A stretch of DNA of 64,000 nucleotides from Mobula hypostoma (lineage: Eukaryota), in assembly GCF_963921235.1 (NCBI RefSeq), contig NC_086108.1, positions 40,736,001 through 40,800,000 on the forward strand, in the 5' to 3' direction. A program made the translations under genes and the position numbers. The first letter of the stretch is position 1; every line of letters begins with the position of its first letter. Positions 1 to 64,000 of this stretch are shown here, in pieces. Under the pieces are notes generated by a model that was not told the origin of the DNA, made no database searches, and worked only from the letters and a program-made list of their open reading frames with translations.

Positions 1-99
1 GTATCTAACCAGTAAGCCCGGAGAGGGAGGTGGTAAGCAGCAGCAACTCTTGAAACGGATGGTGCTGCCACTGACAGCTCCAGGTTTCAGATCGGGTGT

Positions 100-500
100 G
101 CGTAGCGTGCTACTTGGAGGGATTCTGCAGGTGGTGGTGGTGGTATTCCCTCTGCCCCGTCCTCCCCAACCATTGCCTTACATATTTTTGGTGCTGCAGG
201 TCATGGGTTTGGTTGGTGCTGGCATAGATGCAACACGTTTTGCAAATGTCACGCATGACAGCCACTGTGTGCCGTTGCCTAAGGGCATTAAATTTAAGAC
301 AAGTGGATGGGCTGCTTTGCTTTTTCAGAACTATTGGAGCTGCCCTCCTCCTGTTACATGGACAACATCCAGTCATGCTCCTCACTTGCAGGATTTGGAA
401 TGGCTCTGGTGTAACAGCAGGTGAGTCATTTGCAGCTGGATATCCAGTCTCTGGCCTACATCTGCGGCCATAGTATTTGTGTCATGAGTTCATCTTAGTT
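100..500 (-). mobile_element. Ancient CR1/L2-group LINE fragment (appears to continue at ~1761-2400 after an inserted Rex1-type LINE)
   Basis: Degenerate LINE-like sequence. The ends at ~495 (ttcatcttagtttc) and ~1760 (ttctagtcagtg...cccccagga) read as one element split by the 501-1760 insertion. Confidence 0.4.
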
Positions 501-1760
501 TCAAAGTCAAAGACAAATTTTTACTGAAGTATGTATATGTAACCATATACTACCTTGAAATTCATTTCCTTGCAGGAATTTACAGAAAAAATAAAGAAAT
601 GCAATAGAAGTTATGAAAAACTATACATAAACAAAGACTGACAAATAACCAATGTGCAAAAGGCAAATTGTGTAAATAAAAAGAAACTCTAAGAACATGA
701 GTTCTAAAGAGTCCTTGCAAGTGTTTCAGTATCTTATAGAATCAGTTCAGAGCTGTGGTGAGTGAAGTTATCCACGCTGGTTCAGGACCCTGATGCTCGT
801 ATGGTAATAACTGGTTCTGAACTGAGTGGTTTGGGACTTAAGGCTTCTGTCCCTTCGGCCTGAACGTAGTAATGAGAAGAGGGCACGGCGTGGATGGTGG
901 GGTCCTTGGTGATGGATGATCCTTTCTCGTGGCAGCACTCTATGCAGATGTGCTTGAAGGTGGGAAGGGCTTTGCCTGTGATGGGATGGGCTGCATCAAC
1001 CATGCTCTGTAGACTTTTCCTTTCCTGGGCGTTGGTGTTTCCATACCAGGCCCTGAGGCAACCAGTTAGGATACTCTCCACAATGAAGCTTGTCAAAATA
1101 TTTGGTCACATGCCAAATCTGTGCAAATTTCTAAGAAGGTGGAAGTGCTGTTGTGTTTTCTTTGTGCTGGTCCTCCTCCAGTTTTGATGGTTCAGTTCCC
1201 TCCAGTGTTGGATGGCTTCCCAAACAGTGGTTTCCCCCTGGGGTGGGAATGGATCTCCTGAGAAATTTAAAGTTACTGCTTCTCTCCACCTCCATTCCTT
1301 TTTCTCTTGTATTGGATACTCAGCTCTTTGGTTTGCCTGATGTTCAGCGAGAAGCTGTTGTTGTGGCACCATTTTCAACAACCAGATTTTCAATCTCCCT
1401 TCTACATGCTGATTTGTCAGCACCTTTGCTTCAGCCTACAACAGTGGTGTCATCAGCAAATTTAAATAAAACATTGAAGCTCTACTTAGCCACAACCTTA
1501 AGTATAAGCGAGTAAAGTGTGTGTGGAGGGGGCGGGGCGGTCGGTGCACCTGTGCTGATGGTGATTGTGGAGGTGTTGCTGCCAATTTGAACTGACTGGT
1601 GTCTGCATGTGAGAAAACTCAGGATCCAGTTGCACAGGGAGTTATTGAGACCAAGGTCTTGGAGCTAATTGATTAATTTCAAAGGGATGATTGTGTTGAA
1701 TGCTGAGCTGTAGTCAATGAAGAACATTCTGGCGTGTGCATCTTCATTGTCCAGGTATTT
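501..1760 (-). mobile_element. Rex1/Babar-type LINE, 3' portion of RT plus 3' UTR, degenerate
   Basis: ORF 782-1096 (VESILTGCLRAWYGN...LQSMVDAAHPITGKALP) is the typical Rex1/Babar RT C-terminus. The KFADD motif is encoded on the minus strand near 1445-1465. Confidence 0.75.
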
Positions 1761-2400
1761 CTAGTCAGTGTACACCCCCAGGATTTGCTGGCTGAGGACT
1801 GGCAACATAATGTCATTGAATTTTAAGGGTAGGTGGTCAGAATCTGTCTTATTGGAAATGGCTGCGGTCTGACCTTTTTTTGGTTCAATTGATGCTTGCC
1901 ACTTAGAAGCCTATGCTTTAATGCTGTCTAGGTCTTGTTCTATGTAAGCATGATCTGTTTCACTTACTGAGAAGCACAGAATGGAAATGAACATAGTGGC
2001 CATCACTGCAAGTATCCTCATTTATGACCAGATGATGAAAGCTTGTTAATAAGGCTGGTGAGGGTGGTTGAGCCAAGGACATTGCCCTCAGAACTCCTCC
2101 AGGAATGCCCTGGGCTGCAATGATTGACCTCCATCAACCACAACCACGTTCCTCTGTGTGGGATGTGACTCCAATGACTGGAGTATTTCCGCCTTAATGC
2201 CCATTGGCATGATGCCATGCTCAGTCAAATGAATCCATAATGTGAAGGGCAGTGACTCTATCTTCACCTGGGCAATTCCAGGAAAATATATTCCTCTCAT
2301 CATCCTTTCTGTCTTTATTCATGTCTCAACGCAATATTCAACTATATATATTCACGTTCTGGAGCTCCTGGAGCAGTGTAGGTACTGTTTCCAACCACGT
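1761..2400 (-). mobile_element. Ancient CR1/L2-group LINE RT fragment
   Basis: The reverse complement reads as a decayed RT region (gvpqgsvlgp-like near 2070-2110) and resembles 24270-25080 on the + strand. Confidence 0.45.
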
Positions 2401-2751
2401 CATCCAACTGCCTGGGGTAAGACAGGACAGACCTTCAGAAGATCTTGGATGGACAAGCCCTGTCCAATTGACTTTCTAATGGTTTGGAATCTGAAGGGAC
2501 TTGACCTAAGCAGAGCTTAATTAAATTAGACCTTTCATTCTTTTATGAACCCAAGAATTTTTTTTAAAACTTGTTCTACAATTATATTTGTAATTAAATT
2601 CAGTGGGCTCAATTTATGATTGTGATCGCTGCAGTTAGTGTAAAGATTAATTCTTTGTCACCACAAAGGGTGTGAGAGCATTGAAACATACACAGTATGA
2701 AGAAACAAGACTACATTAATTTTAAAAGAAAATGGTTTTATAAAACCATAA

Positions 2752-3068
2752 ATCCATAAGATATAGAAGCAGAATTAGGCCAGTCAACCCATCAATACTG
2801 TTCTGCCTTTCAATCATGACTGGTTTATTTTCCCTCTCAACTCTATACCCCTGACTTCTCCCCATAACTTTCGACACCCTTACTAATCAAGAACCTATCA
2901 ACCTCCGCTTTAAATATACCCAGTGAATTGGCCGCCACAGCTGTCAGAGGCAATGAATTCCTTAGATTCACCACTCTCTGGATAAAGAAATGTCTCCTCA
3001 TCTTTGCTCAAAAGGGATGTTCTTCGATCCTGAGGCTGTGTCCTCTGGTCCTAGATTCTCCCACTTCA
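2752..3068 (-). mobile_element. CR1 LINE 3' end
   Basis: The ccataagatatagaagcagaattaggcc... terminus is shared with 14160, 21803 and 49933. Confidence 0.75.
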
Positions 3069-3147
3069 GTGCAAATGAGTACCACATGAATAGAAGATTC
3101 TTCAATATGTCTTTCAAAATGTATTTATTTGTTTATTTTTTGAGATA

Positions 3148-3345
3148 CATTGTGGAATAGGCCCTTCATCCCCTCAAGCCGTGCCACCCAGATATCCCCC
3201 AATTTAATCCCAGCCTAAATAAGGGACAATTTACAATGACCAATTAACCTACCAACAGATACATCTTTGGACTGTGGGAGGAAACTGGAACACCCTGAGG
3301 AAACCTACGCAATCGTGAGGAGAACATACAAACTCTTAAAAGACA
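3148..3345 (-). mobile_element. V-type SINE (HE1-like) fragment
   Basis: The reverse complement carries the V-SINE core (gtttgtatgttctc...gggtgttccagtttcctcccacagtccaaaga). Similar copies lie at ~6660-6730 (+) and 39345-39620 (-). Confidence 0.65.
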
Positions 3346-3370
3346 GGGCAAGTAGCCTGCACTTTGTTGT

Positions 3371-3378
<8 letters not shown>

Positions 3379-3406
<28 letters not shown>
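3379..3406. repeat. (GT)n microsatellite
   Basis: Perfect GT dinucleotide run of about 14 units. Confidence 0.95.
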
Positions 3407-3409
<3 letters not shown>

Positions 3410-4086
3410 GTCTGTAATTCAATATTTTATCCATTGTGTATTGAGCAAGAATGGTGGCTAAGTATCTGCTGCACAACCTGGGTATTTTTTTTAGAAGAAT
3501 ATTTTATAAAATGTAAGGGCCAAATCAGGATCTATTAACCTTAATAGTCTTGTTGCAGTATTGTCTGGAATCATCAAAATTAAAAGGAGAAACTGGAGAT
3601 CTAAAATAAATAAAAATGAAAACAGGAAATGCTGGAAATTCAATGCATCCAATCATCTTCCACCAGGCCATTTACCCTTCAAGTGCTCCCTTAAGATAGT
3701 TTGTGTTCCCACACTTACCAGCAGCCACAAGAGCAAGAGCTGCCTATGTGGTTATCAGGCAGAGTAGAGATCTCTCAATGTTCCCACACCTCAAGTTAAC
3801 AAATTTCATGACACATGCTGATGATAATAAACCTGATTCTGATTCTGATTCTGACAAAGAACATATCAGTAGCTCTGGATCTGTTCTCAATACACTAGCT
3901 AAGTACTATTAAATGAAGAAAAAGAAGAACAACTTACTGGAAACTGACTTAGAAGCACCACCTGTTCTCACTGAAGCCTGTTGAGCCAGAGCCTCACACT
4001 TTAACCCTGGTCCACTCCAATAATAGCCGCTCCAATTGCACCTTTCTTCTTTTTATTAGCCCTTGCTAAGTTACTGACAACATAAG

Positions 4087-4950
4087 CAACACGCATAAAA
4101 TGCTGCACAAACTCAGCAGGCCAGGTGGCATCTATGGGAAAGAGTATAGTCGACACTTGGGCCAAGACACTTCATCAGGACTGGTAAAATAAGGTGAGAA
4201 ATTAGAGCAAGAAGGTGGGGGAGGGGGGGAAGGGAGGAAGAAGTACAAGGTGGTAGGTGATACATGAAACTGGGAGGGGGAGGGGTGACGTAATGAGCTG
4301 GAAGCTGACAGGTGAAAGGTAAAGGCGGAGATAGGGGAATCTGACAGGAGAAGGTAGAAGACCATGGAAGTGAGGGAAGGGAGAGGAGCACCAGAAGGTG
4401 GTGATAGGCAGGTAAGGAGAAAAGCTGAGGGAAGGAAGTGGGAAAGGGAATGGTGGAGACTGGGTTGGGGGTGGCAATTACCAGAAGTTTGAGAAATCGA
4501 CGCTCATGCCATCAGGTTGGAGGCTACCCAGACAGAATATAAAGCGTTGCTGCTCCAACTTGAGTGTGACCTCTTCAAGGCAGTGGAGGAGGCTATGAAC
4601 TGACATGTAAGAATGAGAATGGGAAGTAGAATTGAAATGGGTGGCCACCAGAAGAACCTGCTCTTTCTGGCGGACAGAGCATAGGTACTTGGAGAAGTGG
4701 TCTCCCAATCTACATCAGGTCTCACCAGTACACAGGAGGCCGCACCAGGAGCATCGGGTGCAGTAGATGACCTCAACAGACTCACAGGTGAAGTGTTGCC
4801 TCATCTGGACGGACTGTTTGGGGCCCTGAATGGTAGTGAGGGTGGAAGTGTAGGAGCAGGTGTGGCACTTGTTCCGCTTGCAAGGAAAAGTACCAGGAGG
4901 GAGATCAATGGGTAGGGACGAATGAACAAGGGAGTCGCTTAGGGAGTGAC
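4087..4950 (-). mobile_element. Penelope-like element 3' part (GIY-YIG region and terminal repeat), inverted copy
   Basis: Minus-strand ORFs 4478-4708 and 4504-4785 mirror the + strand GIY-YIG ORF at 5396-5749 (e.g. FCLGSLQPDGMSVDFSNF vs FRLGSLQTDGMNINFSNF). Confidence 0.8.
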
Positions 4951-5059
4951 CCCTGTAGAAAGTGGGAAGAAAATAGACAGCCAGTGCAGAGTACCCCTGT
5001 GGCTATTCCCCTCAATAGTAAGTAAACTGGGTCGGACCTCTTCCCACTCTGTCACTTGT

Positions 5060-6165
5060 ATAAATGACAACTCCTTCTCTCAGTTCATCCGTCTCTGCCA
5101 CATCTGCCCTCAGGATGAGGCTTTTCATTCCAGAACTAATGAGGTATCCTTCTTCTTCAAAAACAGGGGCTTCCCTTCCTCCACTATCAATGCTGCCCTC
5201 ACCCACATCTCTTCCATTTCACCCATGTCTGCCCTCACTCCATCCTCCTGCCACATCACCAGGGATAGGGTTCCTTTTATCCTCACCTATTGACTCAGTA
5301 GTTTTCACGTCCAGTATGTAATTCTCCATAACTTCTGCCATCTCCAGTGGGATCCCACCATCAAGCACACCAAGTGCTATACCTGCCCCTACATCTTGTC
5401 CCTCGCCACCATTCAGGGACCCAAACAGTTCTTCCAGGTGAGGCTAGACTTCACCTACATGTCTGTTGGAGTCATCTACTGTATCGGATGTTCCCATTGT
5501 GGCCTCCTGTATATTGGTGAGCCCGATGTAGATTGGGAGACCATGTCACCGAGCACCTATGCTCTATCCGCCAGAAAAAGTGGGATCTCCTTGTGGGGAC
5601 CCATTTTAATTCTACTTCCCATGTCAGTCCAAAGCTTCCTCTACTTCTGTGATGAGGCCATACTCAGGTTGGAGAGGCAACACCTTATATTCCGTCTGGG
5701 TAGCCTCCAAACCGATGGCATGAACATCAATTTTTCGAACTTCCAGTAATTGCTCCCCACCCCCTTCACCATTCTCATTCCCATTTCTCTCTCTCACCTC
5801 TTCTCCTTACCTACCCATCACCTCCCTCTGGTGATCCTCTTCCTTCCCTTCCCTTTTATCTAATATCTTCTACTCTCTCCCATCATATTCCCTCTTCTCC
5901 AGCCCTTTATTTCTTTCACCCATCAGCTTTCCAACTCATTACTCCACCCCATCTCTCAGTTTCTCCTATCACCTACTACCTTGTATTTATTCCTCCCACC
6001 ACACCCCCCAAACTTCTTACTCTGACTCCTCATCTTTTTTCTCCAGTCCTGATGAAGGGCTTCAGCCCAAAACGACGACTGTTTACTCTTTTCCATAGAT
6101 GCTGCCTAGCCTGCTGAGTTCCTCCAGTATTTCGTGTGTTCTGCCTGGATTTCCAGGATCTGCAG
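5060..6165 (+). mobile_element. Penelope-like element 3' part with GIY-YIG endonuclease remnant
   Basis: SQFIRLCHIC...FFKNRGFP (RT C-terminus) and GVIYCIGCSHCGLLYIGE (GIY-YIG), followed by a pyrimidine-rich tract and a terminal repeat with a decayed hammerhead core at 6044-6081. Confidence 0.85.
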
Positions 6166-8274
6166 ATCATTTCATCTTTGTACTAATAGCCTAAGCAATC
6201 TTCAGGCTCCACTTGCTTTGTAAAACTGGCGCATAACCTCCACAAGAAACTGTCTCTAAGTCTCTCTGCAATATCCTGCTCCATTGCTGGGCCTGGTTGA
6301 TTCTGACCTGATGTCCAGAAGAAATGTTGCTCTCAGTTGACCCAATCAACTTCTTCAATCACCTAAAACTCCATAAAAGTCCTTAAATCCATTACTTTTA
6401 TGACCAGTTACTTCTATAGATGTATCACTGGAAGTTGTTCCAAACTTTATACTGCATTGTTGCACCCATCAATGTACTTACTTCACTCATAGGCAAAACA
6501 TTTTTATTACTGTTGCTGCTGTTAATGCAATGAAAATGATTAAATAATTCATCATTTATTTGATTTGCTAACGGTGCAATGTTTGGGGAAATTCATTCTA
6601 AGTGGAAGAATTTGCACATTTTTACAGCAAGAAGTGTCGTGGCAAGCCGGATTCAACCTCTGATAGAGTCTGTATGTAATTTCCATTTCTCCCTGTGACC
6701 GCATGGGTTTCTACCTGGTGCTCTGGTTTCTTCCCTCATTCCAAAGATGCATGGGTGGGAAAATTGCCCCTAGTATAGAAGGATATACGGAAGGGAGAGT
6801 TGATGGGTATGTGATGGTGAATGGCTTGCATGGAAATAAACGGAGAAATAATTTTAATGGCTATATTCTGAAAGCTGGCAGAGAATTGATGGGCCAAAGG
6901 ATTCCCTGTTCTAAAGAAATGTAAGTGTCTAAGAGGGTAAACTTTGTTTTCTTCTTCTCAGTCACTCCAGGTTAATCATGGAGATAAAAATCACACTGTT
7001 GTCCTCTGCTCTTCCAAACCCATCAATATGGAATTTCCATTTAATGAAACTTATCTGTAAAGTATTTTAAATTTTGCAATTTCTTTGATCAAATCTGAAA
7101 AGTAACATTATAATCTTAAATAATTGTAATGTAATATTAATCCGATAATGATCCAGTGCCTAACATGCATAACTTGACATGTTTGCAAAATGGAGTCATA
7201 TGCTGAAAATCTGACATATCTTGTCTTCAATTCCAGAGGTTCCAGAAAGTTAAACTTGGGGAATTTGACACTGCTGATTCATCTGAATGGATTGTCTGTC
7301 TTTGATACAGATGAGAAGCATGTTCTTTTATCTTGTAAACCCAAAGTATAAAGGTGGGAGGGAGGTGGTGTTGGAGGTTAAAGGTAACAACTGTCTTCAT
7401 TGATTGATTGCAGATTCTTCATGTTGATGATTTAAGCAGATAAAACATGTCACGCTTCCATCTGGGAAAAGAGTATTTGTATACAGTTTCAATATTTAGA
7501 GTACAGTGACCATGTTTGTTCTATGTTGGATGTTATGCTGCAAATATCATGATCCAAAAACATCACAAATAACTCAATGAGTATGCTTGAAATGATAAAA
7601 AATTCACAATGAACAATTAAATAAAACTCAGCACACCCCGCTTAACATGCTTTCCTTCATGTGTTTGATGTTCCATGCTGCAACAGAGCCTCAGGCAAAT
7701 AACCATTTAAATGAAAGAAGAATGATAAGTCTGGCCCTCACATCTCAAGAACTTTGTCAAGTGAATGAAACTCAGTATTTGGTTATATATAGACTGCTGA
7801 AATAAACTGTTTCCCCCTCCCCTCACCCCGATATGATCTCTCCACCTCCTACCCCAGCCTTATCCTAGCTCACGTTATTTTGTTAGCACTTCGCTCAGTC
7901 ATCTGACCTCATGAGTAGTGGTATAGTTTGTTAGTGCATTGTCTCCTGTGAATCATGGGAGTATTCCCGATAAAAACAGTAAAATTGGCTCCTCTTCTCA
8001 GCAGTTACATCAAAATGTCAGTTAATTGAAGCATCCAAATATTTTCCATCATATTCTGCACGCTTCATTGTATTGTGACTCATTTCTATGAGACTGGAGA
8101 AGGAAACATAATTGCTCACTACAAACCGGCCTTAGAATTGGCTGTTTGGTCTCTTCCTTCCAAACTCTAATACCATCTCTGACGTAAACCTGAACTGTGA
8201 TCTTGCCACCCGTCCACCTCCACTCTGAACCGTGTATATGTCCTTTTGTGTTAGTGTTCACTACATAAAGTTAT

Positions 8275-8987
8275 AAACCTGGGCCTCTGTACCTCCCTCT
8301 GCAATTGGACTCATGACTTCCTAACCGGAAGACCACAGCCTGCGCAGATTGATGATAACATATCCTCCTCGCTGACAATCAACACTGGCCCGCCTCAGGG
8401 ATGTGTGCTTAGCGCATTGCTCTATTCTCTATATGCACATGACTGTGTGGCTAGCCATAGCTCAAGTACCATCTATAAATTTGCTGACGATACAACCATT
8501 GTTGGTAGAATCTTAGCTGGTGACGAGAGGGCGTACAGGAGTGAGGTAAGCCAGCTGGTGGAGTGGTGCCACAGCAACAACCTGGCACTCAGCGTCAATA
8601 AGACAAGAGAGCGGATGTGGACTTCAGGAAGAGTAAGACAAAGGAACACATACCAATCCTCATCAGAAGTGGAGAGAGTGAGCAGCTTCAAGTTCCTGGG
8701 TGTCAAGATCTCTGAGGATCTAACCTGGTCCTAACATATCGGTGTAGTTATAAAAAAGGCAAGACAGCAGCTATAATTCCTTGGGAGGTTGAAGAGATTT
8801 GGCATGTCAACAAATACACTCAAAAACTTCTATAGTTGTACAGTGGAGAGCATTCTGACAGGCTGCATCACTGTCTGGTATGGAGGGACTACTGCACAGG
8901 ACCGAAAGAAGCTGCAAAGTTCAGCGACACAGAAAGGCTGTGTCCATTATTAAGGACCTCCAGAATCCAGGGCATGCCTTTTCTCTT
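8275..8987 (+). mobile_element. Rex1/Babar-type LINE RT fragment (resumes at 12624-12948)
   Basis: ORF 8405-8734: LYSLYAHDC...YKFADDTTIVG...FKFLGV. Confidence 0.85.
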
Positions 8988-11900
8988 ACTTTATACTTTA
9001 TTGTCACCAAACAATTGATACTAGAATGTACAATCATCTCAGCGATATTTGATTCTGCGCTTTCCGCTCACTGGATTACAAACAGTAAATATTAAAAATA
9101 GTAAAAATTAGTAAATATTAAAAATTTAAATTATAAATCATAAATAGAAAATAGAAAAATGGAAAGTAGGGTAGTGCAAAAAAACCGAGAGGCACGTCTA
9201 GATATTTGGAGGGTACGGCTCAGATCCGGGTCAGGATCCGTTTAGCAATCTTATCACAGTTGGAAAGATACTGTTCCCGAATCTGGCCGTACGAGTCTTC
9301 AAGCTCCTGAGCCTTCTCCTGGAGTGAAGAGGGACGAGAAGTGTGTTGTCTGGGTGGGTTGTGTCCTTGATTATCCTGGCAGCACTGCTCCGACAGCATG
9401 CAGTGTAAAGTCCAAGAACAGAAGATTGGTTTGTGTGATGTGCTGCGCCGTGATCACGATCTTCTGCAGTTTCGTTCGGTCTTAGACAGGACAACTTCCA
9501 TACCAGGTTGTGATGCACCCTAGAAGAATGCTTTCTACGGCGCTTCTATAGAAGTTAGTGAGGGTTTTAGGGGACAGGCCAAATTTCTTTAGTTTTCTCA
9601 GGAAGTAAAGGCACTGGTGGGCCTTCTTGGCAGTGAACTCTGCTTGGTTGGACCAAGTCAGGTCATTTGTGATATTGACCCCGAGGAACTTAAAGCTTTT
9701 GACCTGTTCCACTTGCGCACCACCGATGTAAATTAGGTCGTGCGGTCCGCTACTCCTTCTGAAGTCAACAACTAATTCCTTCGTCTTGCTGACGTTGAGG
9801 GATAGGTTATTGTCTTCGCACCATGCCACCAGGTTCTTAATTTCCTCTCTGTACTCAAACTCATCATTACCCGAGATACGATCTACAATTGTGTCATCAG
9901 CAAACTTATATATTGAGTTTGATGGAAACTTGGCTACACAATCATGGGTGTACAGTGAGTACAGCAAGGGGCTGAGTACACAGCCTTGTGGGGCAGCGGT
10001 GCTCAGAGTGATTGTAGAGGAGAGCTTGTGCCCTATTTTTACAGCCTGCATCCTGTCTGTGAGGAAGTTGAAGATCCAACTGCAGATCTGAGTGCTGAGG
10101 CCCAGGTTCCGGAGCTTAGGAATCAGTTTATTTGGAATGATGGTATTAAAGGCAGAGCTGTAGTCAATGAAAAGGAGCCTTACATATGCATCTTTATTCT
10201 CCAGGTGTTCTAAGGAGGAATGTAGGGCCAGAGAGATGGCATCTGCCGTTGACCTGTTGCTCCAGTAGGCGAGTTGCAAAGTGTCAAGGTTGACCGGTAG
10301 GCTGTGGTTGATGTGTGCCATAACCAATCTCTCGAAGCACTTCACAGAAATTGATCTCAGAGCCACAGGTCGATAGTCATTCAGGCATGCCACTTTGCTC
10401 TTCTTAGGCACTGGGATTATTGTTGCCTTTTTTACACGAGGGGATCTTAGACTGAAGCAAGGAGCAGTTGAAGATGTCAGCAAACACTCCAGCTTGCTCG
10501 CTTGTACAGGCCCGGGGAACCCATCCTGGGATGCCATCTGGGCCCGTCGCCTTCCTTGGATTTATCTTCAGGAAGGCCCTTCTAATGTCCTCCTTGGTGA
10601 CGATGAATCTCAATGCCACCAGGTCTGGTTCATCCGGAGGGAGTGGGATGCTCCTCTTTTGTTCGAATCTTGCGTAGAATATGTTTAGTTCATCAGGAAG
10701 AGAAGCGCCACAGTTATTGATATTCCCAGCCTTTTCTTTGCGCCCACTGATCTCATTTAGACCCTGCCATAGTCTACTAGCATCCCTCTGGTTAGCCTGG
10801 GCTTCCAACTTGGCTCGATATTGCCTCTTGGCGCCCTTAATGGCTTTCCGGAGTTCACGCCTGGATTCCGTGTAGCGACTGGTATCCCCGGACCTAAAAG
10901 CCGCAGCTCTAGCCTTTAAAAGGGACTTGACCTCATAATTCATCCAAGGTTTCCTGTTAGGGAATACCCGGATCATCTTGTGAGACACACAGTCCTCCGT
11001 GCATTTTGAAATAAAGTCCGTGACAGCTGAGGCATACTCATCGAGGTTAGCTGCCGAGTCCTTGAATACTAACCAGTCCACCGATTCAAAGCAGTCACGG
11101 AGTAACTCATCTGTTTCCTCCGTCCAACACGACACTACTTTTGACACCGTGACCTCCCGCTTCAGTTTCTGTTTGTAAGCCGGGAGGAGGAGTATGGCCT
11201 GATGGTCCGATTTTCCAAAGTGAGGTCATGGGACGGAACGGTAGGTATCCTTGACTACTGTGTAGCAGTGGTCAAGTATATTCGGGCCTCTAGTGGGGCA
11301 GGAGACATTTTGGTATAACTTTGGCAGCGCCTTTCTGAGGTTGGCCTGGTTAAAGTCCCCGGCTGTAATGAGCAAAGCTTCTGGATACCTGGTCTCAAGT
11401 TCACTGATATTGGCATACAGTATGGTCAGAGCACACTCCATGTCCACCTGGGGGGGTATGTAGACTGCTGTCAGTATGACCGAGGTGAATTCCCATGGCA
11501 GATAGTAGGGACAACACTTCACTGAGAGGTGTTCCAGGTCTGGGCTGCAGGAGCTTGTCAGTGCCACTGCGTCCGAGCACCATGCAGTGTTGATCAGTTG
11601 GCAGACACCAACTCCCCTCATCTTGCCCGAAGACGCTGTGTGGTCCATCCGATGGATCGAAAATCCCTCCGGTCGGATGGCACAGTCGGGGATGGCAGGG
11701 GAGAGCCAGGTCTCAGTGAAACAGAATACACAGCAATTCTGCATCTCCCTGCAGTAGGTTAGTCTCCCTTTAAGATCATCCACGTTGTTCTCTATGGCTT
11801 GCACATTAGCTAGTAGGATGGTGGGCATAGGGACCCTGAAGCCCCTCAGCTTCAATCTGACCAGCAGCCCAGCTCTTTTCACACGCTTCCTCGGTAAATA

Positions 11901-12622
11901 GTGCATCTTTCCAGGTTTCCATTGATGCGGTGTGTTGTCAGCTCTTTGAGGTTGGTGGACGCATCCTGCGGGGATTGATCGGCAGGTCGCGTCGTCGTGC
12001 GCTCCGGGTCGGGCCGAGTGACAGGGGAGGCTCTGCTGCCACTTCCAGCTGCCGGGGGCCCGGGCTGTTGTTTCGGTCGGGCCCCAAAGCCGACACTTCA
12101 TCCTGGATGGCCGGGCTCCTGGCTGAAACAAGTCCGTAAACCGAGTCACGTCTGCGGAGGCCTCCGCTCCAGCCGAGCCTTGGACTCGATTTCCGAGGTC
12201 AGCGGCAGAGGCCTCACTTCTGGCAGCTGTGGATGGCCACCAATGGGGCTTTACGGTGGTCGCTCCAGTGAAGCGTCTGGGGTACCTTGACGTTTCCGCT
12301 GTCACTTCTGTGTGGTCGTCTGCTTCGAAGAGGTGCTGGTCGGAATGGGCCGTGTCTCCAAGCGCTCCAGCACGGTAGCAGACCGCAGGTCTCCGGGAAC
12401 ATGGTGGGCCTCGCTGGTTGGGCCCTGGTGCGGTCCGGAGTTTAAGAAGCAATTCTGGCGCGGTGGTCTCCAGCTGGGTCAGTAGCTTCGCCAGGGTGTT
12501 GTTGATCTTGCTAAATGTAGCAGATTGGAGGTCTAGAAGGGTTTCTCAGGTATAGGATAGTGGAGAGGGCAGTTTGCTCGGCAGAGCATGCGCAAAGTCT
12601 CCAGTTACCGGCGCTATCTTAG
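8988..12622 (-). mobile_element. Near full-length Rex1/Babar-clade LINE (~3.6 kb) with a single APE-endonuclease + RT ORF carrying a few stops and frameshifts
   Basis: APE motifs are present (LLANVQ, FTETWL, AVYIPP, AGDFN, LDHCY, SDH), as are RT motifs ([43 protein letters not shown]). The 5' end reads aagatagcgccg and the 3' end aataaagtataaagt. Confidence 0.92.
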
Positions 12623-12623
12623 A

Positions 12624-12948
12624 ATCAGGTAGGAGGTACAGAAGTCTGAAGGCACACACTCAGCGATTCAGGAACAGCTTCCTCCCCTCTGCCATTCAAT
12701 TCCTAAATGGATATTGAAGCTTTGGACACTACCTCACTTTTTTTAAATATATAGTATTTCTGTTTTTGCATGTTTTGTAAAATCTATTCAATACACGTAA
12801 TTGATTTACTTGTTAATTTACTATTGTTATGTTTTATTTTATTTATTATTATTTTTTTTCTTGCTGCTAGATTATGTATTGCATTGAACTGCTGCTGCTA
12901 AGTTAGCAAATTTTACATCACATGCCGGTGATAATAAAACTGATTCTG
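12624..12948 (+). mobile_element. 3' end of the Rex1/Babar fragment begun at 8275
   Basis: atcaggtaggaggtacagaagtctgaagg...caggaacagcttc continues the RT C-terminus. It ends in the family tail cacatgccggtgataataaaactgattctga. Confidence 0.75.
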
Positions 12949-13124
12949 AAGATACTACCTACAAATCTTCTCTAAATGAACGCAGTAAACAATCAACACA
13001 TAACAGTGGCTAGTACAACAATGTCCCAAAGTCACTTCATACAGGCATTTCATTAACTACATTCACATTCATGTCCACCACCTTCCTTTCTTCTTTGCTT
13101 TAGTATAAAGTTAAAGTAAATGTA

Positions 13125-13594
13125 CAATCCTAAAAGCATACATATATATAGCTAGGGTACCTAAGTCATTTGCACAATACAGTATCTGTCAAACTGGAGA
13201 ACGAATTTGTAAATCTAGCAGGAGCAAAGTATGCTGGGAATGGTGAGGTTTCAGCATCGCAGGAGGGGTGCGGGACGGGTGGCAGAGAAGGACTGCCGGG
13301 GGTGGAGGGTGGCCTGGGTACAAAAACACCTAGCCCTGAGACACCAGGCAAAGTCATTTGATTCCAACAACTGGCTTATTGATCATTACAGAATGTCTCT
13401 CCGGTGCTTCCCAAACCTCCCCTCTCCCTTCCCCGTTTTGCAACCATGATTCCACTCTCCCTGTCCCCTTCTCAATCCACAATAGATCCCTATATCAGAA
13501 TCAGGTTTATCATCACTCACATATGTCATGAAATTTGTTTTACATAGTGTATGAAATATATATATATGCGCCTAAGACCTCTGCACGATACTCT
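13125..13594. mobile_element. Tc1/mariner-type MITE, degenerate
   Basis: Terminal motifs (gctagggtacctaagtcatttgcacaatac; gcgcctaagacctctgcacgatactcta) match the TIR family seen at 29103-29325. Confidence 0.5.
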
Positions 13595-14159
13595 ATGTCA
13601 GTAATTAGGTGCAAGTATAAAACTAAATAGTTATTGACAGGGTGATATGTATGTGTAAATTTACATATTTATTTAGTCGTCTTGACCACAGATTCTACCT
13701 GTCCCTGCTTAACCTTATCTACATCATTCACAATTGTTTCCACATACCAACTACAATACGAAACCAAACAGAAGCCCCTGTAGAATGATACATTAGTACC
13801 TTCCAGATTTATAATCCCACCAAGCACAAGAGCCTCCACCCCATCTGCAGGTCCTCTGCTACTTTGCACATCATCATGACTGAGGAAAATACCGCTAGTC
13901 TTTCATCATTATAGATTCCAAATCTTGGAACACCCTACTCAACAATATTGTGGGACTGCGATAGTTTAAGAAGGTGGCTTTCAATATCCCTATCAAGGGC
14001 TTTTATGGAAGGGATTAAATGCTGGCTCTGGCAGAGATGCCCAGAGAACAAAAAGGTATATACAGTAATAGATAATATTGCTTTGATATGTTATTGAATA
14101 TCACAACTATATCATCTTCTGCCTCAAGGCTTTGACTCCGTTGATGATGAAGATTTCAT

Positions 14160-14775
14160 CATAGGAGCAGAATTAGGCTATTTGGCCCATTGAGTCTGCT
14201 CCACCATTTCATCATGGCTGATCCATTTTGCCTTTCAGCCCCAAGCTCCAGCCTTCTCCCTGTATCCCTTCATGTCCTGAATAATAAAGAATCTATCAAA
14301 CTCTGCCTTAGATCTACTCAATAACTTGGCCTCCTCGCCCACCTGTGGCAATGAATTCCACTGATTCACCACTCTCTGGCTAAAGAAATTCCCCCTCATC
14401 TCCATTCTAAAAGGACACCATTCTATTTTGAGGCTGTGTCCTTTGGTCTTAGACTCCACCACCATAGGCAACAACCTCTCCACATTCACTCTATCGTGGA
14501 CTCTCAACTTTCAATAGGTCTCAATGAGATCCCCCCCCCCGCCCCATTCTTCTAAATTCCAGTGAGTACAGGCCCACAGCCATCAAATGCTCCTCATATG
14601 ACAAGCCTTTCAATCTTGGAATCATTTTCGTGAGCCTCCTTTGAACCATCTCCAGTGTCAGCACATCCTTTCTTAGATAAGGAGACAAAAACTGCTCACA
14701 ATACTCCAACTGAGGCCTCACCAGGGCTTTATAAAGCCTCAACATTACATCCTTGCTTTTAATTTCTAGTCTGCT
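14160..14775 (-). mobile_element. CR1 LINE 3' end (ORF2 C-terminus)
   Basis: LYKALVRPQLEYCEQF...LEFRRM and NFFSQRVVNQWNSLP. Confidence 0.9.
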
Positions 14776-15094
14776 GAATTAGAGAGTTGTCACCTCTGCC
14801 TTTCCACTCTGGATTATTTCCAATGCATACTTTAGCTGTAGCTGCTTCCAATCTCTCTTGGCAGACTTTGTCTGCCCTGTGTTCCAGAGAAATCAGTAAG
14901 TCCAGGTCTTATACCACTCACGAGATCATGAATCACCTCCAGGCATGCAACTGAATGAGCTTGATTCAGGTCATTAACTCCATAAACAATAGGTATTGTG
15001 GACATGTGTCACATGCACTGCAACAATGGCTATGTTAATTTAAGTTTATATGAGTTACATTTTTATGTTTGTCATACTCGTGGGAAAGTGTGGA

Positions 15095-17059
15095 TGAAAC
15101 CGGAGGAAATAGTGGAGGAACTTAATGTAAACAACAGGAATTCTGCAGATGCTGGAAATTCAAGCAACACACATCAAAGTTGCTGGTGAACGCAGCAGGC
15201 CAAGCAGCATCTATAGGAAGAGGCGCAGTCGACGTTTCAGGCCGAGACCCTTCGTCAGACGAAGGGTCTCGGCCTGAAACGTTGACTGCGCCTCTTCCTA
15301 TAGATGCTGCTTGGCCTGCTGCGTTCACCAGCAACTTTGATGTGTGTTGGTTGAGGAACTTAATGAATACTTTGCTTCAGTATTCACTATGGAAAAGGAT
15401 CTTGGCGATTGTAAGGATGACTTGCAGTGTTCTGAAAAGCTTGAGAATGTAGATATTATGAAAGAGGATTTGCTGGAGCTTTTGGAAAGCATCAAGTTGG
15501 ATAAGTCACCGGGACCAGATGGGATGTACCCCAGGCTACTGTGGGAAGCGAGGGAGGAGATTGCGGAGCCTCTGGCAATGATATTTCCATCATCAATGAG
15601 GACGGGAGAGGTTCCGGAGGATTGGAGGGTTGCGGATGTTGTTCCCTTATTCAAGAAAGGGAGTAAGGATAGCCCAGGAAATTATAGGCCAATGAGTCTT
15701 ACTTCAATGCTTGGTAAGTTGATGGAGAAGATCCTGAGAGGCAGGATTTATGAACATTTGGAGAGGCATGATGTGATTAGGAATGGTCAGCATGGCTGTG
15801 TCAAAGGCCGGTTGTGCCTTACGAGCCTGATTGAATTTCCTGAGGATGTGACTAAACGCATTGATGAAGGTAGAGTTGTAGATGTAGTGTATATGGATTT
15901 CAGCAAGGCATTTGATAAGGTACCCCATGCAAGGCTTATTGAGAAAGTAAGGAGGCATGGGGTCCAAGGGGACATTGCTTTGTGGATCCAGAATTGGCTT
16001 GCCCACAGAAGGTAAAGAGTGGTTGTAGACGGGTCATATTCTGCATGGAGGCTGGTGACAAGTAGCGTGCCTCAGGGATCTGTTCTGGGACCCCTACTCT
16101 TTGTGATTTTTATTAATAACCTGGATGAGGAAGTGGAGGGATGGGTTAGTAAATTTGCTAATGACACAAAGGTTGGAGGTGTTGTGGAAAGTGTGGAGGA
16201 CTGTCAGAGGTTACAGCGGGACATTGATAGAATGTAAAACTGGGCTGAGAAGTGGCAAATGGAGTTCAACCCAGATTAAGTGTGAGGTGGTTCATTTTGG
16301 TAGGTCAAATATGAAGGCAGAATATAGTATTAATGGTAAGACTCTTGGCAGTGTGGAGGATCAGAGAGATCTTGGGGTCAGTCCTCAGGACACTCAAAGC
16401 TACAGTGCAGGTTGACTCTGTGGTTAAGAAGGCATACAGTGCATTGGCCTTCATCATTCGTGGGATTGAGTTTAAGAGCTGAGAGGTAATGTTGCAGCTA
16501 TATATGACCTTGGTCAGACCCCACTTGGAGTACTGTGCTCAATTCTGGTCGCCTCACTATAGGAAGGATGTGCAAACCATAGAAAGGGTGCAGAGGAGAT
16601 TTATAAGGATGTTACCTGGATCGGGGAGCATGCCTTATGAGAATTGGTTGAGTGAACTTGGCTTTTTCTCCTTGGAGCGACGGAGGATGAGAGGTGACCT
16701 GACAGAGGTGTACAAGATAATGAGAGCCATTGACCATGTGGATAGTTAGAGGCTTTTCCCCAGGGCTGAAATGGCTAGCATGAGAGGGTATAGTTTTAAG
16801 GTGCTTGGAAGTAGGTACAGAGGAGATGTCGGGGTAAGATTTTTACACAGAGAGTGGTGAGACTGTGGAATGGGCTGCCAGCGGCGGTGGTGGAGGCGGA
16901 AACGATAGGGTCTTTTAAGAGACTCTTGGATGGCTACATGGAGCTTAGAAAAATAGAGGGTTATGGATAAAGCCTAGGTATTTCTAAGGTAGGGACATTT
17001 TTGGTACAGCTTTGTGGGCTGAAGGGCCTGTATTGTGCTGTATATTTTCTATGTTTCTA
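15095..17059 (+). mobile_element. 5'-truncated CR1 LINE (ORF2 RT), interrupted at 15128-15352
   Basis: KSPGPDGMYPR, NYRPMSLTS, VYMDFSKAFDKVPH, VPQGSVLGPLLF, SKFAND and LVRPHLEYCAQFWSP, with a tail of ttctatgtttcta. Confidence 0.93.
15128..15352. mobile_element. Young Penelope-derived palindromic insertion with 13-bp TSD
   Basis: Arms 15165-15256 and 15258-15349 are reverse complements with 1 mismatch. The insert is flanked by GAGGAACTTAATG at 15115-15127 and 15353-15365. Confidence 0.9.
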
Positions 17060-18175
17060 AAGTAAGGAGGCATGGGATCCAAGGGGAACTTGCTTTGTGG
17101 ATCCAGAACTGGCTTGCTCACAGAAGGTAAAGAGTGGTTGTAGACGGGTCACATTCTGCATGGAGGTCGGTGGCCAGTGGTGTGCCACAGGGATCTGTTC
17201 TGGGACACCTTATCTTCATCATTTTTATAAGTAACCTGCATGATGAAGTGAAGGGATGGGTTAGTAAATTTGCTGAAGACAGAAAGGTTGGTGGCATTGT
17301 GGATAGTGTGGAGGGCTGTCAGATATTACAGTGGGACATCGATAGGATACAAAACTCGCCTGAGAAGTGACAGATGGCATGCAACCCAGATAAGTGTGAA
17401 GTGGTTCATTTTGTTAGGTCAAATATGATGGCTGAATATAGTATTAATGGTAAGGCTCTTGGCACTGTGAAGGATCAGAGGGATCTTAGGGTCCAAGTGC
17501 ATCGGACACTCAAAGCTGCTGTGCAAGTTGACTCTGTGATTAAGAAGGCATACGGTGCATCAGCTTTCATCAACCGTAGGATTAAGTTTAAGAGCCGAGA
17601 GGTAATGTTGCAGCTATATAGGACCCTGGTCAGACCCCATTTGGAGTATTGTCTTCAGTTCTAGTCACCTCAGTACAGGAAAGATGTGGAAACTATAGAA
17701 AGGGTGCACAGGAGACTTACAAGGATGTTGCCTGGATTGGGGAGCATGTCTTATGGGAATAGGTTGAGTGAACTTGGCCTTTTCTCCTTGGAATGGCGAA
17801 GGATGAGGGGTGACCTGATGGAGGTGTATAAGATGATGAGAGGCGTTGATCGTGTGGATAGGCAGAGGCTTTTTCCCAGGGCTGAAATGGCTAACATGAG
17901 AGGGCACAGGTTTAAAGTGCTTGGAAGTAGGTACAGGGGATGTCAGGGGTAAGTTTTTTATGCAGAGAGTGGTGAGTGTGTGGAATGGACTGCCGGCAAC
18001 GGTGGTGGAGGCAGATACGATAGTGCCTTTTAAGAAACTCCTGGATAGATACATGGAGATTAGAAAAATAGAGGACTACCGGTAACCCAAGTTAATTTCT
18101 AATGTAAGTGCATGTTCAGCACAACATTGTGGGCTGAAGGGCCTGTATTGTTCTGTAGGTTTTCTAGGTTTCTAT
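17060..18175 (+). mobile_element. Second CR1 LINE 3' fragment, head-to-tail with the first
   Basis: Aligns to 15945-17059 (VPQGSVLG, SKFAED, LVRPHLEY) with scattered substitutions. Confidence 0.92.
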
Positions 18176-19974
18176 GCTTTGTAGCAAATTGTGTTTCTGC
18201 TGCTAAAAGGTAACTGTCATGGCATTTCTACCCTGTGTATGTATACCCACAACAATAACCTTGAACTTCATAATCTGAATTGTTTGAAATCATCTCACCG
18301 AATGCCAAACATCTTCCACCTTATTAGTGGATACTTGAAATAGCACAGCCATTCTCCAGACTCTGTGATGAACCAGTTCTCAACTTTCTCCCCTGAACTG
18401 CTCGAAACTGAGGACTGCATGTAATCTCATTGCTCTAAAATTGCAAAAGCACTTTTTAAGTGAAACTCTCAACTTTGGCTGCTCGTTAGAACTATCCTCC
18501 ATTTTGGGAGATTGACCCATAGTCCAGTTTACTCGTTGTATGCTTTGCTGTACAGTTAGTCTTTTTACTTGGTGAAGCCTTCTGCAGACGTTTCAATAAC
18601 AGGCACCTTCTAGCCAAGAGCTCTGCTGCTGTTATACTGCTGTACTTATTTATACTGCTATACTGCTGTACTCACTCTATTTATTGCCCTGCAGCAAAGT
18701 AAGGGTGCAGCTCTTGCTGGCAGATACCCAATCAGGCAGTACTGCAAACCCATGTCTTTTTAAAAATATACTCTCAATCTTCTTTTTCCTCATATTTTTC
18801 ATTGATATTATCAATTCATGTTCTAAACCCACTCCTGGGAATATACCTCTTCTGTACACTTCTGGCTTACGTACCCCGATAAGGACTTGCATTTTGCTGA
18901 TCTGAGCCAGACTTCGTATTCCTTGTTAAATGGGTTATCATCAGACTCCATCTGCAGTGATGCGGATGACATCTCGTGTGGCTGTTCCACACTGTTGCCC
19001 CCTTTGTCTGAACCAAATGAGTACTGCTGTCTTTGCCAGCAGCTACTTGCTTCAGCGATCCTATATGCACTTGACTATCTAAACACGGGCATTCCGAGGT
19101 GAGAAGGTTCCCAGAACATCCCTTGCAAAGCTGCCCCCCTTTTAACATTGACGTCTACTGGTCCTTTGCCAAACTCACTTACAACATTCACATGACTGAA
19201 TTCCAAAGAAAAACGCCACCTGTCAAGCACCGGGATGTTAAAGTATTATATATTCTGTTGCTGTTAGCCAGCATTACTTTAGCAAATGGAAAGAAGTGGC
19301 CTTGAGGATCAAAACTGGAAGCCTTCTTATTCAAATTCTATTTCAGCGACTTGAGCACAAAGCTCTAAGCCATATCTACCGCAGTGTTACAGCATTGCTA
19401 GTAGTGCTTGCAGGCGTTCTATCAAACAAAGATCTTTTCAGCTCCCACAAGAGAAAGTAAAAGACCTCATAATATTATTTGATGGATGAGCAAAAGAAGC
19501 AATCCCCAGTACAATAGCTTTCCCCCATTCAACATCTCTAAAGAAGATCATTTGGTCATTACCATCATCATTACTTATGACTACTTTGAGCAAGATTTCT
19601 GTGGTCTAAATTGGACACCTTTATTTCTTTTCCTTACCTGAAAACGTGGATAATTTATGTTTGATTTTGCTTATCGTGTGATTGCTGATTATCCATGCAT
19701 TTGTCCAGCATCCTCTTTGATACTCTATCATCAGGCAGGAGACTCTGATGCATAAAGACAAGAATGGTCAGGGTGGGAAACAGTTTCTTTAGGCTTCTGA
19801 ACTCTCTGCTGCATCACATTTGAAGTTTCACTGGATGATTTGTACTATACCCTACAATGTTTAATTTATGCACATTTGTTATCTATGTGTAATTCATGTG
19901 TAGGTTTAATTCTTACTTTCCTAAGTTATTGCGTGTTTTATATGTGTGTTATGTATAGTATAGTATAGTATAGT

Positions 19975-20296
19975 CATCCGTTAGTCTCGTGAGACTATGG
20001 ATTTGCACCTTGCAAGGTTTCCAGGGCGCAGGCAGTTGCCCATGCTGCAAGTCTCCCCTCTCCACGACAGCAATGTTGTCCAAGGGAAGGGCAAGGGCCA
20101 ATACAGCCTGGCGCCAGTGTCGTTGCAGGACAACGTCGGACTGCCTTAGGGACTCCAGCTCCAGATTTGTCCTCAGGGTTTACTCCCGAAACCTTTCCCA
20201 TGAGTGGGTATGGCCGCAAGGCAGCGGAGGTTTGAAATCAGTTTTCCCTCTCTGAGATGGACTGCCTTCCCAGGCTGACGAGCTCCATCTACCCGA
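19975..20296 (-). repeat. Unclassified interspersed repeat (same family as 30805-31290 and 63738-64000)
   Basis: The reverse complement matches ~31000-31290 (ctcaaacct...gctgccttg.ggc.ataccca...ggagaggggga.cttgc). Confidence 0.65.
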
Positions 20297-21802
20297 CTCT
20301 ATATGACTCTATGACCCGTGCGTATATGTACTTGTGCATATAGCAATCAATTTGATTTTGACTTTGACATTTTATCCTTCAGTAGTGATATGCAGGACAT
20401 TGATGTTGGGGGACTGGTTTGTCAAGAAGAGTGGCTGATGCTAGTTCTTGCAGGAGATGGCAATTGGCTGGCACGTATGCGGCAAAAGTATTTTTTACCA
20501 CTATAGGTCCATGTCTGGTCATTATCCAGATTTTACACATCTGCAGAGCTGGACAAGGGATTTGTGATATGAAGAGCTGCAGGTGGAACAGCACAAAGAG
20601 TTTTCTATCCTTGTTCTCAACCAATATTTAAACTCTGATTCCTTGTAACAATTGCCCACCAGCAGAAAACCATTTTGAATATGACACATGCTTTGAATGG
20701 CAAAGTGCCTCCAGTCATCTAATTTTAAACTTACCTTTTATCAGTATGTATATTCAGCTTCTGTTCCTACAGTCATGGTTCAAATTAAAACCATGTACCA
20801 GATTATTCTTTCCTGGTCACTTGTTCTCCTGTGTAGTTCTGCTTTCAAGGTTGACGTTTAAACCAAACCTTTCCCTGGCCCCGACATCATCCCTTTGATT
20901 CCATTGCAGCACTGCATCCATATTTCCGATGTTTTCTTTGCTCCTGGGAGACCAAAATGTATCCACCCCCATCCCTCCCAAATTCTACCTCTCATAAAGA
21001 AACTATATCATTCATTGAGCTGAGTAATTTTCAAGGTACCTAAATTCATTCCAAAACTAATATGTGAGCTTTTGCATGTCTGTAAGCTTTGCTTAGCAGA
21101 GGGTGGATTCTATTTTTGGAGTTCTGCTGATGTACTGCTTCCTCTGGAACAGCCACTCAACACATTATCCAGAATATTATCAGTTTCTTACACACATTTT
21201 GTAGAAATGGGTGCCAACTAAACGCTGACCAATCCATATGGGCTGAGTCACTGAAGGTGCAGATCTATAAAGAGATGTATTTTGCAATTTCTGGATTCAG
21301 GTGTTTCAATTACAATATGAAGGAAAGGAAAGGATCCCGAACAGGATAGGAGAAATTGCCAAACAAGGAATGTGTCTCAACACTGATAAACACATTCCTG
21401 TTACCTTTACAACTCATAACGAAAAAACAATGTTAATATCAGGAAATAAAGAATGTTTAGAAAATGTGGGGACCATGGCGCAAGACACCGGTGTTCCATC
21501 TTTGCCCCAGCCGTCGTTTTTGGCTAACAGTTGCACACAGTGGAACTAATATAAATGAGAGTTATTACCCCATGAAGCCTAGAAATTGTTCTGTGCCTTG
21601 ATAAGTGCTTAACAGGGTAGTGACAAGTTGCAGCAACTGTTTCATTCATGAATCTGTCACTGAACTTAGAAACTTTATTGTGTATATATCCTTGTTAGAA
21701 CTCTAAGGGCCAAGTTGGAGAATGGACAGGGTTTTTCAGACCACTTATAACTCAAGACCTTCATTTCCAGTAACATACTTGTGAATCTGTTAGACCAGGA
21801 GA

Positions 21803-22410
21803 CCATAAGATACGGGAGCAGAATTAGGTCTTTTGGCCTATCGAGTCTGCTCCTCCATTTCATCATGGCTGATCCAATTTTCCTCTCATCCCCAATCGCC
21901 TGCCTTCCAGCACTCCCCCCCCCATATCCCTTCACACCCTGACCAATCAAGAAACTATCAACCTCTGCCTTAAATATACATAAAGGCTTGGCTTCCACAG
22001 TTGCCTGTGGCAAAGAATTCTTAAATGCCTCTTCTCCTCTCTGTCTACCTATCTCTCCACTTTCAGAGAACTGTGTATTGTACCCCTTGGTCTCTCTGTT
22101 CTAGAACAATCTCCAGGGCCCTGTTATTTACTCTGTAGTCCAACTGAGGTTAATTTACCAAAACACGAAACATCACACATGCCCGAGCTAAAACCGATCT
22201 ACCAATCCTTGGCTCGCTTTCCACTTGATTTAGATCTGTTGCAATCCTAGATAACCTTCTTCACTGACCATTATATGCCCAACATTAGGATCAACCACAA
22301 ACATATTAACCATGCCAATTACACTTTCATCCAAATTGTTAATATAGATGACAAACGACAATGGACTCAGCACGATTGCTGTGGCACATCACTGATTGTT
22401 GCCTTCCTAC
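21803..22410 (-). mobile_element. CR1 LINE 3' end plus older CR1 RT fragment
   Basis: Shared CR1 terminus, ORF 21675-22013 (LPQATVEAK...FKAEVDSFL) and a decayed gvpq motif near 22370-22395. Confidence 0.7.
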
Positions 22411-24269
22411 ATAACTGCATAGGAAACAATTGCTGTGCAGACAAATTTCATCTCTGGCTGTCTTCAAGGTGACAGATGTTATGTTGTTACAACCATTGTT
22501 CCTGTGAGGGGAGGGGGAACGCTTTATTCAGATATTTTCATCAGGTCTAACCAGGGCTTGATTAGACTTTAGCAGCCGCTGTGTAATTTTGCCAGAGGGC
22601 CAGGAAACCCGGCTGTGAAAGAGAGACAGGGACAACTGGCTCCAGCAGGTAAGTCAGTCTCTTGCACAGCTTCTGGGAGATGAAAAGAGGGGCATTTTCA
22701 CCCTCAGGTCCTCAAGGAAACCGTCAGTTTTTCCTCTGTCAATTATGACCGCTGTTTCCCCATTCTTACTCACCCACCCACCCACCCCTCTGGTGCAAAA
22801 GCATGCCTTTATCTCCTCCACAATTGTTACCCTCTAATGGATCCTATGAGTCAATTCTTCAGTCTCACCCCCTACTTGCTCCTTGAATGCAGAGATCCAC
22901 CCCTAAAGGTGTTGGCTTCTGTTCCCTTACTTGTCTCTCTAAGTGGATGGGAAATAGAATTAAAATTATAAGGAGGTCCTGTCATAAAATTAAGGGAAAC
23001 CATGTGCTGAATTCTACCCCCCCACCCCCCCATTAATGAATATTGGTAAACCAGGTGAATTTTGCAAACTATATATCAGTTATACATCTCTGCACTTTCT
23101 GGAGTTATACCTAGAACACCAGGAGATAACTGTGACAGATAGAGGCTATTTATCTCTACCTGAGAGCATTGTTGAAGGAGTTGCTTAGATCAAGGTCCTA
23201 GATTTTCGTCATTCCTAGAGCATTCAAACTGATTTGATATTGCAAACCTTAGGTAATCAATCCAGTTTTATAACCATTACAGTACTCAACCCAACTGGAA
23301 GCAGAGGTGACAAACTGCTGAGAGGAGGAGGAAGGCAGTGGGAGGGTGGTGACCTTCTTCACCATCAATACTGCAGTGTTCTTGTGACTTTTTCAGCAAA
23401 GGGTGTGCTTGAAGGGTTAGAGCTGGGAGTGAAAGACAATAGGCCTTTGCAAGATTATAATCATAATGTTTCACTAATGAGAACAAAAATAATCATGGCT
23501 AGGAAACAAGAAGCATAAATTTGACAGAAAAGGTAAAACAAGAAGTAATTTTAAAGCCGGAGCGAGCAATCTATAATAAAGAAGATCATATGTGTCTCAA
23601 AATACAGGTTATAAAGGACTATATGATCTAACACCAGATGAAAGAACAAGATCTGTAAATATGCATTAAGGCAAAGGAAACTGAAAGCTGAATATGTTAG
23701 GACATCAAACGATAACCACGTGGTAGATTGGTGAAGTCTGATCTTTTGTCTTGAACTTTTCTTATTTACTATTTTCTATTTGCTTTCTGTTTAAAATGAA
23801 ACATAAAAGCAATAGACTTTTTTAAATGGAATGCTGCATTGCTTTTTTGCTAAAAACAAATCTGTTTATTCCTTTAGGGATGAAGCAAAAATAAATGCCA
23901 AGGTGCAAGGAATTAGAGCATATGTAATTCAGTTTCCAGATCTGTCGGTACACAAGAGATAAAGAAAATTGATGTAGCTTGGCAAATTTCTCTTGCTTGA
24001 GTGTTGTAAAACCTACACTGAGAGATATATAGCACAGTTCTCTAAAAATAGTGCCTGCAATAAGTAACCTAATCTGATTGTTCATTCTGCAACACATTCT
24101 GTTTATTCCAATAATATGCACTCAGCCTCTTTTAAACTATGAATTATGTGTGAGATTAAATCATTAATTATTTTAAGCCAATAAGGTTTAAACTTGGAAT
24201 TGAATTAACACAATTCAATGTGAATCAAGGAAACCTCTACACTATCTGGAGTCATACGTAGAACAACAG

Positions 24270-25080
24270 GAGATGGTTGTGGTCGTTGAAGGCCATTTAT
24301 CTCAGACCCAGAGATTATTGAAGGAGTTTCTCAGAGCAGCGTCCTAGACCTAATAATGTTCAGATGTTTCATCTTGAGTCAGTAGTAGAGATGTCTGCTG
24401 ATGATTGCATGGTATTCAATTTCATTCAGGCAGTTGAAATAGCTTCATCTGCAAAAAGTCTAACCACGTCCTCTTGACATTCAAAAGCATTACAATTGTC
24501 CATCATTGTCCATCAATACCCTTTAGTCATCTTAACTTGACCTGCAACTTGCCATAGGTAATATCACGGCCACAATAAAGGTTAGAGGCTGAGCTTTCTG
24601 CAATAATGGACTTACCTCCCAACACTCAAAAGATTTTCAACCCTTTATAATGTAGTTCGGAGATTAGTAGAATACTTTTTACATATGTACTTCAATGAAA
24701 AGTGCTCCCAACAGTCAAGACACCCCACAAAGTAGCCCACTTAGTTTACATGTCATCGATTGCCTTACACACGCTTAACAATTCACATTCTCAGCAACAT
24801 CTGCCCCGTGGCTGCACTGGAAATAATCTGAAAGGTGAATTTCAGCCATTTGACAAGCTTGCTCTGTAGTATCTTCCACATCTGTATAGAGAGTTTTGAG
24901 CACCGCTACCTGGAGGATCCCCTCTAAATCATGCATCATGTGATTTAGAAATATATTGCCAATCCTCTTTTCTCATTAGATGAAAATTCTGGATGTTTCC
25001 ATCCAGCAGCATTGGAGTACCTTCACCAGAAGAACTATTAAGGTTCATGAAGGTGATTCATCGCCACCATCTTGAAGGCA
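24270..25080 (+). mobile_element. Ancient CR1/L2-group LINE RT fragment
   Basis: ggagtttctcagagcagcgtcctagacc (GVSQSSVL) and tctgctgatgat (ADD). Related to the reverse complement of 1761-2400. Confidence 0.45.
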
Positions 25081-25917
25081 GTAATGGATAGCTATCTATT
25101 GCCTATCATGTTGAAGGGCCTTTGTCCTGAAATGTTAACTCTGTTTCTCCCTTCACACATGCTGCCCAGCCTGCTGGCTATTTTTCACTGTTCTCTGTTT
25201 TTATGACGAAGTCTGGGCAATACTGCAGTGACGACCAGACCTTGTCAATGAACTCACAGCAAGGACACAAAATTGTTCAGTTAGACTTGTCTCTCTGAAA
25301 AGCTTTTAGCCGTGTTCCATATGGAAGGCATTTAGGTAGGTTCAGCCAACTGTCAGGCTGGCTTAAACATGGGAATAAATGAAAGAAGTAGCTGGAAAAA
25401 AAAGCTGTTAAGCAAGTTACTTCAGGATCTTACTGCTGAGTGCAAAGCCCCAGTGACTGGTATTGGCATTGCACTGGCATCTAATTTATACCCTTGGTTT
25501 AATTCACGCCTGTGCTTGGCTGCAGGGTCCATGGACAAACATGGGCACTGTAGTGTGTGTGTGTGGCAGCATGCCCTGGCCTTCCAAATGTGTTCACTGT
25601 TGGATTGGTCAGGATTGTGATGGAACTCATACATCTGACCTCTTGCTGTGCCCCAGGACTCAACTCTAATTCAGCAGTTGTTGCGGAGCCAAGGGGTAGG
25701 ATATTTTTATCGCACCTAATGTAAAGTAGTTTCATGCATATATATATTTAAATTTTTTTTTGGATTTCTTTAAGAATGTTCAGATTTTTTCAGATGTTTC
25801 CGATTGTCAGAAGGTTATCAGGGCCATCCAGGACTAGTGAGCTTAGGCCTCGCTAATTGCGGCTAAGTGTCTTGATCAGGATGAGGCACAGACCCTGAAC
25901 TTGGTGCTTGGGCCCAG

Positions 25918-26208
25918 TAAGTTTCAAATACTAGAGGACGCGGATTTAAAGCGAGAGAGGCAAAATTTGAGATGAGCTGGACAAATTTTTTACACAGAGT
26001 GTGGCGGGTGTACAGAATAGGCAGCTGAGGGCAGTTGTGAAATAACAGATGACAGTGGTGTTTAAGAGGCTGTGAGAAAGGCAGATGGATATGTAGGGAA
26101 TGGAGGAACATAGTTCATGTAGGGGCAGAAGAGATTTGTTTAATCTGGCATCATGGACACCAGATGTAGCGTGGGCCAAAGGATCCACTTTTGCTCTGTA
26201 CCGTTCTG
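25918..26208 (+). mobile_element. CR1 LINE 3' end
   Basis: actagagg...tttaaag...ttttttacacagagtgtgg...gtgggccaaagg...tgctctgtaccgttct is a typical CR1 terminus. Confidence 0.7.
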
Positions 26209-29102
26209 TGAGCTTTGTTCTTCAAGGTTGTACATTTAAATAAGTCTCCCAAATGCACCTGATTTAGTAAAATGGGAAGCACACATGCATCCTGAATGTT
26301 GTGTACATAGGAAGTGAATAAAGTCAAACTTCATCCATAGGACTGAAATCTCAGGGTAGATCTGATGTTGAAATAGCTTATCACTAACAGAGCGGAATCA
26401 TTTAGAGAGAGGATTAAAGTCGAAATCCTGCCGAGACAATGTATCACACAATGGATATCAGGACCTGCTCACATTTCAGCACAGAGTCACCAGGTGTTTG
26501 CCTCTGGAGCTCTGTATAATGAGGAAGAACTGGAGAATATTGGCTTTCCCAGTGCTGAAAGTGGACAGCTGAGCACTGATGTTATTAGTATAAATAGTGT
26601 TATACCAGGCTTGTTCTGCTGTATCTTATGGATGATTCATTATAGCTGTGATAGTAAACCGTGATCTCACTTCCTCCTAACCAATGGCATTCTTCCCTGA
26701 GAGAAGACATACTCAGTCTTCCTATAGCAATTGAACATAGTTTTACTTCATAATGTCAACCATGATTTTACACGAATACCAGTGTACTAAGGAAGAGTAT
26801 GTTTACTTCTACATAGTTACCTAATAAAATAATTAATGGCATCCATAGTCTTTAGTTATACGGTATATAAACTCTATTATGGAGGGAAATCGTCCAGGTG
26901 CAGGTCAATGGGACTAGGCAGGATAACAGTTTAGCACAGATTAGATGGGGCCAAAGGCCTGTTTCTGTGCTGCAGTGCTCTGTGACTTGATGACTCTATA
27001 AATGTAAGAGCCACGCAGGTTCTACTATATGCTTTCTAAACTTCCTCTGAATGTTTAAGCTGAATTATCAGAAAGGAACTAGTTTGCATATTTGGAAATC
27101 AAAAAAACAATCTGACTCTGGAATAGTGAATTAAAATTGGAGAATGCTGGAGGCCCTCAGCATGTCAGGCAAAACCTGTGGAAAGAGAAACAGAGCTAAT
27201 GGGTCAGGGTGAGGACTCTTCTTAAGAATGGAAGGAACAGCTGAAGTTAAGATAACAATCCAACCCAGAAAGAATGATTAATTTCACTTCAGAGATCACT
27301 TTTCCATTGGGCAACATTGTAGGAACAGCTTCTTTGTTACTGAAATAATTTAAGGAGATGAGTAAAGGTTAGAGCCACTGTAAATCTTACTCTTGTGCTG
27401 AGAACTGCTTGTTTACCTATCTGGTGTTAAATAAATCCATTTGTTGGTTTATAACCTGAGCCTTGGCTTATATAGAACATATATTCATCCACCTACTAAG
27501 TGGTAACTTCATGGCATGTGATATATCCCAGTTAGCAGAAAGGGTGCTCTGTTATGTGGCTGGCTCACATCATATGTATTCAATGCCTGTTTGTCGATAT
27601 GTTTATCTAGATATTGGGACGGAACAAAACACACACGTCTGGAGACACGAGGCCCACTTACTGATATCATTGCCACTGAGCCGCCGTTGTATTTTGCAGT
27701 AACACTTGTAAGGATTTGTATAAAATACCAAGTTTAAAAAAAAACCCTGGGAGAAGCAGACGTCAACAGTTACTCTGCATTTTTCACATTGGAGATCCTT
27801 GGAAAGTTATGCCTGCTGAAAGATTATTGGCAGTCTGTATTCAATAATAGGACCCATGTGTGCTCCACATTTCCAGTGCTATTAGAACTAAATTAATTTG
27901 TAGTCATACTCTTTGGAATGAATTATATACCTGGTGCTGTCTAGCCAATGATAAACAGACCTAATTACATGACATTGTTGAGGGCATTGCCATGTTTAGT
28001 CAGCCGGGGAATGATACCTTATCCACACCGCATAGGGTCTGGTTGTGTGAAGCAGTGTTGGCTGTTAGGATGAGGGAAGTGGTCTTGGCATTGCTGAAGC
28101 AAAATGTTAACTCATCATGTGGGAGGCCAACGATGTGACGCTGACGATGGTGGATGTCACTGCTTCCCCCAGCTTCCAGAAATAGACTGGGGCATTCCTC
28201 ATGGCTAATCCAGAGAGTTTATTCACAACAGCGCAATATGACTCCACATACTGAAGGGGCTGTTTAGGTGGAAAGTAAGCTTGCAAAGCTGAAAGACAGC
28301 CTTTGTACAGATATTGTGCTATGACTGATGACTCTGTTTACTGTATCTCCTGACAACAAGTGGGAAACAAAATTTTATATTGGATTTATCAGTGCACCAC
28401 TCTAAAAGGAGAAAGAGCAGACATTGGAGAAGAGCAGACAATGGTGTTTCCCCGAGCATGTCTGTTGATTTATTATTCCTGTGTGGAAAAACCTTTGTGA
28501 CATTGAGAATGTTGCAGCAAAGGCAACAGCACTCTGCAGTTTTTTATTCAGATTTAAAGGAATGCCTTGAAGAGGCTTATGAGGCAGAGAGATAAAGAGA
28601 GGGAACTACAGAATAGAGTCTAGGTAGATAAAAGCAGAGGTCCCCATCACAGAACAAAACAAAATTCATGAATGATCAAATGGAGCAAAACTGAAAGGTT
28701 GTCTGGGGAAAGCATCTGGAATTTATTTTTATTTACACACAGGATGTGAGTGTTGCTGACAGGCCCAACATTTAACGCCCATTCCTTGTTATCCTTGAGA
28801 AGTTGGCAATGAGTCACCTTCTATAACTGCTGCAGCCTTTGTTGTGAAGGTACTTCCATCCTGTCATTAGTTGAGAGTTCCTGTTTTGTCGTAGCAGTTT
28901 GGTCCAACAGAATGGCTTTGTGAGCACTTTTCAGATGGGAGCTCAGAGACAGCCATGTTACTCTTGCTCTGGAGTCACACGTAGGCCATCCCAAGCTGGA
29001 CACAAGATCCTTTGCCTTAAAGGATGTTAGAGAACCAGGTGGATGATTGTAGTATTTTGTGATTTGCATTAGGGATGCTAGGATGTCATTTTGGAGTATT
29101 TA

Positions 29103-29325
29103 CAGTACAGCGCAAAAGTCTTAGGCACATAATAATAACTAGGGTGCCTAAGACTATTGTGCAGCACTGTATATTATGTCTTTCCAGTTACCAAATAACT
29201 AATAAAAAGTTATTTCTGTTTCCCAACCACCTTCCTATTTTAACCAATATATATACTGTGCCAAAGTCTAAGGCACCCTTGCTACATATAAATATATATG
29301 TGCCTAAGACTTTTATATAGTACTG
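29103..29325. mobile_element. Tc1/mariner MITE with TA TSD
   Basis: TA|CAGTACAGCGCAAAAGTCTTAGGCAC ... GTGCCTAAGACTTTTATATAGTACTG|TA, with additional internal TIR copies. Confidence 0.75.
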
Positions 29326-30804
29326 TAGTTAGTTATATATAAGTTCTTCCATTTGCATCGCAGAATTTCAACTCATACCCAGGCCTCTTGTTTAGCTCCG
29401 TACCATTATCACTATCTTACTATGGCTTTAAAGAAGAAGGAATGAGACCATGGACAACAATTCATGATTATTTAATTTGATGATAGATATAAGTGCTGAG
29501 GTTAATAGACATCTTTCATGATACCCATGGCAGTTAGAAGTAATTCAGAAATAAGTGCAACTTGTTTGGATATACTGACGCCGCATCAAGTATTATGTTC
29601 AGGAGAGGGAGGAGCTCAGACATTTTATTGATAGCTTGTTTTCAATGAAACCATTGGGCTTCAGGGTTATGTACGTGCTTTCTTTTTTGTTGCATTAAAT
29701 CCCTAAGAAATGTTTCAGTGTATCTTGTTTAGATTCCTGAGAAGTGAGAAAGGCAGCATCACACGTAGCTTGCAAGAAACTGTCATTAAAAGGCTGGGGG
29801 ATTTTTAACTCCTGTGAGTGGGTGCATGTGAGAACAGGCAGGCAGGTTTAAATGAGGCAAAAGGGATGGCACGTCAGAAACTGAATGCCAACCTACCAAG
29901 GACAACATTTAAAGAATGCATGTCTAATTGGGCACCAGAAACAGATGAAATATGTTGGCCATTTAAAGATGGTTAAAGCAAATTAAGAGGTATAGTGCAG
30001 CCTTTAATTGAATTTTCAAGGCTTTACCGATCGTCCCAGAACATGTTATTGAAGCCAAGATAGGAATACAGAGAGACTGCAGGGGAACTGGGAGTTAACA
30101 AGCAAATCTGGTTGGGAGTACAGCTTCCTCACTGCTGCTTCCTTGAGCTTTTCTGTGAAAGACTTTCTTCATTTATGTTGGCAGTTAGTTTGAAGACTTT
30201 GAAGGTTTTATTAGAATTTTATGGGCTTTCCAAACTTCAGAGGTGCTCTTCACTCTATACCGATCAGAGTGCCCGGAACAGTGGCGATGATCAGCCATCT
30301 GCATGGCAATGTGCAGGGGTGCAGGATGTAGGTCAATGCAGGAAGGGCCAAGATTGTGTAAATGAGAAGAAGTTGCTAAAGTATCCAGGCCAATTTGTTA
30401 AATTAACTTCACCTTTGCATGTAGGGACAGAGACCAACCATATTGGTTGAGTTTTAGTTTCATGGAAATTCTATTACCATTTGGAGTATATTGGTTTTCA
30501 ATGGCCTAAAAGATGGCCATCGGATTAATTGGTTAATTCACAATTTCCCGTAAAGATCCTTGTCTTTAATCTCCTTGATAGGGTGTCTAATCATTCCTTT
30601 AAACGGAGTGGGCAAAAATTGCAAATAGTTCATTTTCATGTAAATGATACACTTCGTCAGAAGGCCAGAGGTTTGCTGGAAGTTAGGTCTCAAGTTCTCA
30701 TTCTAATAATTTAGAAAAACTGCATCTCCAAGAGTTTTTACCAGTAATAGCTTTGGTATACTATACAGAATGTGGTATACTGTGGTTCCTTAAAGTTGTT
30801 GTAA

Positions 30805-31290
30805 CCGGGAGTAGTAATGGAGACAAGCTGCTATTACCTACTAAATGCTCCCAATAGCATGTGTCTCAAATAGCCTCTGACAACCAAGTCCAGCTCCTGG
30901 CCTTCACGTGTGGCTTAGCTACGAAGCCTGGTGGAACTGTTTCTACTGACTGGAGAAGGGATAAAAGCAAGTTACTGGTGCCTTAAAATCAGTTACTTTA
31001 GGGGCTCATCAACTGTGGTAGGCAGCTCATCTTGGAGAAGGAATCCAGATCTCAAACCTTAGCTGCCTTGTGGCTATACCCACTATAACCCAAGAGAAAA
31101 ATCCAGAGCTAGAGTCCCTACATTGAAATGAGTTCTGACTGGCAACTCCTGCAATGCTGCTGGTGCCGTGCTGTTGCATGGAGAGGGGGAGCTTGCTACT
31201 TGGGCAACAGCTTGCTCTCCATATCGTACTGCCCAGGCTTGCATACCTAGATGACTAGGTTGCAATATCTAAGGTCGACTCTGACTGATG
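30805..31290 (+). repeat. Unclassified interspersed repeat (SINE-like or LINE-UTR-like)
   Basis: Colinear with 63738-64000 (ctcaaatagcctctga.aaccaagtccagctcc...). Confidence 0.7.
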
Positions 31291-33624
31291 GAGGCCTCAG
31301 ACTCAGACTGTATGTTCAGACAGTGGAGGATTTGAGAGTCCAGTCATCCAATTACTAATCCTGGTTTTGGTTAGCAGCAACAAATGGAACAAAAGTCCTG
31401 TGATTGAACTTCACACTCAGCCTAAATTTTGTTAATGCAGTCAGGTCCACTTAATGTTGTTGTGTTCAATGGCTAGACATTGCTATGCATTCTGCACCAC
31501 AAAAGATATATCAAACCAGCAACAAGATGACACATGATTCATGCAAAACCTCCTGCAACAATGTCGTGTGCAAGTTTCAAGATGTTGTGCATGATACAAT
31601 TGGCTCTGTGGGCTATTTATGCACAGATGTTGATCCTCCACTCATTTTTCCATTGAGGAGTGGGCAGAAGAACTGATATTGCCCATATTTCACCATGAAC
31701 GGAAAGAGAACATATTGATCTTCCACCCTGTTCCTGTTCCCAATGTAATCTCATTCATCCATACATCTCCCTGTAGCCTATTCTCTCATACATGCCCATG
31801 CTGATCTTCCCATCTTTCTTCTACCATTCGAGGTGGAGAATCATTGCCCTGTGATGATAGCTCTGTTTCCGATTTATGGATGCTCTGTGCTTGTGACTTT
31901 TTCTGGTTTGCTTTCAGGTTTGCAGCATTAACTTGGCTTTTCAATCCACATCTGGTTCTGTTGTTAATTCTGCCTTGCGTCCTCCATGGATGCTGCCTGA
32001 CCTGGTGGGCCTCAGCGCACTCCATTACTTCCGACTTCCTACAACTAATGCTCAGAGTCCCAGAACTGGAGTACCTTTTTTTCTACTTATCTTTCATTTA
32101 CTCTGCTGCTGGAAAATCAGCCCCCATCAACAAGCTCTATCCCCAGCTGACATCAATCACTCTCCTGGTCCCATCCCACCTTAGACATTCCCATTGCCCC
32201 CCCCCCACAACCTTCTCTGCAAACCAATACATACCGTTCCGCAAATCAAAACTTGTTAAAATGTCGTCAGCTTAAAATTCCAATGACGTTTCCTTCTCCA
32301 CAGTGCAACCTGACCTGTTGAGCACCTCGAGAGCTTTTATTTCCATTTCAGATATAACCCATCTGTCATTTTCAGTTAGGTTTCACAAAGGTATAATTAT
32401 CTATACCTCATATCTCATCACAACATAGAGAAAGGTCATTCAGCCCATTGAATCTATGCATGCTCTCAGAATACTCCCATCAGTGCCATTGCCCAATCTA
32501 TTTTCCTGCCAGCTGTTCTCTCCACACCTGCATTAACAGTAACCCTTTCCCCCAGCTCTCCTGCAGCATCTTCACTGGGAGTACTTATGATAATGCTGGA
32601 GAGGGTCAGGTTCAAATTATATTCAGTTGGAGTCTTCAGGCAAATAGTTTTTTAAAATTTATGCTGTTTTAATAAAGTCTGCAAATATGTAAGACAGTAT
32701 TTTCAAGCGTCATCGAAATAGACATCATTTGCTTACAAGGTCTATGTCACACCAGCGAAAAAAATCAGTTTTTGTTTTAGGAATGTCGTGAGAGAGGGAT
32801 CAAAGAGAGTTGTACATAATTTCTTCTCTCTCAGTGCGTAAGAATGGGACAACTTTCCCCACTGAGCCTTTGCCAGGACTTCACTTAACCCCAGTATGTC
32901 CCTCAGCATGTGCTTCTGCATCTTACAATGCACCAGTTAGCAGCATTTGTTTACAGACAAGTCCTTGCACTGTAGCAGGCCAGAGAGCATCTTGCACTGA
33001 GGTGAGGATCTCCCAGCAATGCTTGCTCATTTTCTCTGGGCCTGGCCCTCTGAACAACCTGTTACCTACAGAATCCTGTGTATATACAGCTGTTTGGGAT
33101 GACGCTTGGCACAGACCTTTAGATCCTTCCTCAGACGTTTTTGGAAAATGCACGCTGCAGAATAAGATTGAATGGTTATCTCTCCCCTCACAACAGCCAC
33201 CTCAGAAACACTGTGTGGTAGTGCTGGGACTCCAATTATGCATGAAGTATCTGACAGGGAAGGACCATCTGGTCAATTGAGATCCGAGTGTGAAGTGACC
33301 TCAGCTATGCTGTACATGGTGTGGGTGTTACCTATACTAGACTCCTGGGCTGCAGCAGGTAACCGAGCTGTCTTCCGGCTCATCTGCAGTTCAAATATGG
33401 ATTATATCTCTCACGATGTGATGCTCAAATCGCCAGGGACAAGTTTTGGTGGGGTGGAGTGGTGAAATATGTACCCAATGCAGCCTTGATTCTTGTCTCT
33501 TGCTGCATGAAACCCTGAGAAATCAAACACCAAAGTCACTGTATGCTGAAGGTTTACCTATCCCTTATGTTGGAGGATAGGCCTGGGCACAGTTCCCTGG
33601 AACGTCCTACTGTGCTTCTGCCTC

Positions 33625-34270
33625 ATAGAAAAGTCCATGGAAAAACAGAAAAAACAGAAACAATCCAACACATTACAGGATCCTGTAGCAGTTTAACACA
33701 ATCTGAGTACTTAACCCAGGCACAATCAAATAGCAAAGATCATTCATCAAAATCTTGCTTTAAAATATAAATTCATATATGAAATCACACCTTACTATAA
33801 ATACAAGCCAGATGCAGTTTTAGATTCAGAATACCACAAATCGTATTATAGCCTATCAGTTATTACAGATTGGGCAATCCATAATAATCATCTGGATATA
33901 ATAATACAGGATAAACAAACAAGAACAACTTATTTCATGGATATAGCCATTCCAAACACACATAACTTACAGAAATCAATAACTGAAAAACACCAGAAAT
34001 ATGTTGAATTAAAAGAGGAAATTGGAAGACACTGGGACATGAATAGGGTATACATTCTCCCAATAGTAATATCTTCAGCTGGTATCATCCCAAAGGCACT
34101 ACACAATAGCGTTAGACAATTAGGGCTACACAGTAACGTCTGTTTACATCTTCAGAAAGCCACATTACTAAACATCACCAGACAAGTCCGAAAGTTCCTA
34201 GCAACTGACAAATGAGCGTGCTTGGCTATGTCTATACCTCCGGTTATATCAGCTTGAGCTGAGAAAAAAA
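33625..34270 (+). mobile_element. R4/Dong-like non-LTR retrotransposon 3' end (CCHC + restriction-like endonuclease)
   Basis: ETIQHITGSC zinc-knuckle remnant and MDIAIP...EKHQKYVEL...PIVISSAGIIPK (RLE). It ends in an A run followed by TAA repeats. Confidence 0.75.
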
Positions 34271-35505
34271 TAATAATGATAATACATAAGTATTAAATAT
34301 CGAGAACATGAGATGTAGATCCCTTGAAAGTGAGTACCTGGTTTGGGCAAACATTTCAGAGATGGGATGAGTGAATTTGAGTGAAGTTATCCCCTCTGAT
34401 TCAAGAGCCCGATGGTTGAGGGGTAATAATTGTTACTGAGCCTGGGTATTGTGAGTTCTGAGCCTCCTGTACCTTCTTCCTTTTGGCAGCAGAGAGAAGA
34501 GAGCATGACCTGGTTGGTGGAGGTCTCTGATGATGGATGCTGCTTTCCTGTGATAACGCTCTGTGTACAGAAGATGGGCTCAATGGTGGAGAGGGCTTTA
34601 CTCATGATGGACTGGGCTATATCCACTACTTCTTGTAGGATTTTCCATTCAAGGTCATTGGTATTTTCATACCAGGCTGTGAGGTAGCCAGTCAATATAC
34701 TCTCCACCACTGCATCATCGTGTGCCGGTTTCCAACCGCCTAAAATCGAGGAAAAGCTTTGCTACAGTGGAGGAACTATCGAAAGGAACACCACCCCCCC
34801 CCACCCCCCAAACATACAGGATTGACCTCTGGTAACAAACAGAAGCCAGAACCCTACCAAACAGTACAGTGCAAGACCCCACAGAAATGTCACCAGACGG
34901 GGGAACTGCTTGACAGACAGAAGTGGGTCACTCTCAACAGAGTGAGAGCGGGAGTTTGTAGGACGGGAGACAATATGGTGAAGTGGGGTTTAAAGACCAG
35001 CGAATCCTGTGGGTGTGGCGAAATTGTGCAGAACATTGAACATGTTCCGCTCAACTGTCCACTCTCACCTGATTTAGCTGTCACTGACCTGCTCCACATC
35101 AACCAAACAACACTAGAGTGGCTGGCTGTCTGGTGTGACAAGCTATGATGATCTATAGAAATTTATCAAAGTTTTAGATGTCATGCAGAATTGTCTGAAA
35201 CTTCTAAGAAAGTAGAGGCTCTGCTATGGTTTCCCCATCATTACTAATGGACCTCCAGTTTCCTCCTCCTGATAGCGATGATCAGATCCTTGGTCTTGCT
35301 GACATTTGAGTAAGAGTTTGTTATGGCACAACTCTGCCAGATTTTCACTCTCGCTGCAATCTGTTGATTTGGCCTAGGGCAGTGGTGTCATCAGCAAACT
35401 TCAAAATGACTTTGGAGCTGTGCTTAGCCACACGGGCATAAGTGTGAACTGAGTGGCGCAGGAGACTAAGCACGCAGCCTGGTGGTGCATCTGTCCTCAT
35501 GGAGA
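34271..35505 (-). mobile_element. Rex1/Babar LINE 3' part, interrupted by 34711-35151
   Basis: ORF 34387-34710 (VESILTGYLTAWYEN). The element resumes at ~35152 (ctatagaaatttatcaaagtttt), with KFADD near 35385-35400. Confidence 0.75.
34711..35151 (+). mobile_element. Vingi/Ingi-like LINE 3' end
   Basis: WVTLNRVRAGVCRT...KWG...SCGCGE..QNIEHV..NCP is the CCHC C-terminus typical of Ingi/Vingi-type ORFs. It ends in a short tgatgat tail. Confidence 0.6.
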
Positions 35506-35559
35506 GGTGGAGAGTGCAAAATAAGGTACAAAAGCTGCAGAGAAAGTGCAGCGTAGCTC

Positions 35560-36485
35560 AGCAATGAAGTGTAAGATCATAATGAAGTAGACTGTGAGGT
35601 CAACAGTCCATCTTATAATACAAGGTCCATTCAAGTGTCTGATAATAGTGGGAAAGGAGCTGTTCTGGTGTCTGCTTTTATGTGGTTTCAGGCATTTATA
35701 TCTTCTGTTCAGTGGAAGAGGGGAGAAGAGAGGACATTTGTGGTGATAGGGTATTTGATTATAGTTATTGCTTTACTATGGTAGTGAGAAGTGCAGACAG
35801 AATCTATAAAGGGGAGTCTGTTTTTTGTGATATGCTGAGCTGTGTCCACAATGCTCTGAGGTTTCTTGAGATCACGTTATGGATTCAGATTGAGTGCATT
35901 CTATGGTGCATTGATAAAAATTGGTAAGGGACAAAGGGGACATGCTAAATCTCTTTTTGCCTCCTGAGTAAGTAGAGACATTGGTGAGCTTTCTTGCCCA
36001 AGACATCAATGTGGCTGGGCCTGGACAGGTTGTTGGCAATGTTCACTCTCAGGAACATGAGCTCTTGAACATCTCAAGCTCTGTCACCATTAATGCTGAC
36101 AGGAACTTGTGCACTACTCCACTTCAACATCCAGCTCTCTTGTTTCTTTGACACTAATGGAAAGGCTGTTGTCATGACACCATGCAGCTAAGCCCTTTAT
36201 CTCTTTTGTGTACTCTGACTCATCAGTATTTAAGAAACGATCCACTATGGTGGCACCATCTGCAAACTTGTGGATGGAGTTAGAGCAGAATCTGGCCATG
36301 AGTGTATAAGCAGAAGAGAAGGGGACTGAAGATGCAACCTTGTGGAACCCCAGTGTTTAGAATAGTCATGGTGGAGATGATGCAGTCTATCCTTACTGAT
36401 AATGGTCTGTTGATTAGGAAGTCAAGAATCTGGTTACAGAGGGTGGCATCAACTCCCAGAGTCTGGAGGTTAGTGATCAGTTTCT
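35560..36485 (-). mobile_element. Rex1/Babar LINE RT fragment
   Basis: LNTGVPQGCIFSPLLF and HKFADG in ORFs 36280-36504 and 36114-36299. Confidence 0.8.
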
Positions 36486-38079
36486 TGTTATGGCAATTGA
36501 CCATACCTTTTTTTTATTAATTTGTTCAGTTTTTTCCCCAATCTTCCAGTAAGTGACTGCTGATGAGATTGGTGGGAGGAATTACCAAAGGTAGTCCATA
36601 TGAAGAAAAGGTGGCTGACTTTTCTACTGAAAAAGCAGTTGATATTATCAATTGGATGGAATGATCTTAGCGTTGTCTCCCAGTACAGTCAGACTGATCA
36701 GCTGCTTTAGGTAGTCTTCAGTACCAGAGTGGTGCTGAAACTGCACAGCTCAGAAAAGCCTGGGAGGGGCTTTTTGGTGGATCTGAACTCCCCAACACAT
36801 TCCTTACCCCTCACCTTTTCCACTTATACTGTCTTTGCTTTGCCTAAAATTCAGGGTTCTCCCTGTAACCTCGCAGAGCAAGGGGCAACACCATAAAGAA
36901 TAGATAGTGAACATAAAATAAACTGCAAGTAAAGGGGTTGATCATTTAAAATGAGGGTGCTTGGAAATTTCTTTTAGCAGAGTGTTACCAACATTTCCTT
37001 TAGTAGAGTGAAAGTATGGAATTCTCTGCCTCTGAGAATTATGAAAGCTAGATCATGGAGGTGCTTAAGGTCAGGTAGGTTGGAAGATTGGAAAATTTAA
37101 GGCAATGGAGAATTAGCGCAGAGGAGGAATCAATGCCAGTGTGTAGATTAGCAGAGTAGTTGGCTTCAGGAGACCTGTTCCTTTTTTCTCTTGAGTTCTG
37201 CTGATCTCATCATTTTCCTCCTCCTAACAAGAAGTACTTACGTTTTGTGTATCTCTGTGATCAGCTGGATGCAGTAACAATGAAACTACATGTTTGCACA
37301 GTAGATTTCAGATTGCTCTAAACACCTGCACATAGCTGGTGCAGAGCTAGAGTTGTGATGGAAGTAAAACTGAAGTGAAAGAAAGATGTGGGATAAACAA
37401 CCCAAAGTGAGCTAAGAATCTTAAGGTTATGTATCAAAAAAAGGGCCGTGATTCATTGAAACTGTTCGGATAACATTACTCACAATATGCCAGATTATTA
37501 CTGTAAGATGTGCTTACCTGCAAAAGTGCTGTCATCTAACGTTGCATTGAATGAAAGTTGACTCCCGCTGGCTCTAACTCAGCTAGGGTAACATTCTACG
37601 AGGTGCCTCTCTAAGTATAAAGTGTTGTGGGCAGCTCATATGGCTGGTTTTGATGTGGAAAGAGAAAGTTGAGCAGAAGCTGCAGGAAGTTGCTTTGGAC
37701 TATTCTGGCCAATCCCTTTTAATGGCTTGCAACATACAACAGAGTGAAAGGTAGACACTCTGGCCCGACGTCCTTTGTTATTGGTTAGCACCACATCAAT
37801 GATCAGGCACACAGCATACCACATGCAAACACATTTTGGATTGAACACTGTTTAATCCTTCTGAATCTTGTCATTTTCCTTTCCATTTGCAGCCTTGACC
37901 TCACAATCTACCTTGTTATGATCTTGCGTCTTACCTGCACTGCCCTTTCTCTGTCACTGTTATACTTCATTCTGCATTGTTATTGTTTTACCTTGTTCTA
38001 CCTCAATGCACTGTGAAATGATCTGTTCTGCATGAACAGTATGCAAGACAAACTTTTCACTGTGCCTTGATAACGTATA

Positions 38080-38430
38080 AGATCAAGTTCATGTTCATAG
38101 TTGTTCAACTGTACACCTGTATACAGCTAAATGAGACAATGTTCCTTTGGAAGCAAGATGCAGCACATACAACAATATTAACAGATAATAAAAATATTCT
38201 GCAGATGTTTAAGTTGACATAAGGTGCATATACAACATGTAGTTAAATATACAACAATATAATGCTACTGGCGCTGTCATAAATGACGAGTACTGGTTGG
38301 TAACAGGGTGTTCAGAAGTCTCACAGCCTGGGGGAAGAAGCTGTTCCCCAGCCTAATAGTCCTTGTTCTTATACTGCAGTGCCTTCTGCCTGAAAGTAGG
38401 AGGTTAAAGATTTTGTGGGACTGATGGGAG
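38080..38430 (-). mobile_element. Rex1/Babar LINE 3' end
   Basis: SGRRHCSIRTRTIRLGNSFFPQAVRLLN. Confidence 0.75.
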
Positions 38431-39277
38431 AGACGTACCCCTCCACCCCCATCCAGTGACACTAATAAAACAATTCCAAGTCCAACTTATTATCTGGTGT
38501 CGAAACATATCCTGTTTCAAAGTTACAGTTTTAAAACCATTAACTTTGGTGTGCACTCCTAACGATTTTGTCAAACGTATGTAGCTTAAATCCACTTTAC
38601 ATTTTAATCCTTTATAACTTGCCTAGTGAAATCAAAATGCAGATTAAACACTACACAGCAACAGTGAAACTGAGGCTGGGTTTTAAGATTTGTTCATGAA
38701 TGCAGCAGTTCTGAGCACAATGACCATCTGCTGTGTTGTGGAACTGTACTCTGACAAACACTCTGATGTCGAACCACATTTCACTGTTTACAACGCTGGC
38801 TTGTGGTTTGAACTGGAGATCCAGGCTTAGTCTCAACACACTGCTGCTGCTCCTCAAGTGATGGATAAGCGTTAGAGTGATAGAGGTGGTTTGAGCATCT
38901 GCTCCTTGAAATGAGCACGAGCTGATCTATTCATCTTGAACTTTAGATCAAGAGATTGACATCTGCAGTGCCATGCAAAAGCCAGTTCCTCGAGACTATC
39001 TGGCACTCGAAGTGTGTGGCTGTGTCAGGTACTTAGTAATACCAGAATTAAAAGTAGCAAGCAATATCAGAATGTTACGCCCTATGCCGAGTCATTAAAC
39101 AACCAGGCTTAATTTCTTTATTTGAACAGGAGCTTTCTTGCTCCTCTGATTATCAACCAATGGCAGTGACAGGGCCTACTAAATGAAAGCCTTGGCCTGC
39201 CAGTCATGTGCCAGGTTACAGCTGGCACATGCCAACTCACAAGTACATGGGCCAGCTTGAGGTTTATTTGCTTAGAG

Positions 39278-39343
39278 CAGGAGTTCCCAACCAGTTTTAT
39301 GGCACGGACCCTTACTATTAACCAAGGGGTCAGTGAACCCCTG
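39278..39343. mobile_element. Small hAT-like MITE remnant
   Basis: CAGGAGTTC...GAACCCCTG termini flanked by gcttagag / atttagag (imperfect 8-bp TSD). Confidence 0.4.
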
Positions 39344-39344
39344 A

Positions 39345-39620
39345 TTTAGAGATACAGTGCAGAACGGGTCCTTCCAGCTCAACGAGCTGCACCGTCCAGC
39401 AACCCAGCTGTTTAACACCAGCCTAATCACAGGACAATTTACAACCACCAATTAAGTTACTAACCTGTACGTCTTTAGACTGTGGGGGGAAACCGGAGTA
39501 CCTGGAGGAAGCACGTGTGGTCACGGGGAGAACGTACAAACTCCTTACAGAAGATGTATTGAACTCTGAACTCTGGGACGCCCTGGGCGCTAATAGGGTT
39601 GTGCTGACTGCCATGCTAGT
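39345..39620 (-). mobile_element. V-type SINE
   Basis: The reverse complement has gagtttgtacgttctccccgtgacc...ctccggtttccc.ccacagtc.aaagacgtac (V-SINE core). Confidence 0.75.
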
Positions 39621-39997
39621 GTGCTGCCTCAAAATGGATGTGATTGGTTGTACTGAATAACCAGTCCTCATATCACGGTAACGCCCATTACCACCATCTG
39701 GATATGTGCAAAGATTACACTGGGCAGTTGCTCGACAGAATCCTACTCACCTATTTCATTCATGTGTTTGAAACGTGAATTGTTGGCTGAGTTCCTTAAG
39801 TTGTCCATAGTCCTGACTGCCATTTCTGGGTTTACAGTCTGGCTAAAGCTGACCACCTAGATCTCACTTCCAAAAGTTTGAGTTCCCATCTTTCATTCAT
39901 GGCCAAGGAGAGTTCCTCTGCAGGCTGTATGAAACTGGCCTGAAGCTGCCCTGTCCTCCTTCCAGAGATCTAGCCTTCCATCATCTTCAGAGTAATA

Positions 39998-40559
39998 CAC
40001 TCAGTGGCCACTTTACTAGGTATACCTGTACAACTGCTGATTAACACAAATGTCTAATCAGCCTATTATGTTGCAGCAACTCAATGCATAAAAGCATGCA
40101 GACATGATCAAGGGGTTCAGTTGTTATTCAGACCAAAAATCGGAATGGGGCAAAAATGTGATCTAAGTCATTTTGACCATGGCGCCAGAATGGGTGGTTT
40201 GAGTATCTCAGAAAATGCTGAGCCCCTGAGATTTTCTTGTACAGCAGTCTCTAACATTTACAAACAATGGTTTGAGAAGCAAAAAAACATCCTGTGAATG
40301 GTGTTCTGTGAGGAAAAAATATCTTGTTAATAAGAGGTCAGAGGAGAATGGCCAGACTGGTTCCTACAGGAAGCTGACAGGAGGCGACAGTAACTCAAAT
40401 AACCATGTGTTACAACAGTGGCGAGCTGAAGAGCATCTCTGAGTGCACAACTCATCGAACCTTGATGTTGATGGGCTGCAGAAGCAGAAGACCATGATCA
40501 TAGACTCAGTGGCCATTTTAATAGGTACAGGAGGTACCTAATTATGTGGCCACTGAGTG
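39998..40559 (+). mobile_element. Internally deleted Tc1-like DNA transposon
   Basis: TA|CACTCAGTGGCCAC...GTGGCCACTGAGTG|TA. Contains an internal transposase N-terminal remnant (MGQKCDLSHFDHG) and an extra TIR copy near 40503. Confidence 0.85.
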
Positions 40560-40682
40560 TAAGTATTAGAAAATGACTCTGGGTAGCAATATCTTACCCA
40601 GCTGACATTGATCAATCCTTGAAGTAGCCCATTACTTTGTGGATTTGGAAAACAGAAATGCACGTCTCCTACCTTAACTGAA

Positions 40683-41030
40683 CATAAGAACATGGGAAAA
40701 TAAGAGTACAGTAGGTCACTTGGTCCTTCAAGCCAGCCCCACCATTCAAAATGATCATGGCTGCTCTGCCTGGACTCAGCATCTCTTCTGTGCCAGTACG
40801 CCTTTGCCCCCGTTCCTTTATTTTTTGGGTAATTATTGACCCTCTTTTTGAATAGCCTGCAATATTCAAGCCTCCACTGCTTGCTGGGGTAAGTAATTCC
40901 AGAGATTCACCAGCTTTATTTTGAAACCATGTCCCCTCGTTCAAGGTTCTACCATGTGGAAGCACCTCAGCTTCTGCACTGTCAGTCCCCACTCAGGATC
41001 TCATATATTTCAAGAAGATTCATTCTTCTG
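40683..41030 (-). mobile_element. Old CR1 3' end
   Basis: cataagaacatggg...ccagccccaccattcaa.atgatcatggctg matches a CR1-type terminus. Confidence 0.55.
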
Positions 41031-41544
41031 ACCCTCCAAAGAATATGGATCTAACTTATTTAGTTACCTGTGAAGCAAAGGGATGAATCTCAAATTCCTG
41101 GCAAGCTATAAATGGAATGAACTGCCATGCACAACTTCGGCATGATTGCAGCCACTTGAATAAAGCCATTACATTGATGTATTATTTCAGCATTTTGTCA
41201 CTGATTAGGCAAATGGGTGTGATGATGGAGAGTAAGGCTCATTTTCAGCTCCACTGTGTAAAGGCACATGGCAAGCAGGATCTTCGATGATTACAGACAG
41301 GAGACTTGCCAAGACTGTCTCTTGATCCCCTATCTATTGGGCAAGTCTTTCCTAGACTGGCAGCAGGGTGAAGTCTGCCAGGTGTGGTGTGCAGGTTGCT
41401 CTCGGAGGATTGAGAAAGGCTAGTGCCTCCACACCCAGCCCTCCTCACCCCCCACAACCCCACTGCCACCAGACCTACATCTGGACTTTGCTGGATGTGG
41501 AAAAATGAGGATAGCTGCAGTTATTGCAATTTACCTAGAATTTC

Positions 41545-41826
41545 AGAAAAGAAAGGTTTTTAAGGGACCCGAGGGGGCAATCTTTTCTCACAGTAGGTGC
41601 TGGGAATATGGAACAAGCTGCCAGAGGACATGGTAGAGGAGTGTACAACTACAGCATTTTAAAGTCATTTGAGCATGCACAAGTAAAGGAAAGTTTCAGA
41701 AGGATATCGGCCAAACACAGGCAAGTGGATATAGGTTAGCTGGACAGATGGACACGGGTAGACAGCTTGGCAGGCATGGATGAGTTGGGCTGAAGGGCCT
41801 TTTCTATGCCGTATAACTCTATGACT
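41545..41826 (+). mobile_element. CR1 3' end
   Basis: tggaacaagctgccagagga...gggctgaagggcct...tataactctatgactc. Confidence 0.7.
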
Positions 41827-42309
41827 CCTCCTGCACATCACCCTCAAAGCCACTCAGGTAGGAGAAGCAAGAATGGGACGATGCCACAGACCCGTGCCAT
41901 GATGGCTATTCCCATGGACTACCTGCAAGGAACGTCAGACACAGCAATCGCACTGACCTGCTGCAGGGTATAGGTGTGAACTTGCCCATTGTGCTACAGC
42001 CATGGTTGTTCACTGCTGCACTGATCAGCATCAAAAACACTCAGCACATTGTTGGTAGAATGCCAGAGGGGATTTGCAAAGGGTTGTCCTGTCAGCAGGA
42101 GTGGTAGAGAGAGAGAATTTATCATCTGCATGTGTGAATGGTGGACTGATGAAGTTTACATGGTCATATTGAGGGCACATAAAGTGTTTACAGACATAAA
42201 GTGACTGTAGCAGCCACAGCTCGTCTTTCGTTGTCGACACAATTTCCTTCACTGTATGTTGCTTCTCATCTGAAATTTGCAGATATATAATTCAGTACCA
42301 TTGAGTGTT

Positions 42310-44160
42310 TGTCTTTGGGTCACTGTTTGGATATCGCTATTTTTCATACCTTGATTGTTGCCCTTATTGTTATGATCCTCTCTGTGTATCCCTTGTTAAG
42401 GTGTCCGTGTTTGTGTGTCCCCATATAATAGATCATTTTGGATGACTCTTCTTGGAGCTATTGTTATGGTGCCCCTGTTTGTCTCTTATGGTTTGGATGC
42501 CTTGCTTTGTGGAACTACTATTGGATTTCATGGTCTGGGTATCTGAATTGGGTGTTGCTCTCTGTGTGTCCCTGCTTGAAAATGCAGGATTCAATACTCC
42601 AACATATGTATTCCTTTTTAGGGAATTCTTCTCTGGGATTCCTCTTTGAATGCTTTTGTTGAGCATGTTTGGGTGTTTGTTCTACTTTAGGTGCTGATGT
42701 TTGGGTGATTCGGTTGTTTGGAGTCTTTTCCTAATACTCTCTTTTGGTGGTATGACATAGTCCTCCTCTTCACATACTCTTGTTACGTACTCCTGTTCAG
42801 GCATAAGGCATGTTTGGGTGTTCTTATGTGCACACCTGCTTCTACGTCTCCGTTTGGTGTTCTTGGCTAGATCTATCCGGCTAGCACCCTGTTTCTGGAA
42901 CCCACAGGTTTCCCTTCACCACCTCTTGCCCTCCTTTCTTATCGGGTCTTGGTTCCTTCTGACTTTCACCTCTCCGCTAATGGTTCCCATGATCACAAAT
43001 ACACGTGATTCTGCAAACGTTGAAGTCTCCAGCAACACACACGAAGTGCGGGAGAAACTTAGTCAGGCAGCATCTATGACTGGGGATAAACAGTCAATAT
43101 TTTGGGCCGAGACCCTTCATCAGGCCCCATTACTACCCTCCTTACTTATTGGATTCTAACACTGGTGACCTTTGTGTTCCTGCTGTATCCACTTTCACCC
43201 TTCTCATTCTCCACCTGGCTCCGTTTTCCTCATTTTTTTAATCTCCTTCATCTAACGTGCCCCCCAACTCCAGTCCATCCCCTTCTCTGCCTGGCTCTAT
43301 TTGCCATTATCCATTGACATCCCTTCTCCATCAGCCCACTAATAATTTCTTTCCTCTCTCTCGCCATTCTCTGTCACCTCTTTATACTTCTTGCTTCCCT
43401 ACTCTGCTCAGCCCTGATGCTGAGTTTCGACCTGAGATATGAACGTTTCTCCCCCCCCACAAATGCTGCTCTACCCACCGGTTCTCTAGCAGGTCGCTTG
43501 TTTCTCCATATTTCAGCCTCTGTAGTCTCTTGTGTCTCCAGTTAGGTGTCGCCCCTTGAGTGCCACTCTTCAGATGCCCCATTCTGGGAGTCATTCCTTT
43601 GCCAACCTGTATACATTTATTTATTTGTGTACCTGGCCTCATACATCCTTGCCTTGGTGTCCTTGCTATTGAAGTTCCTCTTTAGGCATGCCTGTTTAAA
43701 TATCCCTCTTTGGATATCCCTTTTGATATCTCTGTTTGGGTAAACTATATATGTGTGCTCTGGGTTGGGTACTGATGTTTGAATCCACTTGGGAGTTTCT
43801 TTTGAGATATCTTTGTTTGGCTGTTCCTGTTCGGGAGCCTTTTTTAGTGTCCCTATTTGGGCATGCCCTTCTCAGGGGGCTCTGTCTTTCTTGTGATCCT
43901 GTTTCGAAGCCCTGTTCTTGGGTATCTGTACAAATCTCTCCCTTTGCATGCTTCTATTTAGATGTTCCTGTTGTGGCTCCCTGCTTTATGTTTATGTATG
44001 ATTTCCCTTATTTGAACGTTTCTGTTTTGACTCCTCCCCATTTCAATGTATGTGTTTGGGTGTCCCTTTTTGGTGCCCCTGAATGAAATTACTGTTTTGT
44101 AAACCTGTTTTGATCCTCTGTTTAGACGTCTCTGTTTGACTGTTACTATATTTGAATAGG
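42310..44160. repeat. T-rich, highly degenerate tandem-repeat region (unit about GGGTGTCCCTGTTT)
   Basis: Recurring variants include gtgtccgtgtttg, ggtgcccctgtttg, gtgtccctgcttg, ggatatcccttttg, gtgtccctatttggg and gggtgtccctttttgg. Confidence 0.5.
42990..43540. mobile_element. Penelope-derived inverted terminal-repeat pair
   Basis: A minus-oriented copy (caacacacac...gggccgagacccttcatcagg) at ~43030-43125 and a degenerate plus-oriented copy at ~43410-43540. Confidence 0.55.
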
Positions 44161-44927
44161 TTCCAGCTAAAGCACTTTGCTCCTTAACTTTTGTTCTGCT
44201 TATTTGCATTGCAAACAATTTGATTTCCTTCCAGCCCTATTTTCATCCTTGGATGTTGGAGGCTCATTTATCAGATGCATGTTCAAACATCCCTCACAGA
44301 TTGCCCTCTGATGTTATTACCTGTTGCCCAAGCCTGTTGATTCACATGTCAACATTATTTCAGATCCGTGTTCCTTTTTGATTAAAGTCCAGGGTCCCCA
44401 CTCCCTTCTGAGGCCATGCTTGTAAGTGATGTCTGCAGCTTATCAAATTCCAAGAAGCAGTTGTGCGACTTGTTATGTGATTTGCAGCAAAGCTATTTTT
44501 TTTGAGAAATGTTGATGTTTACCCTCACGGGCCACAAAGAGACACTCCAGGCAGTGATCTTGGGCACAGCATCAGAAACTGAACTAGCACATTGAAATGA
44601 TCCTATTGGTCCAGTGCATCAGGTGTGATTTGACATGGAACAGGAAAAGGGGTAAATGGGTAAGTCCCCTGAGATTTTGCAGTTACTCATTTGGTGGAAA
44701 TCCCCTTTAACCAGAGAACGTCTCTCAGTTATGGTAAAAAATCTACATAGCTTCTTAAAATTATAAAAAAAATCTGACATAAAGTGACTGCGTTTCAAAA
44801 GTGCTACATTCAGGTGTTGCAAAAGGGCAGCATACAAATCCAAACTTATTTCTTCTTTCCCTCTTTGAGAGTGATCATTTAACACGTATCATAGCTACGT
44901 GAATTTCTCCAGGTGCTGGGAAAGCAG

Positions 44928-45300
44928 AGCAACACTCACAAAATGCTGGAGGAGCTCAGCAGGTCAGGCAGCATCTATGGAAATGAAAGGGCAATGTTTT
45001 AGGCCCAAAGCCCTTCTTCAGGATGGGAAACGAAGGGTGAAGATGCCAGAATAAGAAGGTAGGAGTAGGGAAAGGAGGAGAGCTGGAAGGTGATAGGTGA
45101 AGTAATAAAGGTAAAGGACTAACGAGGCAGGAAACTGATAGGAGTGGAAAGTGGAGCACAGAAGAAAAGGAAGGAGGAGGTGGCCCAGAGAGAGGTGATA
45201 GTCAGGTGAGAGGCCAGAGTGGGGAATGGAAGAAGAAGGGAGAGGGAGGGGACTTTTTTGTCAGAAGAAATCATCAGATTAGAAGCTACCCAGACACACA
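44928..45300 (-). mobile_element. Penelope-like element 3' end
   Basis: caacactcacaaaatgctggaggagctcagcaggtcaggcagcatctatgg... followed by a purine tract, homologous to 4087-4540. Confidence 0.8.
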
Positions 45301-46039
45301 TATCATAGCTGCCAAATGAAATATTGTTTTGGCCTGTCGAGAACTGCTTGAAATGTTTTGCTTTAGCCAAGTGCAGGAAAGTACCCAAGCTTTAAAACAG
45401 GTCTTTTTTTCATTTGAACCCAGAGATGAAAAATTGAGATAAAGAGCTATGGATTTTTGAAATGTTTGCTTTCAGCTTCCTGGCTGAAGTCACCCTTTCA
45501 AACTAAATAAATAAGGAAATGAAAGGAAACGAAAGGTAAACATGGAAACTATAGGAAGGGTTTTGGATTATAATTGCCTGTTCTTAGCCAGTTGTACCAT
45601 TGGTATTATACTTTACATACAATACAATAGATTCTATAATTCAGGATGTGATTAATTTTCCTTACATGTTTAACAAGACTGTTATCTATAATGCCTCTTG
45701 TTTATTTCCCTTCATTGTAATACATTTACATTTATATCTACACCACGAATTTTGTTGAAACAAACAGCTCCACTGCATTGGTTGTATACTGTGGTGCTTT
45801 ACTGCACTGATATCAATGTACCTGTAGGTTTAGTCTTAACTTGTTTTCCGTGTAATGCAGATTCTGCCATTTGCAATTTAATTTGATTTTCAGATATTAT
45901 TGAAAACGATCTTTTCCAGCATTAATTTCAATATTTTCCAATGACATTTTCAGTCTCAACACAATATCAATACAACATTTATGAAATGGCACAATAATAA
46001 TAATAATATAGCAGTAGTGTAGCCTATATCCCAAGTTAC

Positions 46040-46940
46040 AGGAGGCATGTAGTTAAGTGACTGTCAGGAGCGGGCAAGGGTTTAGACAGGCTGTGCAATA
46101 TACCCCTGAGGCCATTCCCCTCAATAATAAGTAAACAGTTTTGGATAATGTTGGGGTCATTCTTGTAGATCACCAGGTCTCTGGCACTGAGTTTGGCTCT
46201 GTAGCTCATGAAGAAGGAGGGGAGAAGGTGAATGAAGTAGTGATAAGGGAGTAGTGCAGTAGTAATATTGGGGGCAAAATTGAAAAGGGAGATGAATACA
46301 GGACTGAAGGTGTTTTATTAGAATGCACACAGTATATGAAGTAAGGTAGGCAATCTTGTAACACAGTTAGAAATTGATGGGTACGATGTTGTGGGCATCA
46401 CTGAGTTGTGGCTGAAAGAAGATCATAGTTCTGAGCTTAACATCCAAGGATACACACTGCAAGTAGGCGGGGGTGGCGGGGGGGGGAGCGGTGTTGTGAG
46501 ACGGCTCCGCTGGATGAAATGAAATCAAATCCTTGGAAGGAGGTGAGATAGGGTCGGAAGATATAGAATTCCTGTAGGTAGAGTTAAGAAACTGCAAGGG
46601 TAAAAAGACCCTGATCAAAGTTATATACAGACCTCCAAACAGGATGTAGGTTACAAATTACAATGGGAGATAGAAAAGGCATGTAAAATGGGAATGTTAC
46701 AATAGTCATGCGGGGGGGGGGAGGGTGGATTTCAATATACAGGTAGATTGGGAAAATCGGATATTGCAAGAGAGGGAATTAGTAGAATGCTTACAAGATG
46801 GCTTTTTAGAGCAGCTTGTGTTTGAACCCACTAAGGAAAAGGCAATTCTGGATTAGGTGTTGTGTAATGAACCAGCTTTGATTAGGGAACTTAAGGTAAA
46901 GGAAACCGTAGGAGTTAGTTATCATAATATAATAGAATTG
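46040..46940 (+). mobile_element. CR1 LINE 5' region and APE endonuclease remnant
   Basis: Encodes YDVVGITELWL-like (46382-46415), VIYRPP-like and EKAILD-like motifs. Confidence 0.7.
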
Positions 46941-46980
46941 ACAGTCCTGATGAAGGGTCTTGACCTGAAATGTCGATTGT
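46941..46980 (+). ncRNA. Minimal type I hammerhead ribozyme motif within a Penelope-derived repeat (46941-47040)
   Basis: Stem I ACAGTC/GATTGT, core CTGATGA, stem II AGG-GTCTTGA-CCT, GAAA, then TGTC (predicted cleavage after 46974). Stem III is essentially absent. Confidence 0.6.
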
Positions 46981-48409
46981 ACCTCTTCCTATAGATGCTG
47001 CCTGGCCTGCTGCATTCACCAGCACTTTTTATGTGTGTTACATGCAGGAAATATTCAGTAGGTTAGGCAACACCTGTTGAGATAGGGAAAGAGTCACTAT
47101 TTTAGGCTAAACCTTTATTTTTATTTCAGATTTCCAGCATCTGTCAGCTTTTGTTTTTGGACAAACCAAGTCACTTTGGTGACATGGACAGGATTATCTA
47201 AAAGTTATAGGATTCCTTGATTTGTCTCCAAAAAAAAAGCCTTAATATTTAACACACAGGAACCTAGAAACTCTCATTTCCAATACGCCAGTTATGGCTC
47301 AGGTGGCCTCAGCCAAAAAGTTCAAGGACCCAATCCAGAGATAAGCACAAGAATCCAATCTGACATTCCCAGAGGGAGTCATGAACCTATGATCAATCAG
47401 GTGAGACATTAAATAAGGGCTCTTCCTTTGCTGTGTCAGACAGACAAAAAAAACGATCCCTTAGCTCTTATTCAATGACCACAGAAGTAATTACTGCATT
47501 ATCGCCAATATCTACCCTTCAATCAACGTCATCAATCCAAATGACCTCATTGTGTTCTCCTCCTTGCACTTTTTGGGGGATCTAGCTGACTGCATGTCAA
47601 TTGCTTCATTTTTTACAAAATAAAAAAATAAACAACAATTATTTAGCAGTCTGAAAAGCCGTTTGGATAGGCTGAGTTAATGAAAGGCACCATATAAATG
47701 GAATTTAAAGTCAGCACCTCAGACAGAGGCCCTGTGAGTTTATGATGCAGCCAAAATTTTATCGACAAAACTACAGATGGAGACAGCGTAGCTTAACTAG
47801 GATTTGAGGCACTGACCCCATATGATCTGAGAAGGAGGCCCAGTGGGTTTAAGGATAGAGTCTGAGATGGAGACCCTGTAACTTTACAGGTAGAGCCACA
47901 GACAAGAGGTCCTACTTCGACTTAGTCAGCTCTGTTGGACAGACTCAATCACAGACTTCTGTTACAGACACATTATGCTAAGTCGCTTATTGCAAAGCAA
48001 TGATTCAAGGATGCTCTCAAAGTCCCCTCAAGTAAATGCAACATCCCTGCTGATTCCTGGGGATCGGTGGCTAGTAATCTTATTTATGAAACCCAGGACC
48101 AGATACATTCCACCAGCTGCTCTCGCTTAACCTGGCATGCCTCTATATCTGGCAAAAAAAATCTGACATTCTTAGGTTTCTGAGTTACTCAATGTTCAGG
48201 AACGAAGGATGCGGAAGGAAAGAAATATTTGCTTTTAGACTATGGTCACTGGTCCAAAAGTGCACCTCCACTGACACTTCAGCCGCTTATACCTTGTTAT
48301 TTCCCAGTAAGAACTCAAATGTTGTCCCTTCTCTACTGCAGCTATCTATATCATACTTGAGAAGACATTCCTGGATGCACTTAACCTAACATTGCAACGT
48401 TGGCTTGTC

Positions 48410-48860
48410 AGAAGGAGTGAGAAGGTGGGAAAGGAAGATTTTTTTCCTGATTGGAAGTCTGTGATTGGCAACATGATTCAGGGATCCATGCTGGGTCCTT
48501 TGTTATTAACAACTTGGATGAAAATGTAGATAGCATGCTTGTGTATAACATCAAAACTGATGGTGTCTTGGGCAGTGAAGCAGTTTATCTAGGATTATAA
48601 CAGATGCTAGATCTAGCTAGGAAAATGTGCCAAAGAATGGCATATAGAACTTAATTCAGTCATATACAAAGTGTTGCATTCCGGTCAGTTTATCTAGAGG
48701 AAGACATACACAGTAAAAAGACAGTCCCTGGTGAGTGCTATAGAACAGAGAGACCTAGGGTACAAGTACTTGATAACATAAAGTAGACAGTATGGTGAAG
48801 AAGGAATTGGCTTTGCTTGTCTTCATTGGTCACTGCATCAAATTCAAGCATTGGGACTAT
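48410..48860 (+). mobile_element. Old CR1 RT fragment
   Basis: Decayed cagggatccatgctgggtcctttgtt (QGSMLGPLL) and downstream CR1-like sequence. Confidence 0.55.
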
Positions 48861-49932
48861 AATCTGGGAAGCACTGCTTGAAGGGTTGCAGGAAACAGAA
48901 TCAATCAAGGCTGTCTGAAGGAATTGGAGGGAGAGCTGAGGAAAATAATTTTTTAGGACTAAATTATGTGTAATGTGACAGATTGGATTTCTTTACAAGA
49001 GCTAGTATGGTCAAGATAGGCTGAATGGCTTCTTGCTATGCTACAACAATTCTACAGTTCAACTGTATAAACAGAAAATACTTATTTGTAAAATACAATA
49101 ATTGAAAATTATAGTTCAACAATAAAATATTTCATAATTAATCTATACTTCATTTTTGAATTTAATCTAAGCATCACTGAATAGGATGTTACGAAAATCT
49201 GATTTTAATCTTTGGTAGGTTTCCCTGTTACATCTAATGGTGCGTAATCTACTTTACTGCATCATCTTCCAAAAGGTATGAAGGATGTTACTCAATTTTC
49301 TCTTTCCACACTGTAATTATTTTGCAGCTGATTGAATTGTTTCATTTCTAAACTGTTATGAAGAAGAAATACAACTCAATGATTATAATCAGCACTGTGT
49401 CTATAATTTTTAATTTCTTGTTGTGTAAGAGATGTGTGATCCCAATATATTGGAATTTCAAAGGGATTTCAGATTGATAATGGGAGGGGATGGTTTATGA
49501 AGTGAGGGATGAACTGTACATTGTTTCTTTGGTCCTGCCATTAAACATCACTGTTCCCAGTCATGTGTAATGTGATATGATATGATTTTTTTTGCCACAT
49601 ATGAGGCCTTGGCACCTTACGTTTGCAAAGGCAGTGGAGTGTGCAAAGATACAGCTGGCACAGTCCTTTGGAGATTATCTGATAGTCTGTGGCATTTTTT
49701 TCTGTTTTGTAAAGAAGCACGCTAAAATAACAAAGCATTGTTGAACAATCATAGAAAGTGACAGAAGGGGGCCAGGCATGACTGTCGGCACAGGCAACAC
49801 AAAGGCATTGGCCATTTTGATTCCAAGGTCTGTGAACATACAGGGTTACTCCGACTTCCCTTTATACTGAGATTAAAGGTGTTGCACATTGGTGGCCCAG
49901 GGTTGGCCAACTCTACCGTGAGACCGCAACAC

Positions 49933-51552
49933 ATAGGATCAGAATTAGGCTATTCGGCCCACTGAGTCTGCTCCACCATTCTATCATGGCTGATTTATTA
50001 TTCCCCTCATCCCCATTCTCCCTCCTTCTCCTCGTAACCTTTGATGACCTGACTAATCAAGAACCTATCAATCTCTGCTTTAAATATATCTAATGACCTG
50101 GCTTCCATAGCCATCTGCAGCAATGAATTCCACAGTTTCACCACTCCCTTGCGAAAGAAATTCTGCCCACTTCTGTTCTAGATGGGCATCCCTCTATTCT
50201 GAGGCTGTGCCTCTGGCCCTAGACTCACCCATGACAGGAAATGTCCTCTTCTCATCCACTCTATCTCGGCCTTTCAATGTTTGATAGGTTTCAATGAGAT
50301 CGCACTTCCCCCACCCCATTCTTCTAAGTTCCAGCCAGTGTCGGCCCAGTGTCATCAAACGCTCCTCATAAGTATGTTAACACTTTCATTCCTGGATTCA
50401 TTCTCGTGAACATCCTCTGGATGCTTTCCAGTGCCAGCACATCTTTTCTTAGATAATGGACCCAATACTGCTCACAATACTCCAAGTGTGGTCTGATCAA
50501 TGTCTTATGAAGCCTCAGTATTACATCCTTGGTCGTATATTCTGATTCTCTAAAATGAATGTTAACGTTGTATTTGTCTTCCTTATCGGCAACTTAATCC
50601 GGAAGTTAACCTTTAGGGAATCCTGCACAAGGACTCCCAAATCACTTTGCACCTCTGATTTTTTGAATTTTCTCCTTGTTTAAGAAAATAGTCTGTCATT
50701 ATTCCTTCTACAAAAGTGCATGACCATACAGTTCCCTATACTATATTCCATCTGTCACTTCTTTGACCATTCTTCTAATCTCTCTAAATCCTTGCTTCCT
50801 CAACAATACCTGTCCCTGAACCTATCTTTGTAATGTCTACAAACTTGGCAACAAAGCCAATAATTCCATCATTCAAATCTTGAACACATAACAAGAAAGA
50901 AGTGGTCCCACACTGATCCCTACAGAACACCACTAGTCAATGGCGGTCAACCACAAAAGCCCCCTTTATTCACACACTTTGCCCCTTGCCATTCAGCCAA
51001 TCTTCTATCTATGCTGGCATCTCTGCTGTAACGCCATGGGCTCTTATCTTATTAAGCAGCCTCATATGCGGCACCTTGTCAAAGACCTTCTGAAAATCCA
51101 AGTAAACAATATCCACTCACTCTCCTTTGTTTATCCTGCCTGTTATTTCCTCAAAGATTTCCAATAAACTTATCAGACAAGATTTCCCCGCAAGGAGACT
51201 ATGCTGACCTTGGCTTATGTTAGCATGTGCCTCTAAGTACCCTGAATCCTCATCCTTAATGATGGACTCCACTCCAACATCTTCCAAACCACTGAACTCA
51301 GGCTAACTGACCTAGTATTTCCTTTTTTTACCTCCATTCTTTCTTAAGGAGTGGAGTGACATTTGCAATTTTCCAGAAGTCAAAGCCATTCCAGAATCTA
51401 GTGATTCCTGAAAGATCAGTACTAATGCCTCCACAATCTCTTCAGCCCCCTCTTTCAGAACGCTGGGGTGTCATATAGTTGGTCCAGGTGATTATTCTAC
51501 TTTCAGACCTTTCAACTTTCTGAGCATCTTCTCCTTAGTACCAGCAACTACA
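49933..51552 (-). mobile_element. CR1 LINE (RT and 3' end), split by the Gypsy insertion; 5' continuation at 58355-58530
   Basis: CR1 terminus at 49933 and DFQKVFDKVPH encoded on the minus strand near 51065-51100. The two flanks rejoin as ggcagaagtaag-tgta-gttgctgg. Confidence 0.88.
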
Positions 51553-51835
51553 TGAACCCTCTGCCCCCCACCCACTCAGTTTCCTTGAGCTGTGTACATC
51601 TAGGGAATACACACTCTGGTCCCACCAAATCCATTACTCGTGCCTCCTGACAATTCAGACCCCTTGTCACTTGGCTGAGCTCAGCTTCATGGCCAGTTAC
51701 TTTAGAGTCCAGCCTCCCATCATTTTCTAACCACAAACCTGCCTGTCCACTGCTAGTTCCTCCTATTTCACCCGCCTCAGCTTGAGAAGGGTTGGGAATC
51801 TCTTTGTCAATTACTGGGGAATTTGGGAAGGGCAG

Positions 51836-52033
51836 TGTTGTGTATGTGGCCTGGTTATGCAACAATGCTATTAATAAAAATGCTGGAGACGGGATCTAAG
51901 GTTCATGGTTCTTTACTGGCAGAAACTGAACTCGGCACACACAAACAGATCAATACACATCTAATAGTACATGCAACGATGTGTTACTAAAACATAAAGT
52001 GGTTCCTTGTTATAATGAAGGCTATACGGTACA
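51836..52033 (-). repeat. 3' LTR of inner element (198 bp)
   Basis: TGTTGTGTATGTGGCCTGG...GGCTATACGGTACA, a direct repeat of 55073-55295. Confidence 0.95.
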
Positions 52034-52046
52034 CTCCTCCCCTTTT
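52034..52046 (-). other. Polypurine tract
   Basis: AAAAGGGGAGGAG on the minus strand, immediately before the 3' LTR. Confidence 0.9.
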
Positions 52047-52560
52047 ACTTTAATAGTGTATCAACTTTTTTCCCTGGGGCATTATGCTAAACAAATATGT
52101 TTACCCTTAACATACAAACACCTACCATTTGTTTACTTAGCAACTTAATTATATCAAATTATAACAAAGCCTTTTTTAAACTTTTGGTCCAAAACCCATT
52201 TATAACTCAAGTCTCTGGGGGTGGGGGGTCTTCTCTAGATTATCCGGCACTGAAGCAAATAGGTCTTCACTCTATTGTCTGGAATAAATTGAACAATCCA
52301 CAAATTGGCAGGTTCCAGCCACAAAGAGTAGTCACCTCCATCTTGCAAAGAGAAATCCGTGAAAAGGTGAATGTTATTCTTAAAAATATGTACAATCATC
52401 AAAACTGAGATGGCATTGGAAAGTGTCTTCAAATAGTGTGTTCTTCAGTCTGTCAATAAACTTGTTTGTTTTAATACAGATTTCCATATGAAAGTCATGA
52501 ACAATTGACCTCTGAGCATAGGGAGTTAAGAAGATGTGTGCCTCCATCTTGCAAAGAGTT

Positions 52561-53496
52561 CTAGGCAGCAGATCGCCTCTGTATAATGAAGACTCCTCTG
52601 TGCAGCTGTCCTAGATATATACGTATCTTTGTGCTATCACTTGTCTTCTTTACCCATATCTCATTTGTTCCAACTGAGCTAATTACACAGCCAATCTTTG
52701 TATTCTCCTTAGATTCCAAATAGATAGCCTAACCTTTATGATACCATCTCTTATCATGGTATAACTTTCCATCTTCTGTTTGTGCTTCATACCTTTGTGC
52801 TGGTGATTCAGCAGGAGTGCTGGGAAGATGCTCAGGAGAAGACAGAGATGCTGGTCTTTTCAGAAATTTAAGTTTATTGAGAGTTTGCAGATCTTCTGTT
52901 ATCTGTTCATCCATTAACAAGTAACTTAACTGCGCAGGTGCAGGTTTTCGTCTTTTGTTTGCAATTGGAACAGGGTTATTAGGTCTCCTCCTTACTTTCC
53001 TAGTCATTATTGGCTTTACCTCCATAGAATCTCCTGTGAGTTCCATTGTTAGCCTCTCATTCTTAATCATCTTTTTCTTCTCTTCTAACTCAATCTTTTT
53101 ATCTTCAAGTTCTTTCACTGCTGCTTTCGTCTCTTTAATATAATTTCTTTCCACTTGTTCTGTCTCCAGTTGCAGAAAAAGCTCTGCATTTCGTATTCTT
53201 TCCTTGTATTGTTGATCTAGTTGCTTCATCGTTTTCTGATACTCCTGTGAAGTGCCTTCCTGTAACTGCTATAGCTGTCTTTTGAGAGATGTCAATTTCT
53301 CCAGGTACATCTGCTCTTTTACCTCCAGGTAGTCTTCATCATCCTGCTTATTGGCAATATCTGTCTCACTTGCATCCCCTGTATCTTCATCCGAGTTGCG
53401 GCCGTGGATACTGTGTTCGTCATCATCGTCGATGCTGTCTAGCTCCTCCTCGTCATTGTAATAATCGACAATTTGTGAGAGGAGAGCTGCAGAAAT
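52561..53496 (-). pseudogene. SUDS3: Processed (intronless) pseudogene of Sin3-HDAC corepressor complex component SDS3
   Basis: One continuous frame reads [21 protein letters not shown]...[21 protein letters not shown]...[23 protein letters not shown]...[17 protein letters not shown]...[10 protein letters not shown]...[21 protein letters not shown]...[30 protein letters not shown], matching vertebrate SUDS3 end to end. Lesions: two in-frame TAG stops at Gln positions (53269, 52729), a start position reading ATT, and an ~8-aa deletion (KENLIAEL). Confidence 0.95.
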
Positions 53497-53499
53497 CTT

Positions 53500-54687
53500 C
53501 CCCGTCGAGCTGCCCTCCTTTGTTGACACATCTAGTGCCTTGATAGTGTGCCACACTAACTGGATTTTCCTGAGGCATTCACATCCCAGCAATGGTAGTC
53601 CTCCATTTTTCAGTACATAGAGGTTCAGCCGCTGTGTTTTGTCTCCGAAGGTCACTGTCACTTTTATTTTGCCTTTGGGACGCACTGTCTGTCCTGTGTA
53701 AGTCTTTAGCAAGTTTCAGAGGTATGTGAGAAAACAGTCGTTTGTAGTTGTGCACAGAGATCACTGTTAAAGCTGAGGTTGTGTCCAAATCCATTTTCAG
53801 TCTCAAGCTAGCCACTTGTGGAGTGATCGATATTACTCTTCGATCATCCATCTCTTTCATGCTGTGAAGTTGCCGACAAGACAATTCACTTTCATTGGAG
53901 TCGTTTTCATCAGAACTGCCTTCTTTCATTTTGTGTACCTTCTTGTGTTTTCCTTTCTGGGGTTTTTTGTTTCTCTGTATGTTGCCCTTTTTCTGCTGTT
54001 GACTAGCTTTGCATACTCTGCCAATGTGGCCTTGTTTGCCACAGTTTCTGCATTCTTTGTCTTTAAACCAACATTCATCAGGGTCATGTGACCTGTTCCC
54101 ACAATGGTAACATTTCCTTCCTTCATTCCTGTTCAGTGACATTTTATTTGTGGCATATTCCAGATTTTTTTGTTGTATCTCGGAAGCACCCGGTGCCGCT
54201 GTTTCCGTTGATATTGCAATGTTTAGCGCTTTCTCCAATGTAAGGTCTCTTTTACACAGAAGCTTCTTCTGTGTGGTTTCACAGTGCATGCCACACACTA
54301 ACCTGTCCCTCAATGCGTCTGATAGACCAGCTCCAAATTGACAATGTTCTGATAATTTGTGCAATTCAGCACAATATTCAGAAATGCTTTCATTTTTGCT
54401 CTGATTCCAATTGTGGAATTTAAATCTTTCAGCAATGACCAGTGGTTTGGGCTTTAAATGCTGTTGGAGAGTGTCTACTATTTGCTTGAATGTTTAGTCA
54501 GTTGGCTTTTCAGGGGTTAACGAGCTCCGTAGAAGGTCGTATGTTTTTGCTCCCATAATATGAGTAAAGCGCCGGCTTTCCTTTCATCATTAACACTGTT
54601 AGCCTCACAATATAACACTCTTTCAATGTAAGTTGCCCAGTCTTCAATGCCACTATCAAATGCTGTAATGTTTCCAATCATCGCCAT
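53500..54687 (-). pseudogene. Gypsy gag and aspartic protease, frameshifted
   Basis: Starts MAMIGNITAFDSGIEDWATYIER, then LRDRLVCG, two CCHC knuckles (CYHCGNRSHDPDEC, CRNCGKQGHIGRVC), protease LKMDLDTTSALTVIS and LKTYTG...LPLLG. Confidence 0.9.
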
Positions 54688-55058
54688 CTTTGTTATGTTA
54701 ATTAAGCCCCGTTCTCCCCTTATTTTCCTTTTTTTTGACTCACATGTCCTTTTTGCTAGCGCCACAAGCGTACTGCATCTAGATGTGTGTGTGTCGCTCC
54801 TTTTTATCTCCCTTCTGGGGCAGGCAGACCCCCAGCCCCTGGGGGTCAGCGCTGGCTGTGGTCGCACCTGGACTGCTACAGCTCTGACTGTGTCTCAGTC
54901 TCCCGACGTTCCCGGCCCCAGCTGTGCTCCCACTTCCTTTCAGACTCGTTGCCTCACTCTGCCTCTTTCTCCCACTCCTTGACTCGTTGCTTGCACTCTT
55001 CTTCCGAGTGTCGTTACCAATTACAACACTGCGTTCCGATACGACGTAGGTTCATTAA

Positions 55059-55069
55059 CCTTGTCGCCA
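55059..55069 (-). other. Primer-binding site (tRNA-Ser(GCT)-type)
   Basis: TGGCGACAAGG, 3 nt downstream of the 5' LTR and one mismatch from TGGCGACGAGG. Confidence 0.8.
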
Positions 55070-55072
55070 ATT

Positions 55073-55295
55073 TGTTGTGTATGTGGCCTGGTTACACAAC
55101 AATCCTATTACTAAAAACTCTGGAGACGGGAGCTAAGGTTCGTGGTTCTATGCCGGCAGAAACCGATCTCGGCACACACGTACAGATCAATACGTGTCTA
55201 ATAACGCATGCTCGATATGCACTTAATAGCGCTTGCAACGACATGTTACTGAAACATAAAGTAGTCCCTTATTACAATGTAGGCTATACGGTACA
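55073..55295 (-). repeat. 5' LTR of inner element (223 bp)
   Basis: Direct repeat of 51836-52033 with a 25-bp indel and TGT...ACA termini. Confidence 0.95.
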
Positions 55296-58200
55296 GGCAG
55301 CATATACCACACCCCCATTTCCTCATTTCTGAGTCATATCACATTCAGGGGTGGGGTCTGGTCTAGTCTTTTCCGTTGCTGGTCCTTCAGTTCACCCATG
55401 TTGCCACAGAGTCCTCTTACTAGGTGTAGGGTCTGGGTCAGGCTCTGGGTCAACACGTACCTCTTGTCCCAGAGATAGAAGGTGGTTCCGATGGAGAATC
55501 TTGACAGGCCCATTCCCGTCCTTTGGTTTCACCTGGAAAACTGTTACCTTTGGTATCTGACTCTCCACTACATACAGTGTAGCCACCCAGCGGTCAGCCA
55601 ACTTGTGTCTCTAAATTCTTTATGAGGACTCAGTCTCCAGGCAAAAGTTTGGAAATCCTAACCTTTTGATCATGCCTCCTCTTATTTCCTTGATTCTGCT
55701 TGATAACCGAGACTCCAGCTGGTTCATAAGCCTTTTGCAGCTCCCTTCTCATATCAGACACATACGTCAGATAAGTCTTCTGTTGTAGATCTTCCCCACC
55801 AGTCCCAAAACAGAGGTCAATGAGCAGACGTGCTTTGCGCTCAAGCATCAGATAATACGGCAAGTACCCAGAGGCATCATTCTGTGTACAGTTGTAGCAG
55901 TGGACCAGATGACCAATATGTTGACTCCACTTGTTCTTACTCATCTCCAAGGTATAGGTATGTCTAGGAATGTCCGATTGAACCTCTGGGGCTGGGGATA
56001 AGGTGTAGTCCATGACTTCTCGACCTCATGCATGCTCAGTAACTCATGTATGAACCTACTCTCAAAATCCCGTCCCTGATTGCTCTGTATCTGACTGGGG
56101 AGGCCATAATGAATGAAATACTTCTCCCATAACTCTTCGGCCACGGTGGACGCTCTCTGATCCTTTTTAGGGAAAGCTAACGCATATCTGGTGTAGTGAT
56201 CCGTAATAACCAAGAGATTTGCCATGTTGCTGGAATCAGGCTCTATGAAGATGAAATCCATACACACCTGATCAAATGGCCCCGAACTCTCAAATGGGAT
56301 AATGGAGTGGCCCTAGTAAGTGGCATCTTCCTCTGTATACATTGAATGCACAACTTTCAGTACTCTTTGACCTCTGCCTTTATTCGGAGCCAGTAGAACC
56401 GATCTCTGATCAAGCCATTGGTCTTGTCAACCCACAAATGACTGGAATCATCATGAAGTGACTTCAACACAATCCTCTGATACTTCTCAAGCAGAACCAG
56501 CTGGGAATGCCAAGACCTATCTGGAGGCAACACGGCCCAGTGTAGAATCTGGCTCCTCAACGCGAATCTGGGCCATTCCCTCAGTAGTAGAGACACTGCA
56601 GAGTGTTTCATCTTGTCCACCTGGGCTACGTCCCCTTTCGCAACCACTGACCAAATGGTACCTATGCACAGGTCATCTTGCTGAACAGCGACCACTTCCC
56701 CGGGACTCAATTCCAGCAACTGCTTTGTCTTCAGGGCAGTCACGTTGAAGTAAGCTTGTGAAATGGCTCCATCAGAAGCTCCCAAATGATTTACCACTCG
56801 ATCCTGCCCTTGCCTTTCCTCTTCCTTCCCCGTTATGTAAAACTGGCACAGGGGCAGAAACGTTTTCCCACTCTCTGTCCCTGTCCAGCCTTTTATGCAA
56901 ACATCAGGACAAAGCATCGGCAGCAATATTCTGACTCCTTGGCTGGCATTTCAGGCTGAAATCATAGGCAGACAACTCCACCAGCCACCAATGGCCTGTG
57001 GCATCCAATTTTGCTGAGGCCAGGATATAAGTAATGGGTTGTTCTCCGTCCTCACCTTGAACTGGGCACCATACAGATAGCCACTTAGCTTATCCAACAC
57101 AGCCCATTTCAATGCCAGCAACCTCCAAGTTGTGTGTGGGGTAACTTTGCTCAGAGGGTGACATACTCTGACTGACTCACTCTTGAGCCCCGATCCTGAT
57201 ACAGAACATCCCCTAAGCCCTCTCTGCTGGTATCTATATGCAGTACATTTGGCAACTGGGGGTGTGCAAAAGCCAGCACAGGCACTTTCGTCAGCAGCTC
57301 CTTCAACGATTGAAAGGCCTCTTCACATTTCACTTCCCATCTTGCTCCAAAAGGCTCCAAGGGGCTAAAATAATCTTTACCATCCTCTCCTTTCATCCTC
57401 CTTTCTTTCTTCCCCAAGGGAGGGTAACTGCACAGAAGCAGACTTAAAGAGTGACTCACTTTTGCGTAGCCCTTCATGAACCTCCGATAGTACTCACAGA
57501 ATCTAAGGAACGAGTACAGGGCGTTCATAATATAGGGCCTTGGCCATGTAGTCACTGCCTCTATCTTAGACAGATCCATAGCCACTCCATCCTATGAGAC
57601 TATGTACCCAATATAGTTGACAGATGTCTTGCAGAACTGGCTCTTGTTCAGGGAAAGGGTTAATCCTCCAGCTTTCAGGCGGACCAGCACCTTCGGTAGC
57701 CTCGCTTCATGTTCCTCCAAGGTGGACCTGAACGCTATTAGATCACCCAGGTACACCAACACCTGAAGCAAGTTCATATCCCCCAGTTTTCTCCATGACA
57801 TGCTGGCAAGTCCCTGGGGCATCCTTTCAAACTGGAAGAATCCCAATGGGTATATAAATGCCGTCTTCTCTTTATCAGCCTCACACATGGGTACCTGATA
57901 ATATCCACTCCTCATGTCCAGCACACTGCATATTATTAAAGGAATTATATTTATGCATGCAAACTTAACTGAAGGATTAGTAAATAAAAGAAAGGCAAAA
58001 AACAAATAGGGCCTATTATAATTAAACAGTCAAATGTCCACAAGTTGGAGCTCAGTTCTTCCAAAAGCTATATTCACCAATCCTCAGTAGACCTCTGCAC
58101 CTTGCTCCATCGAATCATGGTCCCCCACCAGGTTGAATCCTATGACCAGTTCTCTCCAGCGTCTTCTCCCTTCATCTCCCACTGAACAAAAGACCCCAGC

Positions 58201-58354
58201 TCACACCGGTGTCAGGCACACAACACAAAAAACTTACTCCCCTGATTGAATGACTCACATTCCAAAGCACCCATTTTCTCTGACCATAACCCAAACACTG
58301 CTTCTACAGAAAGACTATTGTGTTAGCAATGAAACTTTTCTCCAGGGTGTTACA

Positions 58355-58530
58355 TACACTTACTTCTGCCCCCGACATTCATGAATTTCTGGCATACTGC
58401 TAGTGTCTTCCACAGTAAAGATTGATGCCAAATACTTTTTGAGCTGGTCCATTATTTCTTTGTCCCCAATTACTAATTCTCCAGCATTTATTTCCAGTGG
58501 TCAAATATCCACTCTCACCCTCTCTTTTAC
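58355..58530 (-). mobile_element. CR1 fragment, upstream continuation of 49933-51552
   Basis: Encodes a KYLASIFTVEDTSSMPEI-like CR1 ORF2 linker on the minus strand. Confidence 0.8.
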
Positions 58531-59667
58531 TCTTTGTATATCTGAACTATTTTGCTCTTTACACTGGCCCAGACTGTCCAACACATTCACTATTCAGATC
58601 ACATTGAACCTGATTCAAAATTCAGGAGTTCCATGGTAAAGAGATCAAAAGCTGTCACAAAATCACTGAAAAGAATCTGTTCCCTTGTGCTTATGGTAAT
58701 GTTCATGTCACTGGGTTCAGATCGTGGAGTTTACTTCCACTAGTGTTCATTGGCTCTGAACCACACTGACTGTACAGTACTATCCATGATAGAAAACCAG
58801 CCAATTCTGCAACCAGAAAAATGCACGATATGTATAATTAGAATCAGCAAGAGACAGAGCTGAAATGGCGGTGCATCACTTAGTACTGCTGCTGCAAAAC
58901 TCCCCAAACCCGGCTTTCATCCTGGTCCTCCTCTGCTGTGTGTTCTGGGTGGAAGATCGGCAGGATAAGCTGGGGGAGGGGGGAGCAGAATTGTGAGAGA
59001 GATTGGGCAGCAGAGAAATAACAAATGGTATTGATTGAGAACCAACATAGAATCAATGGGCTGAATGGTCTTCTAGTTTATAAGTAAATATGAGAGAAGA
59101 TATATGAAATATATGGACAGACTTTAATTGTGATTGGCACTCAGATTACCATTCCTTCTTTTCATGCTCTAAGGATAGAATAGGTTTAGATTGTTTTCTC
59201 TGGAGTGTCAGAGGCTGCTGGGTGACCTAATCCAAGTACATAAAATAACGACAGGGTGAGATAGTGCAGATGGTCAGAGTCTGTTTCTCTCGCCATGGGT
59301 CGGGGCATTGAGAGGCTTAAAAGTCTCCAATGATCCCAACCAAGCTAGTCCCCTGCTTGACCAGAACTACTCAGTAGACAAAGGTCTCAACCTCCTCCGT
59401 GTGAGCTGGTCTCACACATAAGTGTCCTTTGTTCTATTCCACACTACACAGTGGGGTTTTCCATATGCATTGCTCCTGCACACTTTCCATTCCTCTGCCT
59501 TTGCCTATGACATGGATAAACATGACTGGCTGTCTAGTCTGCCACTGGATTCAGTAAGGACTCCCAGGTGAAGGTCCCTCTATGTGGGAGTTTTTTCAAA
59601 TTATACCACGGACTGGGTAGAGAGTGCTGCACAGACCTATCCCATGCAAGGAGATTTCTCATAGTTT

Positions 59668-60590
59668 AAAGTTCGAAGTAAATTTATTATGAAAGTACAT
59701 ACTATATATGTCACTATTTACAACCCTGATATTCATTTTCTTGCAGGCATTCACAGTAAATACAAAGAAACACAATAGCATCAATGAAAGACCATACCCA
59801 CCAGGATGGACAAACAACCAATGTGCAAAAGACTGTGCAAGTACAAAAAGGAAGAAAAAAAAGAAATATTAATAATGATATCTTAATCTGATTACTTACA
59901 ATCAAATGGCAAGCATCATTCACCAAAATCTTGCTTTAAAATACAAACTCATAAAAGACACTATACCTTATTATAAATACAAGCCTAATCTACAAACGTT
60001 TGTATTTTTAGATTCAGAATCCTACCAATTATACTATGACCATTATATTATTACAGGTAGGACAATCTGTAACAGCTGTCTGGATATGATATTCCAGGAT
60101 AAACAAGCAAGAACAACCTACTTACAGCTATTCCAAGCACACTTAACATACAGAAATCAGTAAGTGAAAAACACCAGAAATATGCTAAATTAAAAGAGGA
60201 AATTGAATGACTATGGAACTTGAACAGGGTATACATTGTCCCAATAGTAATGTCTACAAGTGGTATCATCCCAAAGTCACTGCACAATAGCATTAAACAA
60301 TTAGGCCTAAGCTGCAAAATTTATGTACATCTTCAGAAAGCCACAATACTAAACACCAGTAGAATAATCTGAAAGTTCCGAGCAATTGAGAAATGAGTGT
60401 GCTTGGCTATGCTTGGGTTTTACCAGCTTGAGTTGAGAAAAAAAATCATAATAATAATTATAATAAGTAAGCAACAAATATCAAGAACATGAGATGGAGA
60501 GTCATTGAAAGTGAGTCCATAGGGTGTGGGAACAATAGGTGATGGGGCGAGTGAGGCTGAGTGAATTTATTTTCTCTAGTTCAAGAGCCT
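59668..60590 (-). mobile_element. Rex1/Babar-type 3' UTR, split by the R4-like insertion
   Basis: Homologous to 503-800 (aaatttattatgaaagtac...ttcattttcttgcagg...aagaacatgag...tgagtgaa.tta). Confidence 0.7.
59875..60445 (+). mobile_element. R4/Dong-like non-LTR retrotransposon 3' end
   Basis: Colinear with 33700-34270 and ends ccagcttgagttgagaaaaaaaatcataataat. Confidence 0.75.
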
Positions 60591-60904
60591 AAAGATGGTT
60601 CCCTATCTCCCCAGCTACCTGCCATTTCTGCAGCCTGTACTATTCTGTCTACTAAGAACACATGCACCTAGTGGGGTACAGCTCCTGTCCGAGTACTTGA
60701 AGGGATTACTCCTCAAGTTATGGTTGCTCTTCAACCCCGTGGTCCTGATCTTCAAGCACCCAGTATGGAAGATGTGAAGTCTGTTGAGGACCTACGCATT
60801 GGTCTGTTGCTATGGAAGACCCATGAAGCCATTCACAGGTCCAGGCAGTGGGCCACTGAAACATCCATCTGAGCTCACTGCTTATCCCACTTCCAAAGTT
60901 CTGC

Positions 60905-61660
60905 TCAAGAGGTGGTGTGAGAGACCAGGTGAGGTCATCCATTAAGTGCATTCCCAGAAACTTGGTGCTCTTAATTCTCTCCACAGTGGAGCCATGTATG
61001 TGCAGTGAGCATCTTTCGAAAACCCACGATTATCTCTTTGAACTTGTCCATGTTGAGACTCAAGTTGTTCTGCATGCACCATTCTTTCAGTCACTCGGAC
61101 CCCTCTCTGCACATTGTCTCATTGTTGTTGATAAGAACACCACTGCTGTGTCATCAGTGAACTTGATGATTCGGTTTGAAGTGGATCTAGCAGTGCAGTC
61201 ATGCTTCAGCAGTGTAGACAACAGTGGGCTGAGCACACAGCTCTGGAGGGGGAGGGTGTGTGCTGGTGCTCAGTGTGATGGAGTTGAGTTGTTTCTGACT
61301 GTGGCCTTTCTGTCAAAAAGTCCGGATCCAGTTAGAGAGAGGTGTTAAGACCATATGAGGGTAGTTTACTCACCAGCTTCCAAGGGATTATTGCATTAAA
61401 TGGCAAGCTAAAGTTGATAATCAGCATCCTGGCAAATGAGGCGCCATTTTCCCAGTGGTACAGGATGGAGTGGAATGTAGAGGCTATGACATCACCAGTA
61501 GACTAATTACAGCTATAAGCAAACTGGAAAGGGTCTAATGTAGCAGGAATATGGGATTTGTTGCAGTCCATAACTAGCTACTCAAAGCACTTCATTATTT
61601 TTAAAGTCAGTGCCACTGGACGATAGCCGTTGAGGCAGGTTATTGGCGCCTTCTTGGTTG
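60905..61660 (-). mobile_element. Rex1/Babar-type LINE RT fragment, degenerate
   Basis: Minus strand encodes YRPVAL-like (61605-61625), KFTDD (61150-61165) and KFLGMHL..DLTWS. Confidence 0.7.
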
Positions 61661-62729
61661 TTGTTGATGTGCAGGATGGACTTATAGTCCATTATGGTCT
61701 GAATGCCTTGTCACAGGCACCTTGTGTCTCTGGTGTCACAGAAATGGCCGTATATTCTCTGTGACTAATCCCATTTTACCTTCCAGATGGTGCGGGAAAG
61801 TGCAGCTCTTGCTGACCTGAGAGCTGTCTTATCCCCCTATCTGAAGGCCGCATCCCGATTTCTCAGCTGTGTCCAGACCGCTGCTGTCAGCCACAGGTTC
61901 TCATTTGCCCAATTTGCCCTCAGAGTGGTGTGTATAATAATGGTGACGTCCTCAATACATTTCACTTATATATCTAGTCACAGATCTCGTATGTTTGTCA
62001 TGCCAATGTGATGGTTGTACGTAGCTTCCTCCCTAAAGATGCTTCTGCTTGTGTTCTGGAGGCCGGTTCAATACCATACATATACAGCTGGAAACTTGTT
62101 CAATGGAATACTGGTTGAATTACGTGCCAGTTTTACCGAGACTGCCAGAATACTGCACCTCTACCCCTGTCGCCTGTATGTGAAGATAGGCATTCAGTGC
62201 AGAACCAGGACTACCAGTCCTTCAGGCCTCCTCAACCACGGCTGATCTGATTGTTACCCCAACTCCAAATTTCACCCGACAGGAATCTATGTACCTCTGC
62301 CTTAAAACATTCAAAGGTTTGCCTTCTGCAGCTCTTTGACGAAAAGCATACCAAAGACTCATAGCCCTAGAGAGAAACAGTTCACCATTTTCTCTGCTTT
62401 AAATAAACAGTCCTTTTATTTCGAAGGTTCTAGATTCTCCCACAAGAGTGCCATTCCCTCCACATTCACCCTGTCATGAATTTTCAAGAAGTTTGATGAA
62501 GTTTCCTCTCACTCTTTCATATACCTATCTATACAAGCTTAGCCTATCCATCTTTTCTTCACCATACATCCTGTCTATTCCAGCTAAGGCCTTATAAACC
62601 TTCTCTGAACTGTTTCCAAAGTATTTATGTCCTTCCTTAACTAAGGCAAACAATGCTGTTTGTGCTGCTCTGGACTGGGTGTCAGTCCATCAGAGACAAA
62701 GAGACCTGTTGAATACATTTACATGGAGC

Positions 62730-63292
62730 ACTGCCACAGGAATGCAGCAACCAACATCAAAGACCCCTACCATCCAGACCATGCTCCCTTCTAGGGCAGG
62801 AGATACCACAGAAGAGATCCCAAACCACCGGGTTCAGTAATAGTTATTACCGTCCAATCATCAGGCTCCTGAACCATCATGGATAATTTCATTCACCACT
62901 ACTTGGAACTGATTCGATGACTTACAGACTCACTTTCAAAGACTCTTTGCAATTCCTGTTCTCAGTATTATTATTTTTTTAATTGCTCAATTTGTTTTAT
63001 TTTGCACATTGGTTGTTTGTCAGTATTTTCTGCTTACGTATAGTTTTTTGTAAATTCTGTTGTATTTAAAGCAACGTGCACAAATTACTGGAGGAATTCA
63101 ACACATCAGGCAGCATCTTTTGAACTAAATAAACAGTCGACGTTTTGGGCCAAGACCCTTATTCAGGACCAATAAAATAAACAGAAGAAATTTCTTTTTT
63201 TTTGCTTCTGTCAATGCCTGCAAGGAAATGAATCCCAGGAAATACACGGTAACATATTTACACTTTGATAATAAAATTACTGAACTTTGAAC
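62730..63292 (+). mobile_element. Rex1/Babar 3' end with a Penelope-derived insert at ~63070-63170
   Basis: catcaaagacccctaccatccag...catcaggctcctgaacc... ends in ataataaaattactgaactttgaac. The insert matches the Penelope terminal repeat. Confidence 0.65.
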
Positions 63293-63737
63293 AATGTGCT
63301 GTAGTTTTCTATTCAGTTTACCTCACAATAAACAATATAATTCTTTGTATTTTTTTGTTCTGATAACATGCTTCACCTTCATGGTAAGCCTTTGCAAATC
63401 ACACATAGGTTCAGTACTGTACGTCTACATATAGAGGATGGTATAGAGCAGCGTTTCTATACCTGGATATTAACTCTACGCTGTGCCCCTGCACCTGTAG
63501 GTGAGTTCTATACTGTACTTCTACATATGGAGTTTGCTGTAATACTCTTCTGTAACACTGGTCCGACACTGTGACTTTGCAACTTCAGATAAAATCAGTA
63601 CTGTTACTGCCTAGACTGAGATTGGTTCACCACTGTGTCACAACACCTAGAGCTTAGTTCACACCTGGGGATTGTTTCAGTACTGTGCGCTACGCCAGAA
63701 TTGAGCTTCAATTCTGTGCATCTGGAGGTTGTTTTAG

Positions 63738-64000
63738 CTGGGGTTGGTAATGGCGATAACCTCCCACTACCTATTAAGTGCTCCCAGTGGTGTGCACCTC
63801 AAATAGCCTCTGAAACCAAGTCCAGCTCCAGCCTTTCATGTGTGCTGTACTTTCTACTGATGGGAGAAGGGGCTAAGGTAGGTTACTGGGGCTTTTTAAC
63901 CAGTCGTTTTGGGCAGATGGAGTTTGCCAGCTGTGGCTGGCAGCTCACCTAGGAGAAGGAGAACTCTGATCTCAAATCTCTGCTGCCTTGCGGCTATACT
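63738..64000 (+). repeat. Unclassified interspersed repeat (family of 30805-31290), runs off the window end
   Basis: Direct similarity to 30805-31080. Confidence 0.7.

What the first reader, a model, noticed from the sequence alone, without database searches (positions are those of the whole stretch)
53269..53800. SUDS3 is fused in frame to the retroelement protease: an ancestral Gag-PR-SUDS3 polyprotein
Seen: ORF 53712-53269 runs without a break from the protease C-terminus (LKTYTGQ...LPLLG...[16 protein letters not shown]) into the SUDS3 N-terminus ([22 protein letters not shown]). The junction falls almost exactly at the SUDS3 start, where RT would normally begin, and the expected initiator position reads ATT. 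Inference: before decay the element could express whole SUDS3 as a protease-released domain. That could be chance (about 1 in 3 for frame alone) or selection, for example as a decoy or modulator of Sin3-HDAC silencing, or as a source of anti-SUDS3 small RNAs. The functional ideas are speculative.
Basis: partly seen in the sequence, partly recalled or inferred. Interest (0 to 1): 0.72.

Follow-up and report, generated by a model that had tools for sequence, protein, structure and literature searches.

The report
Jumping gene fused to captured SUDS3
A dead jumping gene in a ray genome carries a copy of the host silencing gene SUDS3 joined in reading frame to its protease; the join is real and old, but it looks like a lucky copying accident whose cargo has since decayed freely, not a working fusion protein.

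Summary
The in-frame join is real. One frame runs from the protease C-half of a Ty3/Gypsy LTR element into SUDS3 residues 1-75. A stingray gene model and a contig from a related animal show the same join in frame. The switch lies in the protease-RT linker, 19 nt before the SUDS3 start, at a 7-nt microhomology (one contig). This copy cannot make the polyprotein: gag and protease are frame-broken and SUDS3 has two stops.

Function is not supported. Across the family the cargo lacks 8 residues of its dimerisation coil. Changes private to this copy are 19 non-synonymous to 6 synonymous, the neutral ratio. Six copies hit deeply conserved sites at least as often as variable ones. ATT at 53496 is not fixed (7 of 9 mapped database copies keep Met), and ATT at 53472 is the parent's own Ile9.

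Best reading: a non-autonomous, LTR-mediated retrocopy family whose founder was in frame by chance, with SUDS3 as a passenger. Selection on the short founder branch is untested. This scan already noted the family many times elsewhere in this genome.

The parts
55296..55300 (-). Target-site duplication, upstream copy (5 bp)
   Evidence: Same 5 letters precede the 5' LTR and follow the 3' LTR
55073..55295 (-). 5' LTR (223 bp, TG...CA)
   Evidence: 29 differences in 198 aligned sites from the 3' LTR, K2P 0.167
55059..55069 (-). Primer-binding-site-like sequence right after the 5' LTR
   Evidence: Position shown; the match to a tRNA-Ser 3' end is recalled, not tested
53850..54687 (-). Decayed gag (K02A2.6-like Ty3/Gypsy) with CCHC knuckles; breaks near 54620, 54560 and 54497
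   Evidence: (zf-CCHC E 0.004)
53714..53849 (-). Protease N-half, in the gag frame; its catalytic-motif stretch departs from that of relatives
53516..53712 (-). Protease C-half plus start of the protease-RT linker, in the SUDS3 frame; frame break at its upstream edge
   Evidence: (RVP E 0.042)
53509..53515 (-). 5' switch point: 7-nt stretch shared by the element without cargo and the SUDS3 mRNA (microhomology)
   Evidence: table 7: parent-type contigs (X15, X16) stop matching above 53515; one X15 contig matches the protease side down to 53509 and then continues differently (n=1)
53497..53515 (-). Captured SUDS3 5' UTR (19 nt)
   Evidence: records 13 and 18; the Chiloscyllium model P0007 shows a similar in-frame leader before Met
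52561..53496 (-). Intronless SUDS3 retrocopy, 311 codons; ATT at the initiator; stops at 53271 and 52731; 24-nt family-wide deletion at 53086; 35 residue differences from the parent
52480..52560 (-). Captured SUDS3 3' UTR (extends at least this far; 3' switch point not mapped)
   Evidence: record 17 (parent-type contig) runs to the end of the laid stretch
52034..52047 (-). Polypurine tract
51836..52033 (-). 3' LTR (198 bp)
51831..51835 (-). Target-site duplication, downstream copy
55301..58029 (-). A different, decayed Gypsy element (RT, RNase H, integrase) into whose 3' part this element inserted
   Evidence: RVT_1 2.6e-15, RT_RNaseH_2 2e-11, rve 8.7e-12; only 29% identical to the donor clade's RT

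Best explanation
This is one dead copy of a non-autonomous Ty3/Gypsy family in myliobatiform rays, founded by one LTR-mediated capture. During reverse transcription RT jumped, at a 7-nt microhomology in the protease-RT linker, onto a co-packaged SUDS3 mRNA 19 nt upstream of its ATG. It copied the whole CDS and some 3' UTR and switched back, replacing RT-RNase H-integrase (anatomy shown; the switching itself is inferred). The microhomology happened to put SUDS3 in the Gag-PR frame. Because donor elements have one ORF, the founder RNA could probably be read as a Gag-PR-SUDS3(delta 8) polyprotein of about 710 codons (inferred). The family was then copied in trans by intact relatives to roughly a hundred or more sites. 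SUDS3 rode along as a passenger and changed without sign of protein-level constraint.
For: LTRs, 5-bp TSD, PBS-like site, PPT and intronless cargo. Junction in the linker with microhomology, matching the median 6-bp microsimilarity of Tan et al. 2016 (PMC5131818, passages). Single origin: 24-nt deletion in 0 of 48 X21 reads carrying the parent form, and in 9 of 9 retrocopy rows long enough to cover it. Copy number: X21 depth about 65 over SUDS3, which gives about 100-170 copies if the genome is 3-5 Gb (assumed size). Neutral decay: 19 N: 6 S among the 25 CDS rows shown, against 70-76% expected (binomial p 0.66-1.0). Pairwise 23 N: 17 S over 729 nt, ratio 0.41-0.54. Substitutions in 6 copies: 152 of 1283 at invariant sites, 17 of 269 at variable sites. 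Open-frame retrocopy models are 9-11% diverged, like this stop-bearing copy (11%), while ray orthologues differ by 0 of 303 and 1 of 319. Founder changes: delta 8 inside the solved coiled coil (4zqa), plus two replacements at sites invariant in 6 of 6 orthologue rows.
Against: No frame-breaking lesion shared by the family was seen; both the junction and the one shared indel keep the frame. Naively that is 1 in 9, but it is weaker, because short direct repeats in this CDS are mostly in frame (12 of 22 6-mers). Synonymous changes on the founder branch could not be counted, so selection there is not excluded. Only 40 of 218 variant rows were shown, so the private set is a sample. The microhomology rests on one contig. 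The pooled site test is pseudoreplicated by shared and CpG changes. A SUDS3-carrying family spreading this far could reflect an advantage.
Confidence: 0.72

Rival explanations
1. Selection kept the frame open for the RNA's sake, not the protein's. A long ORF ending 528 nt before the 3' LTR would shorten the 3' untranslated part of the element RNA and could protect it from nonsense-mediated decay or keep Gag made in cis, while the SUDS3 amino acids were free to drift.
For: Junction and shared deletion both keep the frame; no shared stop seen. Amino-acid changes accumulate freely. Distances.
Against: The founder branch looks short, and having no stop among 3 replacements has probability about 0.83. 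Mini-Ty elements move in trans without any functional ORF (PMC4974528, passages). In-frame bias of repeat-mediated deletions.
Confidence: 0.13
2. The master elements made Gag-PR-SUDS3(delta 8), and the SUDS3 part, released or not, acted as a dominant-negative or decoy of Sin3L/HDAC silencing that helped the family spread.
For: Complete CDS captured in frame behind a complete protease. The Sin3-binding segment (2n2h, query 195-219) and capped Tudor domain (7sxi) are kept, while the dimerisation coil (4zqa) is shortened, which is a plausible poison-subunit anatomy. Sds3 is implicated in heterochromatin (PMC8800102, passages). High copy number.
Against: No purifying signal in any test run. No intact Gag-PR-SUDS3 protein among the 18 longer hits or the 82 long gag hits, none of which carries the Sds3 Pfam; both searches are weak for absence. 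The cleavage site position is unknown for this clade. A diffusible anti-silencer would benefit all elements equally (inference).
Confidence: 0.07
3. The cargo works as RNA: copies produce piRNAs or antisense RNAs that down-regulate host SUDS3, as captured piwi/aub/nxf2 fragments do in Drosophila telomeric elements. The reading frame is then irrelevant.
For: Precedent in PMC13534243 (passages). Copies are about 93% identical to parent-type contigs (for example 25 differences in 358 nt), above the roughly 80% at which that paper saw targeting lost.
Against: No small-RNA data here. The cargo is full-length and sense-oriented rather than a short fragment. It does not explain the in-frame join.
Confidence: 0.08

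Closest known systems
LTR-mediated retrocopies / pseudo-LTR retrotransposons of animals (Tan et al. 2016, PMC5131818; 12 passages read)
   Same: Internal ORFs replaced by a spliced mRNA, both LTRs kept, microhomology at the switch, further rounds of retroposition
   Different: Complete CDS rather than the usual partial copy; fused in frame to Gag-PR; old (LTR K2P 0.167) and amplified to about a hundred or more copies across ray families
Maize Bs1 (known to me only through passages of PMC5131818)
   Same: LTR element with transduced host coding sequence forming a hybrid ORF
   Different: Bs1 is cited there as a functional hybrid gene from several host genes; here the cargo shows neutral decay and no protein evidence
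Retroviral gag-onc fusions of acutely transforming viruses (recalled, no call)
   Same: Defective element with pol replaced by a host gene in frame with gag, spread by a helper
   Different: No env and no infection; v-onc fusions are selected for activity, and no such signal was found here
Drosophila telomeric TEs with captured nxf2/piwi/aub fragments (PMC13534243; 12 passages read)
   Same: A TE carrying a piece of a host silencing gene
   Different: Those are 140-235 bp fragments in non-LTR elements acting through piRNAs; this is a full CDS in an LTR element, with small RNAs untested
K02A2.6-like Ty3/Gypsy elements of fishes (P0175, P0176)
   Same: Gag with CCHC knuckles and protease, 56-60% identity, single Gag-Pol ORF
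   Different: RT, RNase H and integrase are missing here

Membership tests
LTR-mediated retrocopy (Tan 2016) | Retrocopy flanked by both LTRs of one element, replacing part of its ORFs | tested here: met
   LTRs, gag-PR present, no donor-clade RT/RNase H/integrase match between the LTRs
LTR-mediated retrocopy (Tan 2016) | Intronless copy of a spliced mRNA | tested here: met
   One HSP covers SUDS3 1-327 in 933 nt; parent-type RNA contigs are colinear
LTR-mediated retrocopy (Tan 2016) | Microsimilarity at the 5' switch point | tested here: met
   7 nt at 53515-53509; the element side rests on one contig
LTR-mediated retrocopy (Tan 2016) | Microsimilarity at the 3' switch point | not tested
   The 3' switch lies below 52480, outside the stretch laid
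LTR-mediated retrocopy (Tan 2016) | Integration as an LTR element (TSD) and further retroposition cycles | tested here: met
   5-bp TSD; many copies share the 24-nt deletion
Functional chimeric retrogene / selected Gag fusion (Bs1- or gag-onc-like) | Cargo in frame with the element ORF | tested here: met
   Window, P0012 and X1 record 4; P0016 is ambiguous
Functional chimeric retrogene / selected Gag fusion (Bs1- or gag-onc-like) | Intact ORF in this copy | tested here: not met
   At least three gag breaks, one protease frame break and two SUDS3 stops
Functional chimeric retrogene / selected Gag fusion (Bs1- or gag-onc-like) | Purifying selection on the cargo after insertion | tested here: not met
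   19 N: 6 S; conserved sites not spared
Functional chimeric retrogene / selected Gag fusion (Bs1- or gag-onc-like) | Purifying selection on the founder/master branch | tested here: inconclusive
   Founder has delta 8 plus two replacements; its synonymous changes could not be counted; the pairwise totals leave no visible synonymous excess
Functional chimeric retrogene / selected Gag fusion (Bs1- or gag-onc-like) | Fusion transcript and protein expressed and processed by the protease | not testable with these tools
   Only contig-level runs guessed to be RNA were available; cleavage site unknown

The most novel reading that the evidence does not exclude
A vertebrate Gypsy lineage captured a core subunit of the Sin3L/HDAC silencing complex in frame behind its protease. 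Its master copies expressed a coil-shortened SUDS3 as a dominant-negative anti-silencing factor that fuelled the family's spread through ray genomes, which would make it a retrotransposon analogue of a viral gag-onc capture.
Probability: 0.07. Interest if true: 0.8.

Novelty: new member of a known kind. Interest (0 to 1): 0.3.

Why it matters
As it stands, it is a clear and unusually amplified vertebrate example of LTR-mediated gene capture. It also explains a published oddity: SUDS3 is listed among the top retrocopy parents in cartilaginous fishes (bioRxiv 10.64898/2026.06.26.734816, passages read). That preprint reads such lists as formation bias plus selective filtering, and attributes non-mammalian retroduplication to CR1/Tx1 LINEs. 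Here the copies descend from one capture multiplied by an LTR element, so counting them as independent retrocopies, or annotating them as 'SDS3-like' genes, misleads. If the anti-silencing reading held, it would be a protein-level counter-defence stolen from the host by a vertebrate transposon. The many copies make that directly testable with branch-wise dN/dS.

Tried and rejected
- No whole genome is held for this window, so copies could not be counted or compared in the window's own genome.
- Metagenome scan with SUDS3: 6 loci, none used. L001 (read) is a more distant SUDS3 without an element flank in the 58 nt upstream; the other 5 were not read.
- Expression: no RNA holder listed. In the two runs guessed to be RNA (X15, X16), the only contig over the diagnostic 24-nt site is parent-type (1 of 1 in each), and none of the 8 pieces shown per run bridges the junction. 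Contigs drop rare forms, so this is no evidence either way.
- ATG/ATT share among reads: that position was not among the 40 of 218 rows shown.
- 'ATT fixed in all copies' rejected. Position 1 reads Met in 6 of 9 other retrocopy rows (Ile in P0008, Leu in P0018, unmapped in P0016), and Met in P0012. Annotation favours ATG, so this share is biased. The off-frame text of P0016 implies ATT there too, so ATT marks a subset.
- R322Q is in 5 of 5 covering proteins but in a minority of X21/X1 reads and sits at a CpG, so it was not counted as a founder change.
- L1/CR1-type retroposition into a pre-existing element rejected: pol is replaced rather than interrupted, and there is no TSD or poly(A) around the cargo.
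- Literature: 'SUDS3 + retrotransposon + Gypsy' gave 0 papers. 'SUDS3/retrocopies/cartilaginous/pseudogene' gave 9, one relevant. A search for Ty3 protease cleavage sites did not locate the PR/RT site for this clade.
- The bioRxiv preprint's supplements were not seen and may list these SUDS3 copies.

Full report
WHAT IS THERE. On the minus strand, 55295-51836 is a complete LTR element. It has a 223-bp 5' LTR and a 198-bp 3' LTR (29 differences in 198 sites, K2P 0.167; 22 of 178 outside CpG), a 5-bp target-site duplication, a PBS-like site and a polypurine tract. It sits inside the 3' part of another decayed Gypsy element. Between the LTRs lie gag, protease, an intronless SUDS3 copy and part of its 3' UTR. 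tblastn with autonomous relatives finds no RT, RNase H or integrase of this clade between the LTRs. The relatives are K02A2.6-like Ty3/Gypsy elements, 56-60% identical, with Gag-PR-RT-RH-IN in one ORF. The closest SUDS3 proteins are from Mobula, Hypanus, Hemitrygon and Pristis, so the host is most likely a myliobatiform ray (inference).

THE OBSERVATION. The frame 53715-53269 is open from the protease C-half into SUDS3 1-75. In relatives the protease ends, a variable linker of about 12-16 residues follows, and then the first RT helix begins; the join falls in that linker. In two runs guessed to be RNA, contigs of the parent mRNA match the window up to 53515 and then go their own way, so 19 nt of 5' UTR were taken. 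One contig matches the protease side down to 53509 and continues with sequence that reads like the relatives' linker. The overlap gives a 7-nt microhomology (element side n=1), in line with the median of 6 bp reported by Tan et al. (PMC5131818, 12 passages read). The frame was therefore fixed by where this short match lay, a 1-in-3 event.

IS THE JOIN ANCESTRAL? Probably. The Hemitrygon akajei model P0012 has the same linker-to-SUDS3 join in frame with Met retained, and its gag start is open across the breaks seen in the window. X1 contig record 4 spans 53429-53596 without gaps. P0016 (Mobula birostris) passes the same stretch in another frame; this may be a spliced model or private indels, and I cannot tell which. 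The stop at 52731 is private (63 of 65 X21 reads differ), and other copies differ from the window at the protease frame break (tables 4, 7, 8). The status of the stop at 53271 among reads was not shown, but 9 retrocopy models read through it. So a founder with a continuous frame of about 710 codons (2127 nt from gag ATG to SUDS3 stop in this copy) is likely. This copy cannot make it.

THE ATT CLAIMS. The ATT at 53472 is the parent's Ile9. At position 1, 6 of 9 other retrocopy rows have Met, one Ile, one Leu and one is unmapped, and P0012 has Met. ATT therefore marks a subset of copies. An internal ATG in a polyprotein is not needed, so its loss says nothing about function (inference).

FAMILY. 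The parent form of a 24-nt stretch at 53086 is present in both RNA-type contigs but in 0 of 48 X21 reads and in no X1 contig. The 8-residue gap is in all 9 retrocopy rows that reach it. X21 depth over SUDS3 is about 65 from 1,934 Mb read, or about 100-170 copies for an assumed 3-5 Gb genome (rough, Hi-C reads, not the window's own sample). Earlier notes of this scan describe the same family at many places in this genome (unchecked AI notes).

SELECTION. (1) Among the 25 displayed variant rows inside the CDS (of 218 rows, 40 shown), the window's differences from the majority are 19 non-synonymous and 6 synonymous; neutral expectation is 70-76%. (2) Against two parent-type contigs lying within the CDS (729 nt) there are 23 N and 17 S, a ratio of 0.41-0.54. 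That is the value expected when the copy is neutral and the parent adds only synonymous changes; here S was inferred as total minus minimum N. (3) The window and five long retrocopy models substitute sites invariant across five outgroups at 152 of 1283, and variable sites at 17 of 269. This is opposite to purifying selection, though pseudoreplicated. (4) Open-frame models are as diverged (9-11%) as this stop-bearing copy. The chance of no stop in 32 replacements is 0.12-0.16, so a few open copies among a hundred are expected. (5) The founder carried the 8-residue deletion inside the solved dimerisation coil (4zqa; role from PMC8800102, passages) and two replacements at sites invariant in 6 of 6 orthologue rows. 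Against my reading: no shared frame-breaking lesion was found, the founder's synonymous changes could not be counted, and the family was very successful. The in-frame deletion is weak evidence, because 12 of 22 short direct repeats in this CDS are in frame.

MECHANISM, SHOWN AND INFERRED. Shown: the anatomy, the junction position, the shared frame, a single origin, multiple copies, and neutral decay after insertion. Inferred: template switching in the particle, mobilisation in trans (possible without internal ORFs in mini-Ty elements, PMC4974528, passages), and translation of the founder polyprotein. Not known: whether the protease site lies before the join, and whether any fusion RNA, protein or small RNA exists.

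COMPARISON AND NOVELTY. It is a member of the LTR-mediated retrocopy class: 4 features met, the 3' microhomology not tested. It works like a defective gag-onc virus in layout only and fails the tests for a functional chimera in this copy. I found no paper on this family. A 2026 preprint lists SUDS3 among the top retrocopy parents in cartilaginous fishes without, in the passages I read, naming an LTR carrier (supplements not seen). The VGP preprint (passages) does not mention SUDS3.

VERDICT. A real, inherited in-frame fusion in a known kind of element, best read as a chance product with a passenger cargo (0.72). Interest 0.3. The anti-silencing polyprotein reading is left at about 0.07.

Noticed in passing
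window 55301-58029 and 51548-51830, - strand: The element is nested in an older, unrelated Gypsy element; the reading frame on the far side of the 3' LTR looks like the continuation of that element's post-integrase tail.
   Followed up: partly
P0012 (XP_072884955.1, Hemitrygon akajei): The model annotated 'Y-box-binding protein 1-like' is a chimera of Gypsy gag start, the protease-SUDS3 join, SUDS3 N-terminus and a cold-shock (YBX1-like) domain. It may be a second capture into the same family or a spliced mis-model.
   Followed up: no
P0003, P0004, P0005, P0008, P0013, P0014, P0016, P0017, P0018: The NCBI 'SDS3-like' genes of Mobula and Hypanus appear to be copies of this element. A shared S43R change (P0004, P0005, P0014, P0017, P0018, also P0012) splits them into subfamilies across genera. 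P0004 is only 4 of 159 residues from the parent, so it may be a much younger or constrained copy.
   Followed up: partly
window 53496-53467: The SUDS3 N-terminus happens to resemble the first RT helix it replaced (it aligns to it), partly through a Pro-to-Gln change not seen in the other copies listed; probably coincidence.
   Followed up: no
window 9482-12545 (-) and 15341-16015 (+): Long ORFs of decayed non-LTR retrotransposons (endonuclease/RT-like; family names from recall).
   Followed up: no
L001:292-294: A SUDS3 mRNA-like contig in a metagenome collection has an in-frame stop at about the same place in the gene as the window's first stop; unrelated to the element as far as seen.
   Followed up: no
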